Below are positions 1 to 64,000 of a stretch of 64,000 nt of DNA, piece after piece (the first letter of the stretch is position 1; each line of letters starts with the position of its first letter). The stretch comes from Narcine bancroftii. Its lineage: Eukaryota. Under the pieces are notes generated by a model. That model searched no databases, was not told the DNA's origin, and saw only the letters and a program-made list of their open reading frames with translations. The position numbers were made by a program, and so were the translations under genes. The stretch is from positions 54,126,001-54,190,000 of the forward strand of contig NC_091469.1 of the NCBI RefSeq assembly GCF_036971445.1, in the 5' to 3' direction.

Positions 1-43
1 ATGAACCAATCTGGTATTCATTCCAGCAGTGAATATCTCTTCA

Positions 44-1309
44 TCAGGGCTCCCCCCATGTACCCACAGCCTCAAACGTCCTGCATACAAGGCAGAGGCC
101 AGGGCCTGCTGACAAATTTCTGCTATACCCTCCTCTGAGGTTCTCCAATTGTTTTGCAAATGTAAATCTCAATCTATTGGTGATGGGGTATACTCGTAGC
201 AGGGCATCCCCTAGAGTAGTAAGTAAGTAATCCATCTCTCTCCCTCTACCCCGCAGCTCAGCAGTGACTCTGATATCAGTAGACAATGTTCCTAATCCCA
301 ACAATTCCTCAGGGGTTAAAAATACATTACACTCCCCCCCCCCACCCCCCCTTGTTTCCAGACATGCAGGAGCCAGGCTGCCAGAGTTTCTCCTGCCTTT
401 TGCCTAAATCGATCTCCAATGGCAGCCAGCTCTTTTACAGAGAAGTCACGTATCATTGATTGCTTCTGACCCCTGTTCCCACATTGGCCCACAGGGCCCT
501 CCACCCAGTCTAGGGGAGGAGGTCGAGGCCATCTAGTAGAGGGAGTAGGCCATAGAGCATAAGCAGGGGTTTGGGTATTTTCCCCTGGGTCCACATGGGA
601 GTCCGGGGTATCTATCCCTTCAATCTCGACCCTTACATCATCCCCCCCTTCCGTCTGTTTGGGAAATCTGCTGCCTTATAGGGCGGGCGTGAACAGCAGG
701 TAGAGAGGGTAGTATGTTAGACACATGCTGAGGAGAATCTGCATTATTACCATTGTCATTCCAGATATTCCCATCACAATCCTCAATTACATCAGGATCG
801 TCACCATTCCTTATCATGGCACGAATACGATATGGATCGGGTTCTACTCCATGCCTTTCCTTATCTTCACAGAGCTGCTGCCGGAGTTTAATATTACGGC
901 AGATCGTTTGGACATGCTTATCTTCCCATTCTTTGCCTCTGTCCTGACTGGTACGAACAATCTCGCTCATCATGGAACAGTGTTATCGCATGGCTTCTAG
1001 CTCCTCCTCTAATTGCTTTCTCTTGCGCTGAGATTCTACTTCTCTTTGAACTGATTCTGCTTCATGCTGAATGGAGTAGCATAAGGCTGTGGCCAGCAAC
1101 CAAAAACTATCCGTCAGCGTCCCCTTTTTATCAGGAAATTTACTTTCTCGAAGGAGAGTGGCAACCCGCTCTCCCAGAGGTACACTTGATTGGTCTAACT
1201 TCTCATCCCAACTAATGGGTGGTCCCAACAAAGACAGGGTATTGGCCAACATGCCAAACCCATCGTCTTTGGAAGTCCATCCAGGAATCAAGAACTGCTC
1301 AGGGCTCAC
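44..1309 (-). pseudogene. gag: Decayed gag of a class III (ERV-S/ERV-L-like) endogenous retrovirus; element continues off the left edge
   Basis: Successive broken minus-strand ORFs (983-1309, 638-973, 316-594, 44-304) directly downstream of a PBS. The motif FRQKAGETLAAWLLHVWKQGG resembles ERV-L/S gag capsid. Confidence 0.7.
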
Positions 1310-1340
1310 CTCTTTCTTTCAGCGAAACATCTTGAGACCA

Positions 1341-1358
1341 ACCCTGCTCGCTGAGCCA
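1341..1358 (-). promoter_or_regulatory. Primer-binding site complementary to tRNA-Ser
   Basis: Plus strand ACCCTGCTCGCTGAGCCA matches the 3' end of vertebrate tRNA-Ser(UGA) (ACCCTGCTCGCTGCGCCA, 1 mismatch) and lies 2 nt from the LTR end. Confidence 0.85.
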
Positions 1359-1360
1359 AT

Positions 1361-2123
1361 TGTCTTGGGTAAACTTATACCTCTCATTTTGTTCATTTTA
1401 GATTGGTCACAGTGTTTGAGCTACCGAAAGAAAATAGACACACACACCGAGAGCAGTTCAGTTTATACAAATGTTTATTACAAATTCAAAAGCTGATTTC
1501 ACACTACAATATGCAAGCCCTTCCCAACTATACTTATCAATGCTTGAACTGGTCCCAACTGCCGAGCGAGGCAACGACTGCACACTTGTAGTAGGTTGTC
1601 AGGGCGCCAGTAGCAGCTTCTCCACCTCCCCTGACCGGGACGTTGCTCAGACTCTGGCTGTTCTTCCTTCTTGACAAGGGGTGTTCCAACCGCTCGGAGA
1701 GTCTAAACTTCAGTAGCAGGACCACAGGCTTATATACCCCAAAAACAATTTATCATGCACCTACTCCTTCTAACATTTGTCAGCCAAAATCAAAACTGAA
1801 CATACTATTCTACAATTTAGAAGATTAATTATTATGGAACCAGGATGTTATGATTTCCTGGTTTATCTCGTAGATACAAAGACTTATTAAAACTTCTCGA
1901 GCAAGACAGGTTGTGACCAATTCATCAATTTCAGAGTGTTGCATTTGACAACTGCTTTCCCTGGGCCTCACAGTGGAATTCCATTTCTTCAGATAAATCC
2001 CCATGGCTGAGTTTAATTACATCTGCTAGTTCTGAAAGTAAGGTGACCTGAGTGTGAACCCAGTGTCGTCAGTTCCACATAAGCAAAAAGCATCTGGGAC
2101 CATGGTTTTAATCCTCCATTACA
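1361..2123 (-). mobile_element. 5' LTR of the ERV (~760 bp)
   Basis: TGT...ACA termini, adjacent to the PBS. Minus-strand TATATAA near 1730 and AATAAA near 1475. Confidence 0.75.
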
Positions 2124-3602
2124 CCAGAATCACAGTGCGACTTTCGCGCAAACAGAGGAACCACTGACATGGTCTTTGCCCTCAGACAGCTCCAAGAAAA
2201 GTGCAGAGAACAAAACAAAGGACTCTACATCACCTTTGTTGACCTCACCAAAGCCTTCGACACCGTGAGCAGGAAAGGGCTTTGGCAAATACTAGAGCGC
2301 ATCGGATGTCCCCCAAAGTTCCTCAACATGATTATCCAACTGCACGAAAACCAACAAGGTCGGGTCAGATACAGCAATGAGCTCTCTGAACCCTTCTCCA
2401 TTAACAATGGCGTGAAGCAAGGCTGTGTTCTCGCACCAACCCTCTTTTCAATCTTCTTCAGCATGATGCTGAACCAAGCCATGAAAGACCCCAACAATGA
2501 AGACGCTGTTTACATCCGGTACCACACGGATGGCAGTCTCTTCAATCTGAGGCACCTGCAAGCTCACACCAAGACACAAGAGAAACTTGTCCGTGAACTA
2601 CTCTTTGCAGATGATGCCGCTTTAGTTGCCCATTCAGAGCCAGCTCTTCAGCGCTTGACGTCCTGCTTTGCGGAAACTGCCAAAATGTTTGGCCTGGAAG
2701 TCAGCCTGAAGAAAACTGAGGTCCTCCATCAGCCAGCTCCCCACCATGACTACCAGCACCCCCACATCTCCATCGGGCACACAAAACTCAAAACGGTCAA
2801 CCAGTTTACCTATCTCGGCTGCACCATTTCATCAGATGCAAGGATCGACAATGAGATAGACAACAGACTCGCCAAGGCAAATAGCGCCTTTGGAAGACTA
2901 CACAAAAGAGTCTGGAAAAACAACCAACTGAAAAACCTCACAAAGATTAGCGTATACAGAGCCGTTGTCATACCCACACTCCTGTTCGGCTCCGAATCAT
3001 GGGTCCTCTACCGGCACCACCTACGGCTCCTAGAACGCTTCCACCAGCGTTGTCTCCGCTCCATCCTCAACATCCATTGGAGCGCTTACACCCCTAACGT
3101 CGAGGTACTCGAGATGGCAGAGGTCGACAGCATCGAGTCCACGCTGCTGAAGATCCAGCTGCGCTGGATGGGTCACGTCTCCAGAATGGAGGACCATCGC
3201 CTTCCCAAGATCGTATTATATGGCGAGCTCTCCACTGGCCACCGTGACAGAGGTGCACCAAAGAAAAGGTACAAGGACTGCCTAAAGAAATCTCTTGGTG
3301 CCATCCACATTGACCACCGCCAGTGGGCTGATAACGCCTCAAACCGTGCATCTTGTCGCCTCACAGTTTGGCGGGCAGCAGCCTCCTTTGAAGAAGACCG
3401 CAGAGCCCACCTCACTGACAAAAGGCAAAGGAGGAAAAACCCAACACCCAACCCCAACCAACCAATTTTCCCTTGCAACCGCTGCAATCGTGTCTGCCTG
3501 TCCCGCATCGGACTTGTCAGCCACAAACGAGCCTGCAGCTGACGTGGACTTTTTACCCCCTCCATAAATCTTCGTCCGCGAAGCCAAGCCAAAGAAAGAA
3601 AA
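2124..3602 (+). mobile_element. RTE-clade LINE, 5'-truncated, young; RT ORF 2169-3542 open
   Basis: RT motifs FVDLTKAFD, GVKQGCVLAP and LLFADD; C-terminal CNRC..H...C finger; short 3' UTR ending GCCAAGCCAAAGAAAGAA. Confidence 0.95.
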
Positions 3603-4029
3603 ACACCTACCAATCCCATCTTTCCATGTTAGTGGCTGAGAGGTGCTGGCAGGTGTCCCCTCAGAAAGTCCACTAGGTCAGAAGGCTAAATGGAGTCCTC
3701 CACCTTTCTTCATCATCAAAATAAGCCTTGATTCTTTTTTTCTTCTTGTCTTCCTGTCAGGTTGCAGAAGTCATTGCTATTGCATTTTCTTTTTTTGGAG
3801 GCATCATAGAGGTAGGGTAAGAAGGTTTAAAAGCACTTTAAAAATGTTTTCAAACTTTAAACAGTGTTTTTTTAAATGTTTAAAACTAATTTCCCAAGGG
3901 AGTCAGGAGCCAATGTGTCAATCCTATAGCATCAAGTGACTTGACTTGCATTGACATACGTCCTTGAGATTTTTTTTCCTGTGGACCAATCAGAGAAAAT
4001 AACAAGATTTCCCCATAGAGCCAAAAAGA

Positions 4030-6450
4030 ACCATAGAATGATATAACACTACAGCACAGAAACAGACCCATTCAGCCTTTCTAGTCAGTTCCAAATCATC
4101 TTTTCCTTGTCCCACTGACCTGCACCCAGTCCATAGTCCTCCATATCTCTCCCATCCATGTACTGGATGAAATTCTTCTTAAATGTTAAAAATGAGCCCA
4201 CATTCACCACCTCAGCAGGCAGCTCATTCAACACTCCCACAAATGTCTGTGAAAATGTTCCCCTTACATTCCCCCTAATTTTTTTCCCTTTCACTCAACC
4301 CATGACATTTGGTTTGTATCTCACCTACCCTCATTGAAAACTGCCTATCTATATTTACTCTGTCTATCCCCCTCATAGATTTAAATACCTCTATCAAATC
4401 TCCCCTCATTCTTCTACACATCAGGAACTAAATTCCAAAACTGTTTAACCTTTCCCTGTAACTCAGTTCCTGAAGTCTGAGAACATCCTAGTAAATCTTC
4501 TCTGCACTCTTTCTATCTTATTGACATCTTTACTGTAGTTAGATGACAAAAACTGCAAACAAAACTCCAAATTTGGCCTCACAAATGTCTTATACAACTT
4601 TACCATAACATCCCAACTCCGATACTCAATACATTGATTTATGAAAGCCAATATGCCAAATGTTCTCTTTACAACCCTATACACCTGTGACACTTTAAGG
4701 GAATTATGTATTTGTATTCCCAGATCGTTCAGTTCTACTACATTGCCCTACCATTCACCATGGATCTCCTCTCTTAGTTTTTCCTTCCAAAATGCAACAC
4801 CTCACATTTGTCTGCATTAAATTCCATCTGTCATTTTCCAGCTGGTCCAATCCCTCTGCAAGCTTTAAAAACCTTCTTCATTGTCCACAATGCATCCAAT
4901 TTTAGTGTCATCTGCAAACTTACTGATCTAATTTACCACATTATCATCCAAATCATTGATTCAGATGACAAACATCAATGGTCCCAGCACTGATCCCTGA
5001 GGCACATCACTAGTCACAGGCCTCCAGTCTGAGAAGTAATCATCCACCACTACACTCTAGCTTCTCCTGTCCAGCCATTGTCAAATCCATGTCACTACTT
5101 CACTATGAATACCTGGCATCTGAACCCTCCTGACTAACCTCCCATGTTGGACCTTGTAAAAGGCCTTACTAAAGTCCATGTAGACAACATCCACAGCCTT
5201 TCCTTTGTCAGCTTTCCTGGTTACCTCCTCAGGAATCTCTCTAAGATTGATTAAATATGACCTACCATGCACAAAGCCAAGTTAATTATCCTCAATCAGT
5301 TTCTGGCTATTCTAATAATTGTTTATCTGCTCTCTTAGAACACCTTCTAAATAATTTACCTATTACTGACGTCAGGCTCACAGGGCAACTTTCAGAGCCT
5401 TTTTTAAATGACAGAACAATGTGAGCTACCTTCTAATCCTCCGGCACCTCATCCATAGCTAAGGCCTTTTTAAATATTTCTCCCAGAGCCCCTGAAATTT
5501 CTACACTAGACTCCCTCAAGGACTGAGGAAATATCTTGTCAAGCACTGGGGATTCATCAATTTATTTGCATTAATGCAGGAAGCACTTCCTCCTCTTTAA
5601 TCTGTATAGGTTCCATGACCTCACTGGTTGTTTACCTTACTTCACATGATTCTGTGCCCATTTCCTTATCTCTTTTGGCTCCATAAAAAGACGACCACTC
5701 TGATCTTCAAGGAGTACAATTTTGTTCCTTACTATCCTTTTGCTCTTAATATACCTGTAAAAACCCGAAATATTTTTCTTCACATTGTTTGCCAAAACAA
5801 CCTCAGCTTTTTTTCCTTCCTGATTTCTTTCTTGATACTTTTCTTGTATTTTTAATACTCCTCAAATACCTCATTTGTTCCATGTTGCCTATACCTGTCT
5901 TACACCCCTCCTTCCAAACCAGATCCCCAATATCCCTCAGAAACCAATATTCCCTATGCCTTCAACTTTGCTTTTGATCCTGATAGGAACATACAAACTT
6001 AGTACTCTCAAAATTTCACTTCCCTCGTACATCTGTTCCAGAAAACAACTTATCCCAATCCACCAATTTTAAATCCTTTCTCATTTCGTAATTGGCCTTT
6101 TTCAAATTTAGAATCTCATCCTGAGACTCAGACCTAACCTTCTCCATAATTAACTTAAAACTAAGGGCATTATGATCATTGGACCCAAAATATATCCCTA
6201 CACACATTTCTGTCACATGTCCTGTCTCGTTCCCTAAAAGGAGATCCAGTAGTGCACTCTCCCTAGTTGGTACCTCCATATGTTGATTTAGAAAACTTAC
6301 CTGAAAACATTTGACAAACTCCAAGCCATCCAACCCCTTTACAGTATGGGAGTCCCAGTCAATATGTGGAAAATTAAAATCTCCAACTATCACAACCTTA
6401 TGTTTCCTGCAGCTGTCTGCTATCTCTCTACAGATTTTCTGCTCCATAGA
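4030..6450 (-). mobile_element. CR1 LINE, decayed
   Basis: IVGDFNFPHIDW endonuclease; VDVVYMDFSKAF RT; LVRPNLEF and IERVQRRFTRM C-terminal motifs; typical CR1 3' end near 4030-4130. Confidence 0.9.
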
Positions 6451-6813
6451 CATTAATAAATAAACAAAGCAGAATTAACGGCAGTACAGTAAAAAAAAAG
6501 TTCTATAGATCTATTTGTATGTGGCAAATAATCAAAATGCCCAAAACCATGAGGACACAAATTAATTAGAGGCATTTACATGTTTTTCCCTAATTAATTT
6601 ACAATACCATAATATTTTTTTATTTTAAATGGACATCCAATTAACATTTAGAATTATAAATTTTTACACTCTCTCATTCTTCTTGAGATTATGGTAATTT
6701 GGGAATTTATTATTGGGCCCAGGCAGGTAGGTGATCTCTGATGTATTGGCAATAACTTTTTCACACCGCCAGAAAACAAGAGGGTAAACCAGGAAATTTA
6801 ACCAGTTACTCAC

Positions 6814-6894
6814 CCAGGATATGCACGGGGTGAAACAGTCATACCAGGCACCGCTGGCCAAAATCGACCGGGCTTCAAGATTTAGGTCAGGCAT
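6814..6894 (-). CDS. Candidate first coding exon of an unidentified host gene (MPDLNLEARSILASGAWYDCFTPCISW)
   Basis: Sequence not recognisable as a repeat; ACTATG start context; ends at a strong donor TGG|GTGAGT (6808-6813); CpGs retained; TGATGTCA and AGAGGAAG motifs 80-125 bp upstream. Product not recognised. Confidence 0.35.
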
Positions 6895-7988
6895 AGTCTT
6901 GGAGCCTAGCCAAGTTCACCCACAAATCCCCTTGCAGAGGTCTGAATCAACAAATGGTTTACTGGAAGGCTTTGTGACATCAGTACCTGTGTGCCTGTGT
7001 CACATAGGAAATCTTCCTCTTCTTTTTCATCGAGGAATCCATGTCCAATACTTGTCAATTTTGACAAGTTTAAATAACAGTCAATGCCCCTGTCCCCACC
7101 TTGATATGTTAACATCTGTCCTGTGCAATGGTGATGTGAACAGATGTGTAATTAATTGTCGTTTACTGTGCAAACATTTCATACATAAAGGTTTTGTTTT
7201 AACCCCATTTATGAATTCTGGTTTCATTTGAGAATGGGGCGTGTTGGCACAAATATCTAGAGGATTGGGCGAATATTGGAAAACTATTTGAAATTTCAGT
7301 GTAAAAACAAGTTCTGAAGCTATGACATCAATGCTTGTGTTGACAAAGTTGTCAGAATTCCTAATAAGCACCAGTACAAACCGATGCATAGCTAAGGATT
7401 CCGCTTTAACAATCTTATTCCAACTTGATATTTTGGATATTGAACAAGACTGTCTTGTGCAGCACAGTCAACAAAATAAAATAGCATGAAAGTATAAATG
7501 TACGCTCTTATAGTTTTGCCTTGCACAGTATGTAATGTCATTTATAAAATAAAATGACAATACGTTCAAAAATGCAAGCATTTGTTCTCAGTGTAACTTT
7601 TCAATGAAAGACATCTAACCAATTTTGATAACTGGAAATTCTTGTCCGTCACCTTGTCAACGTCAGGAGATGATGCAGGAGTGTTGCTTATAATCATTAA
7701 GTTTATGCATCTTCATTGACAGAAGCATTGAAGCTTGTGTGGATAATTCTTCTTTATTAAAGGCAATATTAAAGAATTGTTATAACGTCGACAGGTGTTA
7801 CCCAGTTTTAGCATTTGAGGCTCCTTGTGTTGAAAGAAACTAACATAAGTCGGAAAATGCATAAAACTTTCTAAAAGTTCATGGAATAACATGGTTAGAA
7901 GGTAAACTTTCCAGTTACAGAGGATTTATTTGAGATGCGGGCAAGTGGCAACTTTCCACAGTTTGCTCTCTGGTATCGGGATTGGAAT

Positions 7989-8315
7989 TCTTTGGCTTGG
8001 CTTCGGGGATGAAGATTTATGGAGGGGTATGTCCACGTCTGCTGCAAGCTCGTTGGTGACTGACAAGTCCGATGCAGGACAGGCAGGCACGGTTGCAGCG
8101 GTTGCAAGGGAAAATTGGTGGGTTGGGGTTGGGTGTTGGGTTTTTCCTCCTTTGTCTTTTGTCAGTGAGGTGGGCTCTGCAGTCTTCTTCAAAGGAGGTT
8201 GCAGCCCGTCGAACTGTGAAGCACCAAGATGCACGGTTTGAGGCGAGATCAGCCCACTGGCGGTGGTCAATGTGGCAGGCACCAAGAAATTTCTCTAAGC
8301 AGTCCTTGTACCTCT
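7989..8315 (-). mobile_element. RTE LINE 3' fragment flanked by a ~75-bp direct duplication
   Basis: Homologous to ~3265-3595. Flanks 7914-7988 and 8316-8389 are direct repeats. Confidence 0.9.
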
Positions 8316-9729
8316 GTTACAGAGGATTTATTTGAGATGCGGACAAGTGGCAACTTTCCACACTTTTCTCTCTGTATCGGGATTGGAATAGTAAAGATAC
8401 AAAACAGTTATTATTACTCACTGCTTTAATTGGGTCATTCCCATTGTAAAACAATTTATCAAAACAAAATGTCTCCTGTTTGATCCCTTGTTTTATTTTT
8501 GGATGCAGGATCACAATCTCAGCTGATTGGTTGAATTCCCCTTTTTGTATTCAAAAAGAACTTGCCAAAACCAGTTTGATGAAGGTAAATCCCAACTGCT
8601 TTGCTAATTATACATGCCAGCGAGTATAACTATTCACATTCTGTGCAAAGATCAATAACCAACTTGTAAGAGTATTCGCAGAGATTATCACAATTAATAT
8701 TGCTACAATATTATGACTGTGTGTGGTAATGGTTGGGTGAAAGGAGAATATACAGTGACATTTTAATTAAGGTTTGATGGGCTGATGGTAAATTGCTACA
8801 ATAAGAAGCACAACTTTAACCAGTATAATACTTTGCCAACTTTATTTCACTGAGGCATCAATAAGTCAGAATGCAGTCATATTCAAAAAAGGAAAACAGG
8901 TAAATTGTTTTTTTTCCAAATTTTATTGATGCAACTTCACTGAGATATGATAAATTCTCACATTTCCCTACTCCCCAACTCTGCTATTCCCCCAAGAGAT
9001 CACTTATTTGAATTATTAAACTAAATACTCATTGAAATACCTTATTCTCAATAATATCTGTGCGTGTATTACTTTAACATTTAGCATGCTATTTAAAGAT
9101 TCTCAGAACTATAGTAGATATTACCATCAAGGTTGAAATGTATATTTAAGCTGTGAATTTGTTTTATTTCATCTTTAAAAGTGAGATGTTGTCTAAAACA
9201 ATCTTAACATTTTAATAAATTCTGCAAATTTACAAATCACGGATTTTAAGTTTTAATTGAATCCAAGTATTGTGAGATCCATTTCCCATTCAGCAGCGGC
9301 TTGTAAATGTGAGTTTCCAAGGAGATGGAGGAGACATCGGGGTAGGGGTGAGCCATGATCGGTGTTTCAGGACAACGAACAGGTCAAATTTATTTAACAT
9401 CATGAAACAAGTGCGTTAAAGTCTATGCTTTATTAACAGTTCCTTCATCACTCTATATCATGCCGCAAATGTCATGACTACTTATTTCTTCCTCCTAAAG
9501 GCTCCCATACAACTGAGTGATTCATTAATTTATCCCACCCAAAACTTCTACCATGCAATTCCAACGATAATCAGGAACCCCCCCCCCCGCTTAAAATACC
9601 CTTTTGCTGATTCTTCAGATAACTAAGGATACGGTGTGAAAGATCTTGCAGGTGGAGCTTTCCCAGGAACTTCATCCGAGTCCCAGGAGGGTCACCTACA
9701 TTCAGCAGTGTGAAATCGCCTAATATCAG

Positions 9730-9905
9730 TGGAACCCTTCATCAGGAATACTTGATTGAAGGATTAAAGCCTGATTGACATTCTTGATGAAGGGTTCTGG
9801 CCCAAAATGTCGACTGCCTATAACTTTCCATGGATGTCACGTGATCTGCTAAGTTCCTCCCCATTTCTCTTTGATGCTCTCGTTCCCCAGCATGTGCAGA
9901 CTCGT
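9730..9905 (+). repeat. Penelope-like terminal repeat remnant with degenerate hammerhead-like core
   Basis: TTGATGAAGGGTTCTGGCCCAAAATGTCGAC...GATCTGCTAAGTTCCTCC, with an inverted partial copy at 9733-9746. Related copies near 19690-19795, 24710-24890, 25280-25470, 34100-34290 and 58335-58470. Confidence 0.55.
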
Positions 9906-10371
9906 TTACCAAAATTACAGTTTAGATTTTTTTTTCATCTTCCTCATTAATAATTTTACTTTTAGAATATTTATGCAGGCTTTTCTTTTTTTAATGTAGT
10001 GTCATATAATTATATTTAAATTTTAACTGTCATTACCTTGATTATATATAAGGTCAGCCTTGGTTTATTTGAAGCATTTTAGTCTTAGTCCTGAGTTCAA
10101 GGCCACTCCCCCATCCCAGAAATGCAGCTGACACTTGACATATTGGAGGATCTGTTAAATATGCAAATATGTTGTCTTTCTAATAACATGTTAAGCCATT
10201 AAGTCAATAGGTAAAGATTTCTAATACAATTTGAATGTAAAGTTGGAGGATTTATTGTAAGATTTGCATGAAAAAATATTCCTTCAGTAACTTCATGATA
10301 AATAAACTGCTAAAACAATTGAATCAAATTCCTGATTAGCAATCAAAAATTCAGCCCCATGTGTAAAGGTT

Positions 10372-11464
10372 TGTTATGGGCCCAAAGGACCCCAAAATCC
10401 AGCAGCAATAGATATTCACCAAGACAAATGGTTATTTAAACAAAAGTTGGTTTTAATTATCTTAAAACATGAAAACAGAATCACACTTTCTTTGGCTTGG
10501 CTTCGCGGACGAAGATTTATGGAGGGGGTAAAAAGTCCACGTCAGCTGCAGGCTCGTTTGTGGCTGACAAGTCCGATGCGGGACAGGCAGACACGGTTGC
10601 AGCGGTTGCAGGGGAAAATTGGTTGGTTGGGGTTGGGTGTTGGGTTTTTCCTCCTTTGCCTTTTGTCAGTGAGGTGGGCTCTGCGGTCTTCTTCAAAGGA
10701 GGTTGCTGCCAAACTGTGAGGCGCCAAGATGCACGGTTTGAGGCGTTATCAGCCCACTGGCGGTGGTCAATGTGGCAGGCACCAAGAGATTTCTTTAGGC
10801 AGTCCTTGTACCTTTTCTTTGGTGCACCTCTGTCACGGTGGCCAGTGGAGAGCTCGCCATATAACACGATCTTGGGAAGGCGATGGTCCTCCATTCTGGA
10901 GACGTGACCCATCCAGCTTTAACTTATCACTATTGACCTAACTAACCTATCTTAACCCCCTTCTGATTCTAAGTGCACATGTATGCAATGTGTGTGTAAG
11001 TTCAGAAAAGTTCTTTGATTCACAGTCCAATCTCACTTCTCATTCCTCCAAGTTCACTGGTTGTAGGCAATTCTTATACTGTGCACAGAATTTAATATTT
11101 ATAAGGTTCACCAGGCTTTGGTGCTTGAAAAGTAAATGGTTAGCACGCAGGAAGGTTCTTGTTGGTTTTCTGAGAAAGATTTGTTGTACGATGGACACCC
11201 AGGCACTTCAGTGTCTTGCCGAAGAAACTTGTCCCCTCAAGGTTTCCAGATGATAACATCTTTCTTTCACGTCACCACAGAGATCCTTTTTATTTTTCTT
11301 ATTCCAAGTGAAACATTAAAGAGCCTCTTGCATGAACCACAAGGGCTTTGATGAGGCTGAACTAAGAACTCACAACATGTTTTCCAAATAGGTTTCTCCA
11401 CAAGCTTGCCAGCTTGTCCTGTTCTAGTCCTAGCTGCTGCTGTTGACTGTTTCACTATAGATCT

Positions 11465-11534
<70 letters not shown>

Positions 11535-11824
11535 AGAAAAAGCCTGTTTTACTTTCTCTGCTTGCCAAACCATATGATCCTCCCAAATGTCTGAGGCTCT
11601 GACAAACTCTTTCAAATGTTGCCTTTTTGTAAACAGCAATCCATTAGTGAAGTCCCTTAGGCACACTCCAAAGCTCTTGAAAAAGCTTTGAGGCCTCGAC
11701 ATGTCTAGTATTAGCAGAGCTCCAGTATTTTAAATAAGATCTTTTTTAATGTGTTTGCATGAGACACAAACTAACAAACCCTGCACCAATTTATCGCCCA
11801 AAACCATATCTATATTCTGTCACA
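10372..11824 (-). mobile_element. Solo LTR (gypsy, Gmr1-like family), interrupted by an RTE
   Basis: TGT...ACA ends; 4-bp TSD GGTT (10368-10371 / 11825-11828); reverse-complement homologue of 53788-54868; internal (CT)n(CA)n at ~11468-11532. Confidence 0.85.
10489..10917 (-). mobile_element. RTE LINE 3' fragment inserted in the solo LTR
   Basis: Near-identical to ~3160-3597. LTR sequence resumes at ~10918, as judged against the 54.7-kb copy. Confidence 0.92.
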
Positions 11825-12469
11825 GGTTAAAACCTTGTGTTTTTGATTCTTAGTTAATTTTGTGCCTATCTCTTTAAGGGGACTGTTGTTTATAGTGTTA
11901 CCATCATAATATCTGCCCAGACTAACGGCTTTCTCATTATACTACAAGATGTGAAGGAAGCGTGTGCACGAGAAATTTTTCTTTGAATTTTTGTATCTCT
12001 TTTAGCTTTTGTGTATCTACATAATTTTGTATTCCTATATATCTTTGTATCTTATACAGTAAATGCTTTGTTATTCATTGTTATGAAAGTCTTGTTGTGA
12101 AGCTATGGAAAATGTTTATTTGTTCTATCAACAAATTCAAACTACATAAAGTAATAGCCGCCGAGTTTGATTTGTTGGATTAAAGAGATCAAACGCTTTG
12201 GAAGATAATACTCTGAAATTAGGATATACTAGAATAAAGAATGTGTTGTCCATACCATGCTTGGACCAATGAGGCTCTATTTGTGTCACCACAAATATCT
12301 GTGACCTAAATTCTCAAGTCCTTTTATGACAAAAGGTTTAAATATTGTTTTAACTGATTAATCATAACAATTAAACAATCACAATATGGTACACCATGTC
12401 ATTTAAATGGAAACTATTAATTGGGAGATGTTTATGATGTTATCTTTTTTTCATAAGAGAAAAGGACCT

Positions 12470-14085
12470 TGATCATGGTGAGGTCAAAATTAAATATGTC
12501 TGTGTGGACAATATGGAGATTTAGGAAGTGAAAGTGTTGAATCTTCTCAAAAACATCAAGATTGTTAAGTCCTCAGGGCTGGACACAATATGCCCCAGGC
12601 TGCCATGGGAAGTGAGAAAAGAGATATCTGGGGCAGTAGCTATGATCTTTAAATTTTCTTTGGCCTGAAGATTGGAGAATGGCAAATGTAGTCCCCTTGA
12701 TTTAAAAAGGTAATAAGGTGAATCTTGGGAATTATAGAGCAGTGAGTCTTACATTAGTGGTGTGCAGACTACTGGAGAAGATTCTTAAGTATAGGATCTA
12801 TGAGCATTTGGAGAAGTACTCAAGATTGTCAGCATGGCTTTGTGAAGGGAAGATCGTGCCTTACAAGTCTAATTGAGGTTTTGAGAAGGTAACAAAGGAA
12901 ATTGATGAGGGTGGGGCAGTAGATGTGGTCTACATGGATTTTAGCAGAGCATTTTAATAAGGCCCCCCATGACAGATTCATCCAGGAAGCCATGAGGCAT
13001 GGGATCAGTGGAATCTTGGCTATGTGGATTTTAAAGATTGGCTTGTAGGAAGAAAGCAGAGAGTAGTAGTGGAAGGCAAATATTCTGCCTGGACGTCAGT
13101 GACTAGTGGAATGCCGCAAGAATCTGATTTGGGACACCTGCTCTTTGTGATGTTTTGTAAATGACCTGGATAAAGAGGCAGAAGGATGGGTCGAAGATTG
13201 GAGGAGTTGTGAATTTAGCTGAAGGGTGTTGAAGGTTAGAAGAGGATATAGACAGGAGGCAGAGTTGGGCAGAAAAGTGGCAGATGGAGTTCAATCTGGA
13301 TAAGTGTGAGGAGATGCATTTGGGAAGGAGAAACCAGAAGGCTGAGTACAGGTTTAATGGTCAGTTACTTAAGAGTATGGATGAACAGAGGAACCTTGGG
13401 ATGAAAATCCAAACATCTCTCGAGGTCACCACACAGGTTGATGGGATAGTTAAGAAGGCCTATGGGATGCTCGGATTCATTAATAGAGGGATTGAATTCA
13501 GGAGTAGAGAGGTCATGTTGCAACTCTACAAATCTCTGGTGAGGCCACAGTATTGTGTTCAGTTCTGGTCACTTTATTATAGGAAGGATGCGAAAGCTAT
13601 GGAGAGGGTGCAGAGGAGATTTACTAGGATGTTGCCTGGATTGGGAAATAAGTCTTATGAGGCAAGGTTAACAGAGCTCGGACATTTCTCTTTGGAGCAT
13701 AGAAGGATGAGAGGAGACGTGATAGTGGCGTACAAGATTATGAGAAGCATAGATAGGTTGGACAGCCAGCACCTCTTTCCTAGGGCAGGATCAGCCAACA
13801 CTAGAGCACATATGTACAAAGTTAAGGGAGGGATGTTTAAGGAAACAACAGGGGTAATTTTTTTACGCAGAGTTGTGGGTGCCTGGAATCCCTTGCTGGC
13901 GATGGTGGCGGAGGCTGCAACATTGAGGGCATTTAAGAGACTCAGACAGACACATGGATTAAAGAAAAATAGAGAGTTATAGGATAGGGAGGGTTTAGTA
14001 CTTTTTTATAGGAAGGAATATATGGGTCAGCACAACATTGAGGGCCAAAGGATTTGTACTGTCTTGTATTGTTCTATGTTCTATG
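12470..14085 (+). mobile_element. CR1 LINE, decayed
   Basis: NYRAVSLT, DVVYMDFS, WQMEFNLDKCE and MERVQRRFTRMLPGL motifs; (TTCTATG)n tail. Confidence 0.9.
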
Positions 14086-15529
14086 TCTTCTATATTCCCT
14101 ATTATGCTATTTTAAAGTAGCAGTGAGCCTGACAAAACTGTGATCCCCTTCACTTTCCCTTTGAAAAATTGCCATAAAGCCTAACGCTAAGTAACAAAAA
14201 GTGAAGAGTAAGCATGTACATTGGAAATGATCACTAATTATTTAATAGAACAAAGATTTAAATGTTTTTGTAATGTAATCGGATTAATATCAGCTTCTGG
14301 GCAAACATAGCTTTCATTGGGACTGAATAAAAGCTTTATTTAAAATGTTCCTCTTTGCTGCACTCAATGTCTTCACCTGAAATGCAAGCAACACATTGAG
14401 CTATAAAGCATTACTTGTCATTTTGTTCATCATTCCTTCAGCTCTAGGGAATTGCAAACCTTCCCATGGTCTCCACAAATGACATTCATCTTTCCCTCAT
14501 GCAACTTCCTCAAGCTCTGTATGATTTCTACATTCTGTTGCCCGGTTGCTGAAGATGGGGCTGTGTGCAATCAACTACCTTCCAGCTGCTTAGACCAGAC
14601 TGGTAACACAAAAATGGCCATATTCTGTTCTATCCATCTCAGCTTATTGGAAACTTCTTAATTGATGAATGAGAATTTTATCAGCTATGGCAGGAGTTGT
14701 TATGTCTGTGATTTGCCTTGAAATGTATCTGTCATGCAGCTCGAAATTGAATAGCCATTGTTGACCAGAGGAGAGATGTGGCAGTGACTTAAGGCACTCT
14801 GGAGAGAATGAATGATTTATGTAGTTTATAGACAGTCCTGCTCTTCTTCCGGCTCATGTGCTTTTTGTATCTAATCTGTAGTGGTTCAAGTTTGGATGGC
14901 ACTAATGAAAAAAGACTAGATGTTTTCCACCTAACCCCCACTGCAGAATTTATTCATTGACAAAATGCGCTAATGAAATGTCACCTTGGACAGCCAGCCA
15001 GAGGAATGATGTGCTGAACCTTTTGCACTTTATTTAACTTTTTGTGAAGAATGAATAACCTTAATCCTTTTATGCAATGGAAAGTCAATAACGAAAGTGT
15101 AGCTCAGCAATTGTCACCAAACACCACACATAGGAATAGAGGGTGAGAAAATAGCTTCAATGATTCATTTACACTGACTCTTTTCTGTTTGGTTACATAG
15201 TGGTGGACCAAACAAACTAAAAATCTCAGCAATGTTAATCAACTTTATAGTGCTTGATTACCAGAAAGCCTTCATATGACCTTTGGCAAAAATAAAACAG
15301 AATTTATATAAACTCAGAGACAATATCAGGTACTTATCTATATTAAACATATTTTCCAGCACTGGTTTCTTTGCCTTCTGTGTCATGGTATTTCAAGTGA
15401 TCATCTAAATACTTCTTGAATTCTGCAAGACTCCCTGCACTCATCAACCCCTCAGGCAATGTTATTGTAGATTCCAATCATATACTGATCCAAAACATTC
15501 TTCCTGGTCCTCTCTAAATTTCCTGACCT

Positions 15530-15825
15530 TTATTTAAGTACCCCTCTCCACAACTAAATCATGGATTTCTTTATTGAAAGACCACTGTCTGTCAGGGTTG
15601 CCAGCAGAACCTCAAGCCCCATCACAGTGAACACTGGCGCACCTTTCAGTCCTCTACTGTTCACACTGCCAACTCACAACTGCATTGCCAGGTTCAGTTC
15701 CAACAGAATCATCAAGTTTGTAGATGACACTACCTCCAAGAAATTGGGACAGGAGCATAAAATCCAGAATTGCCAAGTTGGGAACAGCTACTTCCTGTGG
15801 GTAGTGAAACTTGAAGAATTCTAGA
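15530..15825 (+). mobile_element. Rex1/Babar LINE fragment
   Basis: ITVNTGAP..SPLLFTL..NRIIKFVDDTT RT remnant fused to the 3' end. Confidence 0.7.
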
Positions 15826-15846
15826 AACCCGTAAATTATTTTTATT

Positions 15847-17614
15847 TACGGTATATTTCAGCATATAAGTCAAGTCATGAAACCCCCAAAAAATCTCTCA
15901 AATAATGGGGGTTGACTTATACACCAGACATACTTTTGAGACCTTATATTCAGCTCAAAATCCATTCCACACTGATTTGGCATATAAGTCAACCCTTGAA
16001 AAATGAGAAAAAAAACAATTGCAACAGATTATCATTGAGATTTTTAGTGAAAACAACTCAATTAGCACCCTTCAAAATCGCTATAATTGTCTGTAAACAA
16101 CAACATATTTAGAACCCTTCAAAAATCACTCTCGCTATCACCGTCTGAAGCAAAGATGGCAGCGAGCACATCCATGCTCTCACTGTTTAAGCAGTCATCA
16201 TATGGGTGCCAGTCAAATGAAACAGTTTCAGATTCATCAATAATATCCCAAAATAAATAATCTTCTGTGTCATCAATTGCACAAGAGATACCGCACTTTT
16301 AAAATGATTTTATCATAGTCTCGACTTTAACTTTGTCCCATGCCTGGACCATGAATTAACACAGCACATCAAGTGATGCAGCACCCATTGCCCCTCCTTT
16401 TGTAAATGACTTTTCTGCACTCAACATCCATGTATTCCATTCCTCGCGCACATGGTCTTTGAATGACTTGTTCAAGCAGACATCGAGAGGTTGCAATATA
16501 GATATCAAACCACCCGGGATAACCCCTATGTAAGTATTATGTAGTGCTAATCTACTTTTAGTGTTCTCAGTTAAGTAGTTATGAAACATATCAGAGACCA
16601 GCAAACTCTGATCTTTGCGTAAACCCCTGGCCGCCTGTTCCACACATTGTCTATCCATAGTTTTACAATATTTTCATGCATCCATCCTTTTCATGAAAAG
16701 ATACAAAAATATCTGCAGGGAATTTCATTTTTGGTTTAATTTTGCGCTTGAAGATTAACTTTATCCCATTGGCCATGCATGATAACACCACGGTAAACCT
16801 GGTCCTTTTGTTCTGTACTTCTGGTTTGAACAGTTAAACCTTTCCATTCCACTGTTCTATTGCCTATCATGTTGAAACTCATTGGGGTTTCGTCCATGTT
16901 TCTGATATTTTCCAATGCAAACTGGTGCTTCTACCGGTTCTGTATAATAAACTGGTGAAAACTTATAACTTGTTTTTTGGTGTAATACCAGATTTTTCCT
17001 GTCACAAAACTATTGCACCAGCCGACTGTAGCCTCCAAATCATCACTGAGTCTGGGTGTGACTTGGCCCACTGCAGTGTAAATGTTCTTATTTTATTTCA
17101 GGTGACTATGAAGCAATCTTTCCACTGTTCACATACCCAATCTGCAATGTGATTTTCGAACTCTGCCCAATAAGTGATTCCTTTTCTCAAAGAACATTGC
17201 CCTTTTGGTATGTTTCTTAAAGTCTCTTCTTTCTTTCTCCAATCTCTTATTTCTCATGAACATCAAATTTTCTTGCAGAAGCATGGTTATTGGTTTTCTT
17301 GGCCACGTCTGTCACTTTCAACTTAAAATTCACTTCATATTTTTGTCGCGTGCTGTGTTGATACCAATCACCTCCAGCTAATGCTCAGCAGATCGATCCG
17401 AACGATCTATGGGGATCAACATATATGCTGGTCAATGGCCCATCTCAGGCATTGTGAGTTTTGGGGGTCAACTTATACACCAGTCAACGGATCACCTCAG
17501 GAACCAGAAAACGGGCATTGACATTCGCCAGATATTCCATAAAACCCTTAAAATGAAGTTTTAAAAGGGGGTTGACTTATACCACAGTTGATTTATGCAC
17601 CAAAATATATGGTA
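15847..17614 (-). mobile_element. pogo/Tc2-like (POGK-type) DNA transposon, full-length but decayed
   Basis: TA-flanked imperfect TIRs (TACGGTATATTTCAGCATATAAGTC / GATTTATGCACCAAAATATATGGTA); subterminal GGGGTTGACTTATAC repeats; minus-strand NMDETP and IPGGLISILQPLDVCLNKSFK motifs; Brinker-like N-terminus near 17230-17345. Confidence 0.88.
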
Positions 17615-17952
17615 TATTTATTTTGGATTGCTACATTTATGCAGTATGTCATTGTGTGTTGGGTGTTTGTGCACTATGGTCTGGAGTTTTGGTGAGTTAT
17701 ATATGTCTATGCCTTCTGAATTGTCCCCCTTTCTGAAATTTCTCCCCCATCTATGCCACTCATAGTTTAGTCTACTTCTATTGCATATAACTTTGACCGT
17801 CTCTATTCTCCTGCTGTCTTTCCTGAGAAGTTAATTCCAATGAAATGGATTGTATTAGAAGTGGTGAGATGATGTCTAAATATTTAGGCTTTAATGCATT
17901 TTCATTTGAAAAATCCTGGACCTCAAATGTGAACACTCTAATAGAGTATTCA

Positions 17953-19302
17953 TTGTTGGGGTCTTTCATGGCTTGGTTCAGCATCATGCTGAAGAAGATT
18001 GAAAAGAGGGTTGGTGCGAGAACACAGCCTTGCTTCACGCCATTGTTAATGGAGAAGGGTTCAGAGAGCTCATTGCTGTATCTGACCCGACCTTGTTGGT
18101 TTTCGTGCAGTTGGATAATCATGTTGAGGAACTTTGGGGGACATCCGATGCGCTCTAGTATTTGCCAAAGCAAATACTGTTTACATCCGGTACCGCACTG
18201 TTTACATCCGGTACCGCACGGATGGCAGTCTCTTCAATCTGAGGCGCCTGCAAGCTCACACCAAGACACAAGAGAAACTTGTCCGTGAACTACTCTTTGC
18301 AGATGATGCCGCTTTAGTTGCCCATTCAGAGCCAGCTCTTCAGCGCTTGACGTCCTGCTTTGCGGAAACTGCCAAAATGTTTGGCCTGGAAGTCAGCCTG
18401 AAGAAAACTGAGGTCCTCCATCAGCCAGCTCCCCACCATGACTACCAGCCCCCCCACATCTCCATCGGGCACACAAAACTCAAAACGGTCAACCAGTTTA
18501 CCTATCTCGGCTGCACCATTTCATCAGATGCAAGGATCGACAATGAGATAGACAACAGACTCGCCAAGGCAAATAGCGCCTTTGGAAGACTACACAAAAG
18601 AGTCTGGAAAAACAACCAACTGAAAAACCTCACAAAGATAAGCGTATACAGAGCCGTTGTCATACCCACACTCCTGTTCGGCTCCGAATCATGGGTCCTC
18701 TACCGGCACCACCTACGGCTCCTAGAACGCTTCCACCAGCGTTGTCTCCGCTCCATCCTCAACATCCATTGGAGTGCTCACACCCCTAACGTCGAGGTAC
18801 TCGAGATGGCAGAGGTCGACAGCATCGAGTCCACGCTGCTGAAGATCCAGCTGCGCTGGATGGGTCACGTCTCCAGAATGGAGGACCATCGCCTTCCCAA
18901 GATCGTATTATATGGCGAGCTCTCCACTGGCCACCGTGACAGAGGTGCACCAAAGAAAAGGTACAAGGACTGCCTAAAGAAATCTCTTGGTGCCTGCCAC
19001 ATTGACCACCGCCAGTGGGCTGATAACGCCTCAAACCGTGCATCTTGGCGCCTCACAGTTTGGCGGGCAGCAGCCTCCTTTGAAGAAGACCGCAGAGCCC
19101 ACCTCACTGACAAAAGGCAAAGGAGGAAAAACCCAACACCCAACCCCAACCAACCAATTTTCCCTTGCAACCGCTGCAATCGTGTCTGCCTGTCCCGCAT
19201 CGGACTGGTCAGCCACAAACGAGCCTGCAGCTGACGTGGACTTTTTACCCCCTCCATAAATCTTCGTCCGCGAAGCCAAGCCAAAGAAGAAAAGAAAGAA
19301 AG
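17953..19302 (+). mobile_element. RTE LINE with inverted 5' segment (~17949-18171 on -, 18177-19302 on +)
   Basis: 13-bp TSD AATAGAGTATTCA (17940-17952 / 19303-19315). The inverted part encodes LWQILERIG...DPNNE and the direct part resumes at VYIRYRT. Confidence 0.93.
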
Positions 19303-20269
19303 AATAGAGTATTCACTTTGAACTTACTCTATGACCTTTGACTTTACCTTCATATATTTAATAATAACATATTCTTGTTGAAGTGTTAATAGCTGTATGG
19401 TGTGACATTATTTGCTTCCTCCTCCTAACAATTCAAAAATAAATCTGAGCTGTCAGTACATCACTTTTGATACACTGAGTATTAAGATGAAATTTGCAAA
19501 GGTCGACTCCTTTTTTATTTAAAGCACTGAGAGAAGCCTAATGCAATCAAACCATATCAATGTGATTTAATGAATCTGACAAATTTGCAAAATGTTTTGA
19601 CTATGTAACACATGGAGTTAATAAAGGGGAACCTGCAGATGCAGTGTATGGAAATTTCCAGAAGATTTGACAAGGTTCCACAATGTAAGAAAAACACACA
19701 GAAATGCTTGAGAAACTCAGCCGGTCTTGTAGCATCCATAGGAGGTTATATTACCGACATTTCGGGCTTGACCCCTTCTTCAAGGAATAAGCAAAAAACA
19801 GGAATCTAGAGCTCATACTATTGGAGAATGAATTGCATGAATTGAAGACTGTTATAGTACAAAAATTATAGAGCCAGAATAAATGGGCTTTTTCATGCTG
19901 GAAGGATGCAATTCCCAGAGCATTCCATATATCAATTGATGACCCTTAATTATTTACTTTCAAGATTAACGAGTATAAGGTGTCCAGGTATGCCATAGGT
20001 ATGGAATTAGATGTATGCCAGAAAGAGGATATGTGAACTCTACAACAGGATATAGATAGGTTGAGTTAGTGGCTCATAACTTTGCAGATGTGGGAAAGTG
20101 TAAGGACATGCAAAGTCAGACTATTTTGTACTTGAAGAGAGATCTCAATGTTCAATAGCACGGATCGCAAAATAGTAGCAGGAAGATGCAGCAAGTGGTT
20201 TAGTGAAGGAAATGGGCCTTATTGCAAGGGAGATGGTTCATAAAATAGAGAAGCATTATTCAAATACTA

Positions 20270-20615
20270 CTCCACTTCTGGAGTATTACATGAGATGGTG
20301 TCCTGGAAAAGCAGCTTCTATACTCAAAGACCCCCACCATCCAGGCCATGCCCTCTTCACTCTACTACCAATAGGGAAAAGGTAAAGGAGCCTAAAGATG
20401 AGCACTCAATGGCACAAGGACAGCTTCTTCCCCACTGCCATCAGATTCCTGAATAATCAACGAACCATAGACACTGCCTTACGTTTCGTGCAGTATTATT
20501 TTCACTTTTTTTTATAGTGATGGCATAAGATGGTTATAATATGAACATTTACATTATGATACTGCTGTAACACACTGAATTTCATGACTTGTTCATGATT
20601 CTGATTCTAATTCTG
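20270..20615 (+). mobile_element. Rex1/Babar 3' end, inserted in old CR1 fragments (~19500-20970)
   Basis: KAASILKDPHHPGHALFTLLP motif and (ATTCTG)n tail. Confidence 0.7.
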
Positions 20616-23526
20616 ATCTCCTTTATTTCAGAAAATATGTACTAGGATTGAGGCAATCCAGAATAGATTTATTGTTGTTCCTTGAGATTAAAGAGTTGTC
20701 TTATCACAAATGGCTAAAGATCTGTATTATTTGGAATTTGAAACAATATGGCTGATCTTAATGTATAACATGTATAACATGACAAGACAGATGTTGAGAT
20801 GTTTTGGCTTAAATAACCGTGAACGAAGGTTATTTAAAAGCTAATGTACGTATTCTTCTTGCAGAGGCTGGTTAGTCTCTGGAATTCTGTACCCTGGTGC
20901 ATTGTGGAGGTGAGAACATATGGAGTATTTAAAAGAGAGAGTAAGTGTATTCTTTCAAAGATCAGGAAATTGAATGGAAAGCAGTGCTGAGTGGCCACGT
21001 GGTGTAATCTTGCTTCTACTGCTTTGTTTTTCTGTTGTGAAAAAAAAACAAATCTCGTTCATCTTAAATAAATTGTTGAACATAGTTTGCCAAATGAAAT
21101 AATAGATTGTATACCTGATGATCAGCAAACTAAAATAGCCAATTCTTTTATATTCCAGGGTCCCTAATACTATGTCGCTTTCAGATTAGAATTTTAATAC
21201 CATTTAAAACTGATAATCTGATCTCCATTGACTGCTACAGAATGCACTAACTTGCGTTTAGGACCCTTCGTTAGAACTATGATCAACAGCATTATTCACC
21301 TCAATTGATTTTGTACAATTCTGCCATGAATTGAATTATGAAAGAAATAATATTATTCAGGAGAGAATAAATACAAGGTACAAACATTGTTTCTGTCTCA
21401 CAATAGATTGTCTACAATAGATTGTAGTCACATAAATTCATATTGTATGGAATCTGGAGCTGAAAAATATGTACTTATTTTACTGTGAATTTTTTTCTGA
21501 AATAATCTTTATTAAAAAGATAAGATTGTCAGTGATTCACACAAAAAAAATAGTCATTTAAAAAAAAAATCCTGGTTTAAGGTGGCCATTTATTATAGCA
21601 CCATAATATTGGCTAGAAGCTGCATCCAACAGGAAAAATATAAATCTCAAATTATTTTATCTTACTTGTGAAGGATATGAGGTCTATTAATGCAACAACA
21701 TTCTGTCTTTTTCTCCACATGGTGCTTCCTTGAAATTTGACACAATTGATCAATATTGGAATCTTCCTGCCTTAGATTTCTGATCCTCTAAGATTTGTGG
21801 AATCAGGGAAATCTCTTGTTTTACGCAGGAAGGTTATTGCTTTCATCCCTGAGTCTGTTGCAACACACCTTCTGCCAAGTACGGAGAACCAAATGAACCT
21901 TTCTAACAGAGGCCTAAGGTTCATATTTATCAATATCCCTTCATCAGGCAACATTCCTTAAAATTTTATTTTTTGCTAATAAAGTCCTTTATTTTTCAGG
22001 AATCCAGACCTCATTTCTAATCATGTTTCCACATGGTCCACTTCTTTTACCTGTTACTTTCCCAAATTAGCAGTTCCCAAGTCTCAAGGATATCAGAATT
22101 CCTGGCACAGTGTCACTATCTGGTACATATGGTATATTTTCTTTGACTCTTACAAGATCTATGGAAATTCTGATATGAAGTTAAAAGTCCATTTATTCAA
22201 GTCTTAGTCTGATGTCCAGTCCTTCTGCACCTTACCCCTGACAAGACCATTTACTTGCAGTCCTGCTATTTTGCAACATACACCTTTCAGAATTTCTATG
22301 TAGAAAAAATAGACATGTTTTGGGTTTGGTTTTTGGATTGGCTTTTTGCATTTTGGGACACCTGCATTCTGCTGACAAGCCAGTTTCTCATAAATAAATT
22401 TAAATTAAAGTACAATACACAGTTAGCATCTGCATGCCATTAGTGTATAACTCAGTACTACAGTCACTGTCAATCTTTACATAAAATATAAATGATCAGT
22501 GGCAAGAAACGTTAGTTTCCTCACAGTATTTACAGGTACATTCGCATTTTCAAATTTCAGCTGCTATTAACATTTGCCAAATATTCTGCTTACATTGTTG
22601 AGTGTGTTAAAGAGAGAAGTAGCACCCTAAAAGAGGCCTACGGTAGTGTTTCCTGTAAATCCCAGGCCAGAAATGTTAATCCTTTTTATCTTATGCCACA
22701 GCTGTTGTCTGACCTGCAGTTTCAGACTCCCAGTTTTCATTCTGGGATGACCTGTTTTCTGTTTAATCAGAAGACCTTAAAACAGATTACAAGTGTCTCG
22801 TTATTGTTGTTAATTGAGAAAGGGAATACTTTTCACTCTTCCATCTTGAGTGGGAGATGAAAGCCATCTGTTAGAAAGATCCCAGGGATCTGTAGCTCCA
22901 ATGAGGAAACAGGAGTCACAGGAAGTATTATAGTACAAATGGGCAGCAAAAGCCCAATCCTATCCCTGAGGAGAAGTCGAAAACTAAAGCATCTGCTGCA
23001 AACATAAGGTGTCTCCTGTTTCAAGACCTGCAACCTCAGCTACAACAGGTACAATGTTTCCAATTACTCTCAATGGTGGTCATAGCTCTCAGTTGCTCTG
23101 CCTGCCTCATCCAAGATGTACTGATGGCGTCAGTCTAATGTTTTCAACTGCACTGAGTGGCTGATTAATATCACCTTTGCTCATGGATAACCAAATATAG
23201 TAAGATAAGATTCACTTAGATTGCAGTGTTACCTGAATGTGTATCAATGCTGTAGCTGAGGTTACTTGGAGGATCACATCAACTTATATTTAATTTATAT
23301 AATGTTGGTGTGTGAACATCAACAACACATCATGAAAGTCTCTATGTGCTTTCCTTAATCCAGTCAAAGGCATCTCTCCGTTCTCCTCCTCTTTAGTCCT
23401 CCAGGTTATATGGAGATTGGTAGGAGGAGACAAGGTTAATCCCATCTCCTTCACCCTATCACCACCATCCTTGAAAACAGGATTCTTCTTTGAAGTCTTC
23501 AAATAGTAAAGCAAGCTGCGTAACAA

Positions 23527-23900
23527 ATCAGAATCAGGATTTATTGTCATGATGTCATTAAATTGGTTGTTTTGAGGCAGCATTATAGTGTAAACATTTA
23601 TAGAAACCACTTTACCAAATAATTTTGTTTAAAAGTGCAAGAAAAAGTCAAGGTAATGTCTGTATTTCATTGTTCATTCAGGAATCTGATGGCGGAGAGA
23701 AAGAAGCTGTCCTTGTGCTCGTCTTCAGGTTCTTGTACCTTTTTCCTGATGGTAGCAGAATGAAGAGGGCATGGGTGGTGGGGTCCACGAGGATAGAGGT
23801 TGTTTCTTAAGATACCTTCTCTTGTAGATGTCCTTGATGGAGTGAAGTCTGGTGCCCAAGGTGCTGCAGGACGAGTTAACAACCCTCTGGAGTTTTTTTT
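23527..23900 (-). mobile_element. Rex1/Babar 3' end
   Basis: TCAGAATCAGGATTTATT tail (reverse complement); DSFFLSAIRFLN motif. Confidence 0.7.
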
Positions 23901-25530
23901 TCCCATAGATTTATATATAACTAAACACCTTATGAATATTATCAATGAATGTTAAATATCAGTTCCAAAGCCTGTGGGCTTCTTTCACTGCATTATTAAT
24001 AATGTGTCAGGGTCATGGTGAATTGCTGTAGATTGCATTCATTTTCTCTGCACAACATATCCACAAATGCAAAGAAATGGATTAGAACAGCACTCCTTGA
24101 ACTTATTGGGAGGAACTCAGTTGGACAAAAATTATTCAGTAGTCCCTGTCCCTTCCCCAACTAACACACATATTACAGTGAAAGTTAGCTCCAATACCTT
24201 CCCTTTCCTTCCACCATTTGATATACTATTTCTACCCAAAGCTAAACCTTGATATTCTAGTCATATGACATTGCAATGTCAACAATAATATTATAAAGTT
24301 ACCATGTGCTCAATATCTACAACAAAATTAATTTAAAAATAAGTAAATGAAGGCTAAACCACTATAAAGCTCTTCAAATTCATCATCTCCACTGCTGTGT
24401 GTCTTCCTTCTTCCAATCATACTGATCCAAGATACCCCGATTGCAGCGAGAATCTGATCTCTCCCCCATGGTACCACACTCTCCCTTCTGCTGTGTACAA
24501 GCTTAATCCTCAAGGAAAGTAGGGTAGTTAACTTGTAGGATGTACAAGTGCTGTGAAGGTAAGATGAAGAATTCACAAGAAGTGTGTGTAGGAGCCTCAG
24601 AAGAAAGTCCTCCTCATCTCTGTCTTAAATTGTTCACCTTTTGTTCTATAACTATGCCTACTTGTTCAAGATTGTCCCAGGAGGGGAAACATGATTTGAG
24701 CATATAAACACAATCTGCTGGAGAAACTAAGTGGGTCGAACAGCATCAGAGGGAGAAAAAGAATGGATGACATTCAATTTGAAATACTTTGTTAAAATTA
24801 AGTCTCGATAAAAGGCTTCAAGCTGAAACATTAACCATTCTTTTTCTCCCACTGATGCTTCTTGATCCACTGATTTTCTCCAAAAGATCGTAGATGCTAG
24901 AATCTGAAGCAAAACACAACCTCCTGTGCATTCCCTTCTTTTCAGCATCAATTTGCCAACCTCTATCAGAATTTTATAGTTACATCATATTTTTCTTAAC
25001 TCTACTGAGTACTGGTTCATTCAGCTCAATCATTTTTCATAAGACCTCACACTTCTCTCAAGAATCAACATTCTGAGCCTCATGTGGACTGCTTCAAATG
25101 CGTCCTTATTGCACCTTAAATAGGGAGACTAATTTGGCCTGCAGTATTTCAGATTCAGTCTTACTGGTGGCCTGCAGAGCTGAAGCAAGACTTCTCTAAC
25201 ATTTGTACTCTATTCCTATCACACTAAAGGCCAACACTATTCTTGCTGCATAGTAGATAACCTTATATTTCCTCACATTAGCAATACACAAAGTGCTGCC
25301 AGAACTCAGTCAGTCAACCAGAATCCATAGAATAGACAGTCCACATTTCAGGCTAGAAAATCCTTCCCAAAATGTCTATTGTTTTCCACAGATGCTGCCT
25401 GACTCATTAAGTTCCTCCGGCACTATATTTATTGTCTCAATTTTCTGGCATCTGCAGACATCTTGTTTTACCTAAATTATCTTCCATCTTCCAAATTTTG
25501 GATAGTCATTTAAATCTATCTGCATGTATC

Positions 25531-26243
25531 TAGAGTGCTCTTCATAATATTTGGGACAAAGGAACATCATTAAAAAGAAAAAGCATTCTGGTGAACTCAG
25601 TAATCATAAATGAATTGGTATTCCAAGGAATACCTCCACTGCTGGTGACTGAAGAAGTCTCATCAAAATGAATGTCTGACAGATCAGAAACACTCTTCAG
25701 GAGGCAGGTGTTAATGTGCCAATGACGACTGTCTACAGAAGGGTTTATGAACAGAAATACAGAGGCTACACTGCAAAATGCAAATCATTAGTTTGCCACA
25801 GAAAGTATGGCCAGATTATAGTTTGCCAAGAAGTATTTAAAAGAGCCTGCAGAATTCTGTAAAAAAAAGAGATCTTGTGGACAGATGAGACCATGTTGAA
25901 AAATGGCAGACTCCAAAGGTGATCAAAAGCTTTGAAGCAAACCGAACTCTCTTATACCTGCATCAATGAAGCAATTAAACATACCTGAGTAATCACAAAC
26001 ACGTGTGAAGCCAAATCTCCCAAACATTATGGTGCCCTGAAATTGTTGGACGGAACTACATATAAAAAGTGTTGTAATTTCTACATGGTCAAACCAAAAT
26101 GTATGCAAATAACCTTGAATAAAATCTGGAATGTGCACTTTAATTACATGTAAATTGTTGGATTACCAATTTAAAACTATGGAGCACAGAGGCAAATAAA
26201 GGAAAAAGGTGTATTTGTCCCCAGCATTATGGAGAACATGGTA
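25531..26243 (+). mobile_element. Tc1-like transposon, internally deleted
   Basis: Imperfect TIRs TAGAGTGCTCTTCATAATATTTGGGACAAA / TTTGTCCCCAGCATTATGGAGAACATGGTA; transposase remnant ending ILWTDET. Confidence 0.8.
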
Positions 26244-26402
26244 TATTATCACATCCTAATATCTCAGAGGTGTTTGTTACATACAGGTTTAGTTCCACAT
26301 GTAACCAATGAAAACTTTGTTTGAGTTGGCATAATATGATTTAAAGGAGGTGCTTGTTTCTTCAGTTTTTCCACCACATTACATTACTCATTTTACTCAT
26401 GT

Positions 26403-28642
26403 TCTTTGGCTTGGCTTCGCGGACGAAGATTTATGGAGGGGGTAAAAGTCCACGTCAGCTGCAGGCTCGTTTGTGGCTGACAAGTCCGATGCGGGACAGG
26501 CAGACACGGTTGCAGCGGCTGCAGGGGAAAATTGATTGGTTGGGGTTGGGTGTTGGGTTTTTCCTCCTTTGCCTTTTGTCAGTGAGGTGGGATCTGCGGT
26601 CTTCTTCAAAGGAGGTTGCTGCCCGCCAAACTGTGAGGTGCCAAGATGCACGGTTTGAGGCGATATCAGCCCACTGGCAGTGGTCAATGTGGCAGGCACC
26701 AAGAGATTTCATTAGGCAGTCCTTGTACCTTTTCTTTGGTGCACCTCTGTCACGGTGGCCAGTGGAGAGCTTGCCATATAACACGATCTTGGGAAGGCGA
26801 CGGTCCTCCATTCTGGAGACGTGACCCACCCAGCGCAGCTGGATCTTCAGCAGCATGGACTCGATGCTGTCAACCTCTGCCATCTCGAGTACTTCAACGT
26901 TAGGGATGAAAGTGCTCCAATGGATGTTGAGGATGGAGCGGAGACAACGCTGGTGGAAGCGTTCTAGGAGCCGTAGGTGATGCCGGTAGAGGACCCATGA
27001 TTCGGAGCCGAACAGGAGTGTGGGTATGACAACGGCTCTGTATACGCTTATCTTTGTGAGATTTTTCAGTTGGTTGTTTTTTCCAGACTCTTTTGTGTAG
27101 TCTTCCAAAGGCGCTATTTGCCTTGGCGAGTCTGTTGTCTATCTCGTTGTCGATCCTTGCATCTGATGAAATGGTGCAGCCGAGATAGGTAAACTGGTTG
27201 ACCGTTTTGTGTTTTGTGTGCCCGATGGAGATGTGGGGGGGCTGGTAGTCATGGTGGGGAGCTGGCTGATGGAGGACCTCAGTTTTCTTCAGGCTGACTT
27301 CCAGGCCAAACATTTTGGCAGTTTCCGCAAAGCAGGACGTCAAGCGCTGAAGAGCTGGCTCTGAATGGGCAACTAAAGCGGCATCGTCTGCAAAGAGTAG
27401 TTCACGGACAAGTTTCTCTTGTGTCTTGGTGTGAGCTTGCAGGCGCCTCAGATTGAAGAGACTGCCATCCGTGCGGTACCGGATGTAAACAGCGTCTTCA
27501 TTGTTGGGGTCTTTCATGGCTTGGTTCAGCATCATGCTGAAGAAGATTGAAAAGAGGGTTGGTGCGAGAACACAGCCTTGCTTCACGCCATTGTTAATGG
27601 AGAAGGGTTCAGAGAGCTCATTGCTGTATCTGACCCGACCTTGTTGGTTTTCGTGCAGTTGGATAAGCATGTTGAGGAACTTTGGGGGACATCCGATGCG
27701 CTCTAGTATTTGCCAAAGCCCTTTCCTGCTCACGGTGTCGAAGGCTTTGGTGAGGTCAACAAAGGTGATGTAGAGTCCTTTGTTTTGTTCTCTGCACTTT
27801 TCTTGGAGCTGTCTGAGGGCAAAGACCATGTCAGTAGTTCCTCTGTTTGCGCGAAAGCCGCACTGTGATTCTGGGAGAATATTCTCGGCGACACTAGGTA
27901 TTATTCTATTTAGTAGAATCCTAGTGAAGATTTTGCCTGCAATGGAGAACAGCGTGATTCCCCTGTAGTTTGAGCAGTCTGATTTCTCGCCTTTGTTTTT
28001 GTACAGGGTGATGATGGTGGCATCACGAAGATCCTGAGGCAGTTTTCCTTGGTCCCAACAAAGCTTGAAAAACTCATGCAGTTTGGCATGCAGAGTTTTG
28101 CCGCCAGCCTTCCAGACCTCTGGGGGGATTCCATCCATACCTGCTGCTTTGCCACTTTTCAGTTGTTCGATTGCCTTATATGTCTCATCCAGGGTGAGGA
28201 CCTCATCCAGCTCTAGCCTTAGGGGCTGTTGAGGGAGCTGGAGCAGGGCGGAATCTTGGACTGAGCGGTTGGCACTGAAAAGAGATTGGAAGTGTTCTGA
28301 CCATCGGTTGAGGATGGAGATCTTGTCGCTGAGGAGGACTTTTCCGTCTGAGCTGCGCAGCGGGCTTTGGACTTGGGGTTAGGGGCCGTACACAGCCTTT
28401 AGAGCCTCGTAGAAACCCCTGAAGTCGCCAATGTCCGCGCTGAGCTGGGTTCGTTTGGCAAGGCTAGTCCACCACTCATTTTGGATCTCCCGGAGTTTGC
28501 GCTGAAGATGGCTGCATGCGCGACGGAAGGCTTGTTTCTTCTCTGGACAGGACGGCTTTGTAAGGTGAGCCTGGTGGGCAGCTTGCTTCTTTGCCAGCAG
28601 CTCCTGGATTTCCTGGCTGTTTTCGTCAAACCAGTCCTTGTT
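26403..28642 (-). mobile_element. RTE LINE, 5'-truncated, longest copy in the window
   Basis: ORFs 26900-28138 and 26455-27108 are split by a frameshift in a homopolymer run near 27080. NKDWFDEN...NYRGITL...LLFADD...zinc finger. Confidence 0.95.
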
Positions 28643-28699
28643 AAATGATATACAGCCAGAACAGTTGTAAAAACACACAGAAATAATGGAGGAATTCAT

Positions 28700-31600
28700 C
28701 TGGTCTAGCAGTGTCCATAGGAGGTAAAAAATATCTTAAAGAAACACAGAACACAACAAATAAAAGATAAAGGTGAGGAGAAAAGAAAGAAAATGGCACC
28801 CAAGAAGGAAAAACCAAAAACGATGGAAAAAAAAAGAAGGAAAGATGCCAGAAGAGAAAGGAGAATGCCCTTATCTGCCTGAAGAGGCAGGGAGCCGCTG
28901 TGGACAGAGGAGCCCACTCCCCAAGGTTAGTGGAGACCCTGCAGGGTCATGACCTCCCGACCGCGGGACTGCAAAAATGGTTCTCTGAGCCAAACAGAAG
29001 TGTGCAATGTGCACACCAAGGAAAAGGAAAACACCAACAAGATGGGGGCCCAGCTGTGGAGTTAACTTACACAGCGCGACCAGCTGAGAGATGCCCGACA
29101 GCAGGGCTCTCAGCTGGAAGAAGAGGAAAGCAATGGGAAAGGGAGTGATAAGAAAGAAAAACAGCAACAGGAAGCCCAACAGATAACTAGCCCAGAAGAA
29201 GAGGACCAACAACAAGAAGCTATGCAAAAAAAAACCCAACAAACTGTGGCAAGCAGCTCAACAAGAAAGTCAGAAGAGACACAGATACAAGGAAGAGATA
29301 TAGAAGACACAAACCTAAGAGCAGACACAGAAGAAGGATAAGAAGAAGAAGAAGAAGAAGAAGACCAAGCTCTGCACAGAGGAATAGAAGGTAAAAAAGA
29401 TGGACAGTATATAGATTTTTAAACATTTCAAGAACAAATGAAAGCATTAAAAAAATGGTTGACATTAGAATTTAGTAAATAAAAAGCACAGAAGAAAAAG
29501 TGAGTAGATTAGAGCTGGTCATGATAGAAATAGGGAAAAGATTAGAAAATGTGGAAGAACGAGAAATGGCTGTAAAAATGGAAGTGAATGACTTAAGAAG
29601 AAAATTGGAAGACAGTGACAAAAAAGTTAAAGAGTCACAGGAGTTGTTAGCTCAGAAGATTGATATAATGGAAAACTATAGTAGATGAAACAATATAAAG
29701 ATAGTGGGCCTAAAGGAAGATGAAGAAAGCAAAAATATGAAAGAATTTATAAAAGAATGGATCCCAAAAGTCCTGGGAATGCCAGAAATACAGGAAGGAA
29801 TGGAAATAGAAAGGGCACACAGAACACTAGCTCCGAAACCACAGTCACAACAAAAACCAAGATCCGTTTTAATAGAATTTATGAGATACACGACAAGAGA
29901 AAATATATTGGAGAGGGCAAGGAATAAAATTAGAGAAGACAAAAAACCATTGGAATACAAGAGTCAAAAAATTTTTTTTTTTTTTTTACCCAGACACAAG
30001 TTTTGAACTCCTAAAGAAGAGGAAGGAATTTAACACAGCAAAATTGATCCTACGGAAAAAAGGCTATAAATTTATGTTAAGATATCCAGCTGTGCTTAAA
30101 ATAGTTATCCCGAGGGAGCAAAACAAATCTGGAGAAAGCACGAGAATTTGCAGCATGCCTGCAGGACAGAAAGAGAGATGAAGAGATGTAACAAGAATGA
30201 AGAATGACGACAAACTACATATAAAGATGTAAAAATAATGTATAAGTAAGAACTAAAGGGAAGTAAGGGGGAGGGGGAGAAAAAAGAAGGGGGAAAAATA
30301 AAAGAAAAAAAGAGGGTGAGCTTTGTTAAATGTGAAGATAAAAGTCATTTTTGGAGGGGGTTGGGTGGGAGAGAATAACAGTAACTGCAAAATCAATTGA
30401 CAATTGTGAGCGGGTTTGCAATCCCAATGGAGAGGGGAGTTGTGGTTGCCCGGTAAGGGACAAGGGGCAACTCAGAGGGGGGTGGGGTCACTTGGGGTTA
30501 AGGGAATTTTAGATGTGGGATTTGTTGAAGTATTTTATGTTTTAGAAGTGTTGTCATATATTGAGTTCAAAATGGAAAACTGAGAGATGAAAACGGGGAA
30601 AAGGGGAAAGGTGGTGGTGAGGAAGCGGAAGTGAGGTGTAAACAGAGTATGAGATGGCCATGTTGAACTATATGACTATAAATATTAATGGAATACATAA
30701 CCAAATCAAAAGGAAGAGGCTATTAAATTTACTGAAAAAAGAAAAAAAATACATATAGCATTCGTGCAGGTAACACACCGAACTGAAATGGAACATAATA
30801 AATTAAGGAGAGACTGGGTAGGGTACATAACGGCAGCATCATATAATTCAAAAGCCAGAGGTTTAGCTATATTAATCAACAAAAATGTACCAATCAAAAT
30901 AGAGGAGGAAATAATAGATCCAGCAGGGAGGTATGTAATGATAAAGTGTCAGATACATTCAGAATTCTGGAATTTGGTCAATATATATGAATCTAATTAA
31001 GAGGATCAAAAGTTTATGCAAGATATTTTTTTGAAGATTGTAGATAAACAGGGGAATATATTGATAGGAGGGGATTTTAACTTTAATTTGGACCCAATTA
31101 ATAGTGGCTGTTGCTTTAGACGCAGAAAAAGCCTTTGACAGGGTAGAATGGAATTATTTATTCAAAATATTACAGAGGTTCAACCTTCCAGAAAAATACA
31201 TTAAGTGGATTAAAGCATTATATAAGGGACCATTGGCGAAGGTGACAGTAAATGGATGTGTATCAAACTGATTTAAATTAAGTAGGTCAACTAGGCAGGG
31301 ATGTCCACTATCGCCCTCACTGTTCACTTTTGCAATAGAACCATTGGCAGAACTGATAAGGACAGAAAATAAATCAAAAGGGATAAAATTAAAGGAGAAG
31401 GAATATAAAATCAGTTTATTTGCAGATGACATCATAGTATACTTAACAGATCCAGAAATTTCAATAAAAGAACTACATAAGAAATTGAAGGAATATGGAG
31501 AAATATCGGGGTACAAGGTCAACACAAATAAGAGTGAAGCGATGCCAATGAATAATACGGATTACACAGAATTTTAAAAATAATCTCCATTTAAATGGCA

Positions 31601-32815
31601 AACACAAGCAATCCGATACCTAGGTATTAAACTAGATAATAATTTAGCCCACCTATACAAATTAAATTATCAGCCATTAATGAAGAAATTGCAGGATGAC
31701 TTAGAACATTGGAAAGAATTGCCACTAACATTGATAGGGAGAGTAAACTGCATTAAAATGAATGTCTTCCCAAGGATACAATACTTATTTTAATCATTAC
31801 CAATTCCCTTAACAGAGAAATTCTTCAATGAACTAAAGAGAATAATAAGGAAATTCTTACAGAAAGGGGGAAACCAAGGATAGCACTAGATAAATTAACA
31901 GAATGGTACAAACAAGGTGGTTTGCAGCTACCAAACTTTAAAAATTATTATAGAGCAGGACAATTAAAGTATCTATCAGATTTTTATCAAACAAGGGAAA
32001 AACCAGATTGGACCAAGATAGAGCTAGATAAAATAGGGGAGAAGGTACCAGAACATATACTTTATAAGTGGGATGAAAAACTGGTGCAATAAAGAAGTTC
32101 ACCAGTACTGCACCATTTACTCAATATATGGAAGAAGATTCACATAGAAAGGAAAAAAACAAATTACCAACTACCAAATTTATTATTGATGCAAAATCAA
32201 CTAATCCCTTTCACAATAGATAACCTTTCCTTTAGAGAATGGGAGAGAAAAGGAATTAAAAGAATAGAAAATTGTTTTTTGGGATATAATTTATTAACAT
32301 TTGAACAAATGAAGTACAAATATGGAATAACTCATGGTACAATATTTGCATACCACCAACTGAAAACCTACTAAAAGGACAAATTAGGAAACAGGCTGAG
32401 ATTACCAGAAGGAAGCAGCTTTGAATATGTGATTACAGACACAATGATAATTAAAAGATTTATAACAAATATGTACATCAAGCTGCAAGAGAAAGAAAAT
32501 GATGAAATAAGCTATAAACCCAAACAAAAGTGGGAAAAAGATTTAAAAATAAAGACAAAATGACCTGATCCAGTCTGTAAAAGTAGATGACACAATTTTC
32601 TTGTTTATTTTCATTGTGTGATGACATTGTTTAATCGTTTTATTGTTTTGTATATGTTGAACTTTTAATGGGTTTGGAGGGGGGTGGGAAGGGGGGAGTA
32701 GGGGGGAAAAAAGGGGGAGAAAATGCCACTGTGTATATTCAAGAGGGAAATGTTTGTGTGTATTTTGATTGATATGGTTCATAGTGTGAAAAATAAAAAA
32801 AAGTCTAAAAAATAA
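28700..32815 (+). mobile_element. L1-clade LINE, near full-length with internal deletions
   Basis: ORF1 (ENYSR..NIKIVGL, MEIERAHR); ORF2 endonuclease from ~30654 (MAMLNYMTININGI, IGGDFN) jumping at ~31097 to RT (ALDAEKAFD, TRQGCPLSP, LFADD); G-rich 3' UTR and A tail. Confidence 0.92.
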
Positions 32816-34379
32816 GTAGAGCTGGATGAGATTGAGATTTGGAATGATGGGTCTCCACAGGAGTGAAGATTAACACAGTGTGAGCACATCACCTCACCAG
32901 GTGCTGCAACAACAGGGGAGCTTAATAAAAGCTTGTGAATGGCTGCTTGAAGGATAGTTTTGCTGATGTCAGACACAACACAATCCCCTAGCAAAACATA
33001 GAGCACAGAGAACATATAACAGCACAGCACAGAAACAGTCCTTTTGCTGCACCATGTTTGCGCCAACCATGATGACAATCAATTTAATCCCATCTGCCTG
33101 TACATAGACCATATAACTCTATTGCTTGCTCCTGTGTCTATCTGAATAATTCTTAAATGCTGCCATCCTATCTGCTTCTGCAGCCTCCCCAAGCTGTATG
33201 TATCAGGCACCTACCACTCTATTAGAAAAAACTTTCCTCACACATCACCTTGAAATCTTCCCATTCTCTCCTTAAACCCATACCCTCTAGTATTTTGCAT
33301 TTCCACCCTCAGTGAAAAAAAGACGATATATGCTTCTCATAATTTTATATTGGAAATGAAAGTATACTGTCATTCTCTTTAAATGCACTGAAATTCTTAC
33401 TTGCTGCAGTCAAACAGGTACACAAAATATATCTACTATAATAGTTTACATTAAATTACCACAATAAAAGATAGATATATATTCATATTTGCAATTAGTG
33501 TAATAAAAGGAGTTATATTCCAATAGTGCAAATAAATCCTCAGGTGGTCCTGAAGTACTTTATAATTAGTGTAGGACAGGAACATTCAAGACTTATATGA
33601 ATTGATGAAAATAAAATAAAAATAGCTGGCTCATTCAATATTGACCACTTCCTCTTTCAAGTTGTTGAGAAGAAGAAACCATTAGACCTAACTGTCAAAC
33701 ATTTCTTCCATGGATAAATCCAGCTGGATGTTTCCAGGAACTGCATTTTGTTCTTCACTTACTTCAGGTGAAATAGGATGTGCTCATTGAATTTAAGAAG
33801 CATTCGTGGCTAGGGAGATTAAACAAAAACGTATTGCCTCTGTTAACTTTAGGTGCAATAAACAGATATGCTGGGACCATGTACCATAAAAGTAAAAACA
33901 AGATATTTCCCCATGATATTGTAGGAACTTGTTGTTCAAAATTCAAAGTTCAAATTTAAAGTCAGAGTGTATACATGTTATCACATACAAAACAGAGACT
34001 TCTTTTCCTTATCGGTACCTGTAAACTGCACCCATGAGTAAAGAAATGTATAGAAAAGAAAGAAATGTAAACAAATTGATTCAAATTCAGAAATAGTGAA
34101 ATGCTGGAGAAATTCAGCAAATCAAAGTGAATTCTTTATGTAGCAAAGATAAAGATACATAACCAATCTTTTGGGCCTAAGGCGTCCACCGAGGTATGAG
34201 CAAAAAGCAGACAGATGCCTGAATAATGCTGTGTGACTTTATCCAATATTTTTGTATAAACTACAATCACAGTGTCTACAGGTTTTCTTGTTTACTCAAG
34301 AATTATAAATATTCAGTAATGAATAATGAGGAAAGTTAGAGTCCTTAAATGATTCATTGTAAGAGCCTATTGTTCACAA

Positions 34380-35990
34380 GTGTGTTGGTTGAGGGTGGGG
34401 GGTCACAACTACCCCTGCTGGCAGCAGTGTGAACTGAACACTCTGATTGCAATGTTTCATGTCGATGTAGTCGATGGTGGGAAGAGTTTTGCTTGTGATG
34501 TCCTGGACATTTTTGCGCGGCTTTCCACTCAGAGGTTTTGGTGCCCCCATACCAGTGTGATACAGCTGGTCAGCACACTTTCCACTGCACATCTGTAGAA
34601 ATTTGCCAAGGTTTTCAATGTCATATCAAACCTCTGCAAACTCCTGAGAACGTAGAGCTACTGATGTGCTTTCTTCACAATGGCATCATACTGATGGGTC
34701 CAGGAAAGAACCTCCAATATAGACAATAGACAATAGGAGCTGAATCAGGCCATTCAGCCCATCAAGCCAGCACTGTCATTCATTTTGTTCATGGTTGATC
34801 TTCCACTATCAGTACCCTGTTCCTGCCTTCTCCCCATAACTCTTAATTCCCCTGTCCACAAGAACCTTATCTAACTCCCTCTTGAACTTATCCAGAGAAC
34901 CCACCTCTACCACCCTCTGCAGCAAAGCATTCCACAGACTCTCTGGGTAAAAGAATTCTTTCTCATCTCTGTCCTCTAGGAATTTAAAGTTGCTCATCCT
35001 TTCCATCCCTTATCCCCCAATGATCACTGGTTTTTCTTTCGTAAAGTCGACAGTTGGTTCCTTGGTCTTGGTGTCATTGACTAAGAAGTTGTTGTCAGTA
35101 CACCATTCAGTCAATTTTCAATCTCTCTTGTATGCTGGCTCACCACCCCTTTTTATGCAACCCACTATGGTGGCATCATCAGCAAATTTGTATATGGTGC
35201 TGTTGTGGCACCTAGACACACAGACGTAGCTGTAAAGCGGGTAGAGCAGGATCCTAATCCCGCAGTCCTAAGGTGCTCCGGTGCTGTTGGAGATTGTGGA
35301 AGAGATGTTCTTGCAAATCCACTCTGATTGGCGTCTAGAGGTGAGGAATCCAGGATCCAATTGCACAGTGGGACAGTGAGGCCTAGGTCTTGAAGTTTGC
35401 AAATTAGATTTGGATGGATGATTATGTTGAATGCTGAACTGTAGTCAATAAAGAGCATCCTGATGTATGCATTTTTGCCATCCAATTGGGAAGTACATGA
35501 GTGTGTAAATGAGAATTGTATGTTGGTTTCAGATTTCAGAATTCTCAGTGTTCATACATGACATCACATACAACCCTGAGATTCTTTTTTTCCAGTGGGC
35601 ACAGAAGAATTACAACTAATTGGTAGCTCAAAAAATTAAACTGTACACTACATAAAAATGTAAACAATCAAAGAACTGTAAACAGATAATGAATGTAAAC
35701 AAACTGACTGTGCTATTCAGAGAGAACAAAAGCAATCAATAAAGTGCACAAGTAAGTCATTAAAGAGTCTCTGAGTTTATTGTTGAAGAGTCTGATGGTG
35801 GAGGGGTAGCAGCTGTTCCTGAACCTGGTGACACCTATACCTCTTCCTGATGGCAGCAGTGAAAACAGAGCGTGTGGTGGGTGGTGAGGGTCTTTGATAT
35901 TTGCTGCTACTCTCTGATGGCAGTGTTCCTTGTAGATGTACTCAATAGTGTTGAGGTCTTTGCCTGTGATGTCCTGGGCTGTGTTTAATG
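34380..35990 (-). mobile_element. Rex1/Babar LINE fragments with a nested CR1 3' end (~34720-34975)
   Basis: [31 protein letters not shown] and NIKDPHHPPHALFSLLPSG motifs. Confidence 0.8.
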
Positions 35991-36019
35991 AACAGAGCAT
36001 AAAATTATAAAACTAATGA

Positions 36020-36950
36020 AATATACAACACAGTGAGAAGCCCTTTTAGCCCCCTTCATTCATTACCTTTCTATGATAATACTATTTGCCCAAATTAGGC
36101 CCATATTCCTCTATTCATTTCTTCTCAAGTACCTGTTCAAGCAGCTTTTAAAAGGTGTGATTTTATCTGCTTCCATCATAACCTATGTCCACTTATTTCA
36201 GATAACCACCACGCTCTATGTAAAAACACCCCCCCATCCCCAATATCATTGTTAAATTTCTCCCCTTAAACCTGTGTGCACTAGTTCTCAACTTGGGTTC
36301 TCTGGACAAAAACGTTTGGACAATCGATGCCTTTCAATTTTATAAACCTTTAAGTTCGCACCTCAGTCTCCTTGGTTCTAGTGAGAATTTATCCTTGAAT
36401 TAATAGGCCTCTATTCCAAGCAGCATCCTGGTGAATCTTTTCTGAACTCTCTCTTTTGTTATCACATCCTTCCTGTATTGTGGCAACCACAATATTTTAA
36501 GTGCAGTCTACCCAGTGTTATGTACAACAGCAATGTGATGTATCAGCTCGTTGCCTCAGCCTTGCAACCAAACATACTAAATGCCAAATTCCCTAACCTA
36601 TTCACATTTGTAACTACTTTCGTGGAGACATGCAGGTACCCCAAGGTTTCTATGTACATCAGTACATTAAGGCATCTATCATATACTTTGTACTTCCAAC
36701 CAGAACTCAACACTTAATCGAATTCCATCTGTCACCACTTTGCCCAAGTTATAGTTGATCTAAGTCTTGATGTTTCCCATTGTAATTTTCTTTGTTATCT
36801 ACAGACCTCCAAATTTTGATTTGTCTGCAAATTTACTAATCATACCCCTTCCGTTCTAATTCAAGTAATTAGGAAATACTACAATCCACAAAGTTCCATC
36901 ACCAATTCTTGCAGTAGGACCCTCGTTACACACTTCCATTCAGAAAAAAA
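36020..36950 (-). mobile_element. Old CR1 3' portion
   Basis: Degenerate CR1 RT and 3' sequence similar to 4030-5000. Confidence 0.6.
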
Positions 36951-37248
36951 AACACCCAATGTTTGCAGCTCTCCAAAAATGTTTGTGAGACATGATTTTG
37001 GAAATGCCAGACTACCTCGCACTTTTCAGCTTGCCGCACCAAAATCTTTTTCATTGTTCCTTAGAGCATAACCTCTGCTTCTGGGAGGGCTGGTTTCAGT
37101 GATAACCTCAAACCGTATCTATGTTGAAGGTCACACCATGGCCAGCATCTCACCACATGCAGATTCCACAATGCAGCCTCTACCTCTAGGATGTAATGTG
37201 CCAGGAAATGGTGGCCAGTGTTAGAAGGCTTCCCTTCTCCAGCTAGAT

Positions 37249-37957
37249 CAGTGGTTCTCAACCTTTTTCTTTCCACTCATATACCATTTTAAGAGTTACA
37301 GGGAAAGGTTGTGCAGACTGGGGCTTTTTTCTCTGGAGCGTAGAAGATTGAGAGGGGACTTGATAGAGGTGTTTAAGATTTTAAAAGGGACAGACAGAGT
37401 AAATATGGATAGGCTTTTTCAATTAAGAAAGGGGGAGATTCAAACTAGAGGACATGGTTTAAGATTGAAGGGGGAAAATTATGAGGGGAACATGAGGAGA
37501 AATTTCTTTACGCAGACGGTGGTGGGGATGTGGAATGAGCTTCCAGCAGACGTGGTCGAGGCGGGATCATTGGTTACATTTAAGGAAGACTGGATTGTTA
37601 CATGGATAGGAGGGGACTAGAGGGGTATGGACTGGGTGCTGGTCAGTGGGACTAGGAGGGTGTGGATTTGCTACAGCATGGACTAGTAGGGCCGAACTGG
37701 CCTGTTCTGTGCTGTAAGTGGTTATATGGTTATATGGTATTCCCTATGCCATCAGAGCTCAGTGATGAGTAAGGGATTGCTTAAGGTGGTATCAGGGTGG
37801 AAAAAGAAGGTTGAGAATCATTGTTCTAGACCTAATTGTTATTGAAATATTTTGATCAAGAAAAATTGTCATTGGTCCATTTCCTTTGGACTTATGAAAC
37901 CAAGCACATAATAAGTCAATTAGGTACGATTAAAATGATGGTTTTCAAACTTTTTCC
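37249..37957. mobile_element. Composite hAT MITE (same family as 47884-48243), interrupted by CR1 and truncated by L1
   Basis: TIR CAGTGGTTCTCAACC; sequence colinear with the 47.9-kb copy either side of the CR1 insert. Confidence 0.8.
37294..37737 (+). mobile_element. CR1 3' end
   Basis: LGLFSLERRRLRGDLIEVFKIL; (GTTATATG)n tail. Confidence 0.9.
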
Positions 37958-39080
37958 TGCCTGAATTCTATCGAGAATTTAAGGACTTATTAATGCCTCT
38001 GTATATGGAGGTGGTAGACCAGGCTAGGGGAAGAAGGTCCCTTCTGGAATCTTTTACAGTGGCGATTGTTACAACGATTTTGAAGAAGGGTGAGGATTCG
38101 CTTATGCCCTCTTCCTATAGGTCAATTTCTCTACTGAATACCAATTACAAGATCCTAGCCAAAGCCTTGGCAAATAGATTGGCATTGCATTTGCTGAAAT
38201 TGATAAACAAGGATCAGACAGGCTTTGTCCAGGAAAGAAAGACAGCAGATAATATTGGCAAATTACTGCATGTTATGCATCTGGCACAATCTAGAAATGA
38301 GAAGGGTCTGGCCATTTCCTTGGATGCAGAAAAGGCCTTCGATAGACTGGAGTGGGAATTTTTATTCAAGGTCCTGGAGAAGTCAGGGTTGGGACCAATT
38401 TTTCAAAATTGGATTAGGGCACTATATCACTTGCCCAAGGCAAAAGTTGAAATCAATGGGCAGGTCTCTCCAGACTTCCCACTTAACAGATCTTGTAGGC
38501 AAGGATGCCCACTTCCACCGGCTCTCTTTGTGCTGGCTATGGAACCATTGGCAGAAGCCACTCAGCAGGATCCAGACATCAAAGGTTATAGAGTGAGCCA
38601 GGAGGAACACAAAATTAACTTGTTCGCTGATGACGTACTGATATATTTGACATATCCTGCGACTTCCCTGCCTAGGCTGCACGAGGTACTGGAGGAGTAT
38701 GGAGAACTGTCTGGGTATAAGATCAATTGGAATAAGAGTGAGGTGATGCCACTCACTGGCGATAATTATAATCAATTTAAAGAAATTGAATTTAAAGTGG
38801 CCACAGAAGGGGATCAAATACCTAGGAGTTAATATTGATAGTGACTTGAATAATTTATACGCTAAATTATGCCCGCTTGCTGGGAAGAGTCGAGGAGGAC
38901 TTAAAGAGGTGGATGTCCCTGCCTATCACACTGGTAGGCAGGTCAACTGCATCAAAATGAATGTGTTGCCAAGATTCCAATATCTTTTCCAAACATTGCC
39001 TATGTCGTTGCCCCAGGATTTCTTCAAACAGTTATCACATACAGTTAGGAGGTTTCTTAACTAGGGACAATAATCTAGGC
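37958..39080 (+). mobile_element. L1 LINE ORF2, 5' part (interrupted by the hAT element)
   Basis: SYRSISLLN, LDAEKAFD, CRQGCPL and LFADD motifs; continues at 42440. Confidence 0.92.
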
Positions 39081-39439
39081 CAGGGGTGGGCAATTAGTTT
39101 TCCCAAGGGGCCACATGAGAAGCAGAAAATATTGTGGAGTGCCAGACCAATAGGCTGAACTAAATTATGCTTAATATTAATTCTATCTCTTTATAAAAGC
39201 AATAAATTGCATCATTTTGACAAGATGTGACTGGTAAGAGTAAATGTGATGATTAAGCAATGGAAAATAAGATTAGGAAAAACATCATTTATTCAATCAA
39301 AATTACCCAAAACAATTGTAAACGAAATGTGCATGTTCAGAAATGTACCATTTTTGAAAGACCAGCATTAAATCAGCTTTATACAAATTGTTATTATCAT
39401 TTTGCTTTGTAGTCGAACCACCTCATTTGCTGTTTTTCA

Positions 39440-41160
39440 GTTCTTTTTTCTGGTTCAGTGAGAGAACAAGTGCATCAAAGTTAGGCTGAATGTTTGAGGT
39501 GGATATGCGAAGGACAGCTAACAGATGATCATCAGTGAGAGAGGATCTATACCTGGATTTGTTAAACTTCATCACTGAGAACGTTTGTTAACCTATGTAG
39601 GTAGATCCAAAGAGAACCAACATCTTCTGAGCATGCCTCCTCATATGTGGAAAGTTCTCCTCCTTGAGAGAAGAGTAAAAATCCAGCAGTGATACTGACT
39701 TAAAGTGCTCTGCCAGTATCATATCACATTGTAGGTTGATGAGTTCCAGCTGAACATGACTGGGTGCATTATCCATGCTGCAGGTAAAGGGAGAGGAAAT
39801 CATGTGCATTTCACCCTCAACTGTTTTGAAGTCTTCAAATCATCTTGAAAACTCACCATGCAGTGCTCCTAACATGGATGAGTACCTGCGGAGGTGATCA
39901 GGGTTTGCATGTGAGAGAGAGTGTTGCTCTCCAGTTGGCTTGAAAGAAACTGCAACTTTCTCATGAAAGCCTTCACCAGGCTGTACATTTCATGAACAAA
40001 AAGGCCCCAATGTTGCAGTTTGGTATTTAGTTCTTTCATCAGTGTAGTCACATCAACGGCAAATACAAGATCTGCCATCCATTTCCCATCTGAGAGCTCT
40101 GGTATGTCTTTGCCATTCTTCTCACAAAACTCTTGAATCTCTGCTTTCAGGTCCCAAACACTTTTCAGCACTTTGCCCAGGCTGAGCCATCTTACAGTTG
40201 TGTGGTAACCTATGTCACCATGTTCAATCTCACGCTCCTCCATGAGTGCAACAATCTGTCTGTGATTTAATGCAGGTATCCTGATGAAGTTAACTGTTTT
40301 AGTTTTAACATGGTTAAGTTTTATCACTGACTTACACAACACATTCTGATGTTTGATACAATGTAAGAATACCAATTTCAGTTCTGGGTTGATTTCAGTC
40401 ACCTTATCTTGCATCCATTTCAAAGGTCCAATGTTTATCACCATTAGATTTGGACATCTATCTGTTGTAACACCTGCCAATCTGTCCCATTTCAGTCCCA
40501 ACTTGTCCAGGCATGCATTTACTTCCGTGAACAAATCACTCCCCGTCATCGTCCCTTTCATTGACTGCATTGCCGCCAGCTCCTCCATAATCTTTAAGTC
40601 CTTTGTTATCCCAGAGACAAAGACGAGTAAATGGGCTGTGTCGTGGACATCACAGGTCTTGTCCAAAGCAAAGGAGAAAAAAAAATCAATATTGTCCATT
40701 TTATTTTGCAGCTGAAGCTCCAGATTTCCCGCGATGTCCTCGATCCTTCTTGTCATGGTTCATCTGGAGAGGGGCATGTTCTCGAATGCTTCTTTATTCT
40801 TGAGGCATATTAGCACTGCAGAGTCCACTCTTCGATGAACACTCCCTCAGAGAATGACTTACTGTTGTTAGCGATTTTGTAGGATATCACAAAGCTGATT
40901 TTGGCTGCTGCATCCCTGGATGTATGAAGCCTTGTTGCTTTTGCAGAATAGCTAGCAAAGCTTCAGATGTCTGTATCCATTCAGAATCAGTCAGGTTTTT
41001 GTATTTCTCCGTGTGTTTAGTCTTGTAATAGCGATTGAAATTATAGTCCTTAAACACGGTGATCTGCTCTCCATAAACTAAACACATGACTTTACCTCTG
41101 ACTTCAGTAAATAAATACTTAATAGTTTGCATCAATCTTTATTTTTTAGCAGGAGCGAAC
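39440..41160 (-). pseudogene. hAT transposase pseudogene (GTF2IRD2-like)
   Basis: Degenerate BED-like N-terminus (KYLFTEVRGKVMCLV..RYYKTKH), FALDKTCD, TTDRCPNL, LHCIKHQ, VRWLSLG and LFGSTY motifs, with frameshifts and stops. Confidence 0.9.
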
Positions 41161-41239
41161 ATTTTTGTGGGCTAACACTCGTAAACTTGTAAACTGAGTA
41201 AAGGTAAAGGTGTGCGCATGCATGGATTTATATATGTAA

Positions 41240-41722
41240 GCTCTCTCTCTCTCCCTCTCTCTCCTTCGCCCTCTTTCTCACTTATTCTTTCCAATCCACC
41301 ACCCTCCCTCCCTCTCCTCTCTCTCACCCATTCTTTGCAATAGATTTCTCCCTCCCTCTTCTCTCCCTCTGCATCTCTCACCGATCACTTTCACCCACAG
41401 TCTCCCCCACTCCATCGCCCTCACACACTTTCCCTCTCACCCTCATTCCTCCCACTCTACCCATGTTGTTTTACTCACCCCATTTTCCCCTTCTCTCTTC
41501 CATCTCTCGATCTCCCCTCTGCGAGTTTATTTTCTTATCTAATAATCAATAACTTTATTTTCATTTTGTACTGTCCAAGACCCTGCCGAACTCCCTATCG
41601 TTCTCTCTCGCTCTCTGTGCTCCTGCAAACCCTTTGATATCTCCCCTCTCTCTCCTCGATCTCTCTCCTCTCCCTGCCAATCTCCCTCCACCAATCACAC
41701 TCTCCCTCCTTTTCTCTCACTC

Positions 41723-41778
<56 letters not shown>

Positions 41779-41785
41779 TCCCTCT
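41240..41785. repeat. CT-rich low-complexity tract with pure (CT)n at ~41728-41774
   Basis: Directly visible. Confidence 0.9.
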
Positions 41786-41993
41786 ATTTAAATTAAACAC
41801 TCCGATTTGCCATATTAACCAATAGCATTTGGGAGTCGGAGAAGTGAGCTCTCCCTCAGACGTCATATGAATTAGTGCCAACCTCTTCCACAAGCCCCAC
41901 CTCTCAAGCTTCTGACTGACATTTCCGCCCTTGGTGCAAAGGCACCTGTTCCCCTGCCACTGTTCCCGCCCTACTTCACCGCTGCGATGGGGA

Positions 41994-42032
41994 TGTTTTT
42001 GTAGGGCCTCATTGACAGCTCGTGCTGCCGTG
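41994..42032 (-). promoter_or_regulatory. Recombination signal sequence, 23-bp spacer
   Basis: Minus strand: heptamer CACGGCA (42032-42026), spacer GCACGAGCTGTCAATGAGGCCCT (exactly 23 nt), nonamer ACAAAAACA (42002-41994), directly after the V coding end. Confidence 0.92.
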
Positions 42033-42335
42033 TAGACTCCAGGCACAAAGATACAGGGCCAAGAGGGCTGTGCTCAGGTCAGCGGACTTCAATATAAACA
42101 GGTTGTCGCCCGGTCTCTCTGCAGACAAACCGTTTACAGTTACCCTTTGGTCCACGTGATCTCTGACCATGGAGTAAAACAGGTTATGAGGCCCCTTCCC
42201 GGGGTCCTGTCGATACCAGAACATTCTGTTGGTGCTGCTGCTTCCCTTCACTGTATACTGCAGCTCCATTCTGTTCCCAGGCCATTCAGAAACCACGGCT
42301 GGAACCTGGATGACAGTAACCCGGGCCCGATACCC
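42033..42335 (-). pseudogene. TRBV: T-cell receptor beta-like V exon (orphon; no leader, first Cys replaced by Tyr)
   Basis: Open frame VTVIQVP...MELQYTV...MFWYRQDPGKGPHNLFYS...LSAERPGDNLFILKS...ALYLCAWS followed by a 23-RSS. CAWS and LFYS recall the TRBV30-like type. TAT at 42255-42257 occupies the Cys23 position. No splice acceptor or leader upstream. Confidence 0.88.
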
Positions 42336-42439
42336 GGTACCCATTCACCCATTATCTAGTCCTTATGCGGGCCAGTCAGGGACACCCAAAGGGCTGGATG
42401 TAGCCCGGGGATCATACATTGTCCAGGTCTGGTCCAGGC

Positions 42440-44005
42440 AGATTGAGATTGCCGAACTTCAAAAAATATTATTGGGTGCCTCAGTTGAGATACATTGCCT
42501 CCCTTTTTCAGGGAGGAGATGTACCATCCTGAGCACAAATTGATCTGTACCTGATGGGCGAGAAGATAGCAGAGGATTTTATTTATAAATGGGACATTAA
42601 ATTTTTAACAGGGAAGAAGTACAGACCCATATTAAAACAAGTCATTAGTATCTAGGCCAAAATGAACCAGTATTTGGATATTAAGCTGGAGCTGACACCA
42701 AAAACACCCTTGACTCTGAATAAATTAATACCACTAACAGTGATTCTGGACATCTGGCTCTGTAATGGAGTCAGATGTATGGAGGACTGTTATGAGCAAG
42801 GGCAATTAATGTCATTTGAACAGCTTAAAAATTAATATGATTTACTGAATAATACATTTCACTGCTATCTTCAAATAAAGTATTTTTTACAGGACTTATT
42901 AAGTCTAGGTATGGTCCTACCTCATTGCAGTAGCATAGAGGCCCTGATTTGAAGGGGAATCAGCAAGAAATTTACTTCAACAATGTATTACCTGTTCCAG
43001 TCAGAGGGTCCCAAACCGGGCCTTCATAGGTCGAGAGAAAGATGGGAGTCGGACATAGGTATTACAATTGATCAGATCTGCAGGTCTGCCCTGTGCTGGG
43101 TAAGTATGACCTTGGTCATTAATGCAAGGTATAGGCTCGCCCAGTATAACATTTTACACCAGTTATACATAACTGCAGAAAATCAACAGATCAAAAGCAG
43201 AACTCCCAGACAAATGCTTCAGGTGTGGTGTTGCAGCCGGTACATTTGTTCATGCAATCTGGTCATCTGCCAAGGTGAGGCCCTTTTGGGTGGATCTAGA
43301 CCAAGTCCTGGAAAAAATTATAGTTAAATGATTCCCCCGGGACCCAGAGGTGTTCCTACTGGTGAATATAATGGACATAAGGCTTACAATGAAGCATTCC
43401 AAATTTCACATCCAATTTGTGTTAATCACAATGGCAGTGGCCATGATGTGCATTGCGGTGACCTGGAAGTCTGACTCTATTCTTAGTATTGAGCGATGGA
43501 ACAAGGAAATGCAAAGTTGCATTGCCCTGGAGAAAATAACTTACAATCTGTGAAACAAATACAGAACCTTTTGGAAGATTTGGGGAGCCATACATGCACT
43601 ACATAGGTGCATGGAGGTGACTGTTCTACCATTCCCTGCTGTTGCTCCCTCTCTTCTGCACTGATCCCGATCAAGGAAAGTCAAGAATGAGCACTGACTT
43701 GGAAGCCGTCCATTGAGCCATGATAGTCTCTGTTTCTTTTCTCATTTCTTTTTATCATTTGTATTCTTATTCATTTCCTTAATATTAGTGTTTGTTATTG
43801 TTATTGACATTGTAGTATGAACAAATTGTTTAGTTTTATAGGTGGGGTAAGGGTGTGGGCAATGACATGGGCTTATATATATAGTCATAGAGAAAAAGAA
43901 TACATGTACATGTATATGAGTTTGTGAACTGCCATTGTTGACAGGTTGCAGTGTTTGACTGCACAGCCCTGTGTGAAAAATTATAAATAAATATTCCAAA
44001 AAAAA
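42440..44005 (+). mobile_element. L1 LINE ORF2 3' part and 3' UTR (continuation of 37958-39080)
   Basis: RLRLPNFKKYYW, CFRC..H..W-C knuckle region, EKITYNL; AATAAA and A tail at ~43985-44005. Confidence 0.88.
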
Positions 44006-44011
44006 TGTTGT

Positions 44012-45390
44012 TAGCCACGGGTGTGATGCCAAAGGATGAGAGGGTAGCTGATGTTATTCTGTTGCTTGAGAAAGTATCCAAAAATAGCACAGTAAATTAT
44101 AGGACAGTGAGCCTGACATCAGTATTATGTAAATTACTGTAAGATGTCCTAAGAGGTCAGATGTACAATTATTTGGATAGCAAGGAATAGTCAACATAGC
44201 TTTGTGCCTGGTAGGTCGTGTTTAACCAATCTTATAGAGCTTTTCGAGGAGGTTACCAGAAACATTGATGAAGGAAAGACTGTGGATTTTGTCTACGTGT
44301 ACTTTAGTAAGGTCTTTGACAAGGTCCCACATGGAAGGTTAGTCAGGAAGGCTCAGATGCTCGGTATTCATGGTGAAGTAGTGAACTGGATTCGACATTG
44401 ACTGTACAGGAGAAGCCAGAGAGTGGTAGTGAATGATTGCTTCTCAGACTGGAGGCCTTTCACTAGTGATGTGCCTCAGGGATCAGTGCTGGGACCATTG
44501 TTGTTTGTCATCTATATCAAGGATCTGGATGACTATGTGATAAATTGGATCAGCAAGTTTGCAGATGACACAAAGATTGGAGGTGTTGTGGAGAGCGAAG
44601 AGGGTTTTCAAAGCTTGCAGAGGGATCTGGACCAGCTGGAAAAATAGACTGAAAAATGGCAGATGGAATTTAAGGCAGACAAGTGTGAAGTGTTGTATTT
44701 TGGAAGGAAGAAACAAGAAAGAACATACATGGTAAATAGAAGGGCACTGAGAAGTGCAATAGGGTTTTATTCCCTGGAGGGTAGAACAATGAAAAGAGAT
44801 TTGATCAAGGTATTTAAAATTATGAGGGACATAGAGTAAACGAAGGTAGGCTTTTCCACTTGAGGATAGGTGAGATACAATCCAAAATATATGGGTTAAG
44901 GATGAAGAGAAATGTTTAGGGGGAATATTAGGGTGGGGGTACTTTTTCATATAGAACGTAGTGGGAACATGGGACAAGCTGTCAGCTGAAGTAGTAAATG
45001 CAGGTTAAATGTTAACTTAAGAAGAATTTGGACAGGTACATGGATAGGAGAAATATGGAGAGCTTTGGACTGGCTGGAGATCAGTGAGACTAGGCCGAAT
45101 AACAGTTTGGCACAGACTAAAAGGAACGAAGGGCATATATCTGTGCTGTAATGTTTCATGTGTAACATGATCGAAAGTACTCAGGGACATGTGTAGAGCT
45201 CAAACACGCTTTTATTAGTTTTCAACTAACAGCCGGTATCTACAATAATCTTCAGGTAAATTGGAGGTAAGGTGGGAAAAAAGGATTTATATTGGGACGG
45301 ACAGGGGCGAGGCCAAGAGGAGAGGTCAGCCGTCTAATCTATACATAGACAGTGAATTCCAGTTCACTGCACCATGATTTTCTGGTTCTA
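44012..45390 (+). mobile_element. CR1 LINE, decayed
   Basis: GRSCLTNLIE, FSKVFDKVPH, VPQGSVLGP and KFADDTK motifs. Confidence 0.9.
45161..45371 (-). mobile_element. Short solo LTR inserted in the CR1 tail
   Basis: TG...CA ends; flanks TCATG / CCATG; minus-strand AATAAA. Confidence 0.6.
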
Positions 45391-46061
45391 TGGACGTAAG
45401 AAAAATAGAAGGTTATGGGTGTAAAGTAGGGAAGGTTTATTTTGTTGAATGGGTTTATCTAGGTCAGCACAACATAAAAAGCCAAAGGGCCTGTACTGTG
45501 CTGTAATGTTCTATGATCTTCCTTGTATGCTGACTTCTTCTAATCAGTCCCTACCTTTCCACGTGAACATAAATCCCATCCCTCAGAATCATATCTCCAC
45601 CAATATTCCTACTACTGATACAAAGCTACTGCTCTGTAGTTTCCAGGCTTATTATTTCAGTTCTTTTTAATCAATAGCTATCATCTATTTTTCTGCCACA
45701 TCAATGACCAATGAAGACACACATATCTTTGTCAGGGCCTCTGACAATCTCCTCCCTTGCCTCCTTAAGCATCCTGCGATATATCCCTGATCTCCAATTC
45801 TACCTTCCTGACACAGCCTTGTTCCAGAGTATCAGCATACCCCTCCCTTTACTCTCCATTCTTAGTGTCCTTCTGCATAGTAAAGATTGATGAAAAGTAT
45901 TTATTTAACACCTTGTTCATATCCCTAAGTCCACACAAAATATAGCTCACTTGGCCCTGAGGGACATATTCTTTCCTTAGCTACCCTCTTTATTCTCATA
46001 TAAAATGTTTAAGGATTATCCTTAACTTGCAACATTTATTTCATGACTCCATTTTACACTC

Positions 46062-46264
46062 TGTTGCCACTGAAAATGCAGTGATGGCTGATGAATGTGA
46101 AATAACGACACACACAGTTGCAGGTAAATCAGAACTTGTATACTCAAATCACATGCGTATTCTTTAAAGACATTGAAACACGTGCACCACGTCATGACGG
46201 TATGACATCCCGGGCCAGTTTGCTAGTCTTTTCGGAGTTGTAGTCTATCTGTAATGCCACTACA
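46062..46264 (-). mobile_element. Short solo LTR within an old CR1 fragment (~45550-46470)
   Basis: TGT...ACA ends; CpG-richer than the flanks; flanks ACTC / CCTC. Confidence 0.5.
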
Positions 46265-47883
46265 CCTCCTCAATTCTTTATTTTTCTCTCATATCCCCAA
46301 GAAAACGTGACTAATTAGATAACAATTTCCTATACCCAATGTTCACTTCCCTTAGGTACCTGATGAAATTTTCAATATCCTTCCCTAAACTTATCTTTTT
46401 TTCCTCCTACCTTAAAGGAACATGCTGACTCTGGACTCGACTCTTTCTTGTTGAACACTTCTCACTTAATCAGATTGACTTGCACCACTCATTTCAAGAA
46501 CAGCTGCTACCCCTCCAACAACAGACTCTTCAACAACAAACTCAATCAAGTACGCATATAAGGACTCTTACTTTTGCACTTTATTGATTGTTTTCTCTCT
46601 GTAATGCACAGTCAGTTTGTTTAGCTTTCCTTATTTGTTTACATGTGTACATTAAGTACAGGGGTTTTTCTTGCACTATCAGTAATTAGTAAATCTGTCT
46701 CACCCACAGGGAAAAAAATACTTAGGATTGTATGTGATGTCATATATATATATATACTCTGACAATAAATCCGAAATGTTGTTTCCCCTCTGGCAGCTGC
46801 TTCAGATCTACCTCTCCAATGTTCTATCTTACACTATTAAAAAATCAATAGGGCCTTAACTTGAAGAATAACTTTATCTTTATTCATGTTTTCCCCCCCA
46901 TTGTAGAAAGATCAAAGGGTTTGTAGATTAGCATGGTAAATAGAAAACTGCAAATGCATCAGTCTCTTAAACAAAAATGATCCTTGCTACATCAATGCCC
47001 TTAAATCTTCAGTAACCTCTTATTTATTAGATCAAAAAATGCTTACAGTTTTCTTATGTTTAGTGCTCATTGTCAGCTGCATGGGTTGCAATACCTAACC
47101 AATCTGAGAGGCATTAACCTGTTAAAGTTGAGGGCCTCATAGAGATCTATTAAAGATTGATATTCATAATTGAAAATTAGTGTAAAAATGCCATGAAAAG
47201 GTAATCTCCCAGAAGAAATGATATGTGCACACATCATTTCATATACAATAATATGTATTTTAATATCCAAATTTAGAATGTCAGTGATTTGGAAGGGAAA
47301 TATTCTGTTTACCCACAGCAGATTGTTTGCAAGTTTAAGATCTTACATAACCCAACACATCAAAGGTAATAAACACAGCAGCTTGTTATTTTTTTAAATC
47401 AACTGGGTTTTGTTTTAGAAATATTGGAAAGAATAGATTTCCTGTTCTCTTTTAAAAATGCCTTTTCTCCTACAAATACAGCTTTGACATTTCCCTTTGG
47501 TAAGTTATTGAATTATACTGCACTATACTGTAATACAATTTTCTCACAAAGCCCAACTAAAACTGATAGGCTTGTGGATCGAGATGTAAAATTCCTGCAT
47601 GGAATGAAATTAGGAGTAATTTAATGCCTTCTCCTGTTTTGTCTGGCTTGTAACTTAATTAAGCTATCAATATCTGCTGATGGTGCTGACAAGTCTACAG
47701 CCATCCATTTTCTGGTGGATAAATAAGGTCTTCTTTGGGGATCTATTTGTTACTGCCTGAAACTTCACTATAAAATGTAATGCTAAATAAATACAGACCA
47801 ACATCAAAACACATTGTTCCCTACTGGTATTGTATTGGTTAAAGTAAATATTAACAAAACAATTGGGATATGTTGTATTCGGC

Positions 47884-48243
47884 CAGTGGTTCTCACCTTT
47901 TTCTTTCCATTCACATACCACTTTAAGTAATCCCTATGCCATTGGTGCTCTGTGATTAGTAAGGGATTGTGAGTGGGAAGGGAAGGTTGAGAATCACTGC
48001 TCTAAATCTAATTTTTACTGAAATATTTTCCTTGAGAAAAATTGTCATTGGCCCATTTCCTTTGGAGTTAGGAAACTGTGCATGTCACGAGTCAATTAGG
48101 AACGATTAAAACACTGGTTTTCAAACTTTTTCTTTCCACTCTCGTACCACCTTAGGCAATCTCTTACTAATCACAGAGCATCTATGGCATAGGGAATACT
48201 TAAAGTGGTATATAAGTGGAAAGAAAAAGGTTGAGAACCACTG
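47884..48243. mobile_element. Composite hAT MITE
   Basis: Outer TIRs CAGTGGTTCTCA / TGAGAACCACTG; inner TIR-like copies at ~47985-47999 and ~48112-48126. Confidence 0.85.
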
Positions 48244-50599
48244 TGGCTTACAGAGGGATCAGACCCATCCATGTGCTGGATTGATAGCTGTTGGGAGGGG
48301 CCAAAGTATTCCACCTGCAACTTTTGCAACCAAGAAGCTCGCTAGCAAGCACATGGGAAGGACACCACCTCTACACGTTCCTATCCAATGTGTACCTTAT
48401 CCTGAATTAGAACATCTTCTATCCTGCAATTCCCAACAGAATTACTAAACAACATTGGTGGTTCAAAAAGCTGACTCATCACTACCTTCTCAAGGGTAAT
48501 AAATATTAGCCTAGATCCTAGACAAGAAAGAAAAAGGGAAAATGTATCAGGCAAGTATTTTGCATGAATAATTAATTATAATTTCTTGAATGACTAACTT
48601 ACAAATGTTTCAAAACAATAGCACCCAATAAATTCACACCACACAAGAGAGAAATTAATAATTTCTGTGGGGCTAAATATTGACTAAAGTATCAAAATCT
48701 GAATATTCTCCGGCTTTATTGTTTACATTTTTAACCTTATCTCAGTACAACAGGTCACAAGTAAGAGTAATTTAAATGTTTAACTTCCATTATAATCTAT
48801 CGGAAGAGCATACAGTTTAATTGTGTGTTTGAGAATAATATTTAATAATATTTAGTGAAGGTACAACAAATCACAACACTGGAAAAACAAATAGTGTAGT
48901 CCAATAATATTTGAAACAAGGAGTCAAAAATGTTTACCATGCTATATTTGTTACCCTATATAAATGCTATGGAGTCATCTGAAGGTCCAAAGAATTAATT
49001 TATAGTCAGGAAAAAATTCTTAAAGGAGAATTGTTTACTGACATTCTAAGATTATACTTGTCTCATTGTCTTGACATTGTGATAAATTCTAATACCTTTC
49101 GGATGTCATTTTTCAAGGTGGTGATTCTCTCTTGCATCAGTGGATTGGATATGTCTTATAAAACAGGTATTTAAATAATATTGGCTGATTGATGTCACAA
49201 CATGGTCTGTTCAGCAGCATCACAGAGGAAGTTTTTTTACAGAACTGGCCATCCTTCTCCTGCTCTACATTTTGCTCTTAACTTGTCTCCACCAACACAA
49301 AATGAGTGATTGGAATGGAGGGCATAAATAATGTTCACTGCCTAAAATGCACTTCAGATAGTTGCTACTTTAAAAAAAAATAACCGACTGATGGTTGGAA
49401 AATAAACCTTATGTTATAAATTAATTGAAAAAAAGTTACTACAAACAAAATCATTCTATGAATTTCATTAAGCCATTGTTACAAAATATATTGCAATGAT
49501 TAATATAAAAAGAAAAGTACCCCTTCCACAGGAGTGGAGGGTTAAACAACTATTACATAGTATACCCTCTACACAAAGCCTATTTGGAGAAAAAGCAGTT
49601 GAGTTAGATGCTTTTATCAATAATAATCTCATCTATAGTAAACAGCAACATTGATGGCCAGTATTACTGGATACAAATTATAGCTGCATCAGCTTTGAAA
49701 TTGACACTAAAAACACTCTCAATTCAACCAAGAGAAAATGATAAACAAAAGCTTACAAATGCCAACCATGCAGCAGTCTAACATTTTTCACTCTGGATAT
49801 AGAAAATATATGAAGACCAAGATTTGATCATTTTGTTAAAATTGCAGGGCTGTGTGAGGCAACTAAGCATTGACTATAAGGAAAGCAATTTTTCAAGCAG
49901 CAGTTCCAAAGGATCTGTCCATCACAACTCTTCTGCAGTAATGATCTGTACAGATCTCCAAAGCCGTTGTAAAGTTCCTTTATCCTGTAACTTTTGGAAA
50001 GTGAAACTGCAAAAACACAATACTGATAAAAGTAGTGTAATGCCAGAAAAGTAAAGGCAGCTTTAACAAAGAAGTTCCTTAAGTACTATTAGTCACCTTA
50101 ATGGAATCATGCCAGCATGTGTTTGATGATGGGTGTGTCCAATTAAAATAGTCACTGACTCCCAATGATCACAAATTATGTCACAGTTATGTATTTGATA
50201 TTGACATTATTAGGAAAAATAAAGACAGTTTTCTTTAAGAAAAATAGCCATCTGAATTTGGTTAGAAGATTAACATACTTATTTATGCTTATCTAGTTCT
50301 AATGCAGTTTAGGGGACATGCCATTTAATGGAGAATATGCAAGTGAATAAGGAACCCTAACCAGTGGCTTGTGCTCTTTTAATGGGTGCTTCAACACAAG
50401 CTGTGATGTGGAAAAATCAACACTTCTCTGTTTTAAAATTCATCAATGAAAATTATGTTGAATAAGGAGATAGCCCTTTTTCAGATTTATCATGTTTCAA
50501 ATATATTGTCACATATAACCCTGAGATCCTAATTTTCTGTAGGAATGACAGAATTACCACTTATTGGCAGTACAAAAAAAAACTGTACAGAGATAACAG

Positions 50600-53310
50600 G
50601 ATTGCTGCCTGTGCCATGCGCTAGAGAGGGTAGGAATAGGAAGATCTAGTGGATTCATGTGTGGCTAAAGAGTTGGTGCAGGGGGCAGGGGTTCAGATTT
50701 GTGCATAATTGGCATCTCTTCTGGGGAAGGTTTGACCTGTACAAAAAGGATGGGCTGCACTTGAACTGGAAAGGGATCAATATCCTGGCAGGAAGGTTTG
50801 CTAGATCTGTTGGGGAGGGTTTAAACTAGTTTGGCAGGGTGGTGGGAATCAGAATGAGAGTGAGGATATTAGGGTAGAAAGACAATTAGATTTGAAGGGA
50901 GAGTGGAACCAGACTGATAAAAATTAATGAGGGAGAAGGTGTAGCAAAAGTAGATGGTAATCAAAGAAGTTAATGTGAAGAATTGTGGTGCTACCACTGT
51001 ATTGTCTGTATTGTATGTATTGTTTGACCTGCCCAGCTCCCTAAGCCTATGATTCCTCCCCCATAAAATCCCTATAAAGGCTGTTACACCCAAACTCCTC
51101 CCTCAGTACCTGCCTTTGAACTGTGCCTGTAACATGGGATGTGTTGATGTCTTAAGGTGATTAAAGCCTATTGATCATAACTCACTGTCTAATGTGGTTG
51201 ATCAAAAGTGCTACAGGAACATTCTCTCGAGTGTATATTTCAATGCAAGGAGCATTATACATAAGGTGGATGATCTTAGAGCATGAATTGACAAATAGAA
51301 ATATGATATTGTAGCCATCAGTGGAACTTGGTTGCAGGAGGGCCATAAATGGCAGCTAAATGTTCCTGGATTCCATTGCTTTAGGTGTGATAGAACAGGG
51401 GGGGATAAAAGATGGAGGAATCGCATTGCTTCTTAGAGGAAACATTACAGCGGTGCTATGGCAGGATAGATTGGAGGGATTAACCAGAGAGGGTATTTGG
51501 GTGGAAGTGAGGAAGGGAAAGACATGAACACACGAAAGGGGGTGCATTATAGACCACCTAATAGGCAGAGGGGATTAGAGGAGCAAGTTTGTAAGGAGAT
51601 AGCATATATGTGTAATAAACATAAGGTGGTGATTATAGGAGATTTTAACTTTCCACAGATTGACTGGGAAGCCCATACTGTAAAACAGCTGGTTAGGTTG
51701 GAGTTTGTAAAATGTGTTCAGGGAAGTTTTCTAAATCAATACATAGAAGAACCGACTAGAGGGGGTGATGTATTGGATCTCCTATTAGGGAATGAGATAG
51801 GTCAGGTGACAGATGTGTGTTGGGGAACACTTTGGATCTAGTGATCACTATACTATTAGTTATAGGTTAATTATGGAGAAGGACAGGGCTGAGCCTGAGG
51901 TTGAGATTCAGGATTGGAATAAGGTTAACACCGAGGAGATGCAAAAGGATTTAGAAGGTGTAGATTGGGATCATTTATTTTCTGGGAAAGATAGAACAGA
52001 TAAATGGAGGATATTCAAAGGGGAAATTTTGAGAGTACAGAGTTAATATGTCCCTGTAAGGATTAAGGGAAAGATTAGAAAAATATAGGGAGCCTTGGTT
52101 TTCAAATATTGGAAATTTGGTTCGGAGAAAGATGGATGTGTACAACTGGTATAGACAGCAAGGAATAAAAGAGGTCCCTGAGGAATATAAAGAGATGAGA
52201 AAAAAAAAAACCTTAAGAAAGAAATTAGAAAGGCCAAAAGAAGATATGAGGCTGCTTTGGCAGGCAAGGTAAAAATAAATAAATCCAAAGGGTTTTCTAC
52301 AGATACATTAAAAGTAAAAGAAAAGTAAGGGTTAAAATTGGACCCTTTGAGGAGTCAGAAGAAATGGGGAAAATTTTAAATGATTTTTTTTTCCCTCAAT
52401 ATGCACTAAGGAAAGAAATATTGACTCAGGTGAAGTAAGGAAATCTGGTAGTGAGGTCATGGAAAATATATAGATTAATTAGTAGGTAGTACTGGCTATT
52501 TTAAAGAGAATAAAGGTGGATAAATCTTCGAGTCCTGAAGATATTCCTGAGGACCTTGAGGGAGGTTAGTATAGAAATAGCTGGGGATCTGACAGAAATA
52601 TTTATAATGCCATTAGCCACAGGGGAGGTGCCAGAGGATTAGAGGGTAGCTCATGTTATTCCACTGTTTAAAAAAAGGCACTAAAAGTAAAGCAGGTAAT
52701 TATAGGCCTGTGAGTCTGATGTTGGTTGTAGGTAGATTAATGGAGAGTGTTCTTACAGATGGTATATACAATTATTTGGATAGACAGGGATTGATTAGGA
52801 GTAGTCAGCACGGTTTTGTGCATGGTAGATCATGTTTCTCAAATCTTATAGAGTTTTTCAAGGAGGTTAATAAGGTTGATGAGGGGAATGCTGTGGATGA
52901 TGTCTATGTAGCTTTAGTAAGACCTTTGACAAGATTCTGCATAAGAGGTTAGTTAGGAAGGTTGAATCATCAGGTAATAATGTTGAAGTAGTGAAATGGA
53001 TTCAATGATGGTGCATAGGAGAAGCCAGAGAGTAGTGTTGGAAATATTTTTGTCAAATTTTGGAGGCCAATGACACCAATTTGACAAAATTTCCTCAGGG
53101 ATCAGTACTTGATCTATTGTTGTTTGTCATATACATTAAAGATCTATATCATAGGGTGGTAAATTAGATTAATAAGTATGAAGATTAAACTAAGATTGGT
53201 GGTGTCGTGGACAGTGAAGAAGGTGGCAGTGGGATATAGGTCAGTTAGAAGAGTGGGCTGAAAGATGGCAGATGGAGTTTAATACTGATAAATGTGAGGT
53301 ACTACATTTT
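50600..53310 (+). mobile_element. CR1 LINE (ORF1 esterase remnant, endonuclease, RT), decayed
   Basis: DGLHLN (ORF1), YFNARSI, IIGDFNFPQIDW, NYRPVSL and WQMEFN motifs. Confidence 0.88.
50940..51215 (+). mobile_element. Short solo LTR nested in CR1
   Basis: TGTAGCA...TGCTACA inverted ends; TATAAA and ATTAAA; TSD unclear. Confidence 0.6.
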
Positions 53311-53319
53311 AATTGACCA

Positions 53320-54156
53320 TCCAGTTGCCTACTTTAAAAAAAAATAATGTTCATCAAAGGAACTATTCCACTATTGAGAAAGAACTGTTATTTATAATAT
53401 TTGCTCTGCAGAATTTTGAGGTATATCTCAGTAGCTCTCATAAACCAAATGTGATATTTACTGACCATGATCCTCTGGTGTTTTTGAATAAAATGAAGAA
53501 TAAAAACAGAAGATTTTTAAACTGGAGATTAATGTTATAAGAATATAATCTGCAACTTAATTATATCAGAGTTGCAAATAATGTGGTAGAAGATTGTTTT
53601 TCAAGATGTTAAAATAGATTGTGTATAGAAAAATATTTTCTCAACATTGGGTTACTTTATATTGTGTTACTTTATATCTTATATACATATTATATATTGT
53701 GTATTGTTATCTCTTTAGTGATGTTAAAGACAGTTTAGTTATAACTGAATTTTAACTCAAGATTTAAATTCCTTTAAAGGGGGAAAGTGTGACAGAGTAT
53801 GTAGATATGTTTTTGGGAGATAAATGGGGAAAGGTATGTTAGAGTAGGTTACATAAAAACACTTTAAAACAGATCTTATTTGAAATACTGGAATTTTACT
53901 AATGCTAGACATATCGGCTCCATAGCTTTTGCAAGAGCTTTGGAGAGTACCCAAGAGTCTTCACTAATGGATTGTTGTTTACAAAAGGCAACAGATGAAC
54001 GATCTTGTCAAAGCCACAGACAGTCTGATGGGGAAATTGCTGTTCTAAGAGGGTCATTTGGTTTTGAAAGCAGAGAAAGTCAAACAGGCTTTCTCTCAGA
54101 GAGAGAGTGAGAGAGTGAGAGTGAGAGAGCAAGAGAGAGAGAGAGAGAGAAAGAGT

Positions 54157-54190
<34 letters not shown>

Positions 54191-54868
54191 GATCACTTCT
54201 GCAGTGATACAGCCAGCAGAAGCAGCTGAGACTGGAACAGAGCAAGCTGGCAAGCTTATGGAATGCCCATTTTGAAGATGGCCTAGTCAAAGCCCTTGTG
54301 GTTCATTCAATAGGAGAGGACTGGTTGTCTAATGTTTCACTTGGAATAAGAGAACTAAAATGAACTCTGTGGTGACATGAAATAAATAGGTTATCATCTG
54401 GGGAACCATGAAGGGGCAAGTTTCATCCGCAAGACACTGGAGTGGCTGATGAAGAAGGAATCAGTTGTGGGTGTCATGGAACAACAAAGTTCTTTCTCTG
54501 AAAACTGACATAAACCTTCCTGAGTGGTAACCATTTATCTTTCTAGCACCAAAGCCTGGTGAACTTTATAAAAGTTAAATTCTGTACACAGTATAAGAAC
54601 TGCCTGCAACCAGTGAACATGGAGGAATGAGAAGTGAGATTGGACTGTGAACCAAAGAACTTTTCTGGACTTACACACACACTACATACACATGTGCTTA
54701 GAATTAGAAGGGGGTTAAGTAAGGTTAAGTAAGTCAATAGTGATAAGTTAAAGTTTGATTCTATTTTCATGTTTAAAGATAATTAAAAACAAATTTTGTT
54801 TAAGTAACCATTTGTCTTCGTAAATATCTATTGCTGCTGGGTTTTTGGGGTCCTCTGGGCTTGTAACA
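53320..54868 (+). mobile_element. 3' end of a gypsy (Gmr1-like) LTR retrotransposon: RNase H remnant, PPT, 3' LTR 53788-54868
   Basis: QRNYSTIEKELL..FTDHDPL..NVVEDCFSRC-stop at ~53612; PPT AAAGGGGGAAAG at 53776-53787; LTR TGT...ACA homologous to 10372-11824. Confidence 0.85.
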
Positions 54869-55630
54869 GTGTGAGGTGTTACATTGTGGTAGGATTAATC
54901 AGCAAAGATTATACACATTAAATTGTAGACAATTGCGAGTGCAGTAGAACAAATGGATTTAGGAATTCTGGTATAATTTCCTGAAAGTAGAGTCACATGT
55001 AGATAGGGTGTGAAGAAAGCTTTTGGTATATTGGCCTTCATAAATCAAAATATTGTGTACAGGAGTTGGTATGTCATGTTGAAGTTGTATAAGGCATTGG
55101 TAAAGCCAAATTTGGATTATTGTGTGCAGTTTTGGTCGCCGAATTATAGGAAGGATATCCACAAAATAGCGAGAGTGCAGAGAAGATTTACAAGAATGTT
55201 GCCTGAGTTTCTGTGTTTGATTACGGGGAAAATTTAATCAGACTAGGACATTATTCCCTGGAGCATAGAAAATTGAGGGGTGATTTGATAGAGGTATTAA
55301 AAAATATGTGGGGGACAGATAGAGTAAATGTGGACAGGCTTTTTTCAATTGAGAGTGGGGGAGATTGAAACAAGGAGACATGGATTGAGATTGAATGGAG
55401 AAAAGTTGAGGGGAAACATGAGGGGGAATTTCTTCACTCAGAGTGTGGAATGAGCTTCCAGCCAAAGTGGCAGATGTCGGCTTGATTTTAATATTTAAGG
55501 AAAAGTTGGATAGTTATATGGATGAGTTATAGGCTGGGTGCAGGTCAATGGGACTAGGTGGGAGAAGGTGTTTGGCATTGACAAGAAGGGCCAAACAGGC
55601 CTGTTTCTGTGCTGTAATTGTTATATGGTA
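54869..55630 (+). mobile_element. CR1 3' portion
   Basis: KKAFGILAFI...RVQRRFTRMLP; GTTATATGG tail. Confidence 0.88.
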
Positions 55631-55803
55631 AATAAACTAGCTGTGGAGTACAGAGAGAATTTCTTTAAAATCAATAAAGTGCACAAGTAAGAGTTCTTAA
55701 AATGAGTCTACGATAGAGTTTATTGTTGACGAGTCTGATAGTGGAGGGGTAGCAGCTATTCCTGAACCTGGTGGTGTGAGTCTTGTCCTACCTATACGTC
55801 TTT

Positions 55804-57133
55804 TTTTTTAATACTTTATTTATATTTTTTTAAACCACAATAATAGTTACATTACATTCAATTCTAAATTATTTCAAAAGAAATCAAACATGTTAAATAT
55901 ATCATCCCAACCCCCCCCCCCCAACCCATCCTCCTATCTCCCATCCCCCACCCCTAAAAGAAAAAAAAAAGAAGACAGAAAGAAAAACTGGAGAATGCCA
56001 AGAAAATAAAACATTTATACAATAAAGTTTATTGGAAGAAGAGAGCCAATCATTACATGCAAACCAACATTTTGTAAATATGAGCTCCATATTTTCCAAA
56101 AATCATGATATTTATTTTGCAAAGTATAAGTAATTTTCTCTAATGTGTGTATGCAGCTATAAAGTTCTGCATGTCATCTTTCCATACCTAAATCTATTTC
56201 CATAATTGAACATACATTTCCTAGAAACTGCTAAAGCAATCAACACAAATTCAATTTAATAAATACTTAATTTTAATTTGGCCTTGTAGCCAAATTAATA
56301 TTACTCAATAAAAATAACATCGGATCCTGTGGGAATTTAACCCCTGTGATTTGTTCCAAAAGATAAGCTAACCCTAACCAAAATTGTCTAACTTTAGGAC
56401 ATTGCCAAGTTGAATGGAAAAAAGTTCCAATCTCAGATCTACATCTAAAACACAAATCTGATATGGCAGGATTTAATCTATTTAATTTTTGTGGAGTCAA
56501 ATATAATTGATGTAAACTAACCTATATCTTACATTTATAAGTTTAGTCATATTATTCTGACACAAATCCATCCAATGCTTTTCACGAAAGAGATTGTTAG
56601 ATTATTTGAAGTAAATTAGAGTTGAAATTACTTTTTTATAGGGAAACTCATTTATCTGAGAAATAACATCAAAAATTGAAAGAGATTAGGTTGACCAAGT
56701 TTTAACTCTAAAGCAAGGGGTGTGGCAATTTTATTTAAATAAATGTTACCTATTAAAATTCATAAAGTAATTACTGATCCTATGGGAAGGTTTGTATTAG
56801 TAAATTGTCAAATTTATCCGGATGATTGGACTTTGATGAACATTTATGCACCAAACATAGATGATGAAGAATTTAATATGGATACATTTATATATTTAGC
56901 TGAGACACATCAAAAAATATTGGTAGGAGGGGATTTTAATTGTTGTTTGGTCCAGTTTTGGATAAAACAACCAAATCAGTTACTCGAGCTAAAGCAGCAA
57001 AGACAATTTGGATTTGTAACACTACTGTAAATAAATTTATCTCAGTAATGTATAACTTACTTCAAACTAAACCAAATTGGGGTGCATAAATCAAGATTAA
57101 AATGGGAAACAGATTTATATATACAAATAAATT
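55804..57133 (-). mobile_element. L1 LINE with inverted 5' segment, inserted in a Rex1 copy
   Basis: T-run at 55801-55809; minus-strand CFRCRSEIGTFFHSTWQC; plus-strand endonuclease (NIYAPN, GGDFN) at ~56590-57010; 15-bp TSD 55789-55803 / 57134-57148. Confidence 0.82.
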
Positions 57134-57630
57134 TACCTAGACTTCTTTCCTGATGGCAGCAGAGAGAACAGAGCATGTGTCAGGTGGTGTAGATCCTTGA
57201 TGATTGCTGCTGCTCTCTGATGGCAGCGTTCCCTCTAGATGATCTTGATAGTGGGGACGGTTTCATCTGTGAGGTCCTGGTCGGTGACTACAACCTTTTG
57301 GAGGGCTTTATGCTCAGGAATATTGGTGTCCCCATACCAGACAGCACACCCTCCACCACACATCTGTAGAAATTTTCCAGGGTTTCTGGTGTCATACCAT
57401 GCCTCCACAAACTCCTGAGGAAGTAGAAGTGCTGACTTGCTTTCTTTGTGATGCCATTGGTGTGTTGGGTCCAGGAAAGGTCGACCAAGAGAGTGACTCC
57501 CAATTTGCTCACCTTCCCCCACCCCCCCTCCACCCCCGACCCTCCAATGATCACTGGATTGTATACCTTTGGCTTTCCTTCAACAGTCAGCTCCTTAGTT
57601 ATGATGACACTGAGTTGAGTGAGGATAGTT
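57134..57630 (-). mobile_element. Rex1/Babar LINE (its 3' end is at ~55650-55800)
   Basis: LGVTLLVDLSWTQHT..KKASQHFYFLRSL..FYRCVVE motif. Confidence 0.8.
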
Positions 57631-60600
57631 GGAGAACTTAAGTTTTATTTCACTGCTTACACCCACATTTTACACTAATTGTACCCCAAATCTTTTTTTA
57701 ATTCTCCCTTCATTTCAAACAGCTCCCCATTTCACTCCAGGTTCCACTGCACACCTACAATTTACAGTCGTCAATTAACTTACTAACAGGGCCATCTTGT
57801 AGGAGGAAACGAACACCAGGAGGAAGGCAGAAGATCAATAATGGCTGCAGTGTTCAGAATTAAAACCAAATTGTTGGAGGTGTGAGACAGAAAATCTGCA
57901 ACAACCAGGTAGGGTTATTTGCCAACAAATTCATCCACTGTCTTCACACTGTTCATGTGTAACAATTTTCTGAATAACTTCATCAGCAAAATAAAGATTC
58001 CATCTAAACACCAAAACCCATTGACTATAAATCCTATGCTGTTGTATTTAAATTGAAGGAAGGAAGTGATACTGGTGTATATTACGGACCAACAAACAAT
58101 GTAAAAGCAGTGCAAATAGAGACCAGTACAATTTTGAAAAAAATGACTATTTGGAAATTGTAATTTATTTCATTGAGCATAAATGGATGCATTCAAATGT
58201 AAAAATGCAAGAAAAATTGAATACAGTTATGAATTTTTTTTTGTTATCTATTTACTATCATCCAATACTTTGTTGTGCACAAGTACACTATTCAGAGTGA
58301 TGCATGATAGGCTGCAGGCACTGTGATTGTAATAAAAACACCAAAATGCTGGAGAACTCAGCTGGTCTCTTCAGCATCTATAGGAGATGAAGATGTTTTG
58401 CCAATGTTTCGAGCCTGAGACCTGCAAATAAAAATCAGAAAAGCACAAAATAGACCAGCTGAGTTCAGTGTTTTTTTTTAATTGTAAGTGCATTCTTCAT
58501 CTGTAAATATGTTTTACTTTTTTTTTATCCTAAGCCAAAGCAAACATGAAAATCAAAGAAAGATCCATCATGATGGCAACAATAAAATAATTGAACAATG
58601 AATCTCACAGAGGAAACTAGAATTGTTTCTATCACTATTCTACTTTTAATTAAATAATAATTTGCTCTGTGTGGTTCATGAAAATATATCAGAAGCTGGT
58701 TACTGCCAAAAGAGATCTCTCCTGACGCTTTGCAATAAACACAATTATGGCTCTTATTCTTCATTTGACTAGATAATTTCAGCAAATGGATAATGAGTGA
58801 AGCAAAATGCATCTTTTACATCAATACGTTATTAATTAACTGGTACCTTTTTGTTCTTAAGTAGTAGCCAGTGATCTAAAATATTTTAGAGTGTTCCCCA
58901 CAGTACCTTAGTGCATCATCCTGGAACACAGGACAGAAATCAATATTTATCATAAATGACCTGTCAACATTTCACGATCATGACAGAAGGAGAAAAAGAA
59001 TCTCAGAAAAGAGAGAATGATTTACCATTATGGAGGTGGGAAAGCCAAAGGCTTTATGAGCCACCAAATATATGTGATTAAATATATCTGAAAATTAAAC
59101 CTCTTATCCTACAATTGATTTATTTAAACATCCAGAATGCCTGACTCTACAGATTAATAGTGCATTCTAGACCAATCCTCACCAAGATTTTCTGAATGGA
59201 AATCAGTCTTATCAATTGTCAATGAACTAACGTTTGAATAAGCACACATCTTCACCCCCAAAATCTTTTAGAGAAACATTCTGTGAATGAACACTAGAAG
59301 CTGAAATCGTGCTATCATTTCTGCAGGGTTATTTAGCTAAAAGCTAGAAATTCTGTAGATCTGAGGTAGCTGCAATGCTGAGAAAGTCAATCTGCTTGCA
59401 AACCCAGATCTACCACATCATTCTGCTCTAGTATGCTCCAAGTTGAACTTGTCTGAAGGGTGCAAGAAACTTCTGGAGGAAGCATATTTTGGCTTTTCAT
59501 TCACTTTTCCTCTGAAGGTATAGAGTACTTTGGCTGTTCGCTTGGAAATCACAGCTTATTTGCATGCTGCTCAGTGTTGAAAAGACTAAAGAAAACTCCT
59601 ATCAACAGTACTGCAGGTTGTAATAGGGAAGAGAGAACAGAGGAGACCTCATGAAGAAGGATAATTTTTCACCATCTTCACCTACAACTTGTCCTCCACT
59701 AAACTATTGGTCGATTTGATTTCATGTACTCTTCCCATTCCTCAGGAATAGATAATACTGAGAACTGATGCACATATACCAGGCTGCTATGGACACATAG
59801 AGTAGAGCTAGTTCGAGCCCTGATTGAGATTTTTAAATGTCATTAAGCAGCAGAAGACTGTAGGACAGCGAATATGGTTCCTTTATGCAAGGGGAGCAGA
59901 GATAAGCCAGACAATTCCAAGCTAGTAAGTCTAACATCAGTTGTGGGGAAGTTATAGGGAAAAAAGTTCTGATGGATGGGTAGATCTGCAGGATTTGATC
60001 AAGGATTGTCAGAAATGATTCATTGGTGGGAGATCCACTCTGACTAATTTGATTGAGTTTTTTGAAGATGTAACTTACAGAGTATGTAGGTTAATTGGTG
60101 TATTTGGACGACATGGACTCATGGGCTGGAAGGGCCTGTTATCGTGCTGTATCGGTAAATTTAAAAAAAATACATAAATGAGAGACATGTGGTTGATGGA
60201 CTTCAGGAACATATTTGAAAAAAGTTCCACAAAAATGTCTGGTGCAAAAAGTTAAACCCCCATGGAATTAAGGGCAAACAGCCAAAATGTATATGGACTA
60301 AATGCAGACAAATGATACTACCCCACAATGTCATCTTGGTTGGCATGACAAGTTGGATGAAAGGTCCTGTTCAAACTTGTATTACTCTATGGCTATCTTT
60401 AAATGGAATATGCAAGCTACATTTACACATGGATTCCAAGAATAGTGCATGAATGAAGCAACTGGAAAAGCTTATACAGGAAGAAGTGATCAAACATTTC
60501 CTGACTTGCTTGAAAAGTCTAAAGGAGAATAAACATAAATGAATGGCTAAAAGATTACATTGCAGAACATGGTCATCCATAAACAAGAGAGGTGCAGATT

Positions 60601-61272
60601 TGCAAGAAGCCGAGATCAAAATATTCAACAAGAGAGGGGATAATCAAGTGTAGAACATATTGATAGAGAAAATGAGCTGGGGCCAATCAGGGAAAGAGTA
60701 AAAGAGACAAGTTTTTTGAATATCACTGCCGATGCTTTCAACACAGTCAGCCTCCACGGGGTAAAAGGGAAGTGATGTCAATATAGGGCATGAAATAGTT
60801 TGACAGTCAACAAGGATTTATTACTGCAGCTTGGAACAAACTCTATCACTTCATTTTGTTATATATAATAATAATAAACTTTGGATTTATCTGAGCCAAG
60901 GGTTAGGAATTAGTTCTGAAGAAGAATGATTTTGCACTTTGCAGTGAAATGCCTGTAAGAAGTTTGTACATTCTCTCTGTGTCTATATGAGTTTTTACTC
61001 ATTAGTCCAGTTTCATCCCACATTCCAAAAACACACAGGGTTAGTGGGATAATTAGTCACATGATAATAATTGGGCAGTGCAGGCTCATGGGTCTGAAGG
61101 GCTTGTTACTGTGCTGTATCTCTAAACTAAACTGAGATTTCATAATAACCCCAACTCATCATTTCAAACCCTGGCATTGCCTGATACCCTCAAGCAACCT
61201 CCAAGCCATGTGGATTAATGAAGAATATGTGTGCCTCTCTGCACCATAATGTTGACATCAGCAACATCCCAA

Positions 61273-61748
61273 CATATAACCATATATGACCATATAACAA
61301 TTACAGCACAGAAACAGGACAATTTGGCTCTTCTAGTCTATGCTGAACACCTTCTCCCACATAGCCCCACTGACCTACATCCAGCCTATAACCTTCCATA
61401 CCTCTCTCATCCATATACCTATCAAAACTTTCCTTAAATCTTAAAATCAAGCCTACATCTACCATTTTGGCTGAAAGCTCATTCCACATACCCACCACCC
61501 TATGAGTGAAGAAATTCCCCCTTGTATTTCCCTTAAACTTTTCTCCCTTCAATCTCAATCCATGTCCTCTTGTTTGAATCTCCCCACTCAATGGAAAAAG
61601 TCTATCCACATTTACTCTATCAATCCCCCTCATAATTTTAAAAACCTCCATCAAATCACCCCCCAATCTTCTAAGCTTCAGGGAATAAAGTCCTAGCCTG
61701 TTTAACCTTTCCTGATAACTCAAACCCTGAAACCCAGCCAACATTCTG
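61273..61748 (-). mobile_element. CR1 3' end
   Basis: LSYQERLNRLGLYSL..GDLMEVFKIM; (CATATAAC)n tail. Confidence 0.9.
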
Positions 61749-61749
61749 G

Positions 61750-64000
61750 GTTTTTTTTTTGAATATTTTAGTTAAAGTTTCTGACCATGCAATTATATAA
61801 TTAATGCAAACAGTGTTTAAGTAAAACAGCAAATTGAATAATTACATGAAAATTATAACCCTCCTGATCCCTCTTCCCCTTCACCCCCCACTAAATAAGA
61901 ATACTGTAAATAAATATGATTAGTTAGAAAAGAAATAAAAAGAAAGAAAACCAAAGATAAAAAGAATAGCATCATTCTGGATTTCACAGAGGATTGGCTT
62001 GCATGCTGGAATCACACAGCATTGATATATGTACATGGTTTCAGGGAAGATGATACAGAACTAAAGGCCAGAAGCAGCCTTATGCATTTATCCTTAACAC
62101 TTGCATATTTGGACTCCAAATCTATACAAAAAACAGAATATTTATTTCTCATATTATATATAATTTTCTCCAAGGAGATACAGCTTTGCATTTCCCAATG
62201 CCATCTTTCCATACCTAAATGAACATCCGACTTCCAAGTCACAGCAATACACTTTTGTGCCACCACTATAGCAATTTTAACAAACTTAATTTGGTAAAAT
62301 GATCATTTTAATGTAGGTCTTGTTCCTGCTATATTCCCCAATTTTTTTAAAAATCTGAGTTTAGTGGAAAAGCAATACCCATAATTTATCGCAAAAACTT
62401 TCTTAGATCTTCCCAAAAAGGTCGAACCTTAGAACATGCCCATGTAGAATGTAAGAAGGTATCTATCTCATCTAAAATATTGATCAGATAAATCCAATTA
62501 ATTTTATGCAATTTTGGAGGTGTCAACTATAATTGATTTCAATAATTGTATTGAACTAAATTATATCTAACGTTAATAATATTTGTCATACAATCATGGC
62601 AAAGTTCAGCCCATCTTTTCTCACCTATCACAATATTCAAATCCTCCTCCCATTTCTGTCTTGGCTTATTATGTCCCCTTTTTTGTGGTACCTGCTTGTG
62701 GCGAGAGGTACATTACAGAAATAAATTTCTTGTTACAACCTTTTTTATTGAGTAGCTCCATCTCACTGCAAGTTTGTAATATCATACTCGCACCTAACGT
62801 CTCTCATAGATATCTCTCAGATGCACATAATGAAAAAGTACATTTTGTGATATTCCATACTTAATTCTTAATTGCTGAAATGACATCAATTGACCTTGTT
62901 CAAAACAATCTTCCACTGTTCTAATTCCATTATGGAACCAAATATTAATAAATTGATAATCCTTTGTAATAGGTATAACAATGTTTAGAAATAGAGGTGT
63001 TTTAGGAGAGATAATACCCAATTCATCATTCAACTTTGTCCAAATATTTATTAAGAGTTTAAGCAAGGGTGATTCTCTCCAATTTATTAAAGTTTGGCCG
63101 AACCCAAATTTGTCCATAACTTTAAACCAAAAAGTCCCTCTCTAATCTATCAAAGTCTTTTTTCAGCACCTAAAACTACAACTACATTCAAATCTTTCCT
63201 TCTTAGTGCTGCATGAATAATACGAATGAGTCTAGCTACATTATCTGCTTAAAGTCTTTCTTCATCAAATCCAGTGCGATCCATATTTATTAATTTAGGC
63301 AATAAATTAGTAGTTATGTTTGCCAAAATTTTGCCACTATTTTATAATCTGCATTCATTAACAAAATTGGTTTGTATGAGGAAGATTTTAAGGGATCTCT
63401 ATCATTTTTCAGCATCACAGTAGAAAATTAATCTGGTATGAGTCCTCGCAGCTTGATCCAACATTTCCATAAAAGTATGGATCAATTCCTCCTTCAATTC
63501 CTTATAAAACTCAGGGAAGAAACTATCTTCCCCCGAGGATTTATTACTTTGCAATGAACATATTGCCTGTTTTCCCTCTAATTGTGTAAATCGAGCACTC
63601 AGCACTTCCTGCTCTTCTAAACTTAGTGAAGGTAGATTTTATGTTTGACAAATACCTATCTATTTTATTATCATCCTTTAACAATTCTGAACAATAAATT
63701 TTTGAAAATAAATTTTTTAAAGTTGAATTATCTCTCAGCATTTGTAAGTCACAATATTAGAATCATCTTTAATTATATTAATCATTCTTGAAGCTTGTTG
63801 AGGTTTCAATTGCCATGTAAGTACTTTATCTATATTTTCCCCTAATTTATAATACCTCTGTTTAGTTTTTGTGATTATTTTTTTAGCTATATAAGTTTGC
63901 AATGTATTAAATTGAAGTTTTTTTGTTAATTAGTTGTTTATACATGTCTGCTGAAGATCACTTCCGAAGGTTTTTTCAATGTTGTTTTCTTTTGTTCCAA
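61750..64000 (-). mobile_element. L1 LINE ORF2, decayed and internally deleted
   Basis: SSGEDSFFPEFYK, YKPILLMNADYK and KFGFG motifs fused at ~63075 to the C-terminal region; VTWKSD..EKIIY; T-run at 61751. Confidence 0.85.

What the first reader, a model, noticed from the sequence alone, without database searches (positions are those of the whole stretch)
41994..42032. Well-formed 23-RSS outside any visible antigen-receptor locus: potential ectopic RAG substrate
Seen: CAC-starting heptamer CACGGCA, exact 23-nt spacer and nonamer ACAAAAACA (8/9 consensus). I found no D, J, C or second V in the 64 kb by eye. Established: RAG needs the CAC, the spacer length and the A-rich nonamer, and pairs a 23-RSS with a 12-RSS. 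Inference: if the carrier transposon is multicopy, the genome is seeded with near-consensus RSSs that could support trans-rearrangement or lymphocyte translocations.
Basis: partly seen in the sequence, partly recalled or inferred. Interest (0 to 1): 0.7.

Follow-up and report, generated by a model that had tools for sequence, protein, structure and literature searches.

The report
Transposon spread a T-cell receptor piece
The recombination signal is real but not stray: it belongs to a T-cell receptor beta V segment that sits inside a cut-and-paste DNA transposon at five separate places in this genome, where the signals are decaying and are likely unused, so the case shows one route by which immune gene pieces leave their home locus.

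Summary
The 23-RSS is there as described (41994-42032, minus strand). It is the native signal of a TCR-beta V exon (42320-42033), and both lie inside a 3,351-bp hAT transposon (42431-39081) with inverted ends and an 8-bp target duplication. Five V-bearing copies lie on four contigs; a sixth, truncated copy keeps only the cargo's end. About 45-50 family copies exist (estimate), most without cargo. The donor is the TRB locus at G000:C5:140.0-140.15 Mb. The five V exons form one clade (100/99) and share one 5' junction: one capture, likely by microhomology-guided template switching, then transposition. The cargo lacks leader, acceptor and promoter. The window's V has lost Cys23; the other four have stops or frameshifts. 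Only 3 of 5 copies keep CAC, and the RSS core changes no more slowly than flanking DNA. The window's RSS still scores like native TRB signals, so RAG could likely cut it in a test tube, but nothing shows use in vivo. Verdict: a multicopy Pack-TIR whose cargo is an antigen-receptor V plus RSS; ten literature searches found no such case. The translocation idea is weak.

The parts
42432..42439 (-). Left target-site duplication (8 bp)
   Evidence: 6 of 8 letters match the right copy
42361..42431 (-). hAT 5' end, 71 bp, with the terminal inverted repeat at 42431-42419
   Evidence: Shared with cargo-free copies; imperfect 13-bp inverted match to the 3' end
42321..42360 (-). 40-bp filler from the TRB locus, about 500-600 bp downstream of some V exons; holds an in-frame ATG at 42344
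   Evidence: 87-90% matches at C5:140,063,140 and 140,077,557; present in 5 of 5 V-bearing copies
42033..42320 (-). TCR-beta V region, open frame, first cysteine changed to tyrosine, no leader or splice acceptor
41994..42032 (-). Native 23-RSS of the V
41243..41993 (-). TRB intergenic DNA downstream of the V (about 750 bp, GA-rich)
   Evidence: 67-77% matches to several V-V spacers; collinear with the unit at C5:140,080,606
39081..41242 (-). hAT backbone with a frameshifted transposase (about 41163-39400) and the 3' inverted repeat at 39093-39081
   Evidence: 72-77% identical to fish GTF2IRD2-like/hAT proteins; hits in several frames
39073..39080 (-). Right target-site duplication (8 bp, TA in the middle)

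Best explanation
The RSS is the native signal of a TCR-beta V exon that lies, with about 1.1 kb of TRB-locus DNA, inside a hAT DNA transposon at five sites; it was likely captured once by template switching during repair, spread by cut-and-paste, and is now likely a silent, neutrally decaying orphon. Shown: the cargo sits 71 bp inside the element, comes from the TRB V cluster, shares one 5' junction, and the copies have different target duplications. Inferred steps: (1) a break in one hAT copy was repaired from the TRB locus with at least three switches (hAT to filler, filler to V start, spacer back to hAT); (2) this form transposed, and the C11 copy keeps it with the whole hAT sequence; (3) a deletion removed the cargo's last 100 bp or so and 127 bp of hAT, giving the form seen in the window and three other copies; (4) the copies were methylated and have decayed since the family's single burst.
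For: Element ends and 8-bp duplications: 24 of 31 copies examined had both ends, mean 6.25/8 identity, 17 of 24 with central TA; 4 of 5 V carriers have their own duplication at 5-7/8. Five V-bearing copies in four searches of G000; 3 of 30 backbone loci fetched carry the V. Donor locus with 33 V-like hits, 2 D, 4 J and C; contigs of three runs splice its C exons at GT..AG. No hAT backbone in 400 kb around the donor. The five V exons are one clade, 100/99, sister to the locus V at 140,076,782 (86/87). Junction microhomology: AGG at the 5' end, GGTTAA at the 3' end. Non-CpG change in V 59/1146 (0.051) equals flank 45/856 (0.053); backbone copies 2.8-6.0% non-CpG from the family majority, the window 3.7%. 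CpG observed/expected 0.48 in the window's cargo against 0.80-0.85 in three locus V units. Four of five V exons have stops or frameshifts; the fifth lost Cys23.
Against: Carrier backbones do not form a clade in a star-like tree: the AU test rejects one clade for six carriers (p 0.011) and is borderline for the five V carriers (p 0.051). The truncated copy shares 12 variants with a cargo-free copy, so cargo may also move between backbones by recombination. V exons show a mild excess of synonymous change at non-CpG sites (24 of 60 against 0.27 expected, p 0.02-0.03), while the transposase control is neutral (0.237 against 0.258); unexplained. No locus V is over 79% identical, so the exact donor is not in hand. 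One carrier (C5:316.3 Mb) has lost its 5' end, so its duplication could not be read.
Confidence: 0.85

Rival explanations
1. The window copy is an active ectopic RAG substrate that joins at measurable frequency to DJ-beta or to a nearby 12-RSS and adds receptors or translocations.
For: The RSS scores like native signals and its heptamer is used by open-frame locus V segments. The window V frame is open with an in-frame ATG. A 12-RSS-like site lies 7.7 kb away (34247-34274). Two carriers with CAC lie on the TRB chromosome, 176 and 193 Mb away. Low-frequency cryptic RAG events outside receptor loci are reported in mouse thymocytes (bioRxiv 10.64898/2026.09.01.748595, abstract).
Against: No leader, acceptor or promoter; Cys23 lost; CpG decay. 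RSS not conserved across copies. The 12-RSS-like site has a 0.23 chance per window and no J frame. RAG off-target activity is described as bounded by the loop domain (PMC4995090, abstract); human chromosome-9 TRBV orphons served as negative controls in repertoire data (PMC4657264, passages).
Confidence: 0.06
2. One capture, but the cargo spread mostly by gene conversion or gap repair between resident hAT copies, not by transposition of the loaded element.
For: Carrier backbones are not one clade; the truncated copy's backbone is sister to a cargo-free copy 5 Mb away (97/97).
Against: The tree is a star with 3 of 29 inner branches well supported; the cargo copies are as diverged from each other (81-87% identical) as expected for the burst's age, with no young pairs; five V carriers are not rejected as a clade at 0.05.
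Confidence: 0.12
3. The V was retro-copied from a germline transcript or moved by segmental duplication and only lies among transposons by chance.
For: The V starts exactly at the V-region boundary and lacks an intron; a leaderless V+RSS orphon among LINEs is known in opossum (PMC2275272, passages).
Against: A spliced transcript would carry the leader exon, which is absent; the 40 bp before the V come from downstream DNA; no poly-A or separate duplication around the cargo was seen; shared sequence among carriers stops at the hAT ends.
Confidence: 0.02

Closest known systems
Multicopy Pack-TIRs of animals, e.g. Pack-hAT-N8_XT with the CAPSL 5' UTR and Ssk-FB4 (Tan et al. 2021, PMC8277862; abstract, sections 8 and 9, passages, part of Supplementary Data 1)
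   Same: Host DNA inside a TIR transposon, copies on several chromosomes with distinct target duplications, far from the parent, microhomology at breakpoints.
   Different: The cargo is an antigen-receptor V exon with its RSS; the carrier is a full-length, transposase-coding hAT; at least three switches and a second, deleted sub-form. The paper found only four multicopy cases among 370; its main text never mentions immunoglobulin, T cell receptor or shark, and its table has no shark row but gives coordinates, not gene names.
TCR/Ig orphons: opossum TRMV-OR2 (PMC2275272, passages) and human chromosome-9 TRBV orphons (PMC4657264, passages)
   Same: V plus RSS outside the locus, non-functional; TRMV-OR2 also lacks a leader.
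   Different: For TRMV-OR2 transposition was only suggested from flanking LINEs; here the vehicle, both junctions and five insertions are seen.
Cryptic RSSs as off-target RAG sites (PMC12711392, PMC5203794, bioRxiv 10.64898/2026.09.01.748595; abstracts)
   Same: An RSS-like site outside receptor loci that RAG could in principle cut.
   Different: This is a displaced true RSS, not a chance look-alike; no use is shown.

Membership tests
23-RSS | Heptamer starting CAC, 23-nt spacer, A-rich nonamer | tested here: met
23-RSS | Abuts the 3' end of a V coding region | tested here: met
23-RSS | Passing RIC score | not testable with these tools
   No RIC model on hand; a species matrix was used instead
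23-RSS | Cut by RAG with a 12-RSS partner | not testable with these tools
   Needs an assay
hAT DNA transposon (Buster/Charlie group; group name recalled) | Short terminal inverted repeats | tested here: met
   10 of 13 letters match between the family's two ends
hAT DNA transposon (Buster/Charlie group; group name recalled) | 8-bp target-site duplication with central TA | tested here: met
   24 of 31 copies read, mean 6.25/8, 17 of 24 with TA
hAT DNA transposon (Buster/Charlie group; group name recalled) | hAT transposase | tested here: met
   Homologues at 72-77% identity, many with PF05699; the 296-aa piece alone gave no Pfam hit
Autonomous hAT element | Intact transposase frame | tested here: not met
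   Hits in frames -3, -2, -1 and -3
Multicopy Pack-TIR (PMC8277862) | Non-TE host DNA between the element's ends, with a parent copy free of the TE | tested here: met
Multicopy Pack-TIR (PMC8277862) | Same chimeric structure, distinct target duplications | tested here: met
   5' junction in 5 of 5; duplications in 4 of 5
Multicopy Pack-TIR (PMC8277862) | No cargo-free TE at the orthologous site of an outgroup | not testable with these tools
   No related genome is held
Multicopy Pack-TIR (PMC8277862) | Clonal descent of loaded elements | tested here: inconclusive
   Cargo one clade; backbones unresolved, AU p 0.051 for five, 0.011 for six
Functional TRBV gene (features recalled from IMGT rules) | Leader exon, intron and splice acceptor | tested here: not met
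Functional TRBV gene (features recalled from IMGT rules) | First Cys, conserved Trp, second Cys | tested here: not met
   First Cys is Tyr; Trp and second Cys kept
TRBV orphon pseudogene (definition recalled) | V of a TRB subgroup outside the TRB locus | tested here: met
   C1 against donor on C5; 63-71% amino-acid identity to four open locus V segments

The most novel reading that the evidence does not exclude
A hAT transposon served as a germline vehicle for a recombination-competent V-RSS cassette: the three copies that keep CAC are still cut by RAG and join to DJ-beta or local 12-RSS sites at low frequency, and the same route can carry V segments between antigen-receptor loci, as needed for the chimeric TCR/Ig arrangements of cartilaginous fish.
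Probability: 0.08. Interest if true: 0.78.

Novelty: new variant of a known kind. Interest (0 to 1): 0.45.

Why it matters
How V segments come to lie outside their loci is mostly inferred from neighbours (for example flanking LINEs at opossum TRMV-OR2). Here the vehicle, both junctions, the donor unit and five insertions are all readable, so it is a direct case of DNA-transposon capture making antigen-receptor orphons. The five copies also form a natural experiment: one RSS, five independent decays, testable side by side for RAG cleavage. It does not show any effect on the repertoire or on lymphocyte genome stability. Earlier unchecked notes report other Pack-hAT captures in this genome, so the V may be a chance cargo.

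Tried and rejected
Expression: no RNA holder was listed for 41700-42434. Contigs of three same-species runs (X1-X3, one study, RNA status guessed) laid at 90% likeness left 41541-42387 without cover, although the same runs cover the TRB constant exon at depth about 700-1,100 with spliced joints; contigs show presence, not absence, so this is not counted as evidence. Protein database search with the V found no candidate (short query, word-based). A junction pattern search gave 12 hits: 4 known carriers and 8 others that do not match the element; 7 of the 8 match one another as an unrelated repeat. The 12-RSS-like site at 34247-34274 has no J frame and is within chance. A donor hAT beside the TRB locus was sought in 400 kb and not found. 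My first leader-exon search found nothing because it asked for 13-20 codons; the leader is 12 codons and was read by eye. The first backbone tree kept CpG columns and gave V/non-V pairs, most of which lost support without them. Literature: ten searches; searches returned nothing, and no listing described transposon capture of a V segment; subscription papers and Repbase/Dfam were not searchable. In Tan et al.'s supplements six V-gene names gave 0 hits, but I saw only rows 1-97 and the 12 human rows of 370, and rows carry no gene names. Whether the element lies in a host gene's intron was not determined. Age in years was not calibrated.

Full report
Observation. Window 41994-42032 on the minus strand reads CACGGCA, 23 nt, ACAAAAACA. 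The loose motif is close to chance: 2 in the window against 0.4 in 60 Markov resamples, about 20,800 per genome by extrapolation. Its context makes it real. The 288 nt before it (42320-42033) encode a V domain whose best solved relatives are TCR-beta V chains (Pfam V-set). On a matrix from 19 distinct 23-RSSs of this genome's TRB locus it scores 22.2 bits against a native leave-one-out median of 21.5; the next of 1,755 CAC sites in the window scores 10.8.

The donor. Searches of G000 (3.33 Gb) place 15 of 20 DNA matches in one cluster at C5:140.04-140.10 Mb. In 400 kb fetched there I found 33 V-like hits, two D segments with 12- and 23-RSS, four J segments, a constant exon and a transmembrane exon; contigs of three public runs splice the constant exons at GT..AG. 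This is the TRB locus. Two of its open-frame V segments use the same heptamer as the window. Earlier unchecked notes call the animal a ray; I did not test that.

The carrier. The V and RSS lie in a 3,351-bp element, 42431-39081 on the minus strand, with imperfect 13-bp inverted ends and a 6/8 target duplication. It codes a frameshifted transposase 72-77% identical to fish GTF2IRD2-like/hAT proteins. A backbone search scored 40 of 50 candidate places. Fourteen of 16 exact matches to the empty junction fall in places already listed, which suggests about 45-50 copies. Of 31 copies examined, 24 had both ends, with mean duplication identity 6.25/8 and central TA in 17. Thirty-two backbones form a star, 2.8-6.0% from their majority at non-CpG sites: one old burst.

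The loaded copies. Five copies carry the V: C1:54.17 Mb (window), C5:316.33, C5:332.84, C8:85.67 and C11:204.78. A sixth, C1:77.91, is 5'-truncated and keeps only the cargo's end. Shared sequence stops at the hAT ends, and four of five have their own duplication. All five share one 5' junction, 71 bp inside the element, and their V exons form one clade, 100/99, sister to the locus pseudogene at 140,076,782. No hAT backbone lies in the 400 kb around the donor.

Anatomy of the capture. The cargo is a patchwork: 40 bp from about 500-600 bp downstream of a locus V, then the V region starting at its first codon after the leader part, then RSS and V-V spacer, collinear with the unit at 140,080,606 once a later 4.6-kb insertion in the locus is set aside. 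The C11 copy keeps the longest form: its cargo ends about 150 bp before the next V's leader and rejoins the hAT exactly where it left. The window, both C5 copies and the truncated copy share a deletion of about 100 bp of cargo end and 127 bp of hAT; the C8 copy is deleted through this part. Donor and hAT share AGG at the 5' junction and GGTTAA at the 3' junction. This fits template switching followed by transposition, the model proposed for multicopy Pack-TIRs (PMC8277862, sections 8 and 9); the switching itself is inferred.

Fate. The cargo has no leader, acceptor or promoter. The window's V is open but its first cysteine is tyrosine; the other four have stops or frameshifts. Three copies keep CAC (scores 22.2, 21.6, 19.0), C8 has CCC, and C11 lost the heptamer. 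Heptamer plus nonamer changed in 10 of 76 cells against 76 of 994 in the flank (p 0.12), so the signal is not protected. Non-CpG change in the V (0.051) equals the flank (0.053). CpG observed/expected fell from 0.80-0.85 in locus units to 0.48, which points to germline methylation after the move (inference).

Results against this reading. Carrier backbones are not a clade: AU p 0.011 for six and 0.051 for five; the truncated copy shares 12 variants with a cargo-free copy, so recombination between copies is likely there. The V exons show a mild synonymous excess at non-CpG sites, 24 of 60 against 0.27 expected (p 0.02-0.03; 0.03-0.12 with CpG sites included), while the transposase control is neutral. 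I cannot explain it; it sits badly with four broken frames and a lost cysteine.

RAG use. The window's RSS likely remains cleavable, since it matches native signals. Use in vivo is unlikely to matter: RAG off-target activity is reported as confined by loop domains (PMC4995090, abstract), human TRBV orphons behave as negative controls in repertoires (PMC4657264, passages), and the only good 12-RSS-like site nearby (34247-34274) is within chance, p 0.23. Rare cryptic events outside receptor loci do occur in mice (bioRxiv 10.64898/2026.09.01.748595, abstract), so a trace cannot be excluded.

Comparison and novelty. It works like, and meets the tested features of, a multicopy Pack-TIR; Tan et al. 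found four multicopy cases among 370 and name no immune-receptor cargo in the main text. It is also an orphon like opossum TRMV-OR2, where transposition was only suggested. Ten searches of the held library found no report of a DNA transposon carrying a V segment with its RSS; subscription papers and repeat databases were not covered. PMC12227049 (passages) ascribes chimeric shark genes such as NARTCR and TAILV to tight clustering and trans-rearrangement, so the transposon route is a rival idea there, not an established one. Verdict: new variant of a known kind, interest 0.45.

Noticed in passing
G000:C5:139,889,000-140,147,000: Unannotated TRB locus: 33 V-like hits in three groups, a block of V segments on the minus strand (140.028-140.059 Mb), a four-V block present twice (139.89 and 140.00 Mb), two D, four J, one C. 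Many of the window-type V segments are pseudogenes, and they are CpG-rich (o/e 0.80-0.85).
   Followed up: partly
window 39400-41163: The decayed transposase is 72-77% identical to proteins of teleosts and about 72% to frog proteins, high for a dead element; horizontal transfer is possible but was not tested.
   Followed up: no
G000:C1:77,907,044-77,909,407 (L052): 5'-truncated copy with the cargo's last 165 bp; its backbone shares 12 non-CpG variants with a cargo-free copy at C1:82.97 Mb (L067), likely a recombinant.
   Followed up: partly
window 34247-34274 (-): 12-RSS-like site (heptamer 6/7, nonamer 7/9), same orientation as the 23-RSS, 7.7 kb away; no J frame; chance 0.23 per window.
   Followed up: yes
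window 37249-37823 and about 47884-47999: Two small elements with inverted ends beginning CAGTGGTTCTCA, resembling SPIN/MER20-type hAT MITEs (names recalled).
   Followed up: no
window 2112-3542, 18128-19234, 26455-28378, 37939-38832: LINE reverse-transcriptase frames; the first three belong to one young family (about 93% to copies elsewhere).
   Followed up: no
L028 and L021 (C11:204.79 Mb, C5:316.32 Mb): The same young 2.4-kb repeat (97-99% identical) sits in two carrier backbones about 175 bp apart in element coordinates, apparently independent insertions.
   Followed up: no
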